This document shows positions 1 to 64,000 of a DNA stretch of 64,000 nt, piece by piece. Each line of letters begins with the position of its first letter. Position 1 is the first letter of the stretch. The stretch is taken from contig JAFVQC010000028.1 in the NCBI GenBank assembly GCA_017504995.1, positions 707 to 64,706 of the forward strand. The letters are read 5' to 3'. The notes under the pieces are model-generated. The model did no database searches. It worked only from the letters and a program-made list of their open reading frames with translations, and was not told the DNA's origin. The translations under genes and the position numbers were made by a program. Source of the stretch: Clostridia bacterium. GTDB taxonomy: Bacteria; Bacillota; Clostridia; Oscillospirales; CAG-272.

Positions 1-23
1 TCCGAAGGTGAGCGCTTCGGAGA

Positions 24-121
24 CATAGGCTGCCACGTCAGCCTATGCCCTCGGCAGAGCGCAATGGACTTTTGATGCGAAGTGTCAAAAGTGCCTTTGC
101 GTTACTTTTGACAAAAGTAAC
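24..121. other. oriT/RSA-like region of a MobV (Pre/Mob) element
   Basis: Overlapping inverted repeats tgtcaaaagt(83-92)/acttttgaca(104-113) and gttacttttg-a-caaaagtaac (101-121), plus a cataggctg/cagcctatg hairpin, directly upstream of the relaxase. Confidence 0.6.
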
Positions 122-195
122 AAAACCGCAAGTATGCTCGTTTCACTCGCAATAAGAATTTGAGCCAAAAAGGCAAAACGCAGGAGGTGGATTTT

Positions 196-1482
196 ATAGT
201 AAGAAGTGTAAGCGCAACTTTAGGGGAAGGCTGTCTTACCCACAATGACCGCAGCTTTATCGCAGAAAACGTGGACGGAAACAGAACGCATCTGAATATC
301 GCCTACGTCAACGAGCCGATAAAGGAGGTCTATCACAAGATCTTTGACGAGGCGCTTGAAAAGTATAACGCGAAGCAAACCCGCAATGACCGCAAGATAA
401 CAGACTACTACGAAAAGATACGAACGGGAAAGCAAGAAAAGCTGTTCCACGAGATCATCATCCAAGTAGGAAACTGTGATGATATGAGTGCCACGGGTGA
501 TAACGCCGAGCTTGCTAAGAAGATCTTGGACGAATATTTTAGGGGCTTTCGGGAGCGCAACCATACCTTGCACGTGTTCTCCGCGCACTTGCATATGGAC
601 GAGGCAACGCCGCATCTGCACATTGACTTTATTCCCCTTGCCAAGAACAGTAAGCGAGGATTGGAAACGAGGGTATCACTCAAACAAGCGTTAGGTGCTC
701 TTGGATTCTTTGGCGAAGGTCGGGAAAATACCGAGGGCAATCAATGGGCAGAAGCAGAAAAGGATCGCCTTGCCGAAGTAATGGAGCGTTACGGAGTGCA
801 AAGAGGAACGGACAAGAACGAAAAGCGGGAGCATCTGTCCGTCCTCGATTACAAGAAACAAGAGCGAAGCCGCGAGGTCGAAGAACTTACCGAGAAGGCG
901 GAGGCATTGGAGCAATCCAACGCCGAGGCTCAACGGGAAACTGCGGAGATACGGGAGAGTCTTGAAAAGATGAAAGCTGAGCTTTCCGAACTCACCGAGG
1001 ACAAGAACGAGATCGACCTTGAGTATAGCAAATATTTCGGGGATGGATGGGAGTTGCCCGAGCCGAGCGCGTTAATGACCGCAAAGACCTTCCGCAACAA
1101 ACACGCCCTTCCGCTGATTGCAAAACTGAAAGAGGTCATCCGTAAGCTCATCGTCAACGTAGTGGAGATTACGAAGATGTGGAAACAAGCCATTACGGAA
1201 AAGGATGACTACAAGTATGAGTGTAGAAGTCTGAGACAAGAGAATGGTGAGCTTCGCCGTGATGCAGAAGCTTTCCACATTGTACGGAGTGCTATCGGAG
1301 AAAAGGAAACCGATAATATCCTACGCAGAGCCGAGGAAGAACGAAAACGCGCCGAGGCGGAACGGATTGCCAAGGAGCGTGCCGAGCAAGAGGCGCGGGA
1401 GCGTGAACGAGAGGAACGTCGCCTTGCTCGTCTGCAATCAAGAGGCAAAAAGAAAATCCGCGACGAGCGCGGAGATAGGTAA
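196..1482 (+). CDS. Plasmid recombination enzyme / MobV (Mob_Pre) relaxase
   Basis: HNDR motif, HLHMDEATPHLHIDFIP HUH motif, coiled-coil C-terminus; AGGAGG at 182-187 suggests a start near 196 (ORF track start 160). Confidence 0.88.
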   Translation: MVRSVSATLGEGCLTHNDRSFIAENVDGNRTHLNIAYVNEPIKEVYHKIFDEALEKYNAKQTRNDRKITDYYEKIRTGKQEKLFHEIIIQVGNCDDMSATGDNAELAKKILDEYFRGFRERNHTLHVFSAHLHMDEATPHLHIDFIPLAKNSKRGLETRVSLKQALGALGFFGEGRENTEGNQWAEAEKDRLAEVMERYGVQRGTDKNEKREHLSVLDYKKQERSREVEELTEKAEALEQSNAEAQRETAEIRESLEKMKAELSELTEDKNEIDLEYSKYFGDGWELPEPSALMTAKTFRNKHALPLIAKLKEVIRKLIVNVVEITKMWKQAITEKDDYKYECRSLRQENGELRRDAEAFHIVRSAIGEKETDNILRRAEEERKRAEAERIAKERAEQEAREREREERRLARLQSRGKKKIRDERGDR

Positions 1483-1666
1483 AAACGTGGATACGGTCTT
1501 GACCGAAGAAAAACGGCATTTTTCTATTTTTATCACCTCAAAACGTATCCCATACCACAAAGGCGTTTTCTATTGGAAAATCTGCAAATTCCCACGCTCT
1601 TGACCGAGCCTTTTTGATCAAAAAACGCCTTACTTCAAAAACTTTATGAAAATAGGAGAAAAACGA

Positions 1667-1936
1667 ATGATAACGAACAAAAAGAAAAGTGAAAAGACAA
1701 CTAAGGTGGATCTTCGTGTATTCCTTGAAACTATCCGAAAGTGCACCGATATTAAGGAGCTTACTCCCGAGATCGTCAACCGACTTATAAGGCGGATAGA
1801 GGTTCATAAGAGCGCAAAGGTGGACGGAAGAAAGCGCGTACAGCTTGACGTTTACTTTACCGCAGTTGGTTTGATTAACATTCCCGATGAGAAGCAGATA
1901 CTTGAAATGATAGAAGAAATCCGTAGAAGCGCATAA
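1667..1936 (+). CDS. Stand-alone DUF4368-like protein (resembles C-terminus of TnpX-type large serine recombinases)
   Basis: FLETIRKCTDIKELTPEIVNRLIRRIEVH...QLDVYFTAVG pattern; own AGGAG RBS. Confidence 0.7.
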   Translation: MITNKKKSEKTTKVDLRVFLETIRKCTDIKELTPEIVNRLIRRIEVHKSAKVDGRKRVQLDVYFTAVGLINIPDEKQILEMIEEIRRSA

Positions 1937-1947
1937 GGACTAAAAAA

Positions 1948-1991
1948 GCAAGAATACGGCATATCTCTTGCGAAATATATCGTATTCTTGC
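1948..1991. terminator. Hairpin between convergent DUF4368 ORF and degV
   Basis: gcaagaatacg...cgtattcttgc inverted repeat. Confidence 0.55.
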
Positions 1992-2035
1992 AAAACTGTC
2001 CTTCCGAACGACGAGCATCAACCTGTCGTTTTTTC

Positions 2036-2893
2036 TTATTCATTCGGCTTGCGAACAAACAGCACGCCGAGAGTATTTCTGCCGCAATGGGAAGAAATGG
2101 TGCAGCCCGCGCGGGTAATATGCACCTCTCTAAAGGGGGCGATCTCCTTGACCTGCTCCACACATTGCTGAATAATGGATTCCTCACAACCAGCGTGGGT
2201 CACGAAGATGCGATCCAACTCCACCCGAGAGCCGTCACCCAGCCGATCGGCAACGTATTTCTTCAAGGTAGAGGCAAAGCTGCCGCGATACTTCTTATTG
2301 ACGCCCATCTTGCCGTCCTGCACCGTAATGCACGGCTTTAGCTGAAGCAGGTTCGCGCCGAACGCCGCCACGGCGGAGCAACGTCCGCCCTTGTGCAAAA
2401 ATTCCAGATTATCAATAACGAAGGAAGCGTCCACCCGATCGGTCATCTCTCGACAAGCGTCTGCAATTTCCTTACCTCCCTTACCCTCGGCGATCATTTC
2501 TCCCGCCGCCACCACCAGCAATCCGCCGCCCGTGGAAAGGTTACGGGTATCCACCGCGAACACGTTGGGATAATCCTCTGCCGCGATGCGGGCATTGTTA
2601 TAGGTTGCGGACATCTCGGAACTGATGGTAAACAACACCACCTCGTTCCCCTGCGCCGTCTGCTCGGCGAAGAAGCTCTCAAACGCCGCAATGCTGGGCG
2701 CCGCCGTTTTGGGAAGCACACCCTTTTCCTCGTAGTAGCGATAGATCATATCGGGGTCGATATCCACTCCATCCGTATATTGATTGTCTCCCAGATTCAC
2801 GGTAAGGGGGATCAAATGGACACCGTATCGCGCGATCAACTCCTCATTCAAGTCACTGGTACTATCACTTGCAAGAATTACTTTTGCACTCAT
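2036..2893 (-). CDS. DegV family fatty-acid binding protein
   Basis: DSTSDL, PKTAAPS, ISSEMSATY, KGGRCS, ISSHCG motifs. Confidence 0.92.
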   Translation of the reverse strand: MSAKVILASDSTSDLNEELIARYGVHLIPLTVNLGDNQYTDGVDIDPDMIYRYYEEKGVLPKTAAPSIAAFESFFAEQTAQGNEVVLFTISSEMSATYNNARIAAEDYPNVFAVDTRNLSTGGGLLVVAAGEMIAEGKGGKEIADACREMTDRVDASFVIDNLEFLHKGGRCSAVAAFGANLLQLKPCITVQDGKMGVNKKYRGSFASTLKKYVADRLGDGSRVELDRIFVTHAGCEESIIQQCVEQVKEIAPFREVHITRAGCTISSHCGRNTLGVLFVRKPNE

Positions 2894-2999
2894 CGTTATT
2901 CCTTTCCGTTTTTTCAAACGCTCTCAAAAATATCCTCAAAGAGAGTTCCTTTGAGGATATTATATCACAACTCAAAAAATTTTTCAAGGGGATCGTTTC

Positions 3000-3254
3000 T
3001 TATTTCACTTTCCCGAACAAGCCTTTTTTCTCATACGGCTCTTGCGTTACGCCCTCCACGCGGTAGCCTGCCGTCTCCACCACGCGGCGCAAAAGCGCCT
3101 CGTCCAGAGGGTCATGGGATAGGATCACCGTTTCCCCTTTTTCGTGAGAGGAGGTCACCTTCTTTGGCGCAAAGGCGGCTCGAACGGCATCGTTTACGTG
3201 CGCCTCGCACATACCGCACCCCATTCCGTCGATTTTTAGCACGATTCTCGTCAT
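3000..3254 (-). CDS. Heavy-metal-associated (HMA) domain copper chaperone, CopZ-like
   Basis: IDGMGCGMCEAHV metal-binding motif. Confidence 0.85.
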   Translation of the reverse strand: MTRIVLKIDGMGCGMCEAHVNDAVRAAFAPKKVTSSHEKGETVILSHDPLDEALLRRVVETAGYRVEGVTQEPYEKKGLFGKVK

Positions 3255-3366
3255 ATCCGTCCCTCTTTTCCCAAAAAGTTGGCGTTTGCTCGTAATCAGT
3301 ATAGCATATCCCCGCCTTTTTGTCAATCGCTTGCGCAAACTTTCGCCAAAAAATCCCCCCGAACGG

Positions 3367-3395
3367 TTGACAAAAGAAACGGAATAAGGTATAAT
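3367..3395 (+). promoter_or_regulatory. Consensus sigma-A promoter of tyrS
   Basis: TTGACA-17 nt-TATAAT. Confidence 0.8.
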
Positions 3396-3445
3396 AAGGA
3401 ATGTTAGTATTTTATAAATTCGCGCTTGCGCGAGGAGGACAGAAA

Positions 3446-4666
3446 ATGACGATTTATGACGAGCTGGTTGCCAGAGGACTGATCGCTCAGGTAACCGACG
3501 AAAATGAGATCAAGGAACTGATCAACAACGGAAAAGCCGTATTTTACATTGGCTTTGACCCCACCGCGGACAGTCTGCACGTGGGACATTTCATGGCGCT
3601 TTGTTTGATGAAGCGTCTGCAAATGGCAGGCAACAAGCCCATCGCCCTCATCGGCGGCGGCACGGCAATGATCGGCGACCCCTCGGGCAGAACCGATATG
3701 CGCCAGATGATGACCACCGAGACCATTGCTCATAACTGCGATTGCTTCAAAAAGCAGATGAGCCGCTTCATCGACTTTTCCGAGGGAAAGGCGATCATGA
3801 TCAACAACGCCGACTGGCTGCTTGATCTGAACTACGTAGAGGTATTGCGCGAGGTCGGCTCTTGCTTCTCGGTCAACAATATGTTGCGCGCCGAGTGCTA
3901 CAAGCAAAGAATGGAAAAGGGACTGTCCTTCCTTGAGTTCAACTATATGATCATGCAGTCCTACGACTTTTATCATCTGTACAAGACCATGGGCTGTAAT
4001 ATGCAGTTCGGCGGTGATGACCAATGGTCCAATATGCTGGGCGGAACCGAGCTGATCCGCCGCAAGCTTGGCAAGGACGCCTATGCCATGACCATCAATC
4101 TGCTCCTCAACTCCGAGGGCAAGAAGATGGGCAAGACCCAGTCGGGCGCGGTATGGCTGGATCCCGATAAAACCTCGCCTTACGATTTCTATCAGTACTG
4201 GAGAAACGTTGCCGACTCCGACGTGCTCAAGTGTATCCGCATGCTGACCTTCCTTCCCTTGGAGGAGATCGATGCCATGGATAAGTGGGAGGGCGCGCAG
4301 CTCAACCGTGCCAAGGAGATTCTTGCCTTTGAGCTGACCAAGCTGGTTCACGGCGAGGAGGAAGCGAAGAAAGCGGAAGCAAGCGCCAAAGCGCTGTTCG
4401 GTGCGGGCGCGGAAGCGGAGATCCCCATGACCGAGCTTTGCGCCGCAGACTTCACGGACGGCGTGATCGATATCGGAACGATCCTCGTCAAGGCGGGTCT
4501 CGTTCCTTCCAAGTCCGAGGCAAGGCGCGCCATCGAGCAGGGCGGCGTTTCGGTAGACAACGAAAAAGTCAAAGACGTGCGCGCCACCTTCACGATGGAC
4601 GACCTGAAGGACGGCAAGGTATTCCGCAGAGGAAAGAAAAATTTCCGTAAGGTAACCGTAAAATAA
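3446..4666 (+). CDS. tyrS: Tyrosine--tRNA ligase
   Basis: [30 protein letters not shown] motifs, C-terminal S4 domain. Confidence 0.97.
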
Positions 4667-4679
4667 AGACACGCTTGCG
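4644..4679 (+). repeat. 36-bp direct repeat, copy 1 (tyrS 3' end + left terminator arm)
   Basis: tccgtaaggtaaccgtaaaataaagacacgcttgcg identical to 5302-5337. Confidence 0.95.
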
Positions 4680-4764
4680 GTCCTTCTCATAAGAATATAA
4701 GCAAAAATCGGCGGAGATATTGTTTCTCCGCCGATTTTGTGGTATAATGAGATGGGTGATGGAA

Positions 4765-5274
4765 ATGGACGAACGAAAATACAGAAAAACAACCAGATTA
4801 AAAAGTGCGGATTACGACAGCAACCAAGTCGTGTTCTTAACGATATGCACCAAGGAAAGACGCTGTATTCTTTCCCGCATTGTAGGGACCGGCGTCCTCG
4901 ACGGTCCAAAAATCGAATTAACCGAATATGGAAAAATTGCAGAGAAATACATCAATCAATTAAATAATTTTTATAATGATCTTTCGGTGGAGAGTTACGT
5001 GATTATGCCCAATCACATTCATATTTTGTTATGGGTAAAGGGCAATGAAAATGGACCGTCGAGGACGCCGGTCCCTACAGTTCAGAATACAATTCCCGCG
5101 AAGTTTTTATCAACTTTTAAAAGATTTTGCAATAAAGAATGTGGAAAGAATATTTGGCAATATCGCTCCAACGATCATATTATCCGCAATCGCGAGGATT
5201 ACGAAGAACATTTGCGATATATCTACGAAAATCCTACTCGTTGGTGCTATGATGAATTGTATATCGAAGAATAG
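4765..5274 (+). CDS. REP-associated tyrosine transposase (RAYT, Y1/HUH, IS200-TnpA superfamily) 1
   Basis: RKxxRL..DY, FLTICT, MPNHIH (HUH), WQ..NDHIIR, YIYENP catalytic Tyr motif. Confidence 0.88.
   Translation: MDERKYRKTTRLKSADYDSNQVVFLTICTKERRCILSRIVGTGVLDGPKIELTEYGKIAEKYINQLNNFYNDLSVESYVIMPNHIHILLWVKGNENGPSRTPVPTVQNTIPAKFLSTFKRFCNKECGKNIWQYRSNDHIIRNREDYEEHLRYIYENPTRWCYDELYIEE
4881..5079. repeat. Inverted pair of GTAG-type REPs inside RAYT 1
   Basis: tgtagggaccggcgtcctcgacggtcca (4881-4908) is the exact reverse complement of 5052-5079. Confidence 0.9.
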
Positions 5275-5301
5275 AGATTAAAATTGAAAAATGCCAAAAT
5301 A

Positions 5302-5337
5302 TCCGTAAGGTAACCGTAAAATAAAGACACGCTTGCG
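5302..5337 (+). repeat. 36-bp direct repeat, copy 2
   Basis: Identical to 4644-4679; continues into the complete terminator. Confidence 0.95.
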
Positions 5338-5363
5338 ATGGTTTTCCGTCGCAAGCGTTTTTT
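5329..5363 (+). terminator. Intrinsic terminator (probably the original tyrS terminator)
   Basis: acgcttgcga/tcgcaagcgt stem followed by a T run. Confidence 0.8.
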
Positions 5364-5365
5364 GA

Positions 5366-6082
5366 TTAAAAATGATATAAATTTTGATATCCCGCCATCA
5401 AGCCGTCGCGGTACAGGTGGGCGTCATTTGAGACTTGAAGCGCTCTCGGATAAATGCGCTCCTGCGTCTCGTCAAAATGAATCACGTTCATGCAGGAATG
5501 GCTGATGTCAAAGCGGGTGCTGTATAACGGATACGGAATATCCAACACACTGCTCATAAACAGCATACCGAAGCCTTGATGGGCAAACAGAGCCACCCGT
5601 TGAGGTGCGTCTTTGACCTTGACAAAGCAATTGTTTTCCCTGTCATGGACAAAGCCCAACTCCAAGAATAACTCGTCCACCGCTTCGTTGATCCGTTTCA
5701 ATCCACGCTCAAAGGTATATTCCGAGAAATCGGGGTGTCGATACCATTCCTTCCCCATGGCAATTACCTCGGCAGAATTGAATTTTTCAATAAAGCTCTG
5801 CTTTTGAAACGCCCAACGCCCCTGTGGTGTTCCGCGATCAAAAAAGAAGTCCTTACCCGCAAGATGCTCGTTTGCCCAAGGGCAAGAAATGATCTCCTTT
5901 TTCAACAGCTCCGCCGTAGGCTGCGCCGTCATCATGGCGCGAACCGAATCGGATGCGTAAATCCGATCCAAGCCGTAGGAAACGAAGCGCTTGGCAAGCA
6001 ACCGCGCCTGCTCCTGACCCAAAGGCGTCAAGCTATCGGGATGATAAATAGGGTCTCCGTGACGAACGTAAAAAAACAACAT
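5366..6082 (-). CDS. Histidine phosphatase (phosphoglycerate mutase-like) family protein
   Basis: YVRHGDP, LTPLGQEQA, RAMMTA, FAHQG, NDAHL motifs. Confidence 0.88.
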   Translation of the reverse strand: MLFFYVRHGDPIYHPDSLTPLGQEQARLLAKRFVSYGLDRIYASDSVRAMMTAQPTAELLKKEIISCPWANEHLAGKDFFFDRGTPQGRWAFQKQSFIEKFNSAEVIAMGKEWYRHPDFSEYTFERGLKRINEAVDELFLELGFVHDRENNCFVKVKDAPQRVALFAHQGFGMLFMSSVLDIPYPLYSTRFDISHSCMNVIHFDETQERIYPRALQVSNDAHLYRDGLMAGYQNLYHF

Positions 6083-6097
6083 GATCTTTTCTTCCTT

Positions 6098-7024
6098 TTA
6101 CTCAAACAAGGGCGTGGAGAAATACCGTTCCGCCGTGTCGGGCAGAACCGTCACCACCGTTTTTCCCTTCCCTAACTTCTTCGCCAAACGCATTGCTGCG
6201 GCGACGTTGGTGCCGCTGCTAATGCCGCACATGATCCCTTCCTTCGAGGCAAGATCCTTCGATGCCTGCAGAGCTTCCTCGTCCTTGATGATACAAACGT
6301 CATCGTAAATATTTTGATTCAGAATCACGGGGATCACGCCGTCTCCAATGCCCATCTGCACATGCGTACCGATCGAGCCGCCCGACAGGATCGCCGCGTT
6401 TTCCGGCTCTACCGCCCAGATGGTCATGTCTGGATTCTTTTCCTTCAGCGTCTCTCCGATACCCGTGATCGTACCGCCCGTGCCGATGCCCGAGCAGAAA
6501 CCGTGGATCGGTCCGTCCACCTGAGAGAGGATCTCCATGCCCGTTGCCGACCGTTGAATGGCGGGATTGGCGGGGTTTTCAAACTGCTGAGGCACGAACA
6601 CCTTGGGATCTTCCGCCTTGAATTTCAGGGCGAGGTTCAGACACTCCTCGATACAAAGTCCGATATTGCCGTTATCGTGAACCAAAATCACCTCCGCACC
6701 GTAATGCTCTACCAGCTTTCTGCGCTCCTCGCTGACCGAATCGGGCATAATGATCTTCACCTTATAACCCCGAACCGCGCCTACCAACGCAAGACCGATG
6801 CCCTGATTGCCGCTGGTCGGCTCAACGATCACCGTATCCGAATGAATGAGTCCCTTTTCCTCGGCGTCTCGGATCATATTGTAGGCAGTCCTCGTCTTGA
6901 TCGAGCCCCCTACGTTCAGTCCTTCAAATTTCACAAGGATCTGCGCGTCCTCGGGACTCGTCATATGCTGCAAACGGATCATGGGCGTATTCCCGATCGC
7001 GTCTAAAATCGTATTACAAATCAT
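6098..7024 (-). CDS. cysK: Cysteine synthase (O-acetylserine thiol-lyase)
   Basis: IGNTPM, GGSIKTR PLP lysine, EPTSGNQG, GIGTGGT, PDTAERY. Confidence 0.9.
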   Translation of the reverse strand: MICNTILDAIGNTPMIRLQHMTSPEDAQILVKFEGLNVGGSIKTRTAYNMIRDAEEKGLIHSDTVIVEPTSGNQGIGLALVGAVRGYKVKIIMPDSVSEERRKLVEHYGAEVILVHDNGNIGLCIEECLNLALKFKAEDPKVFVPQQFENPANPAIQRSATGMEILSQVDGPIHGFCSGIGTGGTITGIGETLKEKNPDMTIWAVEPENAAILSGGSIGTHVQMGIGDGVIPVILNQNIYDDVCIIKDEEALQASKDLASKEGIMCGISSGTNVAAAMRLAKKLGKGKTVVTVLPDTAERYFSTPLFE

Positions 7025-7163
7025 TTTGCCGTACCTTTCTTCTTTGAGGTCATTTTATCCTATGCGACGGCGTCACACAAGGTTCATTATACCATAGAAA
7101 TCTCCCTTTGTCAATCATTCTAAAAAAATAGGAAGGATATCAGGCTCTGCGATGTAAATATAC

Positions 7164-7195
7164 AAAAGGAACGGGCAAACTCGTCCGTTCCTTTT
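7164..7195 (-). terminator. Intrinsic terminator downstream of the CNNM pair
   Basis: aaaaggaacgg...ccgttcctttt. Confidence 0.7.
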
Positions 7196-7202
7196 CTATC
7201 GT

Positions 7203-8519
7203 TTATACCAATTCTTCTTCGCTATCGGGCTTTGGCTCAATGAGCACGGTGAGCTTAGTCACGCGCTCCTCCTCCATTTGCGCCACGATCACGAAAATAT
7301 TTTCATAGCGGAAGCTATCTCCCACGTGGGGGTCGGCTTCCAACTGCTGAATTGCCCAACCGCCAACGGTGGAATATTCACAGTCGAAGGGCTCGGTGGA
7401 AACGAACTCGATTTCCTCAAAGAAATCTTCGATATTCATTTCACCCAACACCTCGTAGGTGTTCTCGCCCGTGGATCGGCACTCGGTCACGATCACGTCG
7501 GTGTCGTCCCAGATATCACCAACCAGCTCCTCCAGAATATCCTCCATCGTCACCACGCCAAGCGTTCCGCCGAACTCGTCGATAACGATAGCAAGGTGCA
7601 TCTTCGCATCTCTGAGCTTCGCCAGCGCCGCGGGAAGCTTCATGGTCTTATGTAGCTTACAGGGCTTGAGCATCAGCGCGCGGATATCGGGCTTTTCGGT
7701 CTCAAAGGTTGCCTTATAGTACTTGGTCAAGGAAAGAACACCGATGATTCTATCGATGCTTCCCTCGTATACGGGCAAACGGGAGAACTGTGAGGAATCT
7801 GCCAGCATAGCGGCGATATGCTCCTCGTCGTCGTCAATATCGATTGCCGTCATATCGATACGGGGGGTCATGATCTTCTCAATGGTAGTATCACTGAACT
7901 CCAGCGTCGATTGCAACAGCTCGCCCTGCTCCTCGTTGATGACGCCCTCCTCCTCTACCGTGTCAATGATGGAAACCAGCTCTTCCTCGGTTACCGTCGG
8001 TTCGTCACACTTTCTGTCGCTACCCCACAGCTTCCGCAGGACGAACAACAGTGCCATAACGATAAACACAATGGGACTCAAAACAATCGTCAGAACACGG
8101 ATTGGGATCGCGATGACACGAACCACCACGTCGGCGTTCTGCTTGGAAAGGATCTTAGGAAGGATCTCTCCGAAGATCAGGATCACCACCGTCACGAGGA
8201 TCGTCGCAACCGTAGAGGCAACGCCTACCATGCTTTCGCTGAAAAGGTTCATAACGATCAGCGTGGTACAGGTGGAAACGGCAATATTGGCAAGGTTGTT
8301 GCCGATGAGAATTGCCGAAAGCGCCACGGTAAACTTTTCCGTGATGCTGTACGCGGTCTTTGCCGTCAGCGACTTACATTCGGCGGCGCGGCGCAACCGC
8401 ATTTTATTACAGGTATTAAAGGCGATCTCCGACGCGGAAAAGAACGCCGAGAAGCAGATCATGATGAAAATGACCAGATATGCCCACCACATATTCGAAA
8501 AATGCTCTGCAAAGCTCAT
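7203..8519 (-). CDS. HlyC/CorC (CNNM: DUF21-CBS-CorC) family transporter
   Basis: SAFFSASEIAF, LIGNNLAN, FGEILPK, MTPR, IDEFGGTLGVVTMEDILEELVGDIWDD. Confidence 0.92.
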   Translation of the reverse strand: MSFAEHFSNMWWAYLVIFIMICFSAFFSASEIAFNTCNKMRLRRAAECKSLTAKTAYSITEKFTVALSAILIGNNLANIAVSTCTTLIVMNLFSESMVGVASTVATILVTVVILIFGEILPKILSKQNADVVVRVIAIPIRVLTIVLSPIVFIVMALLFVLRKLWGSDRKCDEPTVTEEELVSIIDTVEEEGVINEEQGELLQSTLEFSDTTIEKIMTPRIDMTAIDIDDDEEHIAAMLADSSQFSRLPVYEGSIDRIIGVLSLTKYYKATFETEKPDIRALMLKPCKLHKTMKLPAALAKLRDAKMHLAIVIDEFGGTLGVVTMEDILEELVGDIWDDTDVIVTECRSTGENTYEVLGEMNIEDFFEEIEFVSTEPFDCEYSTVGGWAIQQLEADPHVGDSFRYENIFVIVAQMEEERVTKLTVLIEPKPDSEEELV

Positions 8520-9856
8520 ACTCTCAACTCCTTTCCGTCCTCTGCCGCCTGTCGCGCCATCAGATCCTCTTCGTCAAGAATATGTACGATCACCTCGGTG
8601 ACCCGTCCGTCCACCACGGTCTTTCCCGTGATTTCGAGATTGCCGTACAGAAAGGCTTCGTCCTCCTCGGGCAGGTGTCCCAAGGATTCCAAAATAAAGG
8701 AAAGCATCGGCTTCGAGGCAATGGCTTTCGGAACGGAATCCAATCCCATTCTCTCATACACCTCGGAAACCAGCATATGGGTATTGACCATGTATTTGTT
8801 TCCGCCAAGGGCTTGGAAATTCTGGTCTACGATATCCTCCTCGTCGAAGATCTCGCCCACCAGCTCCTCCAGAATATCCTCGATGGTAACCAGTCCAACG
8901 ACCTTTTTATTGTCGTCCAACACCACTGCCATTTGCAGCTTGTGCTGTCTCATGTCGTTCAACAGCTTATCAATTTTTGCTTTTTCTCGTACCAGATACG
9001 GGGGCTTCATCAAGGACCGCAGCTTCAAATTGGGATTGCGGTTATATTCCGTCAGAAACGCTCTGGTTCGTAAAATACCGACGATACGGTCCGAATTTGC
9101 CGACTTCACGAGAATACGGGAGTGATTCGAGCACCGAATGGCATCGAGGATCTGCTCGGTAGAGTCGTTGACGTGGATAAAATCCATATCCTTTTCCATC
9201 GTCATGATCTCGTCTACCGTAGTCTTGGAAAACTCCAAGGCAGACTTCAGCATATCGCCCTGCTCCTCGTTCACCACGCCTTCCTCCTCCGCCGTGGCAA
9301 TGATCTCGGTCAATTCGTCCTCCGTAATGGACGGCTCGGCTTCCTTCTTGGAAAAGAGCTTGGTCGCGCCCTTGGAGATCAAATTGAAAAACGCCGCAAA
9401 GGGGGCAAGCACCTTCATCAAAAAACGCAAAGAACCTTGAAAAAAGAGCGAGACCGTTTCGCTTCGATCATTGGCAAAGCTCTTGGGGATCATCTCGCTG
9501 AAAAGGAAAATGATCGCCGTACTCATTGCCGAGCAGATAATGGAGAAGGCAAACGAGTCCAAAAACTCCTCGGATTTGTGAAGCCCGTCACGAAAGATTT
9601 CGGTAGCGAGAATGGTAAACACCGCCGCGCCCGCGATCTTCGTCACGTTGTTTCCGATCAAAAGCGTAGTCAGCGCCTTCTCAAACTTATTGAGAATGTA
9701 CATAACGCCCTTTGCTCGCTTGTTACCGTCGTCGGCAAGCGCCTTGATTTTGATCTTATTGACAGCGGAAAAGGAGCTTTCCGTTGCCGCAAAATACGCG
9801 CCTCCGATCACACAAACAAAAAAGATACACCATAAGGGTATACTGTCACTACCCAT
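8516..9856 (-). CDS. HlyC/CorC (CNNM) family transporter, paralog
   Basis: LLIGNNV, FSEMIPK, GLVTIEDILEELVGEIFDE. Confidence 0.9.
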   Translation of the reverse strand: MGSDSIPLWCIFFVCVIGGAYFAATESSFSAVNKIKIKALADDGNKRAKGVMYILNKFEKALTTLLIGNNVTKIAGAAVFTILATEIFRDGLHKSEEFLDSFAFSIICSAMSTAIIFLFSEMIPKSFANDRSETVSLFFQGSLRFLMKVLAPFAAFFNLISKGATKLFSKKEAEPSITEDELTEIIATAEEEGVVNEEQGDMLKSALEFSKTTVDEIMTMEKDMDFIHVNDSTEQILDAIRCSNHSRILVKSANSDRIVGILRTRAFLTEYNRNPNLKLRSLMKPPYLVREKAKIDKLLNDMRQHKLQMAVVLDDNKKVVGLVTIEDILEELVGEIFDEEDIVDQNFQALGGNKYMVNTHMLVSEVYERMGLDSVPKAIASKPMLSFILESLGHLPEEDEAFLYGNLEITGKTVVDGRVTEVIVHILDEEDLMARQAAEDGKELRV

Positions 9857-10105
9857 AAAAAAATTGTCCTTCCTTTCTTTTTTATAATATAAATTTTACA
9901 TAAGTAATATTATATCATTTGTTTTTAGATTTGTCAAGGAAAGAAACGCAAATAATTCATAAAAAGAGAAAAACAAGAGAATTTGCTTTGGAAATTCTCT
10001 GTCATGCGGAAAAATATAGATTATTAATAAATTGGTGTTGCAATCGTCATATTTATGTAGTATAATAATTTAATAAATCATAAACTTATTCTTTACGGAG
10101 GAAGC

Positions 10106-11407
10106 ATGACTTTAGAAAAGGTTCATGTCACCGAACATATTCATCTGTCCGCAATTCAAACGGATAAATTCAAAACGGGCGTACTGACGCTGACTCTCCC
10201 CTTTCCTGCCGACAGAAGGAGCATGGTATTCAACTCGATCCTTCCCGACGTTCTTCGCCGCGGAACCGAACGCTATCCCGATATGGCGAGTCTCAACCGT
10301 CGGCTGGACGAGCTGTACGCATCCTGCGTGGAGCTTCGCCATACCCAGATCGGCAACCATCTTGCCCTGATTTTATCGGCAGAGGTCTTGGACGACGCCT
10401 TCGTCACCGACGGTTGCTCGGTTCTTGACGGCGTAATAGAGGTCATGGCGCAAATGCTGTTGCATCCCCGTATGACCGACGGTTGCTTTGACACCGACAT
10501 CGTGGAGCAGGAAAAACGCTTCAAGCGAGATGCCTTGCGATCGGTGGTCAACAACACCCGCGCCCTCGCCTCGATCCGTCTTTCCGAAATGATGTTTCGG
10601 GAAAACGATACCGTTCCCACCTTGGAGGAACGGGAAAAAGGCTTGGAGGAGGTAAACGGCAAGACGTTAGCGGACTTCTGGCGCAGTCTTCTGGCAAGCG
10701 CCCCCCTGGAGGTCTTTTACGTGGGTTCGTTGTCCACGGCAGAGGTGGCTCAAAAGCTACTCGCCTTTTTCGGCGAATGGCACACAAAGCCGTCCCTTCC
10801 CATCACGCTCCCCACGGCAGAGCCAAGCACGGCGTATCTCTCCAAAACCGAACCCATGCCCGTTTCTCAAGGAAAGCTCGCCATGGGCTTCCGTACGGGT
10901 GTGACCGTCGGAACGGAAAACGACCTCTACTACACCGCCCTCTTACTCAACGAGATCTTCGGCGGCTCTCCCGCCTCCAAGCTGTTCCTGAACGTGCGGG
11001 AACGAATGAGCCTTTGCTATTACTGCTCCTCGTCCTATAATCAGTATAACGGAATCCTTTCGGTCAGCGCGGGCATTGAGAGTTCAAACCGCGATGTCGC
11101 CGAGAAGGCGATCTTGGGGCAATTGGAGGATATTCGCGCGGGAAAGATCAGCGACGTGGAATTTCGCGCGGCAAAGACTTCTTTGGAGAACGCCTATCGA
11201 CAGATCTACGACAATCCCTTTGAGCTGCAAAGCTTTTACGGCAACCGTCAGCTGTTTGGCATCACCGAAACCATAGAGCATTGCCGCCAAAAGCTGAACG
11301 CCGTCACCAAGGATGCCGTCGTTGAGCTTGCCAAGAAGGTAATACACGACACCGTGTTTTTCATTGAAGGCACGAAAAACGGCGCGAAGGAGGACGAAAA
11401 TGAATAA
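10106..11407 (+). CDS. M16 family peptidase, inactive subunit (YmfF-like)
   Basis: TDKFKT, RGTERYP, FGGSPASKLFLNVRERMSLCYY; no HxxEH. Confidence 0.85.
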   Translation: MTLEKVHVTEHIHLSAIQTDKFKTGVLTLTLPFPADRRSMVFNSILPDVLRRGTERYPDMASLNRRLDELYASCVELRHTQIGNHLALILSAEVLDDAFVTDGCSVLDGVIEVMAQMLLHPRMTDGCFDTDIVEQEKRFKRDALRSVVNNTRALASIRLSEMMFRENDTVPTLEEREKGLEEVNGKTLADFWRSLLASAPLEVFYVGSLSTAEVAQKLLAFFGEWHTKPSLPITLPTAEPSTAYLSKTEPMPVSQGKLAMGFRTGVTVGTENDLYYTALLLNEIFGGSPASKLFLNVRERMSLCYYCSSSYNQYNGILSVSAGIESSNRDVAEKAILGQLEDIRAGKISDVEFRAAKTSLENAYRQIYDNPFELQSFYGNRQLFGITETIEHCRQKLNAVTKDAVVELAKKVIHDTVFFIEGTKNGAKEDENE

Positions 11408-12722
11408 ACCCATTCCCTCTGCCGTTTACCGAAGCGACGTCCTTCGGGAGGAATACCGCAAATACCGCCATCCTTCGGGATTGGATATTTATATTTTTCC
11501 CAAGAAAATGACCACGACCTATGCGCTGTTCGGCACGAAATACGGCTCGATCCACAACCGATTCCGCAAGGAGACCGACCCAGACTGGATAACCGTTCCC
11601 GACGGCATCGCCCATTTTCTGGAGCATAAGCTCTTCACCTGCGAGGACGGCAGCGACGCCTTTGAACGGTTTTCCGATTACGGCGCTGACGCCAACGCCT
11701 ACACCTCGTTCAACAAGACCTGCTATCTGTTCAGCTGTACCGATCGGTTTGAGGATTCCCTCGGTGAGCTTTTGGACTTCGTCACCCACCCCTATTTCAC
11801 CCCCGAATCGGTGGCGTCGGAGCTTGGCATCATCGGAGAAGAGATCCGAATGTACGACGACAATCCCTCTGACCGTTGCTTTTACGGCATGTTAGAGGCG
11901 CTCTACGAGCATCACAGCATCCGTAGAAACATTTGCGGCTCGGCGGCATCCATCGCAAAGATCACCGCCGATCTGCTCTACGACTGCTACCGCACCTTTT
12001 ATCAGCTTTCCAATATGGCGCTGGTGGTCTGCGGAGACGTCACCGACGAGACGGTATTGCGGGTTGCCGACAAGTATCTGCCCAAGGAGAGCGAGACTAC
12101 ACCCGTGGTCTGCGCCAACGAAAACGAAGAGGAAAGTCCCTCGGTTTTCCTCTCCTATCGGGAACAGCGTATGCAGGTATCCAAGCCTCTGTTTAATATT
12201 GGATTCAAGGATACGAGAATTCCCAAGGACGGCGTTGCGCGTCAGCGGAAGGATGCCGCCATGGCGATCTTAAACGAAATGCTATTTTCCCGCGCGGGAA
12301 AGCTGTATAACACGCTGATCGAAAAGGACATGATCACCCCTGCCTTCTCCTACGGATATAGCATATCGGAAAGCACGGCTTACAATTCTTTGGCAGGCGA
12401 GGCGGACGATCCGCGGGCAGTTCTTAGAGAAATCCACCGTTATTTGAGGGAAACCGCCGAGACGGGACTTTCCATGGAGGATTTCCTGCGAGGCAAGCGC
12501 GTCATGTACGCTGAATTCGTCAAGTCCTTCGACTCCACCGACAGCATCGCCAACAATCTGTTTTCCTTCATTTGCGAGGACAGCGAGCTGCTCTCCTATG
12601 CGGATATCCTTTCCGAGGTGACCTTTGAGGAGGTCTCGGCGCTGATGGAAACCGCTTTTGAGGAGAATGCCACCTGCCTTTCGGTGATCCTTCCCTTGGC
12701 TAACACCGCCAACCAATCATAA
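11400..12722 (+). CDS. M16 family zinc peptidase (YmfH-like)
   Basis: PDGIAHFLEHKLF, ANAYTSF, GIIGEEIRMYDD. Confidence 0.9.
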   Translation: MNKPIPSAVYRSDVLREEYRKYRHPSGLDIYIFPKKMTTTYALFGTKYGSIHNRFRKETDPDWITVPDGIAHFLEHKLFTCEDGSDAFERFSDYGADANAYTSFNKTCYLFSCTDRFEDSLGELLDFVTHPYFTPESVASELGIIGEEIRMYDDNPSDRCFYGMLEALYEHHSIRRNICGSAASIAKITADLLYDCYRTFYQLSNMALVVCGDVTDETVLRVADKYLPKESETTPVVCANENEEESPSVFLSYREQRMQVSKPLFNIGFKDTRIPKDGVARQRKDAAMAILNEMLFSRAGKLYNTLIEKDMITPAFSYGYSISESTAYNSLAGEADDPRAVLREIHRYLRETAETGLSMEDFLRGKRVMYAEFVKSFDSTDSIANNLFSFICEDSELLSYADILSEVTFEEVSALMETAFEENATCLSVILPLANTANQS

Positions 12723-12737
12723 AAAAAGGAGTATACT

Positions 12738-13805
12738 ATGGTTACCGTTTCTTTTCCCGGTCTTGGAATCGACAACTTCACTCTCAATCCCGTCGCCTTT
12801 ACCCTGCCGATCTTCGGTGGCATCGAGGTTCGTTTTTACGGATTGATCATCACCCTCGGCATCATTCTTGCCTTTACCTATTGCGCCTATCGCGCAAAGC
12901 AAGAGGGGATCATTTTTGACGACCTCTTGGATATCGCCCTATTCACCATTATTTTTGCCGTCATCGGTGCGAGAGCGTATTATGTGCTGACCTCACTGGA
13001 CAAGTACGACAGCTTCGGCGAAATGATCGCCATCTGGAACGGCGGACTTGCCATATACGGCGCGATCATCGCGGGCGCGATCACCATTCTCGTGACCTGC
13101 CGCATCAAAAAGCTTTCCGCGCTGAAAATGCTGGACGCCACCGCCCCCGCCGTTATGATCGGACAAATTCTCGGCAGATGGGGAAACTTTTTCAACGGAG
13201 AAGCCTACGGCTCGGTCGTTCCCGAAAATAGCCCCTTGTATTTCATTCGCATGGGAATTTTCCCCAACGACATTGAGGGCGTTCGGGGCATGGCGTACGT
13301 CCACCCCACCTTCCTCTACGAATCTCTTTGGAATCTCTGCGGCTTCCTTCTGATCCACTTCCTCTATAAAAAGAAAAAATTCGACGGTCAGGTCCTTCTG
13401 ATGTACGTTACGTGGTACGGCTTCGGCAGAATGTTCATTGAGGGCTTGCGCACCGATAGTTTGTACGTCGGCGTATTCCGCATCTCTCAGGTTCTCGGCT
13501 TCCTCTGCTTCGTCGTGGGAGCAATCCTGTTGATCCTGAATCTCGCGAAGGCGCGCCGAGCCGAGCTGACAGCAAAAGACTATGCTCCCGCCTACGGAAA
13601 GATCACGGGTGCTACCGCGGCGTTCCAACAACCCCAAAACGACGAGCCGTCCGAGACAGACGAGGAAGAGACCGTCGACACGCAAGCGGACGAGCAGCAA
13701 GAAAATCCATCGGAAGAAGATCCCTTCGTCTCGGAGGGAGATGATACCGCAAGCCGAAGAATCTTCGATCTCTTTGGAAACAACAATAAAGACGAAACAA
13801 AATAA
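12738..13805 (+). CDS. lgt: Prolipoprotein diacylglyceryl transferase with acidic C-terminal tail
   Basis: GARAYYV, GGLAIYG, GRWGNFFNGEAYG, HPTFLYES, IEGLRTD. Confidence 0.95.
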   Translation: MVTVSFPGLGIDNFTLNPVAFTLPIFGGIEVRFYGLIITLGIILAFTYCAYRAKQEGIIFDDLLDIALFTIIFAVIGARAYYVLTSLDKYDSFGEMIAIWNGGLAIYGAIIAGAITILVTCRIKKLSALKMLDATAPAVMIGQILGRWGNFFNGEAYGSVVPENSPLYFIRMGIFPNDIEGVRGMAYVHPTFLYESLWNLCGFLLIHFLYKKKKFDGQVLLMYVTWYGFGRMFIEGLRTDSLYVGVFRISQVLGFLCFVVGAILLILNLAKARRAELTAKDYAPAYGKITGATAAFQQPQNDEPSETDEEETVDTQADEQQENPSEEDPFVSEGDDTASRRIFDLFGNNNKDETK

Positions 13806-13825
13806 ATAAAAAAGGATAAACAACC

Positions 13826-14677
13826 ATGGCAAACATCATTGACGGAAAACAGATCTCGGCGGCGATCCGTGCGGAGATCAAGGAAGAAACCTTAGCATTT
13901 GAAAAAGAAAACGGCATCCGCCCGGGACTTGCCGTGATCATCGTGGGAGAGGACCCCGCCTCTCAGGTTTACGTAAGAAATAAGCGCCGCGCTTGCGACG
14001 AGGTAGGCTTCTATTCCGAAGCCTACGAGCTTCCCGCAAGCACCACGCAAGAGGAGCTGAACGCCCTTGTGGACAAGCTCAACGCAGACCCTGCCATTCA
14101 CGGCATTCTCTGCCAGCTTCCCCTACCCAAGCATTTGGATGAAAACGAGGTCATCTTGCGGATCGATCCCAAAAAGGACGTGGACGCCTTCCATCCGGCA
14201 AACGTGGGACGGATCATGATCGGAGATTATTCCTTTCTTCCCTGCACCCCCGCAGGCGTGATGGCGCTGCTTCAAAGAAGCGGCATTGACGTGACGGGTA
14301 AGGAATGTGTGGTGGTCGGTCGCTCCAATATCGTAGGCAAGCCGCAGGCTATGCTCCTGCTTCACGCAAACGGCACGGTGACCATCTGTCACAGCCGCAC
14401 CAAAAACCTCGCGGAGGTCTGCCGCCGCGCCGATATTCTGATTGCCGCCATCGGGAAAGCGGACTTCTTCACCGCCGATATGGTCAAAGAGGGCGCGGTC
14501 GTCATTGACGTGGGTATGAACCGCCGCGCAGACGGCAAGCTCACGGGTGACGTGGATTTCGCGTCGGTTGCCCCCAAGGCTTCCTACATCACCCCCGTCC
14601 CAGGCGGTGTCGGACCCATGACCATCACCATGCTCATGAAAAATACCTTAACCGCCGCAAAGGATTCGGTTCGATAA
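13826..14677 (+). CDS. folD: Methylenetetrahydrofolate dehydrogenase/cyclohydrolase
   Basis: [42 protein letters not shown]. Confidence 0.97.
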
Positions 14678-14724
14678 CAAAAAAACAGCCGTAAAAATCA
14701 CGGCTTCTCATAAAAAAATTAATA

Positions 14725-14752
14725 CCCCGACAGATATGAAAATCTGTCGGGG
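14725..14752 (-). terminator. Hairpin/terminator after the DUF3795 gene
   Basis: ccccgacagat-atgaaa-atctgtcgggg, T-rich tail on the minus strand. Confidence 0.65.
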
Positions 14753-14761
14753 CGTTAATTT

Positions 14762-15004
14762 TTACAGCTTTTTTAAGTTATCAATTCTTTCAGGGTTCTC
14801 GGACGATGCCCATTCTTTCAACATATCGCAAGGAAATTGTGAGCATTTTCCACAATGGTCTTGTTTCTTTTGAGAATTACACTTATACAAATCGCATTCA
14901 CCCCAAAATACTTTTCCATCAATAGTTTTGCAACCCTTGCAATTTTGTTCCGTTTTGAATTTGCAAGTGTCACAATCAATTCCACAAATACTATAGTTTG
15001 CCAT
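14762..15004 (-). CDS. Small Cys-rich DUF3795-like protein
   Basis: CGIDCDTC...CKGC...C..YKC......HCGKCSQFPC pattern. Confidence 0.8.
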   Translation of the reverse strand: MANYSICGIDCDTCKFKTEQNCKGCKTIDGKVFWGECDLYKCNSQKKQDHCGKCSQFPCDMLKEWASSENPERIDNLKKL

Positions 15005-15097
15005 ATTACACTTTCCCCCACAGATTTTTATTTGTCGTTCTGTTTTGTCACAAGCTTCGAATTTTTATTACAAATACACGACACTTAGTCCAATCAC

Positions 15098-15658
15098 CTA
15101 TTTTTCTATATTCAAACGATTATAGTACCACCGCTTGGGATTCTCATAAATGTATTTTCTACGGGTTTCATAATCCTCTCTGTCACGAACGATATGCTCG
15201 GCAAACGAGCGTTGGAACATTTTCTCTACCCCATATTGTTGCTTACAACTACGCGACGTCAACGATTTAAACGCGCAGATTACATCATCCAAGGTAGGGG
15301 AGGGGCTTGCTCCTCCCGCCTTTTCGTGCAAGAATATAATTACATGAATATGGTCAGGCATAATGACATATTCCTCAATCGTAACACTTGGAAAACGGGT
15401 TTCAATCAACCGTAATTGTTCTTTTACGATCTCACCGCAGGGTTTTAATTTAACCGTAATTTCGGGAGGAGCAAGCCCCTCCCCTACCGCGGGATAGGTT
15501 GTTTTGCCAGTAGCCGTGAGATCTGCTTTAACTATTTCGGATAAAATATGCATTCTGTCCCGTATGCATATCGTAACAAAGTATGCGCCCGCTGAGCTGT
15601 AATCATAATTCTTTAATCTTGTTGATTTTCTTTTCGGCAAATCATTTTCTTTATCCAT
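15098..15658 (-). CDS. REP-associated tyrosine transposase (RAYT, Y1/HUH) 2
   Basis: RKSTRLKNYDYSSAGAYFVTIC, MPDHIH, FKSLTS, FQRSFAEHIVR, YIYENP. Confidence 0.9.
   Translation of the reverse strand: MDKENDLPKRKSTRLKNYDYSSAGAYFVTICIRDRMHILSEIVKADLTATGKTTYPAVGEGLAPPEITVKLKPCGEIVKEQLRLIETRFPSVTIEEYVIMPDHIHVIIFLHEKAGGASPSPTLDDVICAFKSLTSRSCKQQYGVEKMFQRSFAEHIVRDREDYETRRKYIYENPKRWYYNRLNIEK
15293..15488. repeat. Inverted pair of GTAG-type REPs inside RAYT 2
   Basis: ggtaggggaggggcttgctcctcccg (15293-15318) is the exact reverse complement of 15463-15488. Confidence 0.9.
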
Positions 15659-15762
15659 TTTCATCACCCATATCATTATAACACAAAATCGGCAGAAAGA
15701 AAAGTCCTTCTGCCGAAATTTGCAACCATCCTTACGAGAAGCCGCCTTTTGCACGGCTATTT

Positions 15763-16206
15763 TTAGTCGCCTTTCAATTGCTTCAGCTCCGCAAGGAAGG
15801 TTTCGATATCCTTGAACTCACGGTAAACCGAGGCGAAGCGAACGTACGCCACCTCGTCTCTTGCCTTCAGGTGATCCATCACCATCTCACCGATCTGGGT
15901 GGTGGTGACCTCGTTGGTCAAGGAGTTTTGCAATTCATTCTCGATCTCGCTGACGATCTCCTCCGCATTGACGGGGCGCTTCTGACAAGCCTTCAACAAA
16001 CCCGAAAGCAGCTTCGTGCGGTCAAACAGCTCCTTCGAGCCGTCTTTTTTCAGAACGATGATCTGAACGGTCTCCAGCACCTCAAAGGTGGTAAACCGCT
16101 TTTGGCAAGCCAAGCACTCTCTGCGGCGGCGAATGCTGTTCCCTTCCTCCACGGGACGGGAATCGATCACCTTACTATCTCCAAAACCGCATGCGGGACA
16201 TTTCAT
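15763..16206 (-). CDS. nrdR: Transcriptional repressor NrdR
   Basis: [15 protein letters not shown]...[26 protein letters not shown]. Confidence 0.97.
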
Positions 16207-16409
16207 ATCTTTTCCTCCGATAAACGTAGCCTTATTTTGTATCCATTGATCTCTTATATTATAACATAAAACCATCGATAAGTAAAGTGTTTTCAGGGAA
16301 ATCTTTCCTTTGTATGCCAATATTTCTTTTCCTTCCGTCGATCCACTATTGACGGCACGGCACAAATGCGATAAAATAAAGACAAAAAGAAAATCAGGAG
16401 GAGATACGC

Positions 16410-16658
16410 ATGAAAAAACGACAACAAAAAAGCCAATATTCCGTCAGTATCCCTTCCCGCCTTTGTCTCGTCTTTGGACTGTTCGCGATCCTCTGCCAGC
16501 TCTGCTTTCTGTATCTGTGGATATCGATCGAGTCTCCCACTGTGTCTGCCGACGTCCTCGCCCATACCTTCGCGCCACTTTTGGAATATCCCCTCATGAG
16601 CCTCACACTCCTGCTCGGCGGTACATTATTGATTGAATACATACTGCGAAAGCTGTAA
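16410..16658 (+). CDS. Small hypothetical two-TM membrane protein
   Basis: AGGAGG RBS, two hydrophobic segments, followed by a terminator. Confidence 0.65.
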
Positions 16659-16666
16659 AAAGCATA

Positions 16667-16700
16667 AATCCCCTGACAAACACCCTGTCAGGGGATTCTT
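16667..16700. terminator. Terminator between convergent genes
   Basis: aatcccctgaca...tgtcaggggatt. Confidence 0.7.
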
Positions 16701-16714
16701 TGCAATATGAGCAA

Positions 16715-17374
16715 TTATTTTTCGATTTCCTTTGCAATCACCCTCGCGTCAAGGCGGTATCCCTTGCCGCGCTCGGCTTTGATCAAACGGATACCGAAGG
16801 GTTCTTCCAGCTTCCGACGAAGATGGCAAATATACACCTCCGTGAGATTTCCCTCGCCGTTGCTAAGCTCCTCATTGAGACGTTCACGGGGAACAATCGC
16901 CCCCGCCCCTTTTCCAAGACAGAGCAACAACGCCCATTCCTTTGGGGTCAATCGAATCTTGCGATTGCGATAGATCAGCAAACGGTCTTTCTCGGAAAGC
17001 AATCGAATCGTCGGGATTTGCTCCTGTCGATACAATACCGTCTCGGCTTTGGGGCATTCTTCCGTCACGCCACTCTCATACAGCCGACGCACCTTCCGCA
17101 CCGATACGGGCCAAAGCCAACAAGGCTTTGGCGACAAGGCGAGAGCCTCCTCCTCCGAATCGCAAACGATCACCACTCTGCGATCCTTCTGCTCGAAAAG
17201 CGAGTCCGCCGCCTCACGATCCGCGACGATCCAGTCAAATGCCGTCAGATCCTGCGGCAGAGATGAAAAGACCTCCACGGGACAATCGCACGCCTCGGCT
17301 TCCCACGCAAAAAAATTCCGAAAGGCGTCTCGGCTTGATACGACGGCTATTCTGTTTTTCGACTGCTTCGTCAT
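16715..17374 (-). CDS. OmpR-type winged-helix regulator with degenerate receiver-like domain
   Basis: LTPKEWALL...VYICHLRRKLE...RGKGYRL. Confidence 0.8.
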   Translation of the reverse strand: MTKQSKNRIAVVSSRDAFRNFFAWEAEACDCPVEVFSSLPQDLTAFDWIVADREAADSLFEQKDRRVVIVCDSEEEALALSPKPCWLWPVSVRKVRRLYESGVTEECPKAETVLYRQEQIPTIRLLSEKDRLLIYRNRKIRLTPKEWALLLCLGKGAGAIVPRERLNEELSNGEGNLTEVYICHLRRKLEEPFGIRLIKAERGKGYRLDARVIAKEIEK

Positions 17375-17392
17375 ATGCTTCTCCTCCGCGCG

Positions 17393-18418
17393 CTATCCTT
17401 CGTTTCTTTGCGCCAAGTCCGACAAAATCGTCCGAATTTCCTCTGCCGATTGGGCGTTCATAATAGCAGAGCGAGCCGCCGCCGCGCCGTGTACGCCTGC
17501 GACGTACCACGCCATGTGCTTTTTCGCCTCTGCCAAGCCCACGCGCGCTCCTTTATGAGCAATCATACCGTCCAGATGTCTTTTGGCGGTTTCCATTCGT
17601 TCGGGTAAGGCTGGCGCTTCGTAAGAGTTTCCTTCCAACGCCGCTGCGATCTGACGGAAGATCCACGGATTTCCCATCGCGCCCCGTCCGATCATCACAC
17701 CGTCACAGCCCGTTTCCCTCATCATGCGGATCGCGGATTCCGCCGAGTTCACGTCTCCGTTACCGATCACGGGAATCCCAACCGCCCGCTTTACCGCCTC
17801 GATCACGCCGAGATCGATCCCGGGCGCATACAACTGTTCTCTCGTTCTCGCGTGCACACAGACAAGACTTGCCCCCGCCTGCTCCGCGATCTTCGCTACC
17901 TCGGGGGCATTGACGGACGAAGCGTCCCAGCCCGCGCGGATCTTCACCGTAACGGGAAGGCTCGTCGCCCTCACTACCTCGGAAACGATCTGCCCGATCA
18001 GCTTCGGATTTTTCATCAAAGCGCTGCCTTCGCCGTTTCCCGTCACCTTTCGGACGGGACAACCCATGTTGATGTCAATGGCAACAGGGGGCACAGCAGA
18101 GGTACAGCCACGATATTCCCCGCTTTGAAGAAGCCGCGCCGCCTCTGCCATAAAGGAAGGCTCTCTACCGAAGATCTGCACCGCCATGGGCGCTTCCCCT
18201 TCGGTAATTGCCGCCAAGGGGGCAGTCCCCAAGGTTGCGGATTCCTTGCGTTTTCCCTTTTGCTCATAGCAAAGCGCCTTTGCCGATACCATCTCGCTGA
18301 CCAGATATTCCGCCCCCCATTCCCTGCAAAGCAGACGGAAGGTGCGGTCACTCACCCCTGCCATGGGCGCTAAAAACAATCCGTGCCGAAGATCAGCTGT
18401 TCCGATTTTGATACTCAT
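17393..18418 (-). CDS. dusB: tRNA-dihydrouridine synthase
   Basis: LAPMAGVSD, DINMGCP, PVTVKIR, HARTREQ, GNGDV, MIGRGAMGNPW. Confidence 0.93.
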   Translation of the reverse strand: MSIKIGTADLRHGLFLAPMAGVSDRTFRLLCREWGAEYLVSEMVSAKALCYEQKGKRKESATLGTAPLAAITEGEAPMAVQIFGREPSFMAEAARLLQSGEYRGCTSAVPPVAIDINMGCPVRKVTGNGEGSALMKNPKLIGQIVSEVVRATSLPVTVKIRAGWDASSVNAPEVAKIAEQAGASLVCVHARTREQLYAPGIDLGVIEAVKRAVGIPVIGNGDVNSAESAIRMMRETGCDGVMIGRGAMGNPWIFRQIAAALEGNSYEAPALPERMETAKRHLDGMIAHKGARVGLAEAKKHMAWYVAGVHGAAAARSAIMNAQSAEEIRTILSDLAQRNEG

Positions 18419-18440
18419 TGATTCTCCTTTTCGGGCAGCT

Positions 18441-19049
18441 CTACGCGGAAAACGCCGCCATAAAAAAGTCCTTTACTCTTGCTACGATCTCCCGCGCATC
18501 CCGCGCCCATTGACCGCGATAAGTGTGATAATCCGCGGCAAAGCCGTCGGCTTCCATTCCCATGTGATCTGCCAGATACAGCGCCCGATACAGATGATAT
18601 TCCTGCGTCACGATAACGATCCGCCCATAGCATCCTTCCTCTTTTGCGTTTTTTACGCTCTCATAGGTAGAATAGCCTCGGTCGTCCCGAATCAAGGCGT
18701 CTTGCGGAATCCCCTGTGACAGACAGTAGGCTTCCATTGCCCCCACCTCGTCGTAGGACTCCCCCGAACGGTCTCCACTCAATAAAATACGCTCCGAGAC
18801 ACCTTGCCGATACAGCTCAACCGCGCCGCGCAGACGATCCCGAAGCATATCCGAGGGAGATCCGTCGGCGCGAAGCCCCGCGCCAAGCACTAAAATGCAA
18901 TCGTACTTCCCTTTTTCGCTAAAATCCGTCTCAATGGAATCGCCCCGACGAAGGACGATCCCATTGAGAACGAAGATCACGCCAAGCACGCCTGCAAGCA
19001 CGCAGATGGCGATGATCAAAAGCAATTTTCTGCTTTTACTTTGCCGCAT
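18441..19049 (-). CDS. SanA/YdcF (DUF218) family protein
   Basis: N-terminal TM, VLGAG, LLSGD, GYSTYES, VTQEYHLYRA. Confidence 0.87.
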   Translation of the reverse strand: MRQSKSRKLLLIIAICVLAGVLGVIFVLNGIVLRRGDSIETDFSEKGKYDCILVLGAGLRADGSPSDMLRDRLRGAVELYRQGVSERILLSGDRSGESYDEVGAMEAYCLSQGIPQDALIRDDRGYSTYESVKNAKEEGCYGRIVIVTQEYHLYRALYLADHMGMEADGFAADYHTYRGQWARDAREIVARVKDFFMAAFSA

Positions 19050-19884
19050 CTTGACCCTTGGTTCTTCTGACCAAAACCTCAGCCGCGGACTCCAGATAGT
19101 TGTTGTCCATCATTTCGATCCAGCCCTTGTCCACCAAAGCCGTCAGCTTGGGATCCATGGGGATCTGCGCCAGCAAATCGTAACCGAACTTCTCTGCGAT
19201 CTCGTCGATATGGCTCTCACCGAACACCTTGATCTCCTTGCCGCAATCGGGACACTTCACGTAGCTCATGTTTTCTACGAGTCCGTAAACGGGAATGTTC
19301 ATCATCTGCGCCATATTTGCCGCCTTGGAAACGATCATGGAAACCAACTCCTGAGGACTGCTGACGATCACCACGCCATCGATCGGAATGGATTGGAAGA
19401 TCGTCAGAGGCACGTCACCCGTTCCGGGAGGGCAGTCGATAAACATATAGTCAATATCGTGCCAGATGGTATCGGTCCAGAACTGCTTCACTGCCCCCGC
19501 GATAACGGGTCCTCTCCAGATCACGGGACGGGATTCGTCCTCCAGCATCAGATTCACCGACATAATATCGATGCCCGAGGTGGTAGAGGGGGGGATCATA
19601 CCCTTGTCGTCTCCTTCAATCGGCTTCTTCAAGCCAAACGCCTTGGGAATAGACGGTCCCGTAATATCCGCGTCCAGAATCGCGGTCTTATAACCAAGTC
19701 TCTGCATATTCACCGCCAGCATCGAGGTCACGAGAGATTTGCCCACGCCGCCCTTTCCGCTGACCACGGCGATAATATGCTTCACGCTGCTAAGCTCATG
19801 AGGCTGTTCCATCAAGCTGTTTTTTTCCTTTGACGAGCAATTGCTGCTGCACGTAGAACAATTGTGAGTACATTCTTCTGCCAT
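19036..19884 (-). CDS. Mrp/NBP35 (ApbC) Fe-S carrier ATPase
   Basis: N-terminal Cys cluster, SGKGGVGKS, DADITGPS, WRGP, DCPPGTGD, CPDC. Confidence 0.93.
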   Translation of the reverse strand: MAEECTHNCSTCSSNCSSKEKNSLMEQPHELSSVKHIIAVVSGKGGVGKSLVTSMLAVNMQRLGYKTAILDADITGPSIPKAFGLKKPIEGDDKGMIPPSTTSGIDIMSVNLMLEDESRPVIWRGPVIAGAVKQFWTDTIWHDIDYMFIDCPPGTGDVPLTIFQSIPIDGVVIVSSPQELVSMIVSKAANMAQMMNIPVYGLVENMSYVKCPDCGKEIKVFGESHIDEIAEKFGYDLLAQIPMDPKLTALVDKGWIEMMDNNYLESAAEVLVRRTKGQDAAK

Positions 19885-20005
19885 TTTATTTTTCCTTTCT
19901 TCAAGCGGGATCTCTCCCGATATTCACACGATTATATTATACACCTTTTCTTGACCGATTGCAAGTCTTTTGCCGATTTTCCGCGAAACTCTTGTAAAAT
20001 TTTCA

Positions 20006-20039
20006 AAACGCTTATGACCGATTCCGATCATAAGCGTTT
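20006..20039 (-). terminator. Terminator after trpB
   Basis: aaacgcttatga...tcataagcgttt. Confidence 0.7.
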
Positions 20040-20053
20040 CGTTTCGTTTCGTT

Positions 20054-21274
20054 TTACCGAATTCCGTATTTTTCGATGACGTAGTCCATGTCCTTATCGC
20101 CTCTGCCCGACAGATTGATCAGAACCGAGCCGTGATCCATGGTCTTGGCAAGCTTCATGCCGAACGCCACCGCGTGAGAGCTTTCGATGGCGGGAATGAT
20201 TCCCTCCAAACGGGAAAGCTTGTAGAAGGCATCAATGGTCTCCTCGTCATCGATCACGTCGTACTTCACTCTGCCGATCTCCTGCAGGAAGGCGTGCTCG
20301 GGTCCCGAGGAAGGATAGTCCAAACCGCTGGCAACCGAATACACGGGAGCAGGCTCGCCGTTCTCGTCCTTCAGCATAATGCTGTTGAAGCCGTGCATGA
20401 TGCCCTCCGTACCGTATTTTAAGCTGGCAGCGTGATCGCCCAGCTTCGGTCCTCTTCCCAAAGGCTCGATTCCGTAAATATCCACGGGATCGTTCAAAAA
20501 GCCCGCAAACAGTCCTGCCGCGTTGGAGCCGCCGCCCACGCACGCCACGATAGCGCTGGGCAGATGTCCCGTCATATCGATAAACTGCTCTCTCGCCTCA
20601 ATACCGACTACACTCTGGAAGTCGCGAACCATCATGGGGAACGGATGGGGCCCCAGTACCGATCCGATGCAGTAGATCGAATCCTTGTATTCCTTACTAT
20701 ACGCCTCAAACGCCGCGTCAACCGCTTCCTTCAAGGTCTGCAAACCGTGAGTAACCTCCACCACGTTCGCGCCGAGGATCTTCATTCTCGCCACGTTGGG
20801 CGCTTGCTTTTTGATATCCACCGTACCCATGTAGATATCACATTCCAGACCAAAATACGCCGCCGCCGTGGCAAGAGCAACACCGTGCTGTCCCGCGCCC
20901 GTCTCGGCAATTACCTTTTTCTTGCCCATGTACTTGGCAAGAAGCGCCTCACCCATGCAATGGTTCAGCTTGTGCGCGCCCGAATGGTTCAGATCCTCTC
21001 GCTTGGCGTAGAGCTGTACCTTTCCGCCAAGAGAGTCGGACAAGCGCTCCAGATGAGTCACGGGCGTGGGTCTGCCCTGAAATTCCTTGCGGATTCTGCG
21101 AAGCTCCGCAATGAATTTTCTGGACTGGCAAATGGAGTAATACGCCTCGGTAATTTCCGCCATTGCCGCCTTCAGCTTGTCGTCAATATACACGCCGCCG
21201 TATTTCCCGAAGTATCCGTTCTTATCGGGGTAATTGTTAAAATACGTATCAAAATCAACACCGTTCAGTTTCAT
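20054..21274 (-). CDS. trpB: Tryptophan synthase beta chain (stand-alone)
   Basis: [51 protein letters not shown]. Confidence 0.95.
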
Positions 21275-21331
21275 TGTTATCCTCCAAAAATCTTTGTTTC
21301 TTTTATTTTTTCATTGGTTTTATTCCGACAG

Positions 21332-21370
21332 TCAAGAACAGCCTCGCCATCGCTTCTTCAAGATCAACAT
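21332..21370 (-). CDS. Putative 12-aa uORF MLILKKRWRGCS
   Basis: GGGGAG RBS 8 nt upstream; one Trp codon; lies between the T-box terminator and trpB. Confidence 0.4.
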   Translation of the reverse strand: MLILKKRWRGCS

Positions 21371-21384
21371 TTTATTTTCTCCCC

Positions 21385-21646
21385 AAAAACAAAAAACTGC
21401 CCCCAAGCTCAGGGACAGGAAATCCTGCGGTACCACCCGTGATTGATGCGCTCGCATCCTCTTTGCGTCGCCCAAAAGAGCAACTCCGAAGGGTAACGGC
21501 TTCGGCTTCCGTCGGGTACTACTAAAGCAAAAACGCTCGTTCGACCGCCCTCATAAGTCCATTCACTGAAGTTACGATGCCGCATTTCCACCCTCGGCGG
21601 CTCTCTGTGATCGATCCGATCAGCTACTCCTCTTAATCATAGGTTT
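21385..21646 (-). promoter_or_regulatory. T-box riboswitch (Trp, UGG specifier)
   Basis: Minus strand: AGTAG..CAGAGAGCC stem I, gaaUGGac specifier, CCGTTA, GGGTGGTACCGC T-box, terminator + U run. Confidence 0.9.
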
Positions 21647-21687
21647 CTAACGAAAATTATACTCAAAAACGCATTTCTTGTCAAGAC

Positions 21688-21720
21688 AAAATGCCGTATT
21701 TTCAAAAAATACGGCATTTT
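21688..21720 (-). terminator. Terminator after the arg operon
   Basis: aaaatgccgtatttt..aaaatacggcatttt. Confidence 0.65.
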
Positions 21721-21771
21721 AAACAATATTTGTCGTTCTGAAATATTAATTATAGACAAATTGATTGCGGT

Positions 21772-22674
21772 TTACGACAGACACTTGACGAGAACCGCCT
21801 TTTGCGCATGGAGTCTGTTCTCTGCCTCGTCAAAGATCTCGTCGGCGTGGGCTTCAAAGACCTCCGCGGTAATCTCCTCCTCACGGTGCGCGGGCAGACA
21901 ATGCAACACCATGGCATCACTCTTGGCAACCGCCATTACGTCAGCGTTGATCTGATAGCCGCGGAAGATCTGCTTCCGCGCCTCTGCCTCTGCTTCCTGA
22001 CCCATGGATGCCCATACGTCGGTACAAAGCACGTCCGCGTCCTTTGCCGCCTCCAGCACGTCGTCGGTGCAGGTAAAGCGACCCGTTTCCGACGCCCACT
22101 TCATGATCTCGGCATCTGGCTCGTAGCCCTTGGGACAAGCAGCGGATACCGTCATACCCATCTTGATACCGCCGACGATTAAGGAATTGGTCATGTTATT
22201 GCCGTCGCCGATATAGCACAGCTTGTTGCCCTTGATCACACCCTTATGCTCCCGAATGGTCATCAGGTCGGCAAGAACCTGACAGGGGTGACAGTAGTCG
22301 GTCAGTCCGTTGATGATCGGAATCGAGCCGCACTCTGCCAGCTTCTCCACCTCTTCCTGCGCAAAGGTACGGATCATAATGCCGTCCAGATAGCGAGACA
22401 GCACTCTTGCGGTATCCTCCACAGGCTCGCCCCGTCCGATCTGCAGATCGCGGGAGCTGAGAAACAACGCAGAGCCGCCCAGATCGTACATACCGACTTC
22501 AAAGGACACACGGGTTCTGGTGGAGGATTTCTCAAAGATCATACCCAGCGTTTTCCCCTTCAGAATGTGGTGCTTGATTCCGTTTTTCTTTTCATATTTC
22601 AGCTGATCCGCCAGATTCAGCACGTCGGTGATCTCCTTTTCGGACCAGTCCATCAGCTTCAGTAAATGCTTCAT
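21772..22674 (-). CDS. argF: Ornithine carbamoyltransferase
   Basis: FEKSSTRT, HPCQ, DVWASMG, HCLP. Confidence 0.96.
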   Translation of the reverse strand: MKHLLKLMDWSEKEITDVLNLADQLKYEKKNGIKHHILKGKTLGMIFEKSSTRTRVSFEVGMYDLGGSALFLSSRDLQIGRGEPVEDTARVLSRYLDGIMIRTFAQEEVEKLAECGSIPIINGLTDYCHPCQVLADLMTIREHKGVIKGNKLCYIGDGNNMTNSLIVGGIKMGMTVSAACPKGYEPDAEIMKWASETGRFTCTDDVLEAAKDADVLCTDVWASMGQEAEAEARKQIFRGYQINADVMAVAKSDAMVLHCLPAHREEEITAEVFEAHADEIFDEAENRLHAQKAVLVKCLS

Positions 22675-23834
22675 TTCGCGCATACCTCCTTCAAAATCGC
22701 AATCGCTTGCTTCAATTCTTCCATATCAATGTTCAGCGCAGGCAACAGTCTGACCTTGTGCTTTGCCTTGATCACCAGCACGCCTTTCTCACGGCACTCG
22801 TCGATGACCTCGGAAGCGGGTCTTTCACATTCAATGCCGATCATCAGTCCAAGTCCCGTTACACTACGGATTCCCTTGGCATCGGTCAGCTCGTCAAAAA
22901 CATATCGGCTTCTTTCCGTCACACCCGCAAGAAGCGCGTCGTCAATGCGGGACAGAATATTCAACGCCCCCGCCGAGCAGACGGGATTACCGCCAAAGGT
23001 CGAGCCGTGCATACCCGCGCCGAGAATATCGGCAACCTTTTCACCGAGCAGGGTCGCGCCGATGGGCAAGCCTCCTCCAAGCCCCTTTGCGGTGCTGACG
23101 ACGTCGGGAAGAATATCAAAATTCATATAGCCGTACAGCTTACCCGTCCGTCCGTTGCCCGTTTGCACCTCGTCGGCGATGAGCAACAGATCCTTTTCCT
23201 TGGCGATGGCTTCCACATCTTTGAGGAACTCTTTCGTCAAAGGACGAACGCCGCCCTCTCCCTGCACCACCTCAAACATCACGGCGCAACAAGGATATTT
23301 CTCCGCCAGGCGTCTGACCTCCTGCGCATTGTTTGCCTCGGCGTATACGAAGCCCTCGGTCAAAGGAAGGAAGTCCTTGTGAAACACCTCCTGACCCGTT
23401 GCCGCCAGCGTGGTAATCGTCCTTCCGTGGAAGCTGTCCCGAAGGGTAATGATGGTGGTATACTCCGCCCCCTTCTTAGATTCTCCGTATTTTCTCGCCA
23501 CCTTAATGGCGCATTCATTCGCCTCCGCGCCCGAATTGGAGAAAAACACTCGCTTCATCCCCGTCCGCAGACAAAGCTGCTCGGCAAGACGGGCGCAAGG
23601 CTCGCTGTAATAGAGATTCGAGGTGTGCTGGATCTTGCTCAGCTGCTCGGTCACGGCGGCGATCCATTCCTCATCCGCCACACCGAAGCCGTTGACCGCG
23701 ATTCCCGTTCCCAGATCGATATATTCTTTTCCGTTTTCATCTACGACCTTCGAGCCCTTCCCTGCCACAAGGCAAAGGGGAAAGCGCGCGTAGGTCGGGG
23801 CAACGTACTGCCCGTCAAGCTTTTTTACGTCCAT
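22671..23834 (-). CDS. argD: Acetylornithine aminotransferase
   Basis: NSGAEANE, FHGRT, DEVQTG, AKGLGGG, HGSTFGGNP. Confidence 0.94.
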   Translation of the reverse strand: MDVKKLDGQYVAPTYARFPLCLVAGKGSKVVDENGKEYIDLGTGIAVNGFGVADEEWIAAVTEQLSKIQHTSNLYYSEPCARLAEQLCLRTGMKRVFFSNSGAEANECAIKVARKYGESKKGAEYTTIITLRDSFHGRTITTLAATGQEVFHKDFLPLTEGFVYAEANNAQEVRRLAEKYPCCAVMFEVVQGEGGVRPLTKEFLKDVEAIAKEKDLLLIADEVQTGNGRTGKLYGYMNFDILPDVVSTAKGLGGGLPIGATLLGEKVADILGAGMHGSTFGGNPVCSAGALNILSRIDDALLAGVTERSRYVFDELTDAKGIRSVTGLGLMIGIECERPASEVIDECREKGVLVIKAKHKVRLLPALNIDMEELKQAIAILKEVCAK

Positions 23835-24696
23835 AATGATTCCCCGATACAAACATTGTTCCGATTCCTTCGTCGGTCAGCGTCTCGATCAAGATCGCGT
23901 GAGGAATTCGTCCGTCGATGACGAATACCTTCCGAACACCCTGACGGATCGCCTCGATACAGCAGTTGATCTTGGGGATCATACCGCCGCCGATCACACC
24001 CTCGCGAATGAGCTGAGGCGCGTCGCTGACGTGGATCTTGGAGATCAAGGTAGAGGGATCGTTCTTATCCCGCAAAATACCGTCGATGTCGGTCATGGAG
24101 ATCAGACTTTCGCACTGAAGCGCGCCTGCGATCCGAGCCGCCGCCGTATCCGCGTTGATGTTGTAGGTGTTGCCGTCTTTATCGTATCCCACCGTGGAAA
24201 CCACGGGAATATAGCCCTTTTCCAGCACGTCCAGAATGGGCTGTACGTTGACGTCCGTGATCTCTCCCACGTAGCCCAGACGCTCGTCCATCTGCTCCGC
24301 CTTGATCATATGTCCGTCCACACCGCAAAGACCGATCGCCTTTCCGCCCTTGTTCTGGAGCAGATTCACAAGGTTCTTGTTGATCTTGCCCGCAAGCACC
24401 ATCTGCACGATATCCATGGATTCCTGATCGGTCACGCGCAGACCGTTGACGAATTCGCTCTTTTTGTTGATCTTTCCCAGCATCTCCGTGATCTCGGGAC
24501 CGCCGCCGTGTACCAGAACCACCTTGATTCCGATGAGAGAAAGCAAAACGATATCTCCCATCACGGCTTCCTTCAGATCGTCGTTGATCATGGCGTTTCC
24601 GCCGTACTTCACCACAATGATCTTATCGTAATATTTTTGAATATAGGGTAGCGCCTCAACGAGAATTTGGGCGCGTTGTGCGTTATTGATTTCCAT
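23815..24696 (-). CDS. argB: Acetylglutamate kinase
   Basis: VKYGGNAM, VHGGGP, GLRVTD, NINAD, GMIPK. Confidence 0.96.
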   Translation of the reverse strand: MEINNAQRAQILVEALPYIQKYYDKIIVVKYGGNAMINDDLKEAVMGDIVLLSLIGIKVVLVHGGGPEITEMLGKINKKSEFVNGLRVTDQESMDIVQMVLAGKINKNLVNLLQNKGGKAIGLCGVDGHMIKAEQMDERLGYVGEITDVNVQPILDVLEKGYIPVVSTVGYDKDGNTYNINADTAAARIAGALQCESLISMTDIDGILRDKNDPSTLISKIHVSDAPQLIREGVIGGGMIPKINCCIEAIRQGVRKVFVIDGRIPHAILIETLTDEGIGTMFVSGNHYGRKKA

Positions 24697-24707
24697 AAGC
24701 CCTCCTA

Positions 24708-25919
24708 TCACGTTCTGTAATCGCCGTTGATCTTGACGTAATCATAGGTCAGATCACAACCCCAAGCGGTTGCCGTTCCGTTGCCGCTATTCAGCTCAAT
24801 GAGGATCTGAATTTCACTCTCCAAAAGAATTTCCTTCGCCACCTCCTCGGAGAACGGAACGCCTGCACCATTCTTGCAAACGGCGATCTCGCCCTTGGCG
24901 GAACGGAACGCCACGTCTACCGCGTGGATATCTACGTCCGCGCCGCTGTAACCGATGGCGCAAAGCACCCGTCCCCAGTTGGCATCCGCGCCGAACATTG
25001 CTGCCTTGAACAAAGAGGAGCAAATGACCGACTTTGCAACGATTCTCGCGTTTTGCTCGTCCACGCCGCCCGTCACTACACATTCAAGAAGCTTGGTCGC
25101 GCCCTCACCGTCCCCCGCGATCATACGGCACAAATACGCCGTCACGCCGTGGAGCGCCTCGCAGAAGGCATCAAAGGCCTCTCCCTCGCTCTCGATCACC
25201 GCATTGCCTGCCTTGCCGTTCGCCATGATCGAAACCATGTCATTGGTGGAGGTGTCTCCGTCCACGCTGACCATGTTAAACGAGGTCTTTACGTCCTCCT
25301 TCAGCGCCTTTTCCAGCATCGCAGAGGAAATGGCGCAGTCGGTGGTCACGAATACCAGCATCGTCGCCATGTTGGGATGGATCATACCGCTTCCCTTGGC
25401 AATGCCGCCGATACGACAGGTCACACCGTCGATCTCAAAGGAAAAAGCAATTTCCTTGGGTTTCGTATCGGTGGTCATGATTCCCTCGCAGGCGTAGTCG
25501 CTGTGATCGCCAAGTCCCGCAACCAAGGGCGGAATTCCCTCGGCAATGGGGGTAATATTCAAAGGCTGACCGATCACACCCGTGGACGCGACGATCACGT
25601 CCTTGGGCGAAATCTTCAGCTCCTTCGCCAAAAGCTCGCTCATCTGCTCCGCGATCTCAATGCCGTTGGCATTGCAGGTGTTGGCGTTTCCGCTGTTACA
25701 GATCATCGCCTGCGCGCGACCGTCGGCAAGATGCGCCTTGGTCACCGTCAAGGGCGCGCCCTTAACCAGATTCTGCGTATACACCGCCGTCGCAGAGGCG
25801 GGCACTTCACTATAGATCAGCGCAAGATCGCGCTTGGTTTTGTTCTTGCGAATGCCGCAATGCAGTCCGTTCGCCGAAAATCCCTTTGCGGCGCAAACGC
25901 CGCCCGTGATTTGTTTCAT
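24708..25919 (-). CDS. argJ: Ornithine acetyltransferase
   Basis: NSGNAN, STGVIG, MTTDT, KGSGMIHPNMATML, DGDTSTND, WGCDLT. Confidence 0.96.
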   Translation of the reverse strand: MKQITGGVCAAKGFSANGLHCGIRKNKTKRDLALIYSEVPASATAVYTQNLVKGAPLTVTKAHLADGRAQAMICNSGNANTCNANGIEIAEQMSELLAKELKISPKDVIVASTGVIGQPLNITPIAEGIPPLVAGLGDHSDYACEGIMTTDTKPKEIAFSFEIDGVTCRIGGIAKGSGMIHPNMATMLVFVTTDCAISSAMLEKALKEDVKTSFNMVSVDGDTSTNDMVSIMANGKAGNAVIESEGEAFDAFCEALHGVTAYLCRMIAGDGEGATKLLECVVTGGVDEQNARIVAKSVICSSLFKAAMFGADANWGRVLCAIGYSGADVDIHAVDVAFRSAKGEIAVCKNGAGVPFSEEVAKEILLESEIQILIELNSGNGTATAWGCDLTYDYVKINGDYRT

Positions 25920-25938
25920 TCTTTTTTCCTCTCGTCCT

Positions 25939-26868
25939 TTATAATTCCAGTCCCGTTTCGGGCGATACCCCCAAAACCGTATTCATGCATTCGACAGCCG
26001 CGCCCGACGCGCCCTTGCCAAGATTGTCGTACATGGCAACCAGCAAAATTCTGTCCTCGTTGCCCGCAACGGTGATCTTCATCGAATCCTTCTCTGCCAC
26101 GGCGTGGGCGGAAAGGAAGCCGCCCTCGTCACCGTTCTCTACGTAGGAAACGATCTTGCCCGTATATTTCTTGCGATAGACCTCTCGGATCTCCTCGATG
26201 CCGCCCTTTTGGAGATCGGAGGCAAACAGAGGAACCGTCACCGTCATACCGCTATAGAAATTGGAAACGATGGGGCAGAAGATCGGCTCATGCTCAAGTC
26301 CCGTGATCGCCTTCATTTCCTTCAGATGCTTATGCTGCTGGGTCAAGCCGTACTGTCTGGGAGCTTGCAGCAAAAAGTCCAACTCGTCATCCTCATACTC
26401 GGCAATCATTTTCTTACCGCCGCCGCTATATCCCGTAATGGAATGGCAGGTCAGCTTCGTCTCGGGAGAAAGAATACCCGCCTCGATCAAGGGATACACC
26501 AAGGAGATAAATCCGCTGGCGTGACAGCCGGGAACGGCGATCCGCTTCGCCTTGGGCAAAGCCGCCGCAATCGTATCGGATAATTCGGGGAAGCCGTAGC
26601 ACCAGCCCGCATTGGTTCGATGCGCGGTAGATGCGTCGATCACCGTCACTTCGGGATTTTCGATCATGCTTACCGCCTCCATCGCCGCGGGGTCGGGCAG
26701 ACAAAGAAAGGCGATATCACAGGAATTCAAGGCTTTCCTTCTCGCCTCGGGATTCTTCCTTTCTTCCTCGGGAAGAAGCATCAGCTCCACGTCGGAACGG
26801 TTGGCAAGACGTTCGTAGATCCGCAAGCCCGTCGTTCCCGCGCTGCCGTCAATAAATACCTTTTTCAT
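25939..26868 (-). CDS. argC: N-acetyl-gamma-glutamyl-phosphate reductase (short type)
   Basis: IDGSAGTTGL, YGFPEL, PGCHA, GYSGGGK, DNLGKGASG. Confidence 0.94.
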   Translation of the reverse strand: MKKVFIDGSAGTTGLRIYERLANRSDVELMLLPEEERKNPEARRKALNSCDIAFLCLPDPAAMEAVSMIENPEVTVIDASTAHRTNAGWCYGFPELSDTIAAALPKAKRIAVPGCHASGFISLVYPLIEAGILSPETKLTCHSITGYSGGGKKMIAEYEDDELDFLLQAPRQYGLTQQHKHLKEMKAITGLEHEPIFCPIVSNFYSGMTVTVPLFASDLQKGGIEEIREVYRKKYTGKIVSYVENGDEGGFLSAHAVAEKDSMKITVAGNEDRILLVAMYDNLGKGASGAAVECMNTVLGVSPETGLEL

Positions 26869-28241
26869 GCCATCAATTCCTTTCTTACAAAATCGATCTG
26901 CGCTTCTACCGATTCGACGGACGTACCGCCCTCCGAGATCCGCTTGCCCACGCAGGTTTCGAGGGAAATCTCGCCGTACAGATCCCTCTCAAATAGCTCG
27001 GTGTATTTGCGGTATTCCTCGATGGGAAGATCGTCCAATACACAGTTCTTCTCAATACATTCGGCTACGATCTGTCCCGTGATCTTGTACGCGCTTCGGA
27101 AGGGCATTCCCTTTCTCGTCAGGTAATCCGCAAGATCGGTAGCGTTGATAAAGCCCTCCTGCGCCGCGCGATACATATTGTCCGCCTTCACCCGCATGGT
27201 GCGGATCATGGGCGCAAAGATATCCAGACACATCTTCACCGTCTCAATGGCGTCAAAGAGCGCTTCCTTGTCCTCCTGCATATCCTTGTTGTATGCCAGG
27301 GGCAAGCCCTTCATCAGGGTCAGAAGCGTCACGAGATCGCCGTATACTCTGCCCGTTTTACCCCGAACCAGCTCCGCCATATCCGAATTTTTCTTCTGAG
27401 GCATGATCGACGAGCCAGTGGTAAAGGAGTCGTCCAGCTCCACAAAACGAAATTCCCAGCTCGACCACAGAATGATCTCCTCGGACAGACGGGAAAGGTG
27501 CATCATAATCAAGGAAAACGCGCTGAGAAACTCAATGCAGAAATCCCGATCGGACACGCCGTCAATGCTATTTCTCGTAATGCCGTCAAAGCCAAGCCTC
27601 GCTGCCGCAAGCCGACGGTTTGTGGGATAGGTCGTTCCCGCCAAGGCGCAAGAGCCGAGAGGAGAGAAATTCATTCTCGCGGCGGCGTCACGCAACCGTC
27701 CCACGTCCCGCAGAAGCATCATGGCGTACGCCATCAGATGGTGCCCGAAGGTAATGGGCTGCGCCCGTTGCAGATGGGTATACCCCGGGACGATCACCGC
27801 CCGATTTTCCTCTGCCTTGTCCACGATGTCGGCGATCAGCTGCTTCAAAAGCGCCGTGATCTCCTCTGCCTCATCCCGTAGATACATTCTCACGTCCACC
27901 GCAACCTGATCATTGCGGCTTCTCGCCGTGTGCAACCGCTTTCCCGCATCACCGATCCGTCTGGTCAGCTCCGCCTCCACGAACATATGAATGTCCTCAC
28001 AGCTCATGTCAAAGTCGAGCGCGCCCGTCTCCAGATCCTCAAGGATGCCGCAAAGACCGCCTACGATCTGCTCGCAATCCGCCTCATCGAGAATCCCCTG
28101 CGCAGCCAGCATCTCGGCGTGCGCGATCGAACCCTTAATATCCTGTTTATACATCTTGCAGTCAAAGCGAATCGAGGAATTGAAATCGTCCGCCTTGCTG
28201 TCAAGCGCCTTGGCAAACCTGCCTGCCCACATTTTTTCCAT
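26865..28241 (-). CDS. argH: Argininosuccinate lyase
   Basis: WAGRF, HTARSRNDQ, GYTHLQRAQP, GSSIMPQKKN. Confidence 0.96.
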   Translation of the reverse strand: MEKMWAGRFAKALDSKADDFNSSIRFDCKMYKQDIKGSIAHAEMLAAQGILDEADCEQIVGGLCGILEDLETGALDFDMSCEDIHMFVEAELTRRIGDAGKRLHTARSRNDQVAVDVRMYLRDEAEEITALLKQLIADIVDKAEENRAVIVPGYTHLQRAQPITFGHHLMAYAMMLLRDVGRLRDAAARMNFSPLGSCALAGTTYPTNRRLAAARLGFDGITRNSIDGVSDRDFCIEFLSAFSLIMMHLSRLSEEIILWSSWEFRFVELDDSFTTGSSIMPQKKNSDMAELVRGKTGRVYGDLVTLLTLMKGLPLAYNKDMQEDKEALFDAIETVKMCLDIFAPMIRTMRVKADNMYRAAQEGFINATDLADYLTRKGMPFRSAYKITGQIVAECIEKNCVLDDLPIEEYRKYTELFERDLYGEISLETCVGKRISEGGTSVESVEAQIDFVRKELMA

Positions 28242-28325
28242 ACCGTATTTACCCGTTTTCGATCTCTTTTTTATGCAGGTTTTGCCTGTCGTCTTTCGGC
28301 GGCAGGCAAAACCATTTCTATCCAA

Positions 28326-29555
28326 TTAGTTCTTCGCGTTTTTCTCGTTGACCTGCGCCTGCACCTTGATGGGCAATCCGAACAGGTTGATAAAGCCCGT
28401 CGCGTCTGCCTGATTGTAGACGTGATCCTCACCAAAGGTTGCGATCTCCTCGGAGTACAGGGAGTAATCACTCCATGCGCCCGCCTTGATGATGTTACCC
28501 TTATACAGCTTCAGCTTGACCTTCCCCGTTACGTTCTCCTGCGTCTTGTCAACGAAAGCGGAAAGCGCTTCGCGCAAGGGCGTAAACCACTGACCGTTGT
28601 ATACCAGATCCGCAAATGTCACGGCAAGCTCCGCCTTCTTGTGCATCACGTACTTGTCAAGGCAAAGAGTCTCCAGATAGCTGTGCGCCGCGTAGAGGAT
28701 CTCTCCGCCGGGAGTCTCGTAAACACCGCGGCACTTCATGCCGACCAGACGGTTCTCCACGATGTCGAGCAGTCCGATGCCGTTCTCTCCGCCCACCTTG
28801 TTCAGGTTGAGAATGATGTCCTTTGCGCTCATTTTCTCACCGTTGAAGGCAACGGGACGACCCTGCTCAAAGTCCAGCGTAATGTAGGTAGGAGCGTCGG
28901 GAGCGTCGATGGGAGAAACCCCCATCTCCAAGAATCCCTTCTTCTCGTACAAGGGTTCGTTGCCCGCATCCTCCAGATCCAAGCCCTCGTGGCTCAAGTG
29001 CCACAGATTCTTGTCCTTGGAATAGTTGGTCTCGCGGTTGATCTTCAGAGGAACGTTGTGCGCCTCCGCGTACTCGATCTCCTCCTCGCGGGACTTGATG
29101 CTCCACTCACGCCAAGGAGCGATAATGGGCATATCGGGAGCAAACGCCTTGATGGTCAGCTCGAAACGAACCTGATCGTTTCCCTTACCCGTACAGCCGT
29201 GGCAGATCGCGTCCGCGCCCTCCGCCTTGGCGATCTCAACGATACGCTTCGCGATCACGGGACGGGCAAAGGAAGTACCCAGCAGATACTCCTCGTACTT
29301 CGCGCCCGCCATCATGGTGGGAATCACGTAATCGTCTACGAACTCGTCGGTCAGATCCTCAATATAGATCTTGGACGCACCCGTTTTGATGGCTTTTTCC
29401 TCCAAGCCTTCCAGCTCGTCACTCTGTCCTACGTTTCCGCTGACGGCAATGACCTCACAATTGTTATAGTTTTCCTTCAACCACGGAATGATGATAGAGG
29501 TATCCAAACCACCCGAGTATGCCAGTACAACCTTTTTGATATCTTTCTTTTCCAT
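28326..29555 (-). CDS. argG: Argininosuccinate synthase
   Basis: [32 protein letters not shown]. Confidence 0.97.
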
Positions 29556-29616
29556 TTTTCTTTCCTCCTGCCCAAGGCACGTAAAATTCTTTCTCAATCT
29601 CTCCTTGCGGATTGAT

Positions 29617-29801
29617 TGAATAATATTCATTGATTTGTGTATATTATACACCTAAATCCCGTCGTTGTCAATAGCCCGTCGTAACAATAATTCCAAGCAT
29701 TTCAGCCATTTTTCCAGACATTCTGCACAACTTTGAATATTATTCACGATTTTATGCAATAAATCTTGCATTTTTATACAACCTTGCTCTGCATATATGC
29801 A
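29617..29801. promoter_or_regulatory. Cluster of ARG-box-like palindromes upstream of argG
   Basis: tgaataatattca, tgtatattataca, tgaatattattca, tgcatttttataca. Confidence 0.55.
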
Positions 29802-29817
29802 CAGCTATGAATTCGCG

Positions 29818-29852
29818 CGTATGGTCGCAGACAGATTGTCTGCGACCATACG
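29818..29852 (-). terminator. Long hairpin after ilvE
   Basis: cgtatggtcgcagaca-gat-tgtctgcgaccatacg. Confidence 0.65.
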
Positions 29853-29865
29853 AAAGATTTTGAAA

Positions 29866-30936
29866 TCAGTCTACGGAAACCGTCCAACCGAAGGTATCCT
29901 CTACTCTTCCCCACTGAATGCCCGTCAGGGTATCGTAAAGCTTCTGCGCGACCTCTCCGATCTCACCGCCGTTGATCTCCATCTTCATATCCTCGGTATC
30001 CAGCAAGCCCATGGGGGAAACCACAGCCGCCGTACCCGTACCGAACGCCTCGTTCAGCGTTCCGTTCTTGTAAGCGTCGATCACCTCGGCGAGCGCAAGC
30101 TTCCTCTCCTCTACGGTATAGCCAAAGCTCCGCAGCAGCTGAATACAGGAAGCGCGGGTCACACCGGGCAGAATATTTCCTTCCTCCAGCGCGGGCGTGA
30201 CCACCTTACCGTCGATGACGAAGAACACGTTCATCGCGCCGACCTCATCAATGTATTTATGCTCGATTCCGTCCAGCCAAAGCACCTGAGAATATCCCAT
30301 CTGCTCCGCCTTCTGCTGACCGATCAGGGAGCAGGCGTAGTTTCCGCCCACCTTGGCAAAGCCCGTGCCGCCCTTTACTGCTCTGACGTATTCTCTTTCC
30401 ACGAAGATCTTCACAGGCTTGATTCCCTCGGGATAGTAAGAGCCAACGGGGCTGAGAATGATCATAAACTTATAGCTCTTAGAGGGATGTACGCCGAGTT
30501 GAACGTCGGTAGCGATGATAAAGGGACGAATGTACAGCGACGTTCCCTCCTTCACAGGTACCCATTCCTTCTCCACCGAAACCAGAGCCTTGAGGGCATC
30601 CAGTACGTCATCGGGATTCAGATGAGGAATACACAAACGGGTATTGGTGTTGTTCATACGCTCAATGTTCTTGTCGGGGCGGAACAGCTGAACCGATCCG
30701 TCGGGCTTGCGATACGCCTTCAGACCCTCAAACATCTCCTGCGCGTAATGGAATACCATGCAGGCAGGATCAAGAGAAAGGTTCTGATACGGAACGATCC
30801 GCGCGTCGTGCCAGCCCTGACCCTCGTGATAGTCCATGATAAACATATGATCGGTAAAATATTTTCCAAAGCCGAGATGATCCCAATCGGGTTTTGCCTT
30901 TCTCTCGGTCACCAATTCGTACTTGATTTGAAGCAT
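29866..30936 (-). CDS. ilvE: Branched-chain amino acid aminotransferase
   Basis: FGKYFTDHM, HYAQEMFEGLKAY, LYIRPF, KVGGNYA, ILPGVTR, GTAAV. Confidence 0.95.
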   Translation of the reverse strand: MLQIKYELVTERKAKPDWDHLGFGKYFTDHMFIMDYHEGQGWHDARIVPYQNLSLDPACMVFHYAQEMFEGLKAYRKPDGSVQLFRPDKNIERMNNTNTRLCIPHLNPDDVLDALKALVSVEKEWVPVKEGTSLYIRPFIIATDVQLGVHPSKSYKFMIILSPVGSYYPEGIKPVKIFVEREYVRAVKGGTGFAKVGGNYACSLIGQQKAEQMGYSQVLWLDGIEHKYIDEVGAMNVFFVIDGKVVTPALEEGNILPGVTRASCIQLLRSFGYTVEERKLALAEVIDAYKNGTLNEAFGTGTAAVVSPMGLLDTEDMKMEINGGEIGEVAQKLYDTLTGIQWGRVEDTFGWTVSVD

Positions 30937-30950
30937 CTTTTTCTCCTTCC

Positions 30951-32021
30951 TTACAGACGGGCAGCCACAGCCGCGCCCATCTCCTTACAACCAACCTTCT
31001 TGAAGCCTTCCTTCCAGATGTCTGCCGTGCGGTATCCATCGTCCAAGGTTCGGTTCACCGCCGCCTCAATGGCGTCCGCTTCCTCCGTCATGTCAAAGGA
31101 ATAACGGAGCATCATTGCCGCGGACAGGATCGTTCCGATAGGGTTCGCCAAATCCATTCCCGCGATATCGGGCGCAGAACCGTGAATCGGCTCATACATA
31201 CCCAGCGTCGTAGAGGAAAGACTTGCCGAGGGCATCATACCGATGGACCCCGTCAACATGCTTGCCTCGTCGGACAGAATATCGCCAAACATGTTCTCGG
31301 TGACGATCACGTCAAACTGCGAGGGATTCTTAATGAGCTGCATCGCGGTGTTGTCCACCAGAATATCGGAATATTCCACGTCGGTGTATTCCTCGGAAAG
31401 GCGGTGCATCACAGCTCTCCAAAGGCGAGAGGAATCCAGCACGTTCGCCTTATCCACAGACGCGAGCCGCTTGCCTCTCTTGCGGGCGCTCTCAAACGCC
31501 ACCCGTCCGATTCGCTCCACCTCGTGCTCGCTATAGGTCATCTCGTCGGTGGCAACCTTTTCGCCGCCCACGACCTCGGTTCTTCTCTTCCCGAAATAAA
31601 TACCGCCCGTCAGCTCGCGAACGATCATCAGATCGATGCCGTCTCCCACGATGCTATCCTTGAGGGGAGAAGCGTCAGCCAACTGTGAAAACAGCTTGGT
31701 AGGACGAAGATTGGCGAAGAGTCCAAGCTCCTTGCGCACGGCAAGCAACGCCTTTTCGGGTCGAATAGAGGGATCGACACCGTCCCACTTCGGACCGCCC
31801 ACAGCCCCCAGAAGCACGCTGTCGGAAGCCTTACATTTTGCCATACCCTCCTCGGTGATCGGCACGCCGTGCTTGTCAATGCTACAGCCACCGATATCCA
31901 CCTCGGTATAAACAAATGTATGACCGTATTTTTTTGCCACCTCGTTCAAAACCAGAATGGCTTGCTCCACGATCTCGGGACCGATTCCGTCCCCTCTCAA
32001 AACCGTAATATTCTTTTTCAT
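30951..32021 (-). CDS. leuB: 3-isopropylmalate dehydrogenase
   Basis: [41 protein letters not shown]. Confidence 0.96.
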
Positions 32022-32025
32022 GCTC

Positions 32026-32511
32026 TCACCGCTTTCCAATGGAATTCATGAGTCCGTCTGCCCGAATGATATCCTTGATAAACTCGGGAAACGGCTCTGC
32101 CTGATAGGTCTCGTTTTTCGTCAGATTGGTGATCACACCCGTGTCAAAATCCACCGAGACCTCGTCGCCGTTCTCAATACGCTCGCTTGCCTCGGGACAC
32201 TCCAGAATGGCAAGTCCGATGTTGATGGCATTGCGGAAAAAGATTCTCGCAAAGGTCTTTGCGATCACGCAGGAGATTCCCGAATGCTTGATGGCAATGG
32301 GCGCGTGCTCACGGGACGAGCCGCAACCGAAGTTTGCGCCGCCTACCATGATATCTCCCGCCTTGACCTTCTTCGTAAAGTCAGCGTCGATATCCTCCAT
32401 GCAATGAGAGGCAAGCTCCTTGTGGTCTGCCGTGTTCAGATATCTTGCGGGGATAATCACGTCGGTATCCACGTTGTCATCGTATTTATGTATCCGTCCG
32501 TTTACGTTCAT
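32026..32511 (-). CDS. leuD: 3-isopropylmalate dehydratase small subunit
   Basis: [23 protein letters not shown]. Confidence 0.95.
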
Positions 32512-32524
32512 GTTCTGTTCCCCC

Positions 32525-33787
32525 TTATTTCAAATCTCTCGGATCGCAGATCTTGCCCACGATCGCCGTTGCCGCCGCCACCTCGGGGCTGGCAAGATAG
32601 ATCTTCGACGTAATATGTCCCATTCTGCCAACGAAATTTCGGTTGGTAGTCGCCACCGCGATCTCATCCTCGGCAAGAATTCCCATGTAACCGCCAAGAC
32701 AAGGTCCGCAGGTCGGAGTGGAGACCACACAGCCCGCGTCGATAAAGGTATCGATATAGCCGCGCTTGATGCACTCCTTGTAGATGGTCTGGGTTGCGGG
32801 GATCACGATACAGCGCACGCCCTTGGCAATATGCTTGCCCTGCATGATCTCTGCCGCCGCCTTCATATCGGACAGCCGTCCGTTGGTACAAGAGCCGATC
32901 ACCACCTGATCGGGAACGATCTCGGAAAGCTCTCTTGCCATCTTGGTGTTTTCGGGCAGATGGGGGCACGCCACCGTAGGCTCGATTGCCGAAAGATCGA
33001 TCACGTATTCCTCGTCGTATTCCGCGTCCTCGTCGGCGGAGTAAACGGTAAAGGGACGGTTGACCCGATCCTTGACGTAGTCAAGCGTTACCTGATCTAC
33101 CTCAAAAATGCCGTTTTTCGCGCCTGCCTCGATCGCCATATTCGCCATACACAGACGGTCGTCCATGGAGAGAGATGCCAAGCCCTCGCCCGAGAACTCC
33201 ATAGAACGGTAAAGCGCGCCGTCCACACCGATCATACCGATGATGTGAAGGATCACGTCCTTACCCGAAACCATGGGATTGAGCTTGCCCACAAGACGGA
33301 AGCGAATGGCAGAAGGAACCTTGAACCAAGCCTTGCCCGTCGCCATACCCGCCGCCATATCGGTGCTTCCCACACCCGTGGAGAACGCGCCAAGTGCGCC
33401 GTAGGTACAGGTATGAGAATCCGCGCCGATGATACACTCACCGGGGCCTACCAAGCCCTTTTCGGGCAGAAGCGCGTGCTCGATTCCCATATCGCCTACG
33501 TCATAATAGTTGGTAATGGAGAAGCACTTCGCAAAGGTGCGGCATTGCTTGCACTGCTGCGCCGCCTTGATGTCCTTATTGGGCACGAAGTGATCCATGA
33601 CCAAAGAAATTTTATCCTTGTCAAACACGCTGTCAAAGCCGTTTTTGTAGAACTCGTTGATAGCAACGGGAGAGGTAATGTCGTTTCCCAATACCATATC
33701 CAGATTTGCCATGATCAACTGTCCCGCCTTTACCGATTCCAGCCCCGCGTGCGCCGCCAGAATCTTCTGCGTCATTGTCATTCCCAT
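32525..33787 (-). CDS. leuC: 3-isopropylmalate dehydratase large subunit
   Basis: [31 protein letters not shown]. Confidence 0.95.
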
Positions 33788-33822
33788 AATGATTTCCTCT
33801 TTCTATCGATGGATTGTTCCGT

Positions 33823-35490
33823 TCACTCGGCAGACAGCTTGCGGTTGATCGCCGAGATCAGCGCGCAGATGGATGCCGTAATAATATCGTCGTTCACGCC
33901 CGCGCCCCAAGAGACCTTGCCGTCCTTGAAGGTAATGCTGACGTAGGTAACCGCCTCGGAGGTGGACTCCTTGGAGAGCGCGTGCTCGGTATAGGTCAGA
34001 TTGGAATACTCAATGCCAAGATGCTGCTTGATGGCGTTGCTGACCGCGTCCAAGCGTCCGTTTCCTTCCGCGGAAATGTCTCTCGTCTCGCCGTTCTGTG
34101 AGATCGTCACGATCGCCTTCATGGCGTCGGGCTTGCGGATAAAGTGATAATCCTCAAGCGCAATGGGCGTGTTGATGTTGACGTATTCCTTCTTGAAGAT
34201 ATCCAGCACCTCTGCGGGAGAAAGCTCCTTGTGAGAATGATCCGAATAGCTCTTGACGGTGTATCCCACGTCCTCCCGCATCTTGGGGGGAAGCACGTAG
34301 CCGTAGTTGTGCTCCAACAGATAGCCGATTCCGCCCTTGCCCGACTGGGAGTTGATCCGAATCACGTCGGTCTCGTATTCCCTTCCCACGTCCTTGGGAT
34401 CGATGGGCAAATAGGGTACGGTCCAGTAGCGGCAGGTGTGATCCTCACGCCACTTCATGCCCTTTGCAATCGCGTCCTGATGGGAGCCAGAGAACGCCGC
34501 AAACACAAGCTTGCCCGCATAAGGCGTGCGGTCGTAGACCTGCATTCTCGTCACACGCTCGTAAAGCTCGGTGATGGCGGGCAGATCGGAAAGATCCAGC
34601 TTGGGGTCCACACCCTGGGCGTACATATTCAACGCCATAGTAATGATATCCACGTTACCCGTTCTCTCGCCGTTTCCGAAGAGCGTGCCCTCGATTCGGT
34701 CACCGCCCGCAAGCAGCCCCATCTCGGCGTCCGCCACCGCGCAGCCGCGGTCGTTGTGCGGATGGAGCGAAATGATGACGTTCTCGCGGTATTTGAGATT
34801 GTCGTTCATATATTCTACCTGATTGGCATAAACGTGAGGCATGGAAACCTGTACGGTTACGGGCAGATTGATGATCACAGGACGCTCACGGGTGGGCTTC
34901 CACACGTCAAGCACCGCGTTGGAGATTTCCAGCGCAAACTCGGGTTCTGTTCCCGTAAAGGACTCGGGAGAATATTCGTAACGGTAGTTGACGCCCATTT
35001 CCTCGCTGTAGCGGTTAAACAGCTTCGCGCCCTTCACCGCAATATCGATGATCTCCTGCTTGGATTTCTTGAACACCTGCTCTCTCTGCGCCACGGAGGT
35101 GGAGTTATACAGATGCACGATGGCATTCTTGACACCCTTCAGACTCTCAAAGGTCTTTTTGATGATATGCTCTCTGGACTGGGTCAGCACCTGAACCGTC
35201 ACGTCGTCGGGAATGAGATTTTCCTCGATCAGCGTACGCAGGAACTGATATTCGGTCTCGGAAGCGGCAGGAAAGCCTACCTCAATTTCCTTAAAGCCGA
35301 TCTTCACCAACAGCTGAAAGAAATCCAGCTTCTCCTCCAGACTCATGGGAATGATCAGAGACTGGTTTCCGTCTCTGAGGTCAACCGAGCACCAGATCGG
35401 AGGCGCGCTAATATAATTTTTCTTCGCCCATCTCGCTTCCGCGTTGGGCGCGGGAAAATACTGTCTTGTATATTTGGTCGCGTTTTCCAT
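33823..35490 (-). CDS. leuA: 2-isopropylmalate synthase (yeast/actinobacterial-type)
   Basis: PPIWCSVDLRDGNQ, HPHNDRG, GNGERTGN, SGSHQDAI. Confidence 0.95.
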   Translation of the reverse strand: MENATKYTRQYFPAPNAEARWAKKNYISAPPIWCSVDLRDGNQSLIIPMSLEEKLDFFQLLVKIGFKEIEVGFPAASETEYQFLRTLIEENLIPDDVTVQVLTQSREHIIKKTFESLKGVKNAIVHLYNSTSVAQREQVFKKSKQEIIDIAVKGAKLFNRYSEEMGVNYRYEYSPESFTGTEPEFALEISNAVLDVWKPTRERPVIINLPVTVQVSMPHVYANQVEYMNDNLKYRENVIISLHPHNDRGCAVADAEMGLLAGGDRIEGTLFGNGERTGNVDIITMALNMYAQGVDPKLDLSDLPAITELYERVTRMQVYDRTPYAGKLVFAAFSGSHQDAIAKGMKWREDHTCRYWTVPYLPIDPKDVGREYETDVIRINSQSGKGGIGYLLEHNYGYVLPPKMREDVGYTVKSYSDHSHKELSPAEVLDIFKKEYVNINTPIALEDYHFIRKPDAMKAIVTISQNGETRDISAEGNGRLDAVSNAIKQHLGIEYSNLTYTEHALSKESTSEAVTYVSITFKDGKVSWGAGVNDDIITASICALISAINRKLSAE

Positions 35491-35522
35491 AATTCCGTTC
35501 TGTATTCCTTTCCGACTGTTGC

Positions 35523-37187
35523 TTATTTCATGATCGCGCCCTGATCCGCGCCGCTGACAAGGCGAGCGTATCTGGCAAGCCAACCCGATTTCACGTTTGG
35601 CTCGGGAGCAACGTGCGCCGCGCGGCGCTCTGCCAAGATCTCGTCGCTGACCTTCACGTTGATGGATGCAGCGGGAATATCGATCTCAATGATATCTCCC
35701 TCTTCGATCAGGGCAATGTTGCCGCCGTCCGCCGCCTCGGGGCTTACGTGTCCGATGGATGCGCCTCGGCTTGCGCCCGAGAACCGTCCGTCGGTGATCA
35801 GCGCAACGGTTTTATCCAGCTTCATACCCGCAAGGGCGCTTGTGGGATTGAGCATTTCTCTCATACCGGGTCCGCCCTTGGGTCCCTCGTAACGGATCAC
35901 CACCACGTCGCCGTCCACGATCTTGCCTGCGTAAATAGCGGCGATCGCCTGCTCCTCGGAATTAAATACCCGCGCAGGACCGCTGTGACAAAGCATTTCG
36001 GGCGCAACCGCGCTCCGCTTGACCACGCATCCGTTCTGCGCGATATTCCCCCAAAGGATCTGAATACCGCCCGTCGCGCTGTACGGATCGTCAATGGGAC
36101 GAATGGATCTCGTATCCTTGATATACGCGCCCTTTACGTTTTCTCCCACGCTCTTTCCAGTAACCGTGAGCACGTCCGCGTCAAGCAAGCCCTTCTTTAG
36201 CAGCTCTGCCTGAACCGCGGGGATTCCGCCAGCCGCATCCAAGTCCTGCATATGGGTTGCACCCGCAGGAGCAAGGTGACAGAGATTGGGTACGCGCTCG
36301 CTCATTTCATTAAAGAGCTTCAGATCCAACGGTACGCCTGCCTCGTTGGCAATCGCCAACAGATGGAGTACGCTGTTTGAGCTACAGCCCAGCGCCATAT
36401 CGCACGCCAAAGCGTTTTTGATGGAACGCTCGTTGATGATATCTCTCGCGCATACGTTGTTGCGAACCAGCTCCATGATCGCCATGCCCGCGTGCTTTGC
36501 GAGAATGGTTCTCTTGTTGCTCACGGCAGGGATCGTTCCGTTGCCGGGAAGCGCAATGCCGATGGCTTCGCACAGACAGTTCATGCTGTTCGCGGTATAC
36601 ATACCAGCGCAGCTGCCGCAACCGGGACAAGCTCCCGTTTCACACTCCTGAAGCTGACAGTCGTTGATCATGCCCGCCTTATACGCACCAACCGCTTCAA
36701 ACATTTTAGAAAGACTGACCTCTTCCCCATTATACGTTCCCGCCAGCATCGGTCCGCCGCTACAAACGATCGCGGGCACGTTCATACGAACCGCCGCCAT
36801 CACCATACCCGGAACGATCTTGTCGCAGTTGGGAATGAGCACCAAGCCGTCCAGCTGATGCGCCATGGTCATGGTCTCCACGCTGTCGCAGATCAGCTCG
36901 CGGCTGGCAAGAGAATATTTCATTCCGATGTGACCCATAGCGATTCCGTCGCACACACCGATGGCTGGGATCAGAATCGGCGTACCGCCTGCCATGCGAA
37001 TACCCGCCTTCACAGCATCGGCGATCTTGTCCAGATGGAAGTGACCGGGAACGATCTCGCTATGAGCGCTGACCACACCGATCAGGGGACGCTCCAGCTC
37101 CTCCTTGGTGTAACCCATGGCGTAAAACAAGCTTCTGTTCGGCGCGCGCTCCGCGCCCTTTGTTACGTTATCGGAACGAAGTGACAT
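35523..37187 (-). CDS. ilvD: Dihydroxy-acid dehydratase
   Basis: [35 protein letters not shown]. Confidence 0.96.
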
Positions 37188-37211
37188 AATTTTTCTCCTA
37201 AAATAATGATT

Positions 37212-37829
37212 TTATCTTTTTTTCACAATGTCCACAATTCTGACGATTGCGGGCGTAAGAATAATATTGATCAAAAACTCAACAAGGAAATTCAATCCGG
37301 CAAGACCCAACAGTATGTAAGTGATTACACCTGTTCCACCCGCCCAAGCATACAGCGTATCCTTAAAGAATAACAGCATACCGCATACGAACAGACCCGT
37401 ATTGATAACGGGCGCGGAAAGCGCGGCAACCATTGCGCCAGCGTATTTTCTGCCGTTCGTTACCGTTGCCTCTTTCCCTCTGACCAGTCCGTAAAAGATC
37501 GCGGGGAAAAAGCCTGCCGCAATTCCTTTGACAAGACAGATCAATGCCGTACAAAAAGGATTGACTCCCCACAAAATGTTTCCACCCGGATCGAGTGCCG
37601 TGATACAGTTGATCATCACGATCAAACCGAAAGCAAATCCAAGGACAGCTCCGCCCTTTTTGCCAAACAGAATGGCTCCGACCACAACGGGAACCAAGGT
37701 CAGGGTAATGGATACCATGCCGCCGATGGGAGGGATCATGGCGCTGACGATCTGAAGCACGACCACAAGCGCGATCAGCATGGAAATCTCAACCATGCGA
37801 AGAATACTCTGATTTTGATTTCTTTTCAT
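37212..37829 (-). CDS. ECF transporter S component, PanT-like (pantothenate)
   Basis: Multi-TM protein, PVVVGAILFG..GGAVLG, NTGLF, NFLVE; adjacent to coaX. Confidence 0.75.
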   Translation of the reverse strand: MKRNQNQSILRMVEISMLIALVVVLQIVSAMIPPIGGMVSITLTLVPVVVGAILFGKKGGAVLGFAFGLIVMINCITALDPGGNILWGVNPFCTALICLVKGIAAGFFPAIFYGLVRGKEATVTNGRKYAGAMVAALSAPVINTGLFVCGMLLFFKDTLYAWAGGTGVITYILLGLAGLNFLVEFLINIILTPAIVRIVDIVKKR

Positions 37830-37885
37830 CTCGCCACCTCCAAGGTCATCCGTACAGCCCTCTGTGCTGTCTCAAAAAAAATATT

Positions 37886-37951
37886 GGTGAACATAACCGT
37901 TCCTTTCTTCGGGACTTTCACCCGATGCTGCCGTCCGACAAACGGTACGGC
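37886..37951 (-). ncRNA. Candidate cis-regulatory structured RNA in the panT-like 5' UTR
   Basis: GCCGU-A-CCG/CGG-ACGGC stem, UCGGG-UGAAAGU-CCCGA hairpin, ACCGUU/AACGGU alternative pairing; TGnTATAAT just upstream. Confidence 0.5.
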
Positions 37952-37982
37952 GCGTAAAATTATAACAACGGCAAAGCCGATA

Positions 37983-38780
37983 TTATTCCACAGTGTTTTG
38001 ATAAAGGAAATACAGTCCCTTCAAGGTCAGATCCCCGTCATACGAAAATCGGTATCTGCACCCTTCCTTTACGGCGTTTGCATATTCTCCCGTTACAAAC
38101 AGAGCAAGCTCCTCTGCCTTGATCTTCATTTCCTTGGCGATCCGTCCCACGAATCCGTCCAACGCCATTGCCGTTCCAAGAATAACACCCGAACGAACCG
38201 CGTCCTGAGAATTTTTTCCCAACACCTTCGTCGGGGCGGACAGCATCACGTTCGGAAGCTGTGCGGTCTCGCCGTGAAGCAGATCCAAGGAGGTCCGAAC
38301 CCCCGCAAAGATCGCGCACCCGATATACTCTCCCGACCGACTCACCGCGGAAACCGTCGTCACCGTTCCCACGTCCGCAATCACGGCAGGAACTTGACGC
38401 CTTCCTTCTTCCTTCAAGATATGCAACACCGCGGCTGTGTTGGCAACCATATCTCCCCCCAATTCCGAGGGAGAATCGATCTTAATGGGAAAGCCCGTTT
38501 TCACACCGGGACCCACAAGTAGCGGTTCTTTTCCCGAAAAGACGCGCAAGGCATCGCAAACCGTCTCGGTCAACTGAGGCACGACGGAGGAAAGGATCAC
38601 TCCACTCGCCGATTGATCGGCAAGCATCTCACTCCCAAGCGCCCGAATCAGAACGAGGTATTCGTCGGAGGTCTTGTTGATATCAGTAGATATCTGAAAT
38701 TTCAGGCGCAGATCCTCTGCGCTCTCACCGAAAAAACCGAAAGAAATTCTGGAATTTCCGATATTTACCGCCATCAACAT
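37983..38780 (-). CDS. coaX: Type III pantothenate kinase
   Basis: NIGNS, SSVVP, ELGGD, DVGTVTT, LHGETAQLP, DLTLKGL; several motifs diverged. Confidence 0.85.
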   Translation of the reverse strand: MLMAVNIGNSRISFGFFGESAEDLRLKFQISTDINKTSDEYLVLIRALGSEMLADQSASGVILSSVVPQLTETVCDALRVFSGKEPLLVGPGVKTGFPIKIDSPSELGGDMVANTAAVLHILKEEGRRQVPAVIADVGTVTTVSAVSRSGEYIGCAIFAGVRTSLDLLHGETAQLPNVMLSAPTKVLGKNSQDAVRSGVILGTAMALDGFVGRIAKEMKIKAEELALFVTGEYANAVKEGCRYRFSYDGDLTLKGLYFLYQNTVE

Positions 38781-38802
38781 AAAAGCACCCTCCTCTTTTA
38801 TT

Positions 38803-38834
38803 TGGAATTGTGGAGCAAACGCTCCACAATTCCA
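38803..38834. other. 14-bp-stem hairpin between ilvC and coaX
   Basis: tggaattgtggagc-aaac-gctccacaattcca; no U tract after it on the coding strand. Confidence 0.6.
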
Positions 38835-38844
38835 TAAAAAGCAA

Positions 38845-39894
<1,050 letters not shown>

Positions 39895-40395
39895 TTAACC
39901 GTTGATATCATAGGCAACGATGCCCTTTTCCATCGCGATCGCGCCCGAACGGCACATCTCGATCTGCTCAAATCCTTTCGTCGCCTCCAGAAAATCGTCG
40001 ATCTTCTGGCTGGAGGCGGAAAGCTCCACAACGAAGCAACCGTTCGTTACGTCGATAATACCCGCATCAAAGTCCTCGATAATTCCCTTCAGGGCTTCCG
40101 CATCGTCACGCTTGGCAGAGAACTTCACCAAAAGAAGCTCGCGAATGAGACTAAAGGACGGCTCGACGGAAAAGATCATTTTCGTCTCGATCAGCTTTGC
40201 CGTCTGCTTGAGGATCTGACTGAAATTTTTCTGATCTCCCGTGGTCATCACCGTAATACGGGAAATTTTGGGATTTTCCGTAGAAGAAACGGTCAGCGAA
40301 TCGATATTAAATCCCCGTTGCATAAACAGCGAAGAAACTCTCGCCAACACACCCGCATTATTTTCAACGAGGATCACCATGCATTGCTTTTTCAT
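39895..40395 (-). CDS. ilvN: Acetolactate synthase small subunit
   Basis: LVENNAGVLARV...RGFNIDSL ACT domain. Confidence 0.93.
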   Translation of the reverse strand: MKKQCMVILVENNAGVLARVSSLFMQRGFNIDSLTVSSTENPKISRITVMTTGDQKNFSQILKQTAKLIETKMIFSVEPSFSLIRELLLVKFSAKRDDAEALKGIIEDFDAGIIDVTNGCFVVELSASSQKIDDFLEATKGFEQIEMCRSGAIAMEKGIVAYDING

Positions 40396-40407
40396 CTCTT
40401 TTCCTCC

Positions 40408-42069
40408 TTAGTTGAAAATGGTATCGTGAACCGTACCGCCTGCGGGGATCATGGGAAGCACCTTTTCCTCCCGATCGATCTCACATTCGATCCAAACGGG
40501 TCCCTTTGCCGCCAGTGCCTTGCGCATTGCCGCTTCAAATTCGGCAGGTGTCTTGCAACGGTAACCCGTACCGCCAAACGCCTCGGCGACCTTTACGTAA
40601 TCGGTCACGCGCTCAGGCTCACTGGAAGAAAACCGTCTGCCGTAGAACACGCCCTGCCATTGACGAACCATGCCAAGCACCGCGTTGTTCAGAATGACCG
40701 TGATCACGGGCACCTTGTAGCTTACCGCCGTACAGATCTCGTTCATATTCATATGAAGTGAGCCGTCCGAGGTAAAGTGAACCACGGGAACGTCGGGATT
40801 GGCGATCTGCGCGCCAATGGCAGCGCCGTAGCCGTAGCCCATCGTTCCCAAGCCGCCGCTGGTCAGGAAGCTCAGGGGCTTCACGTGATGGAGATATTGA
40901 GCCGCCCACATCTGATGCTGACCCACGTCAGTCACGAAGATCGCATCCTCTCCCGCGATCTCGCACGCCGTCTCAATGACTTGATGGGGGCGCAGATGGG
41001 TCTCGGAATCCTCGGGACGGTAGTCCTCTTCACGCCACTTTTCGATCTTGGCAAACCACTCGTCGTGTGTCGCCGGCTTGATATACCGCATCAAACGGTT
41101 CAAGACCGCCTTCACATCGCCTACGATGCTGTAATCGGCAATGACGTTTTTATTGATCTCGCCCGAATCGATATCGATATGTACGATCTTGGCGTTGTGC
41201 CCGAACTTATTGGTGTTGAGCGCCACGCGGTCACTAAAGCGCGTTCCGATGGCGATCATCACGTCGGCGCGGTTTGCCGCGCAGTTGGCAGAGTAACAAC
41301 CGTGCATTCCCATCAAACCGAGATTGTGCTTCTCGCCGTATCTCAGCGCGCCTGCCGCCATCAAGGTATACGCCGCGGGAATGTCTGCCGTGAGTAACAG
41401 CTTTCTCAATTCCTCGGATGCTCCCGACAAACGAACGCCGCCGCCGAAATACACGAAGGGACGCTCCGCGCGATTGATCAACTCGGCGATCTCCTCCACG
41501 TTGCCCACCACCTCGGTGGTGCGCTCGTGAGTATCCGCCTTTGGGGCGGGAGTATAAGTAGTCCTGTCCGCAGTCACGTCCTTGGGCACGTCCACAAGCA
41601 CGGGACCGGGTCTGCCGCTGGAAGCAATACGGAACGCCTCTCGCAGGGTGTCTGCCAGATCGTCTACCTTCCGCACCACGAAGTTGTGCTTGGTGATCGG
41701 CATGGTAATGCCTGTGATATAGACCTCCTGAAAGCTGTCGCAACCGATCAGCGGCGTGGATACGTTACCCGTAATGGCTACCATGGGAACGCTGTCCATA
41801 TACGCCGTCGCGATACCCGTAACCAAATTGGTAGCGCCCGGACCGCTGGTGGCGATCACCACGCCCGTTTTACCCGTAGAACGGGCGTAGCCGTCCGCGG
41901 CGTGCGCCGCGCCCTGCTCGTGGGCGGTCATGTAATGGTGGATTTTATCGCTATACTTATACAGCGCGTCGTAAATATTCAACACAGCGCCGCCCGGATA
42001 GCCGAACACGGTATCCACGCCCTGCTCCAAAAGAACGTTTACGAGAATTTCCGAACCGTTTAAAATCAT
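40408..42069 (-). CDS. ilvB: Acetolactate synthase large subunit
   Basis: FGYPGGAVL, HEQGAAHAADGYAR, DVGQHQMW, SGGLGTMG. Confidence 0.96.
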   Translation of the reverse strand: MILNGSEILVNVLLEQGVDTVFGYPGGAVLNIYDALYKYSDKIHHYMTAHEQGAAHAADGYARSTGKTGVVIATSGPGATNLVTGIATAYMDSVPMVAITGNVSTPLIGCDSFQEVYITGITMPITKHNFVVRKVDDLADTLREAFRIASSGRPGPVLVDVPKDVTADRTTYTPAPKADTHERTTEVVGNVEEIAELINRAERPFVYFGGGVRLSGASEELRKLLLTADIPAAYTLMAAGALRYGEKHNLGLMGMHGCYSANCAANRADVMIAIGTRFSDRVALNTNKFGHNAKIVHIDIDSGEINKNVIADYSIVGDVKAVLNRLMRYIKPATHDEWFAKIEKWREEDYRPEDSETHLRPHQVIETACEIAGEDAIFVTDVGQHQMWAAQYLHHVKPLSFLTSGGLGTMGYGYGAAIGAQIANPDVPVVHFTSDGSLHMNMNEICTAVSYKVPVITVILNNAVLGMVRQWQGVFYGRRFSSSEPERVTDYVKVAEAFGGTGYRCKTPAEFEAAMRKALAAKGPVWIECEIDREEKVLPMIPAGGTVHDTIFN

Positions 42070-42126
42070 CGTTACCTCCCTTCTTCGACAACGTCGAAGA
42101 TTTTTCATTCCTGTTTTTTTACTCCA

Positions 42127-42407
42127 AAAAAATCAAAAAGACCTTTATCTCTCAAAACAAAGAGACAAAGGTCATCTGTATCCTCTGCGGTACCACTCTT
42201 ATTGCCGAATAAATCAGCCACTTATGCCCTACCAATCAGTAAAGCTGTCCATGATAACGGAGACACTCCGTCCGCGTCTACGCAACCGAGTCGGTCTTCA
42301 AGCGGAAGCTCGGGGAGGAGTTTCATAGGCTCGCGTTACCGATTTCCATCACCCATCGGCTTTCTGTAAGCGCCCACACTATTACTGATTCCCTTTATCG
42401 CTTATGA
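42127..42407 (-). promoter_or_regulatory. T-box riboswitch (Leu, CUC specifier) of the ilv-leu operon
   Basis: Minus strand: CAGAAAGCC stem I, gaaaCUCcu specifier, CCGTTATC, GAGTGGTACCGC, terminator gaccttt..aaaggtc + U run. Confidence 0.88.
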
Positions 42408-42551
42408 ATTATGTGGATATTTTATCACGAAACGATTTTTTTGTCAAGAGAAATTTTTAAATTATTATGTTTTCTTTTTATTTTCTATAATATGCACATT
42501 TTTTTGCTCCCGCAAGAGCAAAAATCATGCACTTCACCATAATAAAGCGCC

Positions 42552-42923
42552 TTACAGCTCGGCAATGACTTCCACTTCCACCAAAACGTTTTTGGGAAGC
42601 GCCTTCGCCGCTACGCAGGATCTGGCAGGCTTTCCTACGAAGTACGAGCCGTATACGGCGTTAAACGCCGCAAAATCCGCCATGTCTGCCAAAAAGCACG
42701 TAGTCTTGACTGCCTTTTCGATGCTCGTTCCCGCCGCCTTCAGCACCTCACAAAGATTGCGGCAAACCTGCTCGGTCTGCTCCTCAATGGTGGTAGCGTG
42801 TACCTGTCCGTCCGCGGGATCGATGGCGATCTGCCCCGAGGTAAATACCAGTCCGCCCGCAATGACTGCCTGAGAGTAAGGTCCGATTGCCTCAGGCGCA
42901 TTTTTCGTGTATACTTTTTCCAT
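42552..42923 (-). CDS. ridA: RidA enamine/imine deaminase
   Basis: APEAIGPYSQA, SGQI, PARSCV, LVEVEVIA. Confidence 0.92.
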   Translation of the reverse strand: MEKVYTKNAPEAIGPYSQAVIAGGLVFTSGQIAIDPADGQVHATTIEEQTEQVCRNLCEVLKAAGTSIEKAVKTTCFLADMADFAAFNAVYGSYFVGKPARSCVAAKALPKNVLVEVEVIAEL

Positions 42924-42944
42924 GTTTTTTCTCCTTTTATTTTA

Positions 42945-44144
42945 TTAGTTTACCAAATGGAAGCCTGCGGCTACCAACGCCGCCGTAATATGTTCAATAT
43001 GTTCGTAGTTCTTGGTTTCCAGAACCATACGCAAGAAGCAACCGTTGATATCCGTGGTCTCGCTGGCTCTCTCGTGGTGAACCGAGATCACGTTTCCGCC
43101 AAGCGCCGCAATGATGGTGGATACCTCCTGCAGCTGTCCTGGCTTATCCATCAGCTCAATGCAAAGATTACAGGTTCTTCCCGATTTTAGCAGACCTCTC
43201 TCCATCACGCGGGACAAAATAGTCACGTCGATGTTACCGCCCGAAATGACGCAGGCAACGTTCTTCCCTGCCAAGGGAAGCTTGTCAAACATTACCGCCG
43301 CCACAGAAACCGCGCCCGCGCCCTCCGCGATCATTTTGTGCTGCTCTACCAATGTCAGGATCGCCGAGGAAATCTCGTCCTCCGTCACCGTTACGATCTC
43401 GTCCACGTATTGGGAAACCAGAGAGAAGGTATTGGCCCCCGGCTCCTTGACCGCAATACCGTCGGCAATGGTGGAAACAGAGGGAAGTCGTCCGATCTTT
43501 CCATTCTTGATGGAGTTGAACATGCTGGGCGCGCCCGCCGCCTGTACGCCGTATACCTTGATATGGGGCGCCAGATGCTTGATGACGTACGCGATACCCG
43601 AAATCAGACCGCCGCCGCCAACGGGAACTACCACCGCATCCAGATCCGCGCACTGATTCAACAGCTCAAGACCGATGGTTCCCTGACCCGCGATCACGTT
43701 GTCGTCATCGAAGGGATGCACGAATGTGTAGCCCATCTCGTCTCTGAGCTTCAGGGCGTGCTTGTAGGCATCGTCGTATACGCCCTTGACCATCACCACC
43801 TCCGCACCGTAGCTCTTGGTTGCCTCCACCTTGGAGATGGGCGCACCCTCGGGCAGACAGATGATGGAACGGATTCCGTATTTGGCGGAAGCCAGCGCCA
43901 CACCCTGCGCGTGGTTTCCCGCAGAGCAGGCGATCACGCCTCTCGCCTTTTCCTCCTCGGTCAGCTGAGAGATCATATATCCCGCGCCTCTGACCTTAAA
44001 CGAACCCGTCAATTGAAGATTCTCGGTTTTCAGATAGACGTTCTTGCAGGCGGGATTGATCTTGGGGGAATGGGTCAGATCGGTCTCCCTCACCACGTTT
44101 TTCAGCATAAAAGCCGCATGATAAACCTTATCCAAAGTAAGCAT
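42945..44144 (-). CDS. ilvA: Threonine ammonia-lyase with C-terminal ACT domain
   Basis: KTENLQLTGSFKVRGA, SAGNHAQG, GGGGL, SGGNID. Confidence 0.93.
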   Translation of the reverse strand: MLTLDKVYHAAFMLKNVVRETDLTHSPKINPACKNVYLKTENLQLTGSFKVRGAGYMISQLTEEEKARGVIACSAGNHAQGVALASAKYGIRSIICLPEGAPISKVEATKSYGAEVVMVKGVYDDAYKHALKLRDEMGYTFVHPFDDDNVIAGQGTIGLELLNQCADLDAVVVPVGGGGLISGIAYVIKHLAPHIKVYGVQAAGAPSMFNSIKNGKIGRLPSVSTIADGIAVKEPGANTFSLVSQYVDEIVTVTEDEISSAILTLVEQHKMIAEGAGAVSVAAVMFDKLPLAGKNVACVISGGNIDVTILSRVMERGLLKSGRTCNLCIELMDKPGQLQEVSTIIAALGGNVISVHHERASETTDINGCFLRMVLETKNYEHIEHITAALVAAGFHLVN

Positions 44145-44171
44145 AGTCGTGTCCTTCCTTCTTTAACAATC

Positions 44172-44425
44172 AAAAAATCAAAAAGCCTTCGTCTCTTTTT
44201 TGAAAGAGACGAAGGCAATGCTCCGCGGTACCACTCTTTTTGTTCTTGCGAACCACTCATGTACGAAAAATACAATATTCTTTAACGCAGAAATACGCGC
44301 TGTTCTACCTGTGCGAGCACCATCGACAGCGTACTCAAGGGTGATTTAGCAAAAGAGACGCTTGCCGTTTCACACCAACCAACGGCTCTCTGAAAAGCGC
44401 GCATCCCGCCGCTCCCTATCATCGT
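44172..44425 (-). promoter_or_regulatory. T-box riboswitch (Ile, AUC specifier) of ilvA-ridA
   Basis: Minus strand: CAGAGAGCC..GGTGTGAA, uaaAUCac specifier, GAGTGGTACCGCG, terminator gccttcgtctct..agagacgaaggc + U run. Confidence 0.9.
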
Positions 44426-44521
44426 AAATAATACTAATATATTACACTCTTTTTTCAAAAATGTCAATACTCAAATTCAACAACAAACAAAAGCGCGTTT
44501 TATATTTTTTTGTCGAATTTG

Positions 44522-46756
44522 TTACATTTCAAGGATATCAAGTAGCTCTTTGATCCGTTCTACCGCCTCGGGAAGGTTCAACCGATCCACCGCGTAGGCA
44601 TGCCGCAACAGCTCCGCGGGGATATATTCGTCATATTTTTCAAAAACGGGAAGCTCCTTGGGGCTGACCAAGGAAAGCGGGGTCGCGTCGGGCGCGCCGT
44701 AGCTTTGCAGCAAACGCCGAAACAATGCCTCTCCACTTCCGTGCTCCATGCGGAAGGTCATATAATTACAGCCTTCAAAATCCATTCCCGAAATGCCGAA
44801 CTCAGCGCTGACCGCACCGATCATCTTCCGAAGGGTTCGGAAGGATCTTGTCCCCAGCCACGGGAACAAACACCACGTATATCCACCAAGATATACGAAA
44901 GGTCGCTCGTTCATGCCCGCGTTTTTCGCCACGCGCCGCGCCATCTCCAAGCGCCTCACGGCATTCCCCTTTAAATAGGGATATACGGTATCCTCCTGCA
45001 AGACCCGACGCATCCGTTCCAATATCCTCGTATGGATCTCTCCGTATTCTCCGGGCCATGAGACCTCCATTTTCCCTTCTACACCCTTGACGAATACCAA
45101 CCGTCGCGCGGCATCCAGCTCCAACACCTCCCAGACCCGTCCCGCCAAAGCGAACCGATCGCCTACGGGAGGCGGCGTGGTGATCGTCCCCAGCTCCTCC
45201 GACTCACATCGAACCGTAAAATCCTCGCTGTCGTTGAACACCGCGTAGAACTTGAAGCTGTTCAGCAAGCGCTCTCCCGCAAGCCCTACGATCAAGCCCT
45301 TTTCCTCGGTCATTTCCAGAAAATCGTGGTTGAGCATCGACACAAGCAGCGCGCGATAGGTTTCCTTGGAAACCGCCGAAAAGGGAGAAAGCGAAAGCAT
45401 TCGTTCGGCAAGCGCCGCCGCGCTCAATTCTCCGCAGGATGCCAGCATACTAAGCGTCTGATGGAACAAGAGACTCAACGGCTCTTTCTTTCTTGACGGC
45501 GGCTCGACGAATCGCTCCTCTATATACAGCTGAACGATGGCAATGGCGCGGATCAAGCCCCATGGGATCAACTGGGGTAGAGGCGCGTTCGGCAAAGGCT
45601 CTTCCTCACGGAACACCATCATCATCTCGGGGGGCTGACCGCGCCGTCCCGACCGCCCAAGCCGTTGCAGAAAGGACGAAACCGAGTTGGGGGAATCCAT
45701 TTGCAAGATACGCTCCAACCGTCCGATATCGATTCCAAGCTCCATGGTCACCGTAGCACAGGTCACCGCAAAGACCTCGTCGTTCTTCATCTTCAGCTCG
45801 GCTTCCTCCCGCAGCGAGGCGGAGAGATTGCCGTGATGAATCAGAAATACGTCGGGATCGTTCCGCTTTGCGGCGATCTGCCGAAGGGTGGCGCAAACGT
45901 ATTCGGTCTCCTCTCTGGAATTGGAAAAAACCAAAGATTTCTTCTGTCTGACACACTCGTAAAGATATTCGTATCCCGCATCCATCAACGCCCTCGCGGA
46001 TTTCTCCCCCGAAACGGCGAGTACGGTCTGATCGAAATTCGGATTCTGAATAAAGAAATGCTCCAGCCCCAACCGCCAACGGATCTTTTCCTCCTTAAAA
46101 AGCGGTACGTCAACTCCGCGGTCAGTCCCCGCGCAAAGCCACTCTGCCGTCCGATTGGGATCGCCCACCGTAGCGGACAACCCTACCCGCCTCGGAGAAT
46201 GTCCGATCAACCGTTCCAGACGCGCAAGCTGGCAAAGGATCTGATTGCCTCGGTCACTTCCCGTCAGCGTGTGGATCTCGTCAAGCACGATAAATCTCAA
46301 ATCCGAAAACAGCCTTGGGATATCGTTGGAGCGATTGATAAGCATCGCCTCCAAGGATTCGGGCGTGATCTGCAAGATTCCCTCGGGGTGCGCGAGGAGC
46401 TTTTTCTTCCTCGATTGCGCCACGTCGCCGTGCCAATGGGTCACGGGAATACCGCTTTCCTCAAGAAGCTCTTCCATACGGGCAAACTGATCGTTGATCA
46501 AGCTTTTCAAGGGTGCGATATACAGCACAGAAATGCCCGTGGCGGGCATCTCGGAAAGACTCGTCAAAATCGGGAAAAACGCCGCCTCGGTCTTACCGCT
46601 TGCGGTGGACGAGGTCAGAAGCAAATGACGGTCGGTCTCAAGGATCGTCCTTGCCGCCTCGATCTGTACGGCGCGCAGGCTTTCCCAGGAATGAGAATAG
46701 ATATATTCCCGAATAAATACGGGAAATCGCTCAAAAATTCTGTCCGCCTCGGTCAT
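44522..46756 (-). CDS. Lhr-like DEAD/DEAH helicase (Shango SngC-like)
   Basis: TASGKT, PLKSLINDQ, TPESLE, DEIH, SAT, HHGNLS, MELGIDIG, QRLGRSGRR. Confidence 0.88.
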   Translation of the reverse strand: MTEADRIFERFPVFIREYIYSHSWESLRAVQIEAARTILETDRHLLLTSSTASGKTEAAFFPILTSLSEMPATGISVLYIAPLKSLINDQFARMEELLEESGIPVTHWHGDVAQSRKKKLLAHPEGILQITPESLEAMLINRSNDIPRLFSDLRFIVLDEIHTLTGSDRGNQILCQLARLERLIGHSPRRVGLSATVGDPNRTAEWLCAGTDRGVDVPLFKEEKIRWRLGLEHFFIQNPNFDQTVLAVSGEKSARALMDAGYEYLYECVRQKKSLVFSNSREETEYVCATLRQIAAKRNDPDVFLIHHGNLSASLREEAELKMKNDEVFAVTCATVTMELGIDIGRLERILQMDSPNSVSSFLQRLGRSGRRGQPPEMMMVFREEEPLPNAPLPQLIPWGLIRAIAIVQLYIEERFVEPPSRKKEPLSLLFHQTLSMLASCGELSAAALAERMLSLSPFSAVSKETYRALLVSMLNHDFLEMTEEKGLIVGLAGERLLNSFKFYAVFNDSEDFTVRCESEELGTITTPPPVGDRFALAGRVWEVLELDAARRLVFVKGVEGKMEVSWPGEYGEIHTRILERMRRVLQEDTVYPYLKGNAVRRLEMARRVAKNAGMNERPFVYLGGYTWCLFPWLGTRSFRTLRKMIGAVSAEFGISGMDFEGCNYMTFRMEHGSGEALFRRLLQSYGAPDATPLSLVSPKELPVFEKYDEYIPAELLRHAYAVDRLNLPEAVERIKELLDILEM

Positions 46757-46776
46757 CTCACTTCCTCCTTCCGTCG

Positions 46777-48132
46777 TCAAAATTCAATATCCTCCGCCGA
46801 ATATACGGCTCTCCCTTTTTCTTCGGTTGCATCGGCGGCAGAGGCGGCTTCCGTTCCGCCAAACGCCCCCCCCACGACCCGATCAAAGGTTACCGTATCG
46901 TTCTGCATCAAAATGTTCAACACCGTCATGTAATCTCTGAGCATCTCACGGGGCGTGATCATGCTGTCCGCCCCCGCGCGGGAGAGAGACAGCTCCAAAA
47001 AGCGAACCATCTCCGCCTCGGTGATCCGCGGCTCTTTGCCGTAATTCACCGCATACAGCTTGGTAACGCGAGAGATCAGCGCAAACAGCTCGTCGTCGCT
47101 CAACCGCTTCAGACGGATCACGGGACCGATCAGATTCCGATATTCCTCCGACGCGAATCGGCTGTCGCACAAACGGCTTCTCAGCGCCTCGTAGCTAAAC
47201 AGTCCTCGCCTCGGATCGTCCATAAATTGGGGCGTTCCCCCAAGAATCAAGCCAAGTCCCTCGGCGCGTCCCTGCAAGGTGTCGTTAAACATGGACAGGA
47301 TCTTTTCATAGTTGTTTTCACGGCTGACCCGATGATTGATCTTATACAGATTCACACATTCGTCGATAAAAACGATCAGACCGCGATAGCCAATAAAGCG
47401 AACGAGGATTGCCCAGAGCTTGATAAAATCGTACCAGTTCTCGTCGTCCACGATCACCGAAACGGGAAAACCAAGGGCGCTTCGCGCTTCGGTCTTGGTG
47501 GCGAATTCTCCTCTTAACCAACGCAAGCAGGCGCTTCGCTTTTCGTCGTTTCCCTCGGAGGATGCCCGATAATATTCGGTAATCACCCGAGAAAAATCAA
47601 AGCCGCCCACCATAAACTCCACCTCACGGAGCTTTTGCGCCACCCGCGCGTTCAGGCTTGATACAAAGCGCTCGCTTTCGGGATCGAGTCCCTCCGCCAG
47701 CAGCTCCGCTTTCATACCGTCGATCCACCGCGCGATCATCTTCGGCAACGCGCCGCCATCGGGCGAGGTCTTGGACGCCATGTTTTTCATCAGCTCACGA
47801 TAGGTGGCAACGCCGCTTCCCGACGCGCCGTACAAGCGTCTCTCGGGGGAAAGATCGGCATCCGCCGTAATAAAATTTCGCTCCAGCGCGTAGCCTCGGA
47901 TCAGCTGCATCAAAAAGCTCTTACCGCTTCCGTAGCGTCCAACGATAAAGCGCATCGTCCCGCACCCCTCGTTGACCTGCTCCAGATCGGACAGAAGCGC
48001 GCCGATCTCGTCCTTTCGTCCAATGGCAATATAAGGCGCGCCGATTCTCGGAACGACCCCCGCCGAAACCGAGATCAGAAGCGAGTTCAGTACCCGCTTC
48101 GGTATTTTTTGAAGATCTGCCGTATGATTCAT
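46777..48132 (-). CDS. DUF2791/BrxD-like P-loop ATPase (Shango SngB-like)
   Basis: GVVPRIG, Walker A GRYGSGKS, Walker B FIDE, SYEALRSRL. Confidence 0.85.
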   Translation of the reverse strand: MNHTADLQKIPKRVLNSLLISVSAGVVPRIGAPYIAIGRKDEIGALLSDLEQVNEGCGTMRFIVGRYGSGKSFLMQLIRGYALERNFITADADLSPERRLYGASGSGVATYRELMKNMASKTSPDGGALPKMIARWIDGMKAELLAEGLDPESERFVSSLNARVAQKLREVEFMVGGFDFSRVITEYYRASSEGNDEKRSACLRWLRGEFATKTEARSALGFPVSVIVDDENWYDFIKLWAILVRFIGYRGLIVFIDECVNLYKINHRVSRENNYEKILSMFNDTLQGRAEGLGLILGGTPQFMDDPRRGLFSYEALRSRLCDSRFASEEYRNLIGPVIRLKRLSDDELFALISRVTKLYAVNYGKEPRITEAEMVRFLELSLSRAGADSMITPREMLRDYMTVLNILMQNDTVTFDRVVGGAFGGTEAASAADATEEKGRAVYSAEDIEF

Positions 48133-49763
48133 GATCCGCCTTCCTCTCCCTTCATTTCTTTTAACACTTCTTCCCGATATTCCTCAACGATCCCATAGCC
48201 ACCCTCACCTTCCTCGATCAGCGCGTCACCAAATTCGTCAAAGGCAATCTCGTTGATTTGCTCTGCCAAGGAATCCACAAGTATTCCAAGCCGCCGCGCC
48301 TCTCGGATCAGTACCGAATCGCTCCCCTCCAGTAAGGCGAGAAGGATCTCCCGATACCGAGCAAGACCGCTTTCTTCTTCGGGCACGGACACTTCGGGTG
48401 TCTCGATGGACAAACCCGCTTCTTCCGTCGCCTCCCCTTCTTCAAACGCCTCGATCAGATCGTAAGTGATATCCCACGACTCCCTCTCGATCCTTGCGGC
48501 GTCAGAGAGGGAAAGAGGCTTGATGGGATTTTCGTAAAGCGCCTCGTACGCCGCCGTTGCCGCAGGCGCTTTTCGCCGCTTGTTCGGCAACGCCTCCGCA
48601 AAATAAGCGTCCAGAATATCTCTTACCTCGTTGGGCAAGGAATACACCGTCATTTTCGACTTGATCCCAAGATGCGTCCTCAGCTTATTTTCCGCGTATT
48701 TCACGATATCCCCCACCAGAAAGCGAAGCTCGTTGGAACGGGAAAAGGAGCAATAGTCCACCTCGATCCGATACCGCGCCTCCGACGAACAGATTGCCCC
48801 CGCGTATGCGTCCCGCGCAAGAGTACTGTCGTTGAAGGAGATCCCCGAAAGCAACCGTCCGTCGGCGGAATAATACCGCACAGCCCGCACAAGAGCCTCA
48901 AAAATATGGGTATCAAACAGCTCCTCGTTCTCCCCCGCGTAAAATTTGCTGCCCCGATAGTCGTAGGAGCTGCAAAAGCGAAGCAAGGAACGGGCGCAGC
49001 CACGCATATCCCCCCGAGGCATGGCAATATAAAATTCTTTTAGAGCAAGCACTCGCGACGCCAATTTGCTCCCACCCTCCACAGGGGGCGGCAGGCGGTG
49101 AAGAAGGGAAAAATCGCAGATCCAATCCGCAAGCTTTCCCGCAATGGCAGGAAAACGCTCGTGATATTCTCTCCACAACGCCACCAGCATCCGTTGCGAT
49201 GCCTTGGCATCTTGATAGCCGCCCAGATTGATCAGCTCGTAAATATAAAGCAGAACGTAACAATACTCTGTCTCGATCCACCGACCGCTTCTCGCGTTTT
49301 GGCGAAACCAGAAATAGTGGGCAAGCTGATCGTCGTTCATTTGATTGTATTGGGGCGCATAGGAGAAAAACGGAACGCACGGGCAGGGCGAACCCTCTCG
49401 GTGAACGTACCGTACCGCATCCTCCAAAAACTCCCCGTAATAGCGATACGCGCTTTTTTTCTTTTTCAGAGCCACCCGATGTAAAAGCGAGTCCTCGGGG
49501 AAATAGGTCTGCTCCGAGTCCCACTCCTCCTTGGCGAAAGAAAGCGCGCCCTCGGCGGAATGAGGAGGAATATATCGGATAAGGACCGTGCCGTCCGAGG
49601 AACTGCCATACTTGGCGGGAACGGTTGCCGCGCCTTGAATTTCCCTTGCCGAACAGTCCTTCGGCACGCCGAAGGAGGACTCCCGTTTCGGGATCAAGGC
49701 TTCAATATCCCAAAAGGAATCGGTCTCGTCCTTTCCCGTCTTTTTTTCGTCCGTTCCACTCAC
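48129..49763 (-). CDS. TerB-N/TerB-C domain protein (Shango SngA-like)
   Basis: PFFSYAPQY..M...QL..YFWFR, YVLLYIYELIN, C-terminal LAEQINEIAFDEFGDALIE. Confidence 0.8.
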   Translation of the reverse strand: MSGTDEKKTGKDETDSFWDIEALIPKRESSFGVPKDCSAREIQGAATVPAKYGSSSDGTVLIRYIPPHSAEGALSFAKEEWDSEQTYFPEDSLLHRVALKKKKSAYRYYGEFLEDAVRYVHREGSPCPCVPFFSYAPQYNQMNDDQLAHYFWFRQNARSGRWIETEYCYVLLYIYELINLGGYQDAKASQRMLVALWREYHERFPAIAGKLADWICDFSLLHRLPPPVEGGSKLASRVLALKEFYIAMPRGDMRGCARSLLRFCSSYDYRGSKFYAGENEELFDTHIFEALVRAVRYYSADGRLLSGISFNDSTLARDAYAGAICSSEARYRIEVDYCSFSRSNELRFLVGDIVKYAENKLRTHLGIKSKMTVYSLPNEVRDILDAYFAEALPNKRRKAPAATAAYEALYENPIKPLSLSDAARIERESWDITYDLIEAFEEGEATEEAGLSIETPEVSVPEEESGLARYREILLALLEGSDSVLIREARRLGILVDSLAEQINEIAFDEFGDALIEEGEGGYGIVEEYREEVLKEMKGEEGGS

Positions 49764-49949
49764 GCTCTCGCCCTCCTTTCCGATTTTGCTTATTATAATA
49801 TTGTACCATGTTTTTTCTTCTCTGTCAATCCAAGGGCAAAAAAATCAAAAAAATTCACGAAAACGGCAAGATTTTTTGAATATCCACTTGAAAAATTTTC
49901 TATTTGGGGGTATACTATATAAGATCGAATTTATTTTTTGGAGGTTTAT

Positions 49950-51605
<1,656 letters not shown>

Positions 51606-51622
51606 AGAACCCAATAAAAACC

Positions 51623-51661
51623 GACGGGTGCTTGCGGCAATGATTGCCGCAAGCACCCGTC
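51623..51661. terminator. 19-bp-arm perfect palindrome between convergent genes
   Basis: gacgggtgcttgcggcaat-g-attgccgcaagcacccgtc. Confidence 0.7.
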
Positions 51662-51686
51662 ATTGTTTGTAATATCCTTATATTTC

Positions 51687-51827
51687 TCACCAATCCCAAT
51701 TGTCACCGTCACCGGATTCCGTCGGGATCAGCTCCTCGGGATAGTTCGAGGAAGCCGAAAGGATCTCCTCGGTATTCAGGCAAACCCACGTCAGACGCGG
51801 AGACTCGTAACTCTTCTTTTCCTTCAT
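51687..51827 (-). CDS. 46-aa peptide MKEKKSYESPRLTWVCLNTEEILSASSNYPEELIPTESGDGDNWDW (absent from ORF track)
   Basis: Translated by hand; AAAGGAG RBS overlapping the upstream stop codon; fills the gap to the terminator. Confidence 0.75.
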   Translation of the reverse strand: MKEKKSYESPRLTWVCLNTEEILSASSNYPEELIPTESGDGDNWDW

Positions 51828-51839
51828 CGCCGTCTCCTT

Positions 51840-53381
51840 TCATTGCATGAGATCATCGGTGTTCAGGGTGAACCGTCTGATCTCTCCGTCCACGATTTTT
51901 TGTCCGCCCCTCACGTGATAGGTCGCCACCTCAAAGGTGATCTCCCCCGCGTTCAAGGGAATATTGTTGATATTCAACGCAAATATATACGCGCCGCCCA
52001 GCTCCTTCGCCGTATACTGGATCACCGTTCCGTCCGTCTCTCCCAGCAAGGAGGAATATACCGTGGTACTGCTCTTGTCCGTACTCTTCGTTCCGATTTG
52101 CTCGCCGTGCGCGTTCACCGAAAATCCAATGGCAGCATACCGCAAGGAATCCACCACCGCCACAAGACGCAGCCGAACCGTTCCGTTCTCTCCCTTCGCC
52201 GTCTGATATCCAACCAGCTTCGTACAAAAGTCAAATTCGCTTTCCGATTCTCCTTCTCCCTTCAAAAGACCTATCGGCAAAATCACTCCGTCCAGCACCG
52301 CGCGCCAGCCACTCCAGCCGTATCGACTCAAAACAGCCATTGCTTCGCTTCCCCGAAGAGACGCCGACTCCACAAGGGCGTACTTCCCTGCCTCGGTTTG
52401 AGACGACGCATTGGGAATCGGAGAAAGCTCCTCGTGGGTATATAACAAATTTTCAAGAGTCACCGTACCCGTTGCCTTGCCGTAAAACGCAAATGCCGTC
52501 GCTCCCTCGCAAAAGCGCTCTCCGTCCGATACGCTTCTCGTGATCGAAAGTGAACCCGTGCAAGCGCCAATCATTCCGCCCACATCACCCGAGCTTGCCT
52601 GCAACGAACCGAATACGCCGCTGTCGCTCACCGTGATCGCGCCGGTAGAATATCCGATTACTCCTCCCATGCCGCTGCTCGTCCCCTCGGCAGAAAGATT
52701 GCCCGTAACGACGCAGGAATCTACGAACAAAGGAACGCCCCTCAGCCGTCCCACCAAGCCGCCAAGGCTATCGGGCGTTCCCTCGCAAATCACGTCCGCA
52801 TCCACGTACAGATTTCGCAGCGTCAAGCCCTTTCCGCAGTTCGAGCCGTTTCCGAATAATACGCCGACACGGCAATTGGAATCGGCTACCTCTATGCGGC
52901 AATTGACGATGGATAGATCCACCACCGATGCCTGCTGATCCACACCGCCCGCCACGTTCCCGAATAAACCGACGTAATTGTAAGGCGCGGGATAATAAAT
53001 CCCCGAGATCGTATGTCCCTGCCCGTCAATCGTCCCTTGAAACGTACTTTGATTGATGGCAGGCCAGCGGAGCAGCAATTCCTTTTCTTCTTCCTTCACC
53101 GAGGATAGCTCCACGTCATTGACCGTAATATCCGCCCCAAGCTTCACCGTCTGTTCCGCAAAGGAGCTTCCCTTTCCCAACAGCGTCGCAAAGCCAAGCA
53201 ACTGAGCAGACGTGGAAATACAGTATTCCGATAACGAAGGATCCTCGGTGTACCACGACGTGTCCACCGCTGCCTGTACTGTACCCGCGTCAGCCTTTAC
53301 CGCCTCGCCAAAGCACGGTATGCTTGCGCTCAATAAAAAAATAACAGCCACACAGGTTGCCGTCCATCTCTTTATTTTCAT
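51840..53381 (-). CDS. Secreted protein with GLUG/beta-helix-like Gly-rich repeats and a distinct C-terminal domain
   Basis: Signal peptide; FQGTIDGQGHTISG, VGLFG, GGLVG/GGVIG/GGMIG repeats. Confidence 0.75.
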   Translation of the reverse strand: MKIKRWTATCVAVIFLLSASIPCFGEAVKADAGTVQAAVDTSWYTEDPSLSEYCISTSAQLLGFATLLGKGSSFAEQTVKLGADITVNDVELSSVKEEEKELLLRWPAINQSTFQGTIDGQGHTISGIYYPAPYNYVGLFGNVAGGVDQQASVVDLSIVNCRIEVADSNCRVGVLFGNGSNCGKGLTLRNLYVDADVICEGTPDSLGGLVGRLRGVPLFVDSCVVTGNLSAEGTSSGMGGVIGYSTGAITVSDSGVFGSLQASSGDVGGMIGACTGSLSITRSVSDGERFCEGATAFAFYGKATGTVTLENLLYTHEELSPIPNASSQTEAGKYALVESASLRGSEAMAVLSRYGWSGWRAVLDGVILPIGLLKGEGESESEFDFCTKLVGYQTAKGENGTVRLRLVAVVDSLRYAAIGFSVNAHGEQIGTKSTDKSSTTVYSSLLGETDGTVIQYTAKELGGAYIFALNINNIPLNAGEITFEVATYHVRGGQKIVDGEIRRFTLNTDDLMQ

Positions 53382-53559
53382 GTAATGCTCCCTGTCGTCT
53401 CTTGGACTTCCTCAAAATAATATGTGTATACTATACCATATCCGACACACTTCGTCAATCCCTTTTTTCCATTTTCTTTGTTTTTGGGAAACATTTTTTG
53501 TTTTTTTATAAGATTTTATGATGTTTTTTGCTTTTTATTCCCTTTTTTGTAACTTTCTT

Positions 53560-53719
53560 ACAGATTGCACTCAAAACGCTTGCAAATGGAATATGCACAA
53601 CGATGATTCAGGATTGGCTCGGACACTCGGATATGTCGACTACGGCGAATATTTATAGCCATATTGATAGTACGAGCAAAAAGGAAACGGCACAGGCGAT
53701 TGGAGAGTTGCTGGGGTGA
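53560..53719 (+). pseudogene. Tyrosine integrase C-terminal remnant
   Basis: IQDWLGHSDMSTTANIYSH motif; upstream catalytic region missing. Confidence 0.8.
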
Positions 53720-53850
53720 GGAAATGAGAAAGGGCTGAACCATTTGCTTAATTAAAAGCTTTGACTCAGCCCCTTCTTTTTGCCTTAAGCGTGATAAAAG
53801 GTGTCTAAACAGGAGTGAAAGCGAACAAAAGGTGTATGCCAATTTAAAGA

Positions 53851-54297
53851 TTACATCCAATCGTATGTAACCTTTGTAGCATCCAGACTTATTTCCACTT
53901 CCCAATATTTATTGTGTAAGCACCTATCTTTTCTCGGTTTTCTTATGTCAAAACTCAAGGTTATTTCGTTAAAACAATCGACAGAATACTTGTATGACAT
54001 AAATATACAACCGTTTGTCAATTTGTTAAATGCATCGAGTTGTTCTTGCAAATCAATGATTTTATAGTTGTTTTTTCCATAATACAATTTTCCATCACAG
54101 AAGGAATCGAATTCATACTTTACAACTAAGCGGTTATATTTATAATAGGGAGACCCATCAGCATTTTGAACACCCTTATCAAGATCGTCGTATGTAATGA
54201 TCAGTATGTTATTTTCCAACTGTATCTTCGAAGCATTTGAATCATGCATAGGATCCATTTCCATAAAGTTGTCCTTAGAATATATCTGTGTGTTCAT
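53851..54297 (-). CDS. AT-rich hypothetical protein (island cargo)
   Basis: 148-aa ORF, GGTG RBS, low GC. Confidence 0.7.
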   Translation of the reverse strand: MNTQIYSKDNFMEMDPMHDSNASKIQLENNILIITYDDLDKGVQNADGSPYYKYNRLVVKYEFDSFCDGKLYYGKNNYKIIDLQEQLDAFNKLTNGCIFMSYKYSVDCFNEITLSFDIRKPRKDRCLHNKYWEVEISLDATKVTYDWM

Positions 54298-54391
54298 AAT
54301 TTCACCGCCTTTTTTGTTTCATTATATCACACTTTCAAAGATAAATCAAGGCGTGACCTTTATATGTTGGTAGACAAAAGTGCGTTTTTGT

Positions 54392-54412
54392 TGGTGGAGA
54401 GAGAGGGATTCG
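54392..54412 (-). repeat. Diverged duplicate of a tRNA 3' end (att-like)
   Basis: CGAATCCCTCTCTCTCCACCA vs tRNA CGAATCCCGCCCTCTCCGCCA. Confidence 0.7.
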
Positions 54413-54542
54413 TTCTTGATTTTTGCCCGACGTTTCGAATCTTGTCTTTTGTTACGTCGGGCAAAAATCTTCGGTCACCGTTCACAAAACAACTCACTGG
54501 GTTGTTTTGTTCACTGCGTTCGAATCCTGTTTATATTCTCGC

Positions 54543-54579
54543 AAAAAAACAAGAAGCACCCTCCAAAGAGGATGCTTCT
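54543..54579 (-). terminator. Terminator after tRNA-Ser
   Basis: agaagcatcctc-tttg-gagggtgcttct + T run on the minus strand. Confidence 0.75.
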
Positions 54580-54586
54580 CATTTTT

Positions 54587-54675
54587 TGGCGGAGAGGGCG
54601 GGATTCGAACCCGCGTGCGATTGCTCGCAAACTGATTTCGAGTCAGCCCCGTTATGACCACTTCGATACCTCTCC
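54587..54675 (-). tRNA. tRNA-Ser(CGA)
   Basis: GGAGAGG acceptor stem, CTGA-CTCGAAA-TCAG anticodon arm, long variable arm, GGTTCGAATCC, G discriminator, encoded CCA. Confidence 0.95.
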
Positions 54676-54815
54676 GTATGAACTTTGATTGACCACGATA
54701 TTATATCACATCTCTTTCAAAAAATCAAGAGCTTTTGAAAAATATTTTTCAAAAAAGAAAATATTATAATTTTGCGGTGGAAAAGCCTCGTTTCCCACCG
54801 CAAATTTTTCTGTTC

Positions 54816-55715
54816 TCAAGCGTTGCGCTTCTTTTGCCAAATATTCAACAACACGTAGACACCTAACAGAACCGCGATACTGACACCCAGAATCAGATAC
54901 ATTGTCGATACGGAAACCTGTTTTTCAAAAAAGTACAGATTACAGTCCACCACGTCCCGAAGCTCCTCGACCGCCTCGACGGGCATTCCCTGCTCTTTCA
55001 TTTGTTCGAGCGCCCCTCTCATGGCGTGATTCCGAAGCAACGACGTGCCGTAAGTCCCGGGCAAAAAGGAAATGACCTTTTGCAGTCCCTCGGGAAATTG
55101 AGAAATCGGCATATACGCGCCGCAAAGAAAGCCGTAACCCGAGCTGACGATGGTTCCCACCGCGGAGATCTGACCTTGTGAAGAAAGGAAAAAATTCACG
55201 ATGGACGAAAGTGCCGTACCAAAGAGCACGAGCAACACCACGTCAAGAATCAAGAAAAAAATATCCGCGCCACTCAAGCACCACCCGGTCGCGGCAAGAT
55301 AGATCATACCTCCCCCAAGGGCAACGAAGCTAATCAGCAAGGTTACCGCCAAGGTAGAGAGATAGTACCCGAACGCCAACGCTGAACCTTTTACCGGTGT
55401 CATTGCCATATCCCGTCTCGCTCCCGTGATCTTATCCTGCACCATCAGCATATTGGCGCAGAAGGAAACCGTCACGCAACAGACCGCAAGCAGAGAGGAC
55501 ACCAACTGCCCCCCCACCGCCGCGTCAAGCACCCTCTCGGGAAGCTCCATTCCCACGGGCACGGATAGCGCAAAGCTGTCGCGATATACCTTTTCCAAAA
55601 AGGTAACGTACAGCACCAACAGAATCATAGGCGTGATGAGCGCGGTAAAAAACAAGCCCTTATCCTTGAAAAACAGCTTCGTATTTCTTTTGATCAATTG
55701 TGCCGTCGTTTTCAT
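54816..55715 (-). CDS. ABC-2 type exporter permease
   Basis: Multi-TM; RNTKLFFKDK, GFLCGAYMP. Confidence 0.85.
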   Translation of the reverse strand: MKTTAQLIKRNTKLFFKDKGLFFTALITPMILLVLYVTFLEKVYRDSFALSVPVGMELPERVLDAAVGGQLVSSLLAVCCVTVSFCANMLMVQDKITGARRDMAMTPVKGSALAFGYYLSTLAVTLLISFVALGGGMIYLAATGWCLSGADIFFLILDVVLLVLFGTALSSIVNFFLSSQGQISAVGTIVSSGYGFLCGAYMPISQFPEGLQKVISFLPGTYGTSLLRNHAMRGALEQMKEQGMPVEAVEELRDVVDCNLYFFEKQVSVSTMYLILGVSIAVLLGVYVLLNIWQKKRNA

Positions 55716-56653
55716 CTCCGCTTCCCTCCCCTTTTCTTTTCTTCGTCGACATCATTCAGCGCCTTTCCCGTGACGGACAAAAACACGTCGTCCATTTTCC
55801 CCTTGGTGATCTCATAGTCGAAAAACACGTCTGGATAGGAAAGGATCAACCGAGTCGCCGCGGCGGGATTCGGCACGCGAACGCGCCATGCGTCGGGAAT
55901 CTTCTCGCAGGGATATCCCAAGCCCTTCGCCTGTTCCTCCGTCACTCCGTAAAGGGTAATAAAATCTCCCGTATATCGGTTTTTCAGCTCCAAGGGCGTT
56001 CCCTCGGCAACTACCTGTCCGTTATCTAAAATCACCACGAAGTCCGCCTCTGCCGCCTCCTCCATATAATGGGTCGTCAAAAGCACCGTCATATTCTCGG
56101 TCTTGCGCAGATGCTCGATCACCCCCCAGACGGTCTTTCTGGTTTGAGGATCCAGACCCGTGGTCGGCTCGTCAAGGATCAACAGCTTCGGGCGGTGCAA
56201 CAGCGCGCGCGCAATATCGATTTTCCGCCGCTGTCCTCCCGACAGCTTCCCCAAGGGACGCTCCAGTAGCTCCTTCAATCCGAACAACTCGTCCAATTCC
56301 TTCAAACGGTTCTCAAAGTCCTCTCCGCACAGCCCATATAAAGCGGCTCGGCTCTCCAGATTTTCTCTGACCGAAAGCGGACGGTCCAACACCGATTGCT
56401 GGAAAACCACCCCGAGCAGCCGTTTCAGTCGGTCAGCGTCCTGCTCCATCGGCGTGCCGTCGATGAAAATACTGCCTCCGTCCTTTTTCAATTCTCCGCA
56501 GATCATGGAGATCGTCGTGCTTTTCCCTGCTCCGTTGACACCGAGGAAGGCAAACAGCTCTCCTGCCTTTACGGAAAAGCTGACGTCGCGAACCGCCCGA
56601 AGCGTTCCAAAGCTTTTGTTTAATTCTTTGATTTCAAGGATCGTTTTAGCCAT
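55712..56653 (-). CDS. ABC transporter ATP-binding protein
   Basis: GVNGAGKST, LSGGQ, LDEPTTGLD, TTHYMEEA. Confidence 0.93.
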   Translation of the reverse strand: MAKTILEIKELNKSFGTLRAVRDVSFSVKAGELFAFLGVNGAGKSTTISMICGELKKDGGSIFIDGTPMEQDADRLKRLLGVVFQQSVLDRPLSVRENLESRAALYGLCGEDFENRLKELDELFGLKELLERPLGKLSGGQRRKIDIARALLHRPKLLILDEPTTGLDPQTRKTVWGVIEHLRKTENMTVLLTTHYMEEAAEADFVVILDNGQVVAEGTPLELKNRYTGDFITLYGVTEEQAKGLGYPCEKIPDAWRVRVPNPAAATRLILSYPDVFFDYEITKGKMDDVFLSVTGKALNDVDEEKKRGGKRR

Positions 56654-57212
56654 TCTTCTTCTCCTTTCGATTCTCCCGCAAGCCGCTGAACACGTCGGTC
56701 AGCATTTCGCTGATTTCTTCTTCGTTAAAATCCATCGTTCCGAGAACGATCATGGTCGCGATTCCGTGGACGAAGATCCACATCTCCCGCAGTACCCGTT
56801 GCCCTTCCTCGTCAGATCCGCCCATCACCGATGACGCTACGGAATCAATCGAGCTTTGGTTGGGGTCGGCGCGTGGCACCTCGACGTAAGTCCCCGCAGG
56901 GGTCATATAAAACAACTGAAAGAGCTGCGGTTCTTCTCTGGCAAAACGGATATACGCCATACCGAGTCCCTTAAAGGGCAACGGTTCTTCCAACCCTTGG
57001 CGAACGTATGCGTGATAGCACTCCAACGCCCGCCCCACCGCCGCCCGTCTTAGCTCCTCCATGGTGGAAAATTCCCGAAAGATCGGCATGGTGGAGCACC
57101 CAAGACGATCCGCGAGAGCCCTTGCGTTCAAGGCCGCCATTCCCCCCGCGCGAAGCAGTCCAAAGGCGCAGTCTGTGATTTCTTCTTTCGTCAGTTTTTT
57201 CTTGGGCGGCAT
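56646..57212 (-). CDS. TetR/AcrR family regulator
   Basis: MPPK..., NARALADRLGCSTMPIF HTH, WIFVHGIA. Confidence 0.9.
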   Translation of the reverse strand: MPPKKKLTKEEITDCAFGLLRAGGMAALNARALADRLGCSTMPIFREFSTMEELRRAAVGRALECYHAYVRQGLEEPLPFKGLGMAYIRFAREEPQLFQLFYMTPAGTYVEVPRADPNQSSIDSVASSVMGGSDEEGQRVLREMWIFVHGIATMIVLGTMDFNEEEISEMLTDVFSGLRENRKEKKNG

Positions 57213-57223
57213 GCTTACCTCCT

Positions 57224-57251
57224 ATAACATTCGTTATATAACATATGTTAT
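57224..57251. promoter_or_regulatory. Tandem palindromic operators (likely TetR autoregulation)
   Basis: ATAAC-attc-GTTAT followed directly by ATAAC-atat-GTTAT between the -10 box and RBS. Confidence 0.7.
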
Positions 57252-57320
57252 TATACACCGCAACAAAGAAAAAGTCAAGTCTTTTTTGAAAAAAACTTGA
57301 CTTTTTAGCGATGATCTTAC

Positions 57321-58424
57321 TTATCGGATTTTTTGACAAAAGGAACGAATGAATTTTCGTTGGGATTCAAAATCCATACACGCGCCGTAGATCCGTTCCA
57401 ATTCAAAATGATGCCGTCCCGCTTCCGCCAACGCCTCCTTGGCAGAATCCAACAACGCCTCGTACAATCTGCGATTGATCCGATATTCCGCCTTGATCGC
57501 GCCCAACGCATCCGCCGACACGAACCGCTTCATATTGATGCGACCGTCTGCTTCTCTATGGCTATGCTCCCCGAGAACGAAGCCAACGCCGCTTTCCGAG
57601 AAAAGCAGAGCGTCCGGTCGGGTCGGGATCAGCGGATGATAGGAGATCCGAACCGCACACCCCTTCCTTGTCGCCTCCTCCAGCATTGCCGCCAAAAACA
57701 ACCAGCCTGTTTCGTAATAATCGTCAACGAGATACAGCTTCTTTGCCTGCCTCTCGTAGGTATCCATGCGCACGCTTCCCTTCATACCGATGGAATCCGC
57801 CAAGCCCACCGTTACGCGAAATTCTTCCCCGTTGGGGACCGCGCGCAGAAGCCTCGTCACCGCCCCTCTCATTTTCTCCTCTCGGACAAAGGGACGAACC
57901 AAGGCGAAATTCACCTCTGCCACCTCTGACGCCGCCGAAAGGAAACGATACGCCTTTCGATAGCAATCGCTCTTTCTTCCACTCAGGGCTACGATCTCGT
58001 CGTATCGCTCCCCCAGCTTCTCCGCGTCCCAGAACTCCCCCAGATTCACGATCTCGTCTCGCGCCCCCGGCAGCTCGGTATCCATGGCGTGGGGAGCGGT
58101 TCCGTCCAGTACGGCAATGCCGCCGAGCGTTCCCTCGATCACGATCCCGTCCAGAGAATCGGGGTCAGAGGAGCAGCGATAGTAGGAAACCGCCATTCCC
58201 CGCGCCTCGGCATCGGCGGCGATCGCCTTCATAAAGCTGCTTTTTCCCGTACCGGGACCGCCCTTGACGATATATCTTTTTTTGAAGGTATCCTTGCCAA
58301 AGACCGAATCGTAAAAGCTGACGAAGCCACCGCCGCTGTTTGCGGCGGCAAACAGCGCGCGCGTCTCCTCTTTTTCTTCGGCAATCCCGTTTTCCACCAA
58401 ATCCCTGCGTTCCTTCATAGGCAT
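57321..58424 (-). CDS. P-loop ATPase (PRK06851-like)
   Basis: FAAANSGGGFVSFY, KGGPGTGKS, CSSDPDSLDG, DGTAPH. Confidence 0.8.
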   Translation of the reverse strand: MPMKERRDLVENGIAEEKEETRALFAAANSGGGFVSFYDSVFGKDTFKKRYIVKGGPGTGKSSFMKAIAADAEARGMAVSYYRCSSDPDSLDGIVIEGTLGGIAVLDGTAPHAMDTELPGARDEIVNLGEFWDAEKLGERYDEIVALSGRKSDCYRKAYRFLSAASEVAEVNFALVRPFVREEKMRGAVTRLLRAVPNGEEFRVTVGLADSIGMKGSVRMDTYERQAKKLYLVDDYYETGWLFLAAMLEEATRKGCAVRISYHPLIPTRPDALLFSESGVGFVLGEHSHREADGRINMKRFVSADALGAIKAEYRINRRLYEALLDSAKEALAEAGRHHFELERIYGACMDFESQRKFIRSFCQKIR

Positions 58425-58518
58425 ATCCCTCCTGTCAGCGTTTTTCCATGCAATATAGCATATGCCTATAAACGATCCATGGTGCGTACGTTTTCAATCA
58501 GGCAAAAACGCCTCGTCA

Positions 58519-59091
58519 TTACCGTTCAATGATCGTAATATTGACGGGACGAATGCCTGCCTCACTGTAAACGATCTCGTTGATCTGAGCGATCTGCGCC
58601 GCGTTCAAGCCGTCGCTCTTGACAACGATGCTGGCATCCTCGCCGCTGATGACAGCCACGCACTCCTCAAACCCCTTTGCCACGATGAGGGTCTCGATGT
58701 TCGCCTCGGTCGCCATGATGGTCGCCAGCTTGTTGATCTCCGCCAACGCCTCGTTCTTGGCGGTTTCGGTAGAGGAGGCATTGTCTACCACGCTCTGCAA
58801 TACCTCGATCGCCTCGTCTCGCGTACGCTGACGGCTGACCTGCACACCCGAGAAATAGGAGTCCACGGATGCCTCGGTATTGGCGTTGCTTCCCGTATCC
58901 GCCGTTCCGTCGGCAGACATTCCCGCGGACTGATCGTAATCGTAGCCGTCATCGTCCGCCTTCGCGAAAATCACCACGTTCACGGTTACTGCCGCCGCGA
59001 TCAAAAGCACCGCGCCAAAAATAATAAAATTGCGCTTCCCTACCCTGTGACAAAAATTCTTAATTTTCTCTTTGCATTGTTCCAGCTTCAT
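58519..59091 (-). CDS. spoIIIAH: Stage III sporulation protein AH
   Basis: TM, YF...R.RTR, IETLIVAKGFEECV; operon position. Confidence 0.88.
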   Translation of the reverse strand: MKLEQCKEKIKNFCHRVGKRNFIIFGAVLLIAAAVTVNVVIFAKADDDGYDYDQSAGMSADGTADTGSNANTEASVDSYFSGVQVSRQRTRDEAIEVLQSVVDNASSTETAKNEALAEINKLATIMATEANIETLIVAKGFEECVAVISGEDASIVVKSDGLNAAQIAQINEIVYSEAGIRPVNITIIER

Positions 59092-59156
59092 GATTCGCTC
59101 CTCCGATTTTTTTGTTACGCTACATATATATGGATATCGTTCTTCGTTTATGACAG

Positions 59157-59666
59157 TCAACCTGCCGCAATATAAATTTTGTTGGTCTTTACGTCAAAGG
59201 CGGCGGCTACCAGCGAAAGGATCGCTTCCCGTACTTTGGGATCGTCTCCCCCACCGCACACGATGCCGATCCCCGAAATTTCGGGATTTTCATAACAGAT
59301 CAGAACCGCCTCCTCCGATGAGCCGCTTCCGATCAGCACCGTACTGTTCTGAAAGCCCCCCGACGAGGATCGGGAATCGATGGCGTATACTGCCCGATAT
59401 CCACCCTTTAAGGTCACCACGGCGTGTACCGTTCCCGCCCCCTCCACACGGGCGCAGATCGCCTCTACCCGCCTCTCCACCTCTTCCGCATACGACTCGG
59501 GATCCAACGCATTCTCTACCGCAATCGGATTTTCCGCCTCAGACCTTTCCGCGTCCTTTTCGCCAAGGCTTCCGTACACCAACAAAACCACCCCCAGAAT
59601 TGCTCCCGCCGCAAGAAGCAACAGCTTCCGATCTTTTTTCTTTGATCGCCCTTCCTCTGCCGCCAT
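59157..59666 (-). CDS. spoIIIAG: Stage III sporulation protein AG
   Basis: TM, VEGAGTVHAVVTL, PEISGIGIVCGGGDD. Confidence 0.82.
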   Translation of the reverse strand: MAAEEGRSKKKDRKLLLLAAGAILGVVLLVYGSLGEKDAERSEAENPIAVENALDPESYAEEVERRVEAICARVEGAGTVHAVVTLKGGYRAVYAIDSRSSSGGFQNSTVLIGSGSSEEAVLICYENPEISGIGIVCGGGDDPKVREAILSLVAAAFDVKTNKIYIAAG

Positions 59667-59682
59667 TCTCCCTCTCCTTCCG

Positions 59683-60147
59683 TTAATCGTAAATCACCGT
59701 ACAATCACACCCGTAGCTTTCTTGAATATAAGATATGATCTCCTTAGGGTCGGCAAAAATCGCCGCGTCCCGTAAGGTCACCGTAACCGACGCTTTTTCC
59801 TCTCCGCCCCGCACCGTTACCTCAAAGGAATCCTCGCCCAAATTGAATTTCCGCGCAATCTCCCCCTTCAACCTTTCCGCCGCGTAGCGTTCGCTTCCCG
59901 ACAAAAGCATATCCTCGTAAAGCGCCTCGTAGGACTCACTTGTATCCGTGTCCTCTCCTTGCCAAAGTCCGTCAAGCCGCCAGTCAGTCTCCGAAAGGAA
60001 GGAAAAAATCGGTTGAGCAATGGCGCAGATCAAGCAAAGCGCCCCCACCAGCCGCACGTATTTTTTCAATCCCCCCTCGGGAGACAGCATACCAACGATC
60101 CCGTTCAGAAGCGCCACACCCATCAAGGTCAACAAATACTCTTTCAT
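59683..60147 (-). CDS. spoIIIAF: Stage III sporulation protein AF
   Basis: LSPEGGLKKYVRLVGAL; operon position. Confidence 0.8.
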   Translation of the reverse strand: MKEYLLTLMGVALLNGIVGMLSPEGGLKKYVRLVGALCLICAIAQPIFSFLSETDWRLDGLWQGEDTDTSESYEALYEDMLLSGSERYAAERLKGEIARKFNLGEDSFEVTVRGGEEKASVTVTLRDAAIFADPKEIISYIQESYGCDCTVIYD

Positions 60148-60186
60148 TTTACTTCTTCACTCTTCACTATTACCTTTTCCCTATTC

Positions 60187-61368
60187 CTATCCTGCCGCCA
60201 CCACGGTTTTCACGAAAATATTCAATCCGAGAATAAACATAACCGCGCTCATGGCAACCACTGCGATCATGCAGCCGTAAACCGTCCCAAGCTCCGACAG
60301 AAGCTTCGATTCTCCGTCGCACCCCAACAGATCCGCCACTCCCGTTCCCAACAAAAAGGCAAGACGGGTCATCAGCAAGGAAAGCAGAATGGGCAACACC
60401 AGCAAAATCAGCATCACGATTCCCCCGATCCCGATGACGCTTTTCAGATATTGCACCCCCGCCGCCACCGTTCGAAGCGTATCTCCCACCGATCCGCCCA
60501 CCACGGGGATCACCCCTGCGGACACCGCCTTTGCCGCCCGCGCCGCGGTACTGTCGGCGGCAGAGGTCAGAACGGTGGTAGAGTGAAGACAGGTGGTCAG
60601 AACCGTCATAATCAGCCCCAAAGAAAAGGTGTAGACTTTTTTGATCGCGCCCGCGAACCGCCCCATTCCCAGATCGGGAGATAACGTATTGCAAAGCGCC
60701 AATGCGGTACATAGAATACAGACGGGCAGAACGGTTTTAGCGCAAAGATTCTCGCAAACGGTCAAAAAAACGGACAAAGTAGCCGTACCCGAGGAAGCGG
60801 TGCTGATATTTCCCCCCATTGCCCATACCGCCCCCGTCAAGGGGATCATGGCGTTCATCAAGGACGAAAGTCTCTCAAAATATCTTGCCACACCCTGAAG
60901 ATGATCGATCTGTAAGGAAATGATGGCGGCAAAGATCACCGAGGTGGTACAAAACCGAAACGCGCCCGACATAGACTCCGAGCCAAGGGAATTGCGCAGG
61001 GCGGAAAAAATCGCGGACAGAAGAAGCAGGCAGCAAAGCCGCGCGAATAATCCCATCGCCCGTCCAAGCTCCACCCCCGAAAGCTCTCCGAGTACCCTCA
61101 AAAGATACTCTGCTCCCGCCATCTCCTCTACCGCTTGTCCCACCGCCTCGGGATCGTCGGACGTCATTCCGTCCGCAAGCAGATCCTCTGCCTCCTCGGG
61201 AAGCGCCGAAATCAAATCCTCATACCCATCGGGCATACGGTCAAGCGCTCCCACTCGCTCCTCCTCAGCACAAACCGAGAAAGAAAGGCTTCCGACCAAA
61301 AAGATCAAAAAACAAAGAGCTGCCGCCGTCCTTTTCCTCCGCCTTCTTTTTCCCCCGTTTTCTTTCAC
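60187..61368 (-). CDS. spoIIIAE: Stage III sporulation protein AE
   Basis: Multi-TM, IPVVGGSVGD motif; GTG start inferred. Confidence 0.87.
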   Translation of the reverse strand: MKENGGKRRRRKRTAAALCFLIFLVGSLSFSVCAEEERVGALDRMPDGYEDLISALPEEAEDLLADGMTSDDPEAVGQAVEEMAGAEYLLRVLGELSGVELGRAMGLFARLCCLLLLSAIFSALRNSLGSESMSGAFRFCTTSVIFAAIISLQIDHLQGVARYFERLSSLMNAMIPLTGAVWAMGGNISTASSGTATLSVFLTVCENLCAKTVLPVCILCTALALCNTLSPDLGMGRFAGAIKKVYTFSLGLIMTVLTTCLHSTTVLTSAADSTAARAAKAVSAGVIPVVGGSVGDTLRTVAAGVQYLKSVIGIGGIVMLILLVLPILLSLLMTRLAFLLGTGVADLLGCDGESKLLSELGTVYGCMIAVVAMSAVMFILGLNIFVKTVVAAG

Positions 61369-61391
61369 CGTCTGCTCCCCTCTTTTCTCCG

Positions 61392-61793
61392 TTATTCTAC
61401 CAGCGCCAACATCTCCCTCGCATATCCGATAATCTCTTGAAGCAACGGGAAACAAAGCAAAAGAATGGCGAGCTTGCCTGCCATCTCCACCCCCGTGGCG
61501 ATCATGCCTTCTCCGCACTCACGGCAAATATCGGCGCAAATGCGGCACAAAAACGCCAGCCCCAGCGCGCGAAGCATCACTTCCGCGTAAAGATACGCTT
61601 CCCGATTTTCTACCAAAAGCCCCGTCTGCTCCAAGACATCTCCAAGCAAGGGCAGAAAAAGCGAAAAAATCAGAACACCGCCGCCCAGCCGAAGCAGTCC
61701 GCCAAGCTCACCCTTGATCTGCCGAAGCAGGACCCCTGCGATCGCGCAAAGAATGGCGACCCCGCAGATCCGCCCAAGCGCCCCCGCCATCAA
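61392..61793 (-). CDS. spoIIIAD: Stage III sporulation protein AD
   Basis: ADICRECGEGMIATGVEMAGKLAIL. Confidence 0.87.
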   Translation of the reverse strand: MMAGALGRICGVAILCAIAGVLLRQIKGELGGLLRLGGGVLIFSLFLPLLGDVLEQTGLLVENREAYLYAEVMLRALGLAFLCRICADICRECGEGMIATGVEMAGKLAILLLCFPLLQEIIGYAREMLALVE

Positions 61794-61984
61794 AATCCAA
61801 ACACCGACTGTACGGTTTCAAACAACGCGCCGATCTCTCCCACCAGCATCAGCATCACCACGATGATGCCTGCCAAGGTCACCAGCATCGCCTGCTCGTC
61901 TCTCCCCGATTTGTTGAGAATTGACGACGAAACCGACACCAATATTCCCACGCCCGCGATCTTTAAAATCAATCCCACATCCAT
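61790..61984 (-). CDS. spoIIIAC: Stage III sporulation protein AC
   Basis: MDVGLILKIAGVGILV...SGRDEQAMLVTLAG. Confidence 0.93.
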   Translation of the reverse strand: MDVGLILKIAGVGILVSVSSSILNKSGRDEQAMLVTLAGIIVVMLMLVGEIGALFETVQSVFGF

Positions 61985-62087
61985 ATTTTCCGCCCTCTTG
62001 CTTCTCTTTTTTTGTGACGATTTTTTATATTCGACAAATTTTTCTGTTTTTTGACGATTTTTTATATTAAAATAATTGATATACAAT

Positions 62088-62564
62088 TTACAAAAACAAT
62101 ATTATGACAGCAATAACAATCGAAATGCACAACGTAGAGCGAAGCTTTCTTTGAATCGGCACCTGTTTTTTCAGAGATTCCTTGTGTTCATTTAACATCG
62201 AAAAATAATATTCACAGCTGTGAAGCTGCTCGTCCCGATATCCCTTTCCAAAATCCTCCGAAAAGCCTCCGAGAATTCGCTCGGTTTCGGCATCCAGTCC
62301 GTCACATTTCGCAAGAAGCTCCTCAAACTGTTCGGGAACGCGCTCACCCACATAACCGCATCTTCGCAAAAGTTTCTCGTCGCATTGCTTCAATATCGTA
62401 GGCGCAGGCAAAGAAAAGCACTCCACCCGAAGCTTCACGAATCGCAAAAAAGACAGCCACGCCTCCGCGCGCTCCAGCGCAACGGAAGAACGAAGGTTCA
62501 ACCGATACGCCACGCCGATACCGCTACCCACCAAAATCAGCACACCAAGCAGTCTGAATATCAC
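62088..62564 (-). CDS. spoIIIAB: Stage III sporulation protein AB
   Basis: N- and C-terminal TMs, FGKGYRDEQL; operon position. Confidence 0.78.
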   Translation of the reverse strand: MIFRLLGVLILVGSGIGVAYRLNLRSSVALERAEAWLSFLRFVKLRVECFSLPAPTILKQCDEKLLRRCGYVGERVPEQFEELLAKCDGLDAETERILGGFSEDFGKGYRDEQLHSCEYYFSMLNEHKESLKKQVPIQRKLRSTLCISIVIAVIILFL

Positions 62565-63492
62565 GCTCCGCCTCCTCCCACTTCGTTACCGTATAATGAA
62601 ATTCTCCGCCTTCCCTCCTGCGGCGAATGCCCACGTAAGCGCCAAATACCCCCGCCTCGTGCAAACGGCGAATGCCCGTCCGTTGAAGCAGCCCCGAAAC
62701 GCTGTCGGCATGGGCGGAGGCAACGAAGGGTACGCCGCAATTTTGCGCGGCAAGGATCGCCTCCGCCTCCCCTGTCTCACCGATCTCGTCACAAACGATC
62801 AGCTGGGCGTTCATGGTGCGGGTGGCGATCTCAATACCAAGCCCCCGCGGATATCCCGTCAGCAGATCGATACACAGCGTCCGATCCTCCAAAAACGCGC
62901 CAAGCTCGCCCCTTGTGTCGATCACCGCCACGCGAACGGGGGACTGTCCCGACGCCATTTGAGCCGCCACACACCGAAGCAAGGTAGTTTTCCCTTCCCC
63001 CGGCGGCGCGTAGATCAAAACGCCTCTCCCCATATTCTGTTCTCGAAAAAGCTTGCAGATGGGTTCGCCCAAACCCGTGATCTTCATGGGGAAACGAAAA
63101 TTCAACGCGCTCAGGTCATATACGCCGATCACCCGTCCATCCTCGGTTGCCGCCCTGCCGCAAAGCCCTACGCGGATTCCACCCTCCATTGTCAAATACC
63201 CCGAGGCGATGGAATCGCGATGGGCATACAGCGAGCCTTGACAAAGCTCCACGAGAATCCCGTCCATTTCGGCTTGATCCAAAACGGTATTCAAAACAAT
63301 ATTTTGCCCTCGCGCCGTCAAGGACGCGGCGCGGTCACGCCGCAACCGAAGCTCCTCGATCCTTCCGAAGGTTCTAAGACGTTGCAGTTCCTCGATGAGC
63401 CTCTTCGGCAACAGCGCAAGCACCGACGGCGGAAGCTTGTCAATCGCCCCCGCGAAGCTCCTTGTCCCATAGATCACCGTCGCCACACTCAT
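62524..63492 (-). CDS. spoIIIAA: Stage III sporulation ATPase AA
   Basis: EELRLR, SLYA, GGIRVGLCG, PPGEGKTTLLR, DEIG, SAHA. Confidence 0.92.
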   Translation of the reverse strand: MSVATVIYGTRSFAGAIDKLPPSVLALLPKRLIEELQRLRTFGRIEELRLRRDRAASLTARGQNIVLNTVLDQAEMDGILVELCQGSLYAHRDSIASGYLTMEGGIRVGLCGRAATEDGRVIGVYDLSALNFRFPMKITGLGEPICKLFREQNMGRGVLIYAPPGEGKTTLLRCVAAQMASGQSPVRVAVIDTRGELGAFLEDRTLCIDLLTGYPRGLGIEIATRTMNAQLIVCDEIGETGEAEAILAAQNCGVPFVASAHADSVSGLLQRTGIRRLHEAGVFGAYVGIRRRREGGEFHYTVTKWEEAERDIQTAWCADFGG

Positions 63493-63513
63493 CCCCCCTT
63501 TTTCATTCTCTAC

Positions 63514-63542
63514 ATCCTATGCGAATCTCCCTTGAGATATGA
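63514..63542 (-). promoter_or_regulatory. Sigma-E-like promoter of spoIIIA
   Basis: TCATAT-15 nt-CATAGGAT on the minus strand. Confidence 0.6.
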
Positions 63543-63755
63543 CCGAAGAAGCCGTTTTCCCCACGCAAAAACCTACGACATTTGCCCCCGAAAGACCTAC
63601 GACATTTTTCATGCAAAATCACCATAATTTTCTCCACAGTTCATGATTTGTTCACGGTTTTTTAATAATATATTGTTGTATAAAAATCATATATATGGTA
63701 GAATAAAGTATCATGGATAACAATATGTAGGGTTAGATTCATTTAGGAGGTATCT

Positions 63756-64000
63756 ATGCTTAATAAAAACAATATGCGTCCCGCCATGGCAGGCGCGGCG
63801 CCGTCCTACGGCGGCAACGTTGCCCACAGACAGAACGATTCGCTGAATTATCAAATGGGAACCAGCGAAGCGGAGGACTTTGGCGCATTCCATTCTTTTT
63901 CGGAGAAAGAGGAACCCAGACGCCCCGCAAAGCGTCCCACCCCCAAGAAAGCGCCGGATAAAAAGGCGATTCTCATCGGTGTGATCGCCGCCGTCGTTTT
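63756..64000 (+). CDS. Partial hypothetical membrane-anchored protein (runs off window)
   Basis: AGGAGG RBS, open frame MLNKNNMRPAM...KKAILIGVIAAVV to the window end. Confidence 0.65.
   Translation, partial: MLNKNNMRPAMAGAAPSYGGNVAHRQNDSLNYQMGTSEAEDFGAFHSFSEKEEPRRPAKRPTPKKAPDKKAILIGVIAAVV

Follow-up and report, generated by a model that had tools for sequence, protein, structure and literature searches.

GTAG-REP hairpin pairs lie in frame around the HUH motif within RAYT-like transposase genes of uncultured Clostridia

Two genes for RAYT-like Y1/HUH transposases in a Clostridia genome each contain a perfect inverted pair of GTAG-footed REP hairpins inside the open reading frame (ORF), in frame and on both sides of the HUH codons, and the same REP sequences are dispersed over the genome. 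The explanation that we favour, at somewhat better than even probability, is that each gene is a compact REPtron, i.e. that each enzyme would have its cognate REPs in frame inside its own gene; "cognate" here refers to sequence identity and correlation. The window, i.e. the whole stretch of DNA that was analysed, comprises 64,000 nt (forward-strand positions 707-64,706) of contig JAFVQC010000028.1 from the Clostridia bacterium MAG GCA_017504995.1. The lineage belongs to the Clostridia (Oscillospirales; CAG-272), and the assembly is 1.6 Mb and 77% complete. Coordinates below are window positions.

Two RAYT-like genes and their internal REP pairs

RAYT 1 (4765-5274, plus strand) codes for 169 aa from its ATG and is a Y1/HUH transposase of the RAYT kind. 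Arm 1 of its REP pair (4881-4908, plus strand), with GTAG at 4882-4885 and the hairpin at 4886-4907, lies on the sense strand and encodes VGTGVLDGP; arm 2 (5052-5079, minus strand) is the same REP in antisense, and the sense strand encodes GPSRTPVPT at this place. Thus, positions 4881-4908 are the exact reverse complement of 5052-5079, with 28 nt per arm and 143 nt between the arms, and if mismatches are allowed the inverted pair comprises 42 nt at 86%. The spacer (4909-5051) includes the HUH codons His84-Ile85-His86 (5014-5022, plus strand). RAYT 2 (15098-15661, minus strand) codes for 187 aa, is 37% identical to RAYT 1 and has its HUH codons at 15344-15352 (minus strand). Its arm 1 (15463-15488, minus strand) is a GTAG-REP on the sense strand of the gene and encodes VGEGLAPP; arm 2 (15293-15318, plus strand) is the same REP on the antisense strand of the gene, and the gene strand encodes GGASPSPT. 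These arms are 26 nt long, 100% complementary and 144 nt apart. The original prediction had described both perfect pairs, including the MPNHIH and MPDHIH encoded by the spacers of RAYT 1 and RAYT 2, respectively, and the in-frame arm peptides, and all of these features were re-derived exactly.

The RNA from 4860-5100 folds at -92.7 kcal/mol compared with -54.3 +/- 4.7 kcal/mol for 200 shuffled sequences (z -8.1); since 0/200 shuffles were as stable, chance is excluded for the RAYT 1 pair. Moreover, each RAYT 1 arm alone forms a GTAG-footed DNA hairpin of -9.9 kcal/mol (z about -4, 0/200 shuffles as good). The RAYT 2 arms form hairpins with 8-bp stems, the energy of which is unexceptional for such G-rich sequence (z -1.4 and -0.3; 20/200 and 74/200 shuffles as good).

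The RAYT 1 cassette starts just past the left copy of a 51-nt direct repeat (4638-4688, plus strand), which contains the last ~30 nt of tyrS, the stop codon and the left arm of a terminator. The right copy (5296-5346, plus strand) is 90% identical to it and leads into a complete tyrS-type terminator (5320-5367). In the 18 congeners searched, the terminator directly follows tyrS and RAYT 1 is absent from this place. From these sequences, the probable insertion site of the cassette is a terminator loop. The congeners searched share only tyrS with this locus and not the downstream gene, and a comparison of the RAYT 1 flanks with 79 fetched loci gave no synteny match.

Upstream of RAYT 1, a hairpin with a 14-bp perfect stem followed by a T run (4704-4738, plus strand) forms the start of a module that is common to all five intact paralogs, and an alignment of the five upstream regions showed that changes in this stem are compensated. 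The hairpin is followed by invariant columns (4740-4767, plus strand) comprising a TGnTATAAT extended -10-like box (4740-4748), a GGGTGA ribosome-binding-like site and the ATG (4765-4767); based on its consensus, we infer that the box acts as a promoter. The counterpart hairpin upstream of RAYT 2 (15689-15716, minus strand) likewise precedes this -10-like box and a matching ribosome-binding-like site.

By sequence and fold, both genes are RAYT-like Y1/HUH transposases. RAYT 1 has HIH at residues 84-86 and YIYENP at residues 152-157; H84, H86 and Y152 are invariant in 63 aligned sequences, and Tyr152 (codon 5218-5220) aligns with the first Tyr of YIY in 4ER8. 4ER8, i.e. TnpA_REP, is also the best PDB match by sequence (E 5e-11) and, as 4er8_A, the top Foldseek match (E 2.7e-7, TMq 0.60), and Foldseek matches 2-30 belong to the IS200/IS605 enzyme superfamily. 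RAYT 1 and RAYT 2 score 54.9 and 67.3 bits against NCBIfam NF047646, both below the cut-off of 80 bits, as do all six matches to this family in the genome. RAYT 2 matches Pfam Y1_Tnp with 25.1 bits (cut-off 23), and RAYT 1 has no match.

In the predicted structure of RAYT 1, pLDDT is <50 only at residues 1-6, 41-44 and 96-104, the latter two being loops formed by the arm 1 and arm 2 peptides, respectively, and the arm 2 peptide has no counterpart in E. coli TnpA_REP (a gap in the 4ER8 alignment). According to PMC3479197, the REP hairpin in 4ER8 is bound by alphaB and alphaC. In RAYT 1, the arm loops lie directly ahead of the helix aligned with alphaC and ahead of the helix that, by topology, is expected to be alphaB. 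Moreover, of five protein segments, residues 106-127 follow REP-arm identity most closely (Spearman 0.61 compared with 0.25-0.44 for the other four segments, kinship ignored), and the helix that follows arm 2 is the first candidate for a determinant of REP specificity. The helix of residues 106-127 also physically adjoins arm 2.

Dispersed REPs and conservation of the arms

Genome-wide, we counted 343 GTAG+hairpin sites compared with 66-205 sites for six control tags. GTAGGG-hairpin repeats number 278, fall into >10 classes and are mostly extragenic, 252/278 lying outside ATG-ORFs of >=150 aa, which make up 82% of the genome. The 26-mer of the RAYT 1 arms has 47 exact genome copies and the 24-mer of the RAYT 2 arms has 29. 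The original prediction that the arms are GTAG-REP sequences is thus borne out, in that they are identical to two abundant dispersed REP classes; its statement that there are no free copies is correct for the window, and the whole genome has hundreds. The only four REPs on the contig of the window are the two arms each of RAYT 1 and RAYT 2. Elsewhere, copies of both arm classes are arranged as inverted doublets and BIME-like clusters, and both orientations of each arm REP are present across the genome. Four REP-cluster loci compared permissively with Rfam matched only weakly, with scores well short of the gathering thresholds, and by this search the free REP doublets belong to no known RNA family.

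In the commonest free doublet (45 pairs, spacer ~93 nt) the GTAGs face inward, whereas those of the intragenic pair face outward, arguing against the intragenic pair being a mere copy of this doublet. Moreover, no free copy of the 199-nt arm-core-arm unit was found in the genome outside RAYT genes and pseudogenes, and the six +/- REP pairs with a gap of 140-159 nt take in the six RAYT loci in which both arms are visible.

The genome holds seven RAYT loci, i.e. five intact genes, one pseudogene and one gene cut by a contig end with a single visible arm, and in 7/7 the homologous position is occupied by REPs of the locus's own class. Their arm classes have 47, 21, 19, 29 and, for the fifth, about 8 genome copies. 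No REP lies within 250 nt outside RAYT 1 or RAYT 2, all nearby REPs being inside the ORFs; paralog C113+ has two REPs of other classes ~200 nt upstream. For the unrelated family G259, 23 matches to the arm REP were counted, two of them being the arms themselves. Since each RAYT paralog has its own REP class, enzyme and REP travel together, in agreement with the original prediction for their specificities. Several abundant REP classes (e.g. one of 35 copies) are without a RAYT in this assembly, which is 77% complete and breaks at REPs, a contig end being no more than 300 nt away from 69/278 of them; the one-to-one matching of arm classes to REP classes is thus incomplete in this assembly.

As the original prediction had proposed, homologous genes were aligned and their arms examined for covariation. 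Among 86 homologous genes from Clostridia MAGs, fetched with an HUH-coding pattern among others, 76 have both arms. The architecture is kept in these genes: arm orientation is uniform in 76/76, arm 1 is in frame 0 in 75/76, and in 42/76 the distance from the start of arm 1 to the VIMPNH-type octapeptide downstream, which holds the HUH codons, is exactly 117 nt, even though paralogs with arms are only 37-40% identical. The arms covary: the 76 genes contain 44 distinct arm-1 sequences, and the two arms match at 24.3/26 positions within a gene compared with 15.1/26 between genes, with 25 or 26 of 26 positions matching in 47/76 genes. In the 61 genes in which the two arms share one folding geometry, differences between the arms fall in the loop (30), the tail (21), the 5' stem (13) and the 3' stem (13), and none in GTAG. 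In 12/76 genes from at least five lineages, stem differences are compensated inside each arm and the inter-arm duplex is broken, and a G-T wobble on the GTAG strand is kept in both arms at eight loci. The compensation within each arm indicates that selection keeps the local hairpins and not only the long stem. Tandem in-frame REP copies (one to four units of 27 nt) and duplications of arm 1 are tolerated with the ORF intact.

At the protein level, roughly 2,900 clusters have E up to 1e-30. Among the 150 best cluster representatives, the arm peptides of 45 would allow a perfect reverse-complement pair, compared with 16/3000 in the null. In a phylum-wide sample, the arms are absent from 22/25 loci with HUH and Tyr motifs, and L035 (53% identity) is also without both arms; because armless relatives keep the HUH and Tyr motifs, the enzyme fold does not need the arms. 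Two cases of a single palindrome were found in Bacillota RAYT-like genes. REP-like peptide signatures may also occur in RAYT-like proteins of other phyla, and carry no weight in this analysis.

Across 61 congeners there are 0-10 RAYT matches per genome, and REP load correlates with RAYT presence (Spearman 0.55, kinship ignored); none of the 17 congeners with >=30 class-A-type REPs is without a RAYT match. The site next to nrdR is occupied by different paralogs in congeners. Thus, rather than the roughly single copy, vertical inheritance and stable position of a domesticated RAYT (groups 2 and 3 of PMC5581495), we found seven loci and shifting sites.

Core-less relics and the weighing of explanations

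Relics that have lost the HUH core occur in at least eight of the congeners, and their breaks are mostly within the arms; of the eight core-less two-piece loci fetched from the 61 congeners, seven are broken in or at an arm. The junctions of the deletions are diverse and make use of short direct repeats, e.g. GGAC, that are common to both hairpins. Two relics are cut directly after arm 1; most relics are out of frame, L135 being the one in-frame case. In the chimera L061, a collapsed A-type pair with an A-type N-terminus is followed by a B-type body from arm 1 onward. No inverted core was detected among ~80 full-length matches and 13 multi-piece loci in the 61 congeners or among the 86 homologs, a set biased by the HUH-coding fetch pattern. 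The inverted unit stays open in 2/76 genes and has stops in 74/76, and an alternative protein isoform made by inversion was rejected on this basis. Altogether, the suggestion that the catalytic segment might be cut, inverted or exchanged by the enzyme itself is partly supported: the relics broken at the arms and L061 would fit cutting and swapping, and inversion finds no counterpart in these sets. The deletions could possibly be made by the enzyme or by hairpin-stimulated slippage. Logan contigs of four metagenome runs also break at both arms; skips at the arms in such contigs were rejected as deletions of this gene, because the two sides are separated by different letters, which belong to other REP doublets of the metagenomes, and a unitig that runs only from arm to arm carries no information on orientation. 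Segment identity in 63 proteins correlates at r = 0.46 between the N-terminal segment, which is short and more conserved, and the core, and at r = 0.73 between the core and the C-terminal segment.

In the compact REPtron that we favour, REP hairpins would be built in frame into two surface loops, before and after the HUH strand. When the gene is single-stranded, e.g. during replication, the sense strand would fold at arm 1 and the antisense strand at arm 2, each into a GTAG-footed hairpin, and the encoded protein would bind and nick these hairpins as it would the dispersed copies. Enzyme and recognition sites would be inseparable, so that each duplication or transfer of the ~0.6-kb cassette would bring a seed REP, and enzyme and REP class would then diverge together. 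Copying between the arms and the dispersed copies, selection for recognition, or both could keep the arms alike. The core, lying between two hairpins that share direct stem repeats, would be lost repeatedly, leaving core-less relics.

The stability of the RAYT 1 stem could instead point to control at the RNA level. An mRNA stem of 26-28 bp around the HUH segment might block translation or be cut by a double-strand-specific RNase, or REP transcripts from elsewhere might pair with the arms, expression falling as REP copies rise. The near-perfect arm match in 47/76 genes would fit such control, and with REPs in both orientations genome-wide antisense partners could be transcribed. However, the 12/76 genes mentioned above keep the local hairpins yet break the long duplex, the G-T wobble kept at eight loci turns into an A-C mismatch when arm 2 is transcribed into mRNA, and the tandem units and arm-1 duplications alter the stem with the ORF kept. 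We consider RNA-level control unlikely as the explanation, although it need not exclude a compact REPtron. The autoregulation by a long mRNA stem in the original prediction is accordingly weakened as a selected feature, and could persist as a side effect or an added control. Passive hitch-hiking, by which REPs inserted in the only two tolerant loops, perhaps by an enzyme acting near its own gene, and evolve in concert with the dispersed copies with no function, would be compatible with the low-confidence loops encoded by the arms, the variable loop length and tolerated tandem units, the fold motifs retained by armless relatives and the REPs reported in other genes in PMC3733652. It accounts poorly for the constancy of orientation, frame and HUH-octapeptide distance across such divergent paralogs, and for both arms being nearly always of one class when the genome offers >10; the within-gene class match is suggested to exceed random draws from the genome REP pool, and the pair persists despite making the core deletion-prone. 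We therefore regard hitch-hiking as rather improbable.

Least of all do we expect a programmed switch, in which the HUH cassette would be inverted or excised, by the enzyme or by recombination between the arms, so as to silence the gene, or paralog modules would be swapped at the arms; its probability seems very low. The stops in the inverted unit would amount to an OFF state, and the breaks of core-less loci in or at an arm, the joining of L061 at arm 1 and the two relics cut just past it are what such a switch would leave, but the core is on the opposite strand at none of the loci compared, the varied junctions with short direct repeats are as expected of slippage, and the relics look like dead ends. 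Finally, the compact REPtron could be extended: the intragenic pair would be both a master copy and a self-limiting device, the enzyme seeding the dispersed family from its own gene, and a duplicated enzyme and its REP drifting together into a new specificity. The REP-coded loops, capping two DNA-binding helices, may help to recognise the enzyme's own hairpin, and the HUH core would eventually be removed by the same activity or by the hairpins, so that each RAYT lineage would bring about its own end, with orphan REP classes and core-less relics remaining. We put this extension forward tentatively and think it unlikely to hold in full.

Comparison with known systems and implications

The genes share with the E. 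coli REPtron (TnpA_REP, 4ER8) the Y1/HUH fold, the HUH and Tyr motifs, the GTAG-footed hairpin unit, the dispersal of REPs in doublets and BIME-like clusters, and REP classes that are enzyme-specific. In the canonical REPtron, as presented in PMC8266576 and PMC3479197, the coding sequence is bordered by palindromes; by contrast, the REP pair described here is inside the ORF, in frame and around the HUH strand, no REP lies within 250 nt outside either window gene, and the genes score below the NCBIfam cut-off, are multi-copy and lie at different sites in congeners. REPIN-RAYT systems of Pseudomonas and other bacteria (Bertels and Rainey; PMC5581495) similarly have inverted REP doublets and one RAYT class per REP class, and here, too, REP load follows RAYT presence. 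The RAYTs in that text are mostly single-copy and vertically inherited, whereas we found seven loci in this genome, and they were characterised through 16-mers in flanking extragenic space, a method to which intragenic REPs are invisible. Also, a REPIN has a short non-coding spacer and many copies, whereas the present pair, arranged geometrically like inverted REPs, has a spacer of 143-145 nt that codes for the HUH strand and occurs only in RAYT genes and pseudogenes.

The IS200/IS605 elements (IS608, ISDra2, IS200) belong to the same superfamily and also have a hairpin-recognising enzyme and a hairpin upstream of the gene, and the present cassette apparently lies in a terminator loop. However, their ends are outside the transposase gene and on one strand, whereas the hairpins described here are inside it and on opposite strands, and copies of a direct repeat of about 45-51 nt stand on either side of the present cassette. 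To our knowledge, such a repeat is not typical of the IS200/IS605 family. No hairpin was seen after the RAYT stop codon, and the similarity of the two closest paralogs ends 3 nt past the stop.

GTAG palindromes that overlap the 5' or 3' ends of tyrosine-transposase genes have been described (Di Nocera et al. 2013, PMC3733652, legends of figures 8 and 9). In the text and legends of that paper, REPs touch the gene ends or sit in unrelated genes, in contrast to an internal in-frame pair bracketing the catalytic motif. No description of such an internal pair around the HUH motif was found in the published texts searched; the reservation in the original prediction that the architecture might already be fully described is thus not substantiated there.

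The basis on which a RAYT pairs with its REP class, and the way in which REPs or REPINs spread, are open questions, and earlier work has dealt with few proteobacterial systems in which the link is made only by REPs near the gene. Here, each RAYT ORF carries a readable "barcode" of a hairpin class that is dispersed in the same genome, giving dozens of natural enzyme/REP pairs (44 arm sequences in 76 genes), several of them in one genome, and thereby a ready-made set for comparing binding and nicking of cognate and swapped REPs and for locating specificity determinants. Surveys confined to flanking extragenic space will miss such REP-RAYT links. Moreover, active-looking REP systems are extended to uncultured gut Clostridia. 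Finally, the genes have a built-in fragility: the catalytic core is lost repeatedly at the hairpins, which may influence how these elements turn over.

Inverted REP pairs inside the RAYT genes

Each of the two RAYT genes of the window encloses an inverted pair of REP hairpins, here called arms. In RAYT 1 (4765-5274, + strand), the arms (4881-4908 and 5052-5079) are exact reverse complements of 28 nt separated by 143 nt, while those in RAYT 2 (15098-15661, - strand; arms at 15293-15318 and 15463-15488) are exact reverse complements of 26 nt separated by 144 nt. In both genes, every arm has a GTAG foot ahead of a short hairpin and is translated in frame, and the spacer of either pair codes for MP(N/D)HIH. 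Recomputing coordinates and complementarity thus bore out the original prediction of perfect in-frame pairs around this motif. The RNA of 4860-5100 has a predicted folding energy of -92.7 kcal/mol compared with a mean of -54.3 for 200 shuffles (z -8.1; none equal). As ssDNA, each RAYT 1 arm folds by itself at -9.9 kcal/mol, which 0/200 shuffles equalled; the RAYT 2 arms also fold, yet 20/200 and 74/200 shuffles of the same G-rich sequence equal them.

Scanning one genome per species gave 604 candidate stretches and 437 confirmed relatives. The best 79 of the 437 loci, all from Clostridia, Oscillospiraceae or Eubacteriales MAGs and largely from ruminant gut, were retrieved and combined with five loci of the window's genome and the two window genes into a set of 86 genes, 76 of which contain both arms. 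Among the other ten, five are cut by the end of the contig or locus (L005, L026, L040, L043, L075), two have both arms (L004, the genome's own pseudogene, and L045, with a variant motif), one is a chimera (L061), L080 lacks arm 1 and L035 has neither arm. In 75/76 genes arm 1 begins in frame 0, so that its GTA codes for Val; arm 2 ends in that same frame in 72/76, and in 42/76 arm 1 lies exactly 117 nt upstream of the VIMPNH-type octapeptide that contains the HUH codons. Arm-1 sequences are diverse (44 distinct ones in 76 genes), and the two arms agree at a mean of 24.3/26 positions inside one gene compared with 15.1 across genes; 23/76 pairs are perfect and 24/76 have one differing position. 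Aligned for arm covariation, as the original prediction had proposed, the 76 genes thus have arms that are alike within a gene and divergent across genes. In total, we conclude that the intragenic REP pairs are real, conserved and specific.

The arms in the RAYT protein

RAYT 1 and RAYT 2 share 37% protein identity. Their top family match is NCBIfam REP_Tyr_transpos, with 54.9 bits for RAYT 1 and 67.3 bits for RAYT 2, both of which miss the cut-off of 80, and only RAYT 2 passes the Pfam Y1_Tnp threshold. Compared with solved structures, a profile of the paralogs had one match, the PDB entry 4ER8 of E. coli TnpA_REP bound to REP (E 5e-11). Moreover, 4ER8 was the top Foldseek match of an AlphaFold model (mean pLDDT 79), followed by IS200/IS605 transposases. 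Based on the family and profile matches together with the Foldseek ranking, we therefore conclude that both proteins are RAYT-like Y1/HUH transposases, though outlying ones.

In the model, internal pLDDT values below 50 occur only at residues 41-44 (arm 1) and 96-104 (arm 2), and in the alignment to 4ER8 arm 2 corresponds to an insertion of extra residues. The alphaC region of 4ER8 is matched in this alignment by the helix that directly follows arm 2 (110-126); by topology, alphaB would correspond to the helix following arm 1 (54-64). According to the description of 4ER8 in PMC3479197, the REP stem is bound by alphaB and alphaC. Among five protein segments, residues 106-127 best track REP-arm identity (Spearman 0.61 vs 0.25-0.44 in the other four; 1,953 gene pairs, with statistics that ignore relatedness).

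The arm-coded loops tolerate change. In L009 and L011-L014, the arm-2 region past the HUH strand contains one to four 27-nt REP units, in frame and in tandem, and L021 and L074 have a duplicated arm 1. In L074, a stop codon follows the first arm 1 copy. In two other families (G107:C98 and G166:C2), the RAYT-profile match is interrupted by ~100-190 extra nt at the post-HUH loop, a loop that may be prone to insertions in general.

Dispersed REPs and distribution of the arrangement

As originally reported, the window has no free REP copy, and its contig contains the four arms only. Across the assembly (1.617 Mb, 121 contigs, 77% complete), both arm sequences are dispersed in many copies: the RAYT 1 28-mer has 39 exact copies and 118 with up to 6 mismatches, and the RAYT 2 26-mer has 29 and 76, respectively. 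Scanning for a tag plus hairpin gave 343 sites for GTAG compared with 66-205 for six control tags. These GTAG sites group into more than 10 REP classes with compensatory stem differences, the largest having 47, 35, 29, 21, 19 and 19 copies. While long ORFs span 82% of the genome, 252/278 GTAGGG-type sites lie outside them, and 69/278 are no more than 300 nt away from a contig end. REP sites pair as inverted doublets, most frequently with the GTAGs inward and a conserved spacer of ~93 nt (45 pairs); this spacer is kept across REP classes and is found in both orientations. They also occur in BIME-like alternating clusters of mixed classes, e.g. positions 250-850 of L129 (C109:6700-7700 of the window's own genome). 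No Rfam family matched the doublets or clusters.

In 61 congener genomes, RAYT matches were detected in 45 (0 to 10 per genome) and class-A-type REPs in 50; their counts correlate (Spearman 0.55), and all 17 congeners with at least 30 class-A-type REPs have a RAYT match. The family comprises 2,911 clusters (50% identity, E up to 1e-30). The arm peptides of 45 of the 150 best representatives can be encoded by a perfectly complementary DNA pair, compared with 16/3,000 when arms were drawn from different proteins. In a phylum sample, 66/301 genomes have a RAYT match, and 25 retrieved loci have the HUH and Tyr motifs. Only L091 has a split pair, and its REP has 23 matches in its genome. In the post-HUH loop, the more distant homologs L099 and L103 each have one perfect GTAG..CTAC palindrome of 28 nt, in frame, at +57..+84 and +87..+114 nt from the start of the HUH octapeptide, respectively. 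The L099 palindrome has four sites in its genome (G217), none more than 5.4 kb from the gene, and that of L103 occurs once in G018. Neither a split pair nor a single palindrome was found in the other 22/25 loci.

Rearrangements, competing explanations and cassette behaviour

In the genus table, eight loci in eight genomes, all of which were retrieved, have the N-terminal and C-terminal pieces adjoining and the HUH core gone. L133, L137 and L139, as well as the chimera L061, retain the outer parts of both arms, leaving a short GTAG..CTAC palindrome. The deletion begins within arm 1 and ends past arm 2 in L134, L135 and L138, and ends in arm 2 in L136; the break in L140 has no relation to the arms. 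L135 (G360:C65) has a 111-aa in-frame ORF that lacks the HUH core and joins the RAYT N-terminus and the first 13 nt of arm 1 to the C-terminal part with the Tyr motif. Because the junctions differ, the deletions are separate events. Several junctions lie at short direct repeats, e.g. GGAC, which is common to both hairpins because each hairpin is itself a palindrome. Two further relics, L145 (G305) and L146 (G353), are broken directly after arm 1. In both, the N-terminus and arm 1 are followed by the same unrelated sequence with a TTGACA...TATAAT-like promoter, suggesting that the two genomes share one relic locus. Finally, L061 joins an A-type N-terminus and a collapsed A-type pair to a B-type body starting at its own arm 1. 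Of the suggestion that the enzyme could cut, invert or swap its core, cutting and swapping may thus find a counterpart in the core-less relics, mostly broken at the arms, and in the chimera; inversion does not.

A programmed switch, in which the core would be inverted or excised, is disfavoured since no core on the opposite strand was found among the 86 genes or the genus-table loci. An inverted unit would remain open in only 2/76 genes. Passive hitch-hiking of the REPs is another rival explanation. RNA-level control by the long mRNA stem, also a rival, was weighed against differences between the arms, which in 61 same-geometry genes fall in the loop (30), tail (21), 5' stem (13) and 3' stem (13), and never in GTAG (0). 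Stem differences occur in 12 genes from at least five lineages and are compensated inside each arm in 12/12, preserving the local hairpins and adding mismatches to the inter-arm duplex. Similarly, in eight loci both arms retain a G-T wobble on the strand that carries GTAG, which in the mRNA copy of arm 2 becomes an A-C mismatch. Although the long mRNA stem stays compatible with these data, the mismatches count against it, and the in-arm compensation and the retained wobble favour a strand-symmetric DNA hairpin as the probable selected object.

By tblastn, the genome has seven RAYT loci (five intact, one pseudogene, one truncated by a contig end), all with REPs at the homologous position. REP class varies by locus, i.e. 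ACCGGCG-type in RAYT 1, ACAGGCG-type in the C84 paralog, a mixed pair in the C113+ paralog, GAGGGGC-type in RAYT 2 and GCGAAC/GCGACC-type in the C113- paralog, and these classes recur among the dispersed REPs. The five intact paralogs (37-94% protein identity) share an upstream module (4704-4767 for RAYT 1, 15656-15716 for RAYT 2, and in L001, L002 and L003) made up of a hairpin whose stem changes are compensated, a TGnTATAAT box and a GGGTGA site before the ATG. The RAYT 1 cassette is bracketed by a 51-nt direct repeat (4638-4688 and 5296-5346, 90% identical) that copies the tyrS end and the left arm of the tyrS terminator, and is therefore located in the loop of that terminator. Among the 18 congeners searched, none has a RAYT beside tyrS, and the tyrS matches end at its stop codon; in three congeners inspected, a terminator directly follows that stop. 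The nrdR-adjacent site that holds RAYT 2 carries other paralogs in two MAGs (L008, L048), and different RAYT classes thus occupy one chromosomal position in different genomes. DNA upstream of RAYT 2 (15720-16720, nrdR side) is 78% identical to L008 433-874, upstream of a RAYT 1-like gene, and 67% identical to L048 401-825, upstream of another paralog.

Term searches of the main texts of Nunvar 2010, Bertels 2017, Quentin 2018, Di Nocera 2013 and Corneloup 2021, and full-text searches of the openly accessible literature, turned up no description of REPs inside a RAYT reading frame; the nearest statements there, in Di Nocera 2013, concern flanking repeats overlapping gene ends and REPs in unrelated genes. 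Judged from sequence, the best reading, which we hold with slightly more confidence than doubt, is that of a compact REPtron, i.e. a RAYT gene whose cognate hairpins would lie inside the gene. Given the tyrS insertion and the varying occupants of the nrdR site, we conclude that these RAYT genes resemble mobile cassettes in their behaviour more than single-copy domesticated RAYTs.
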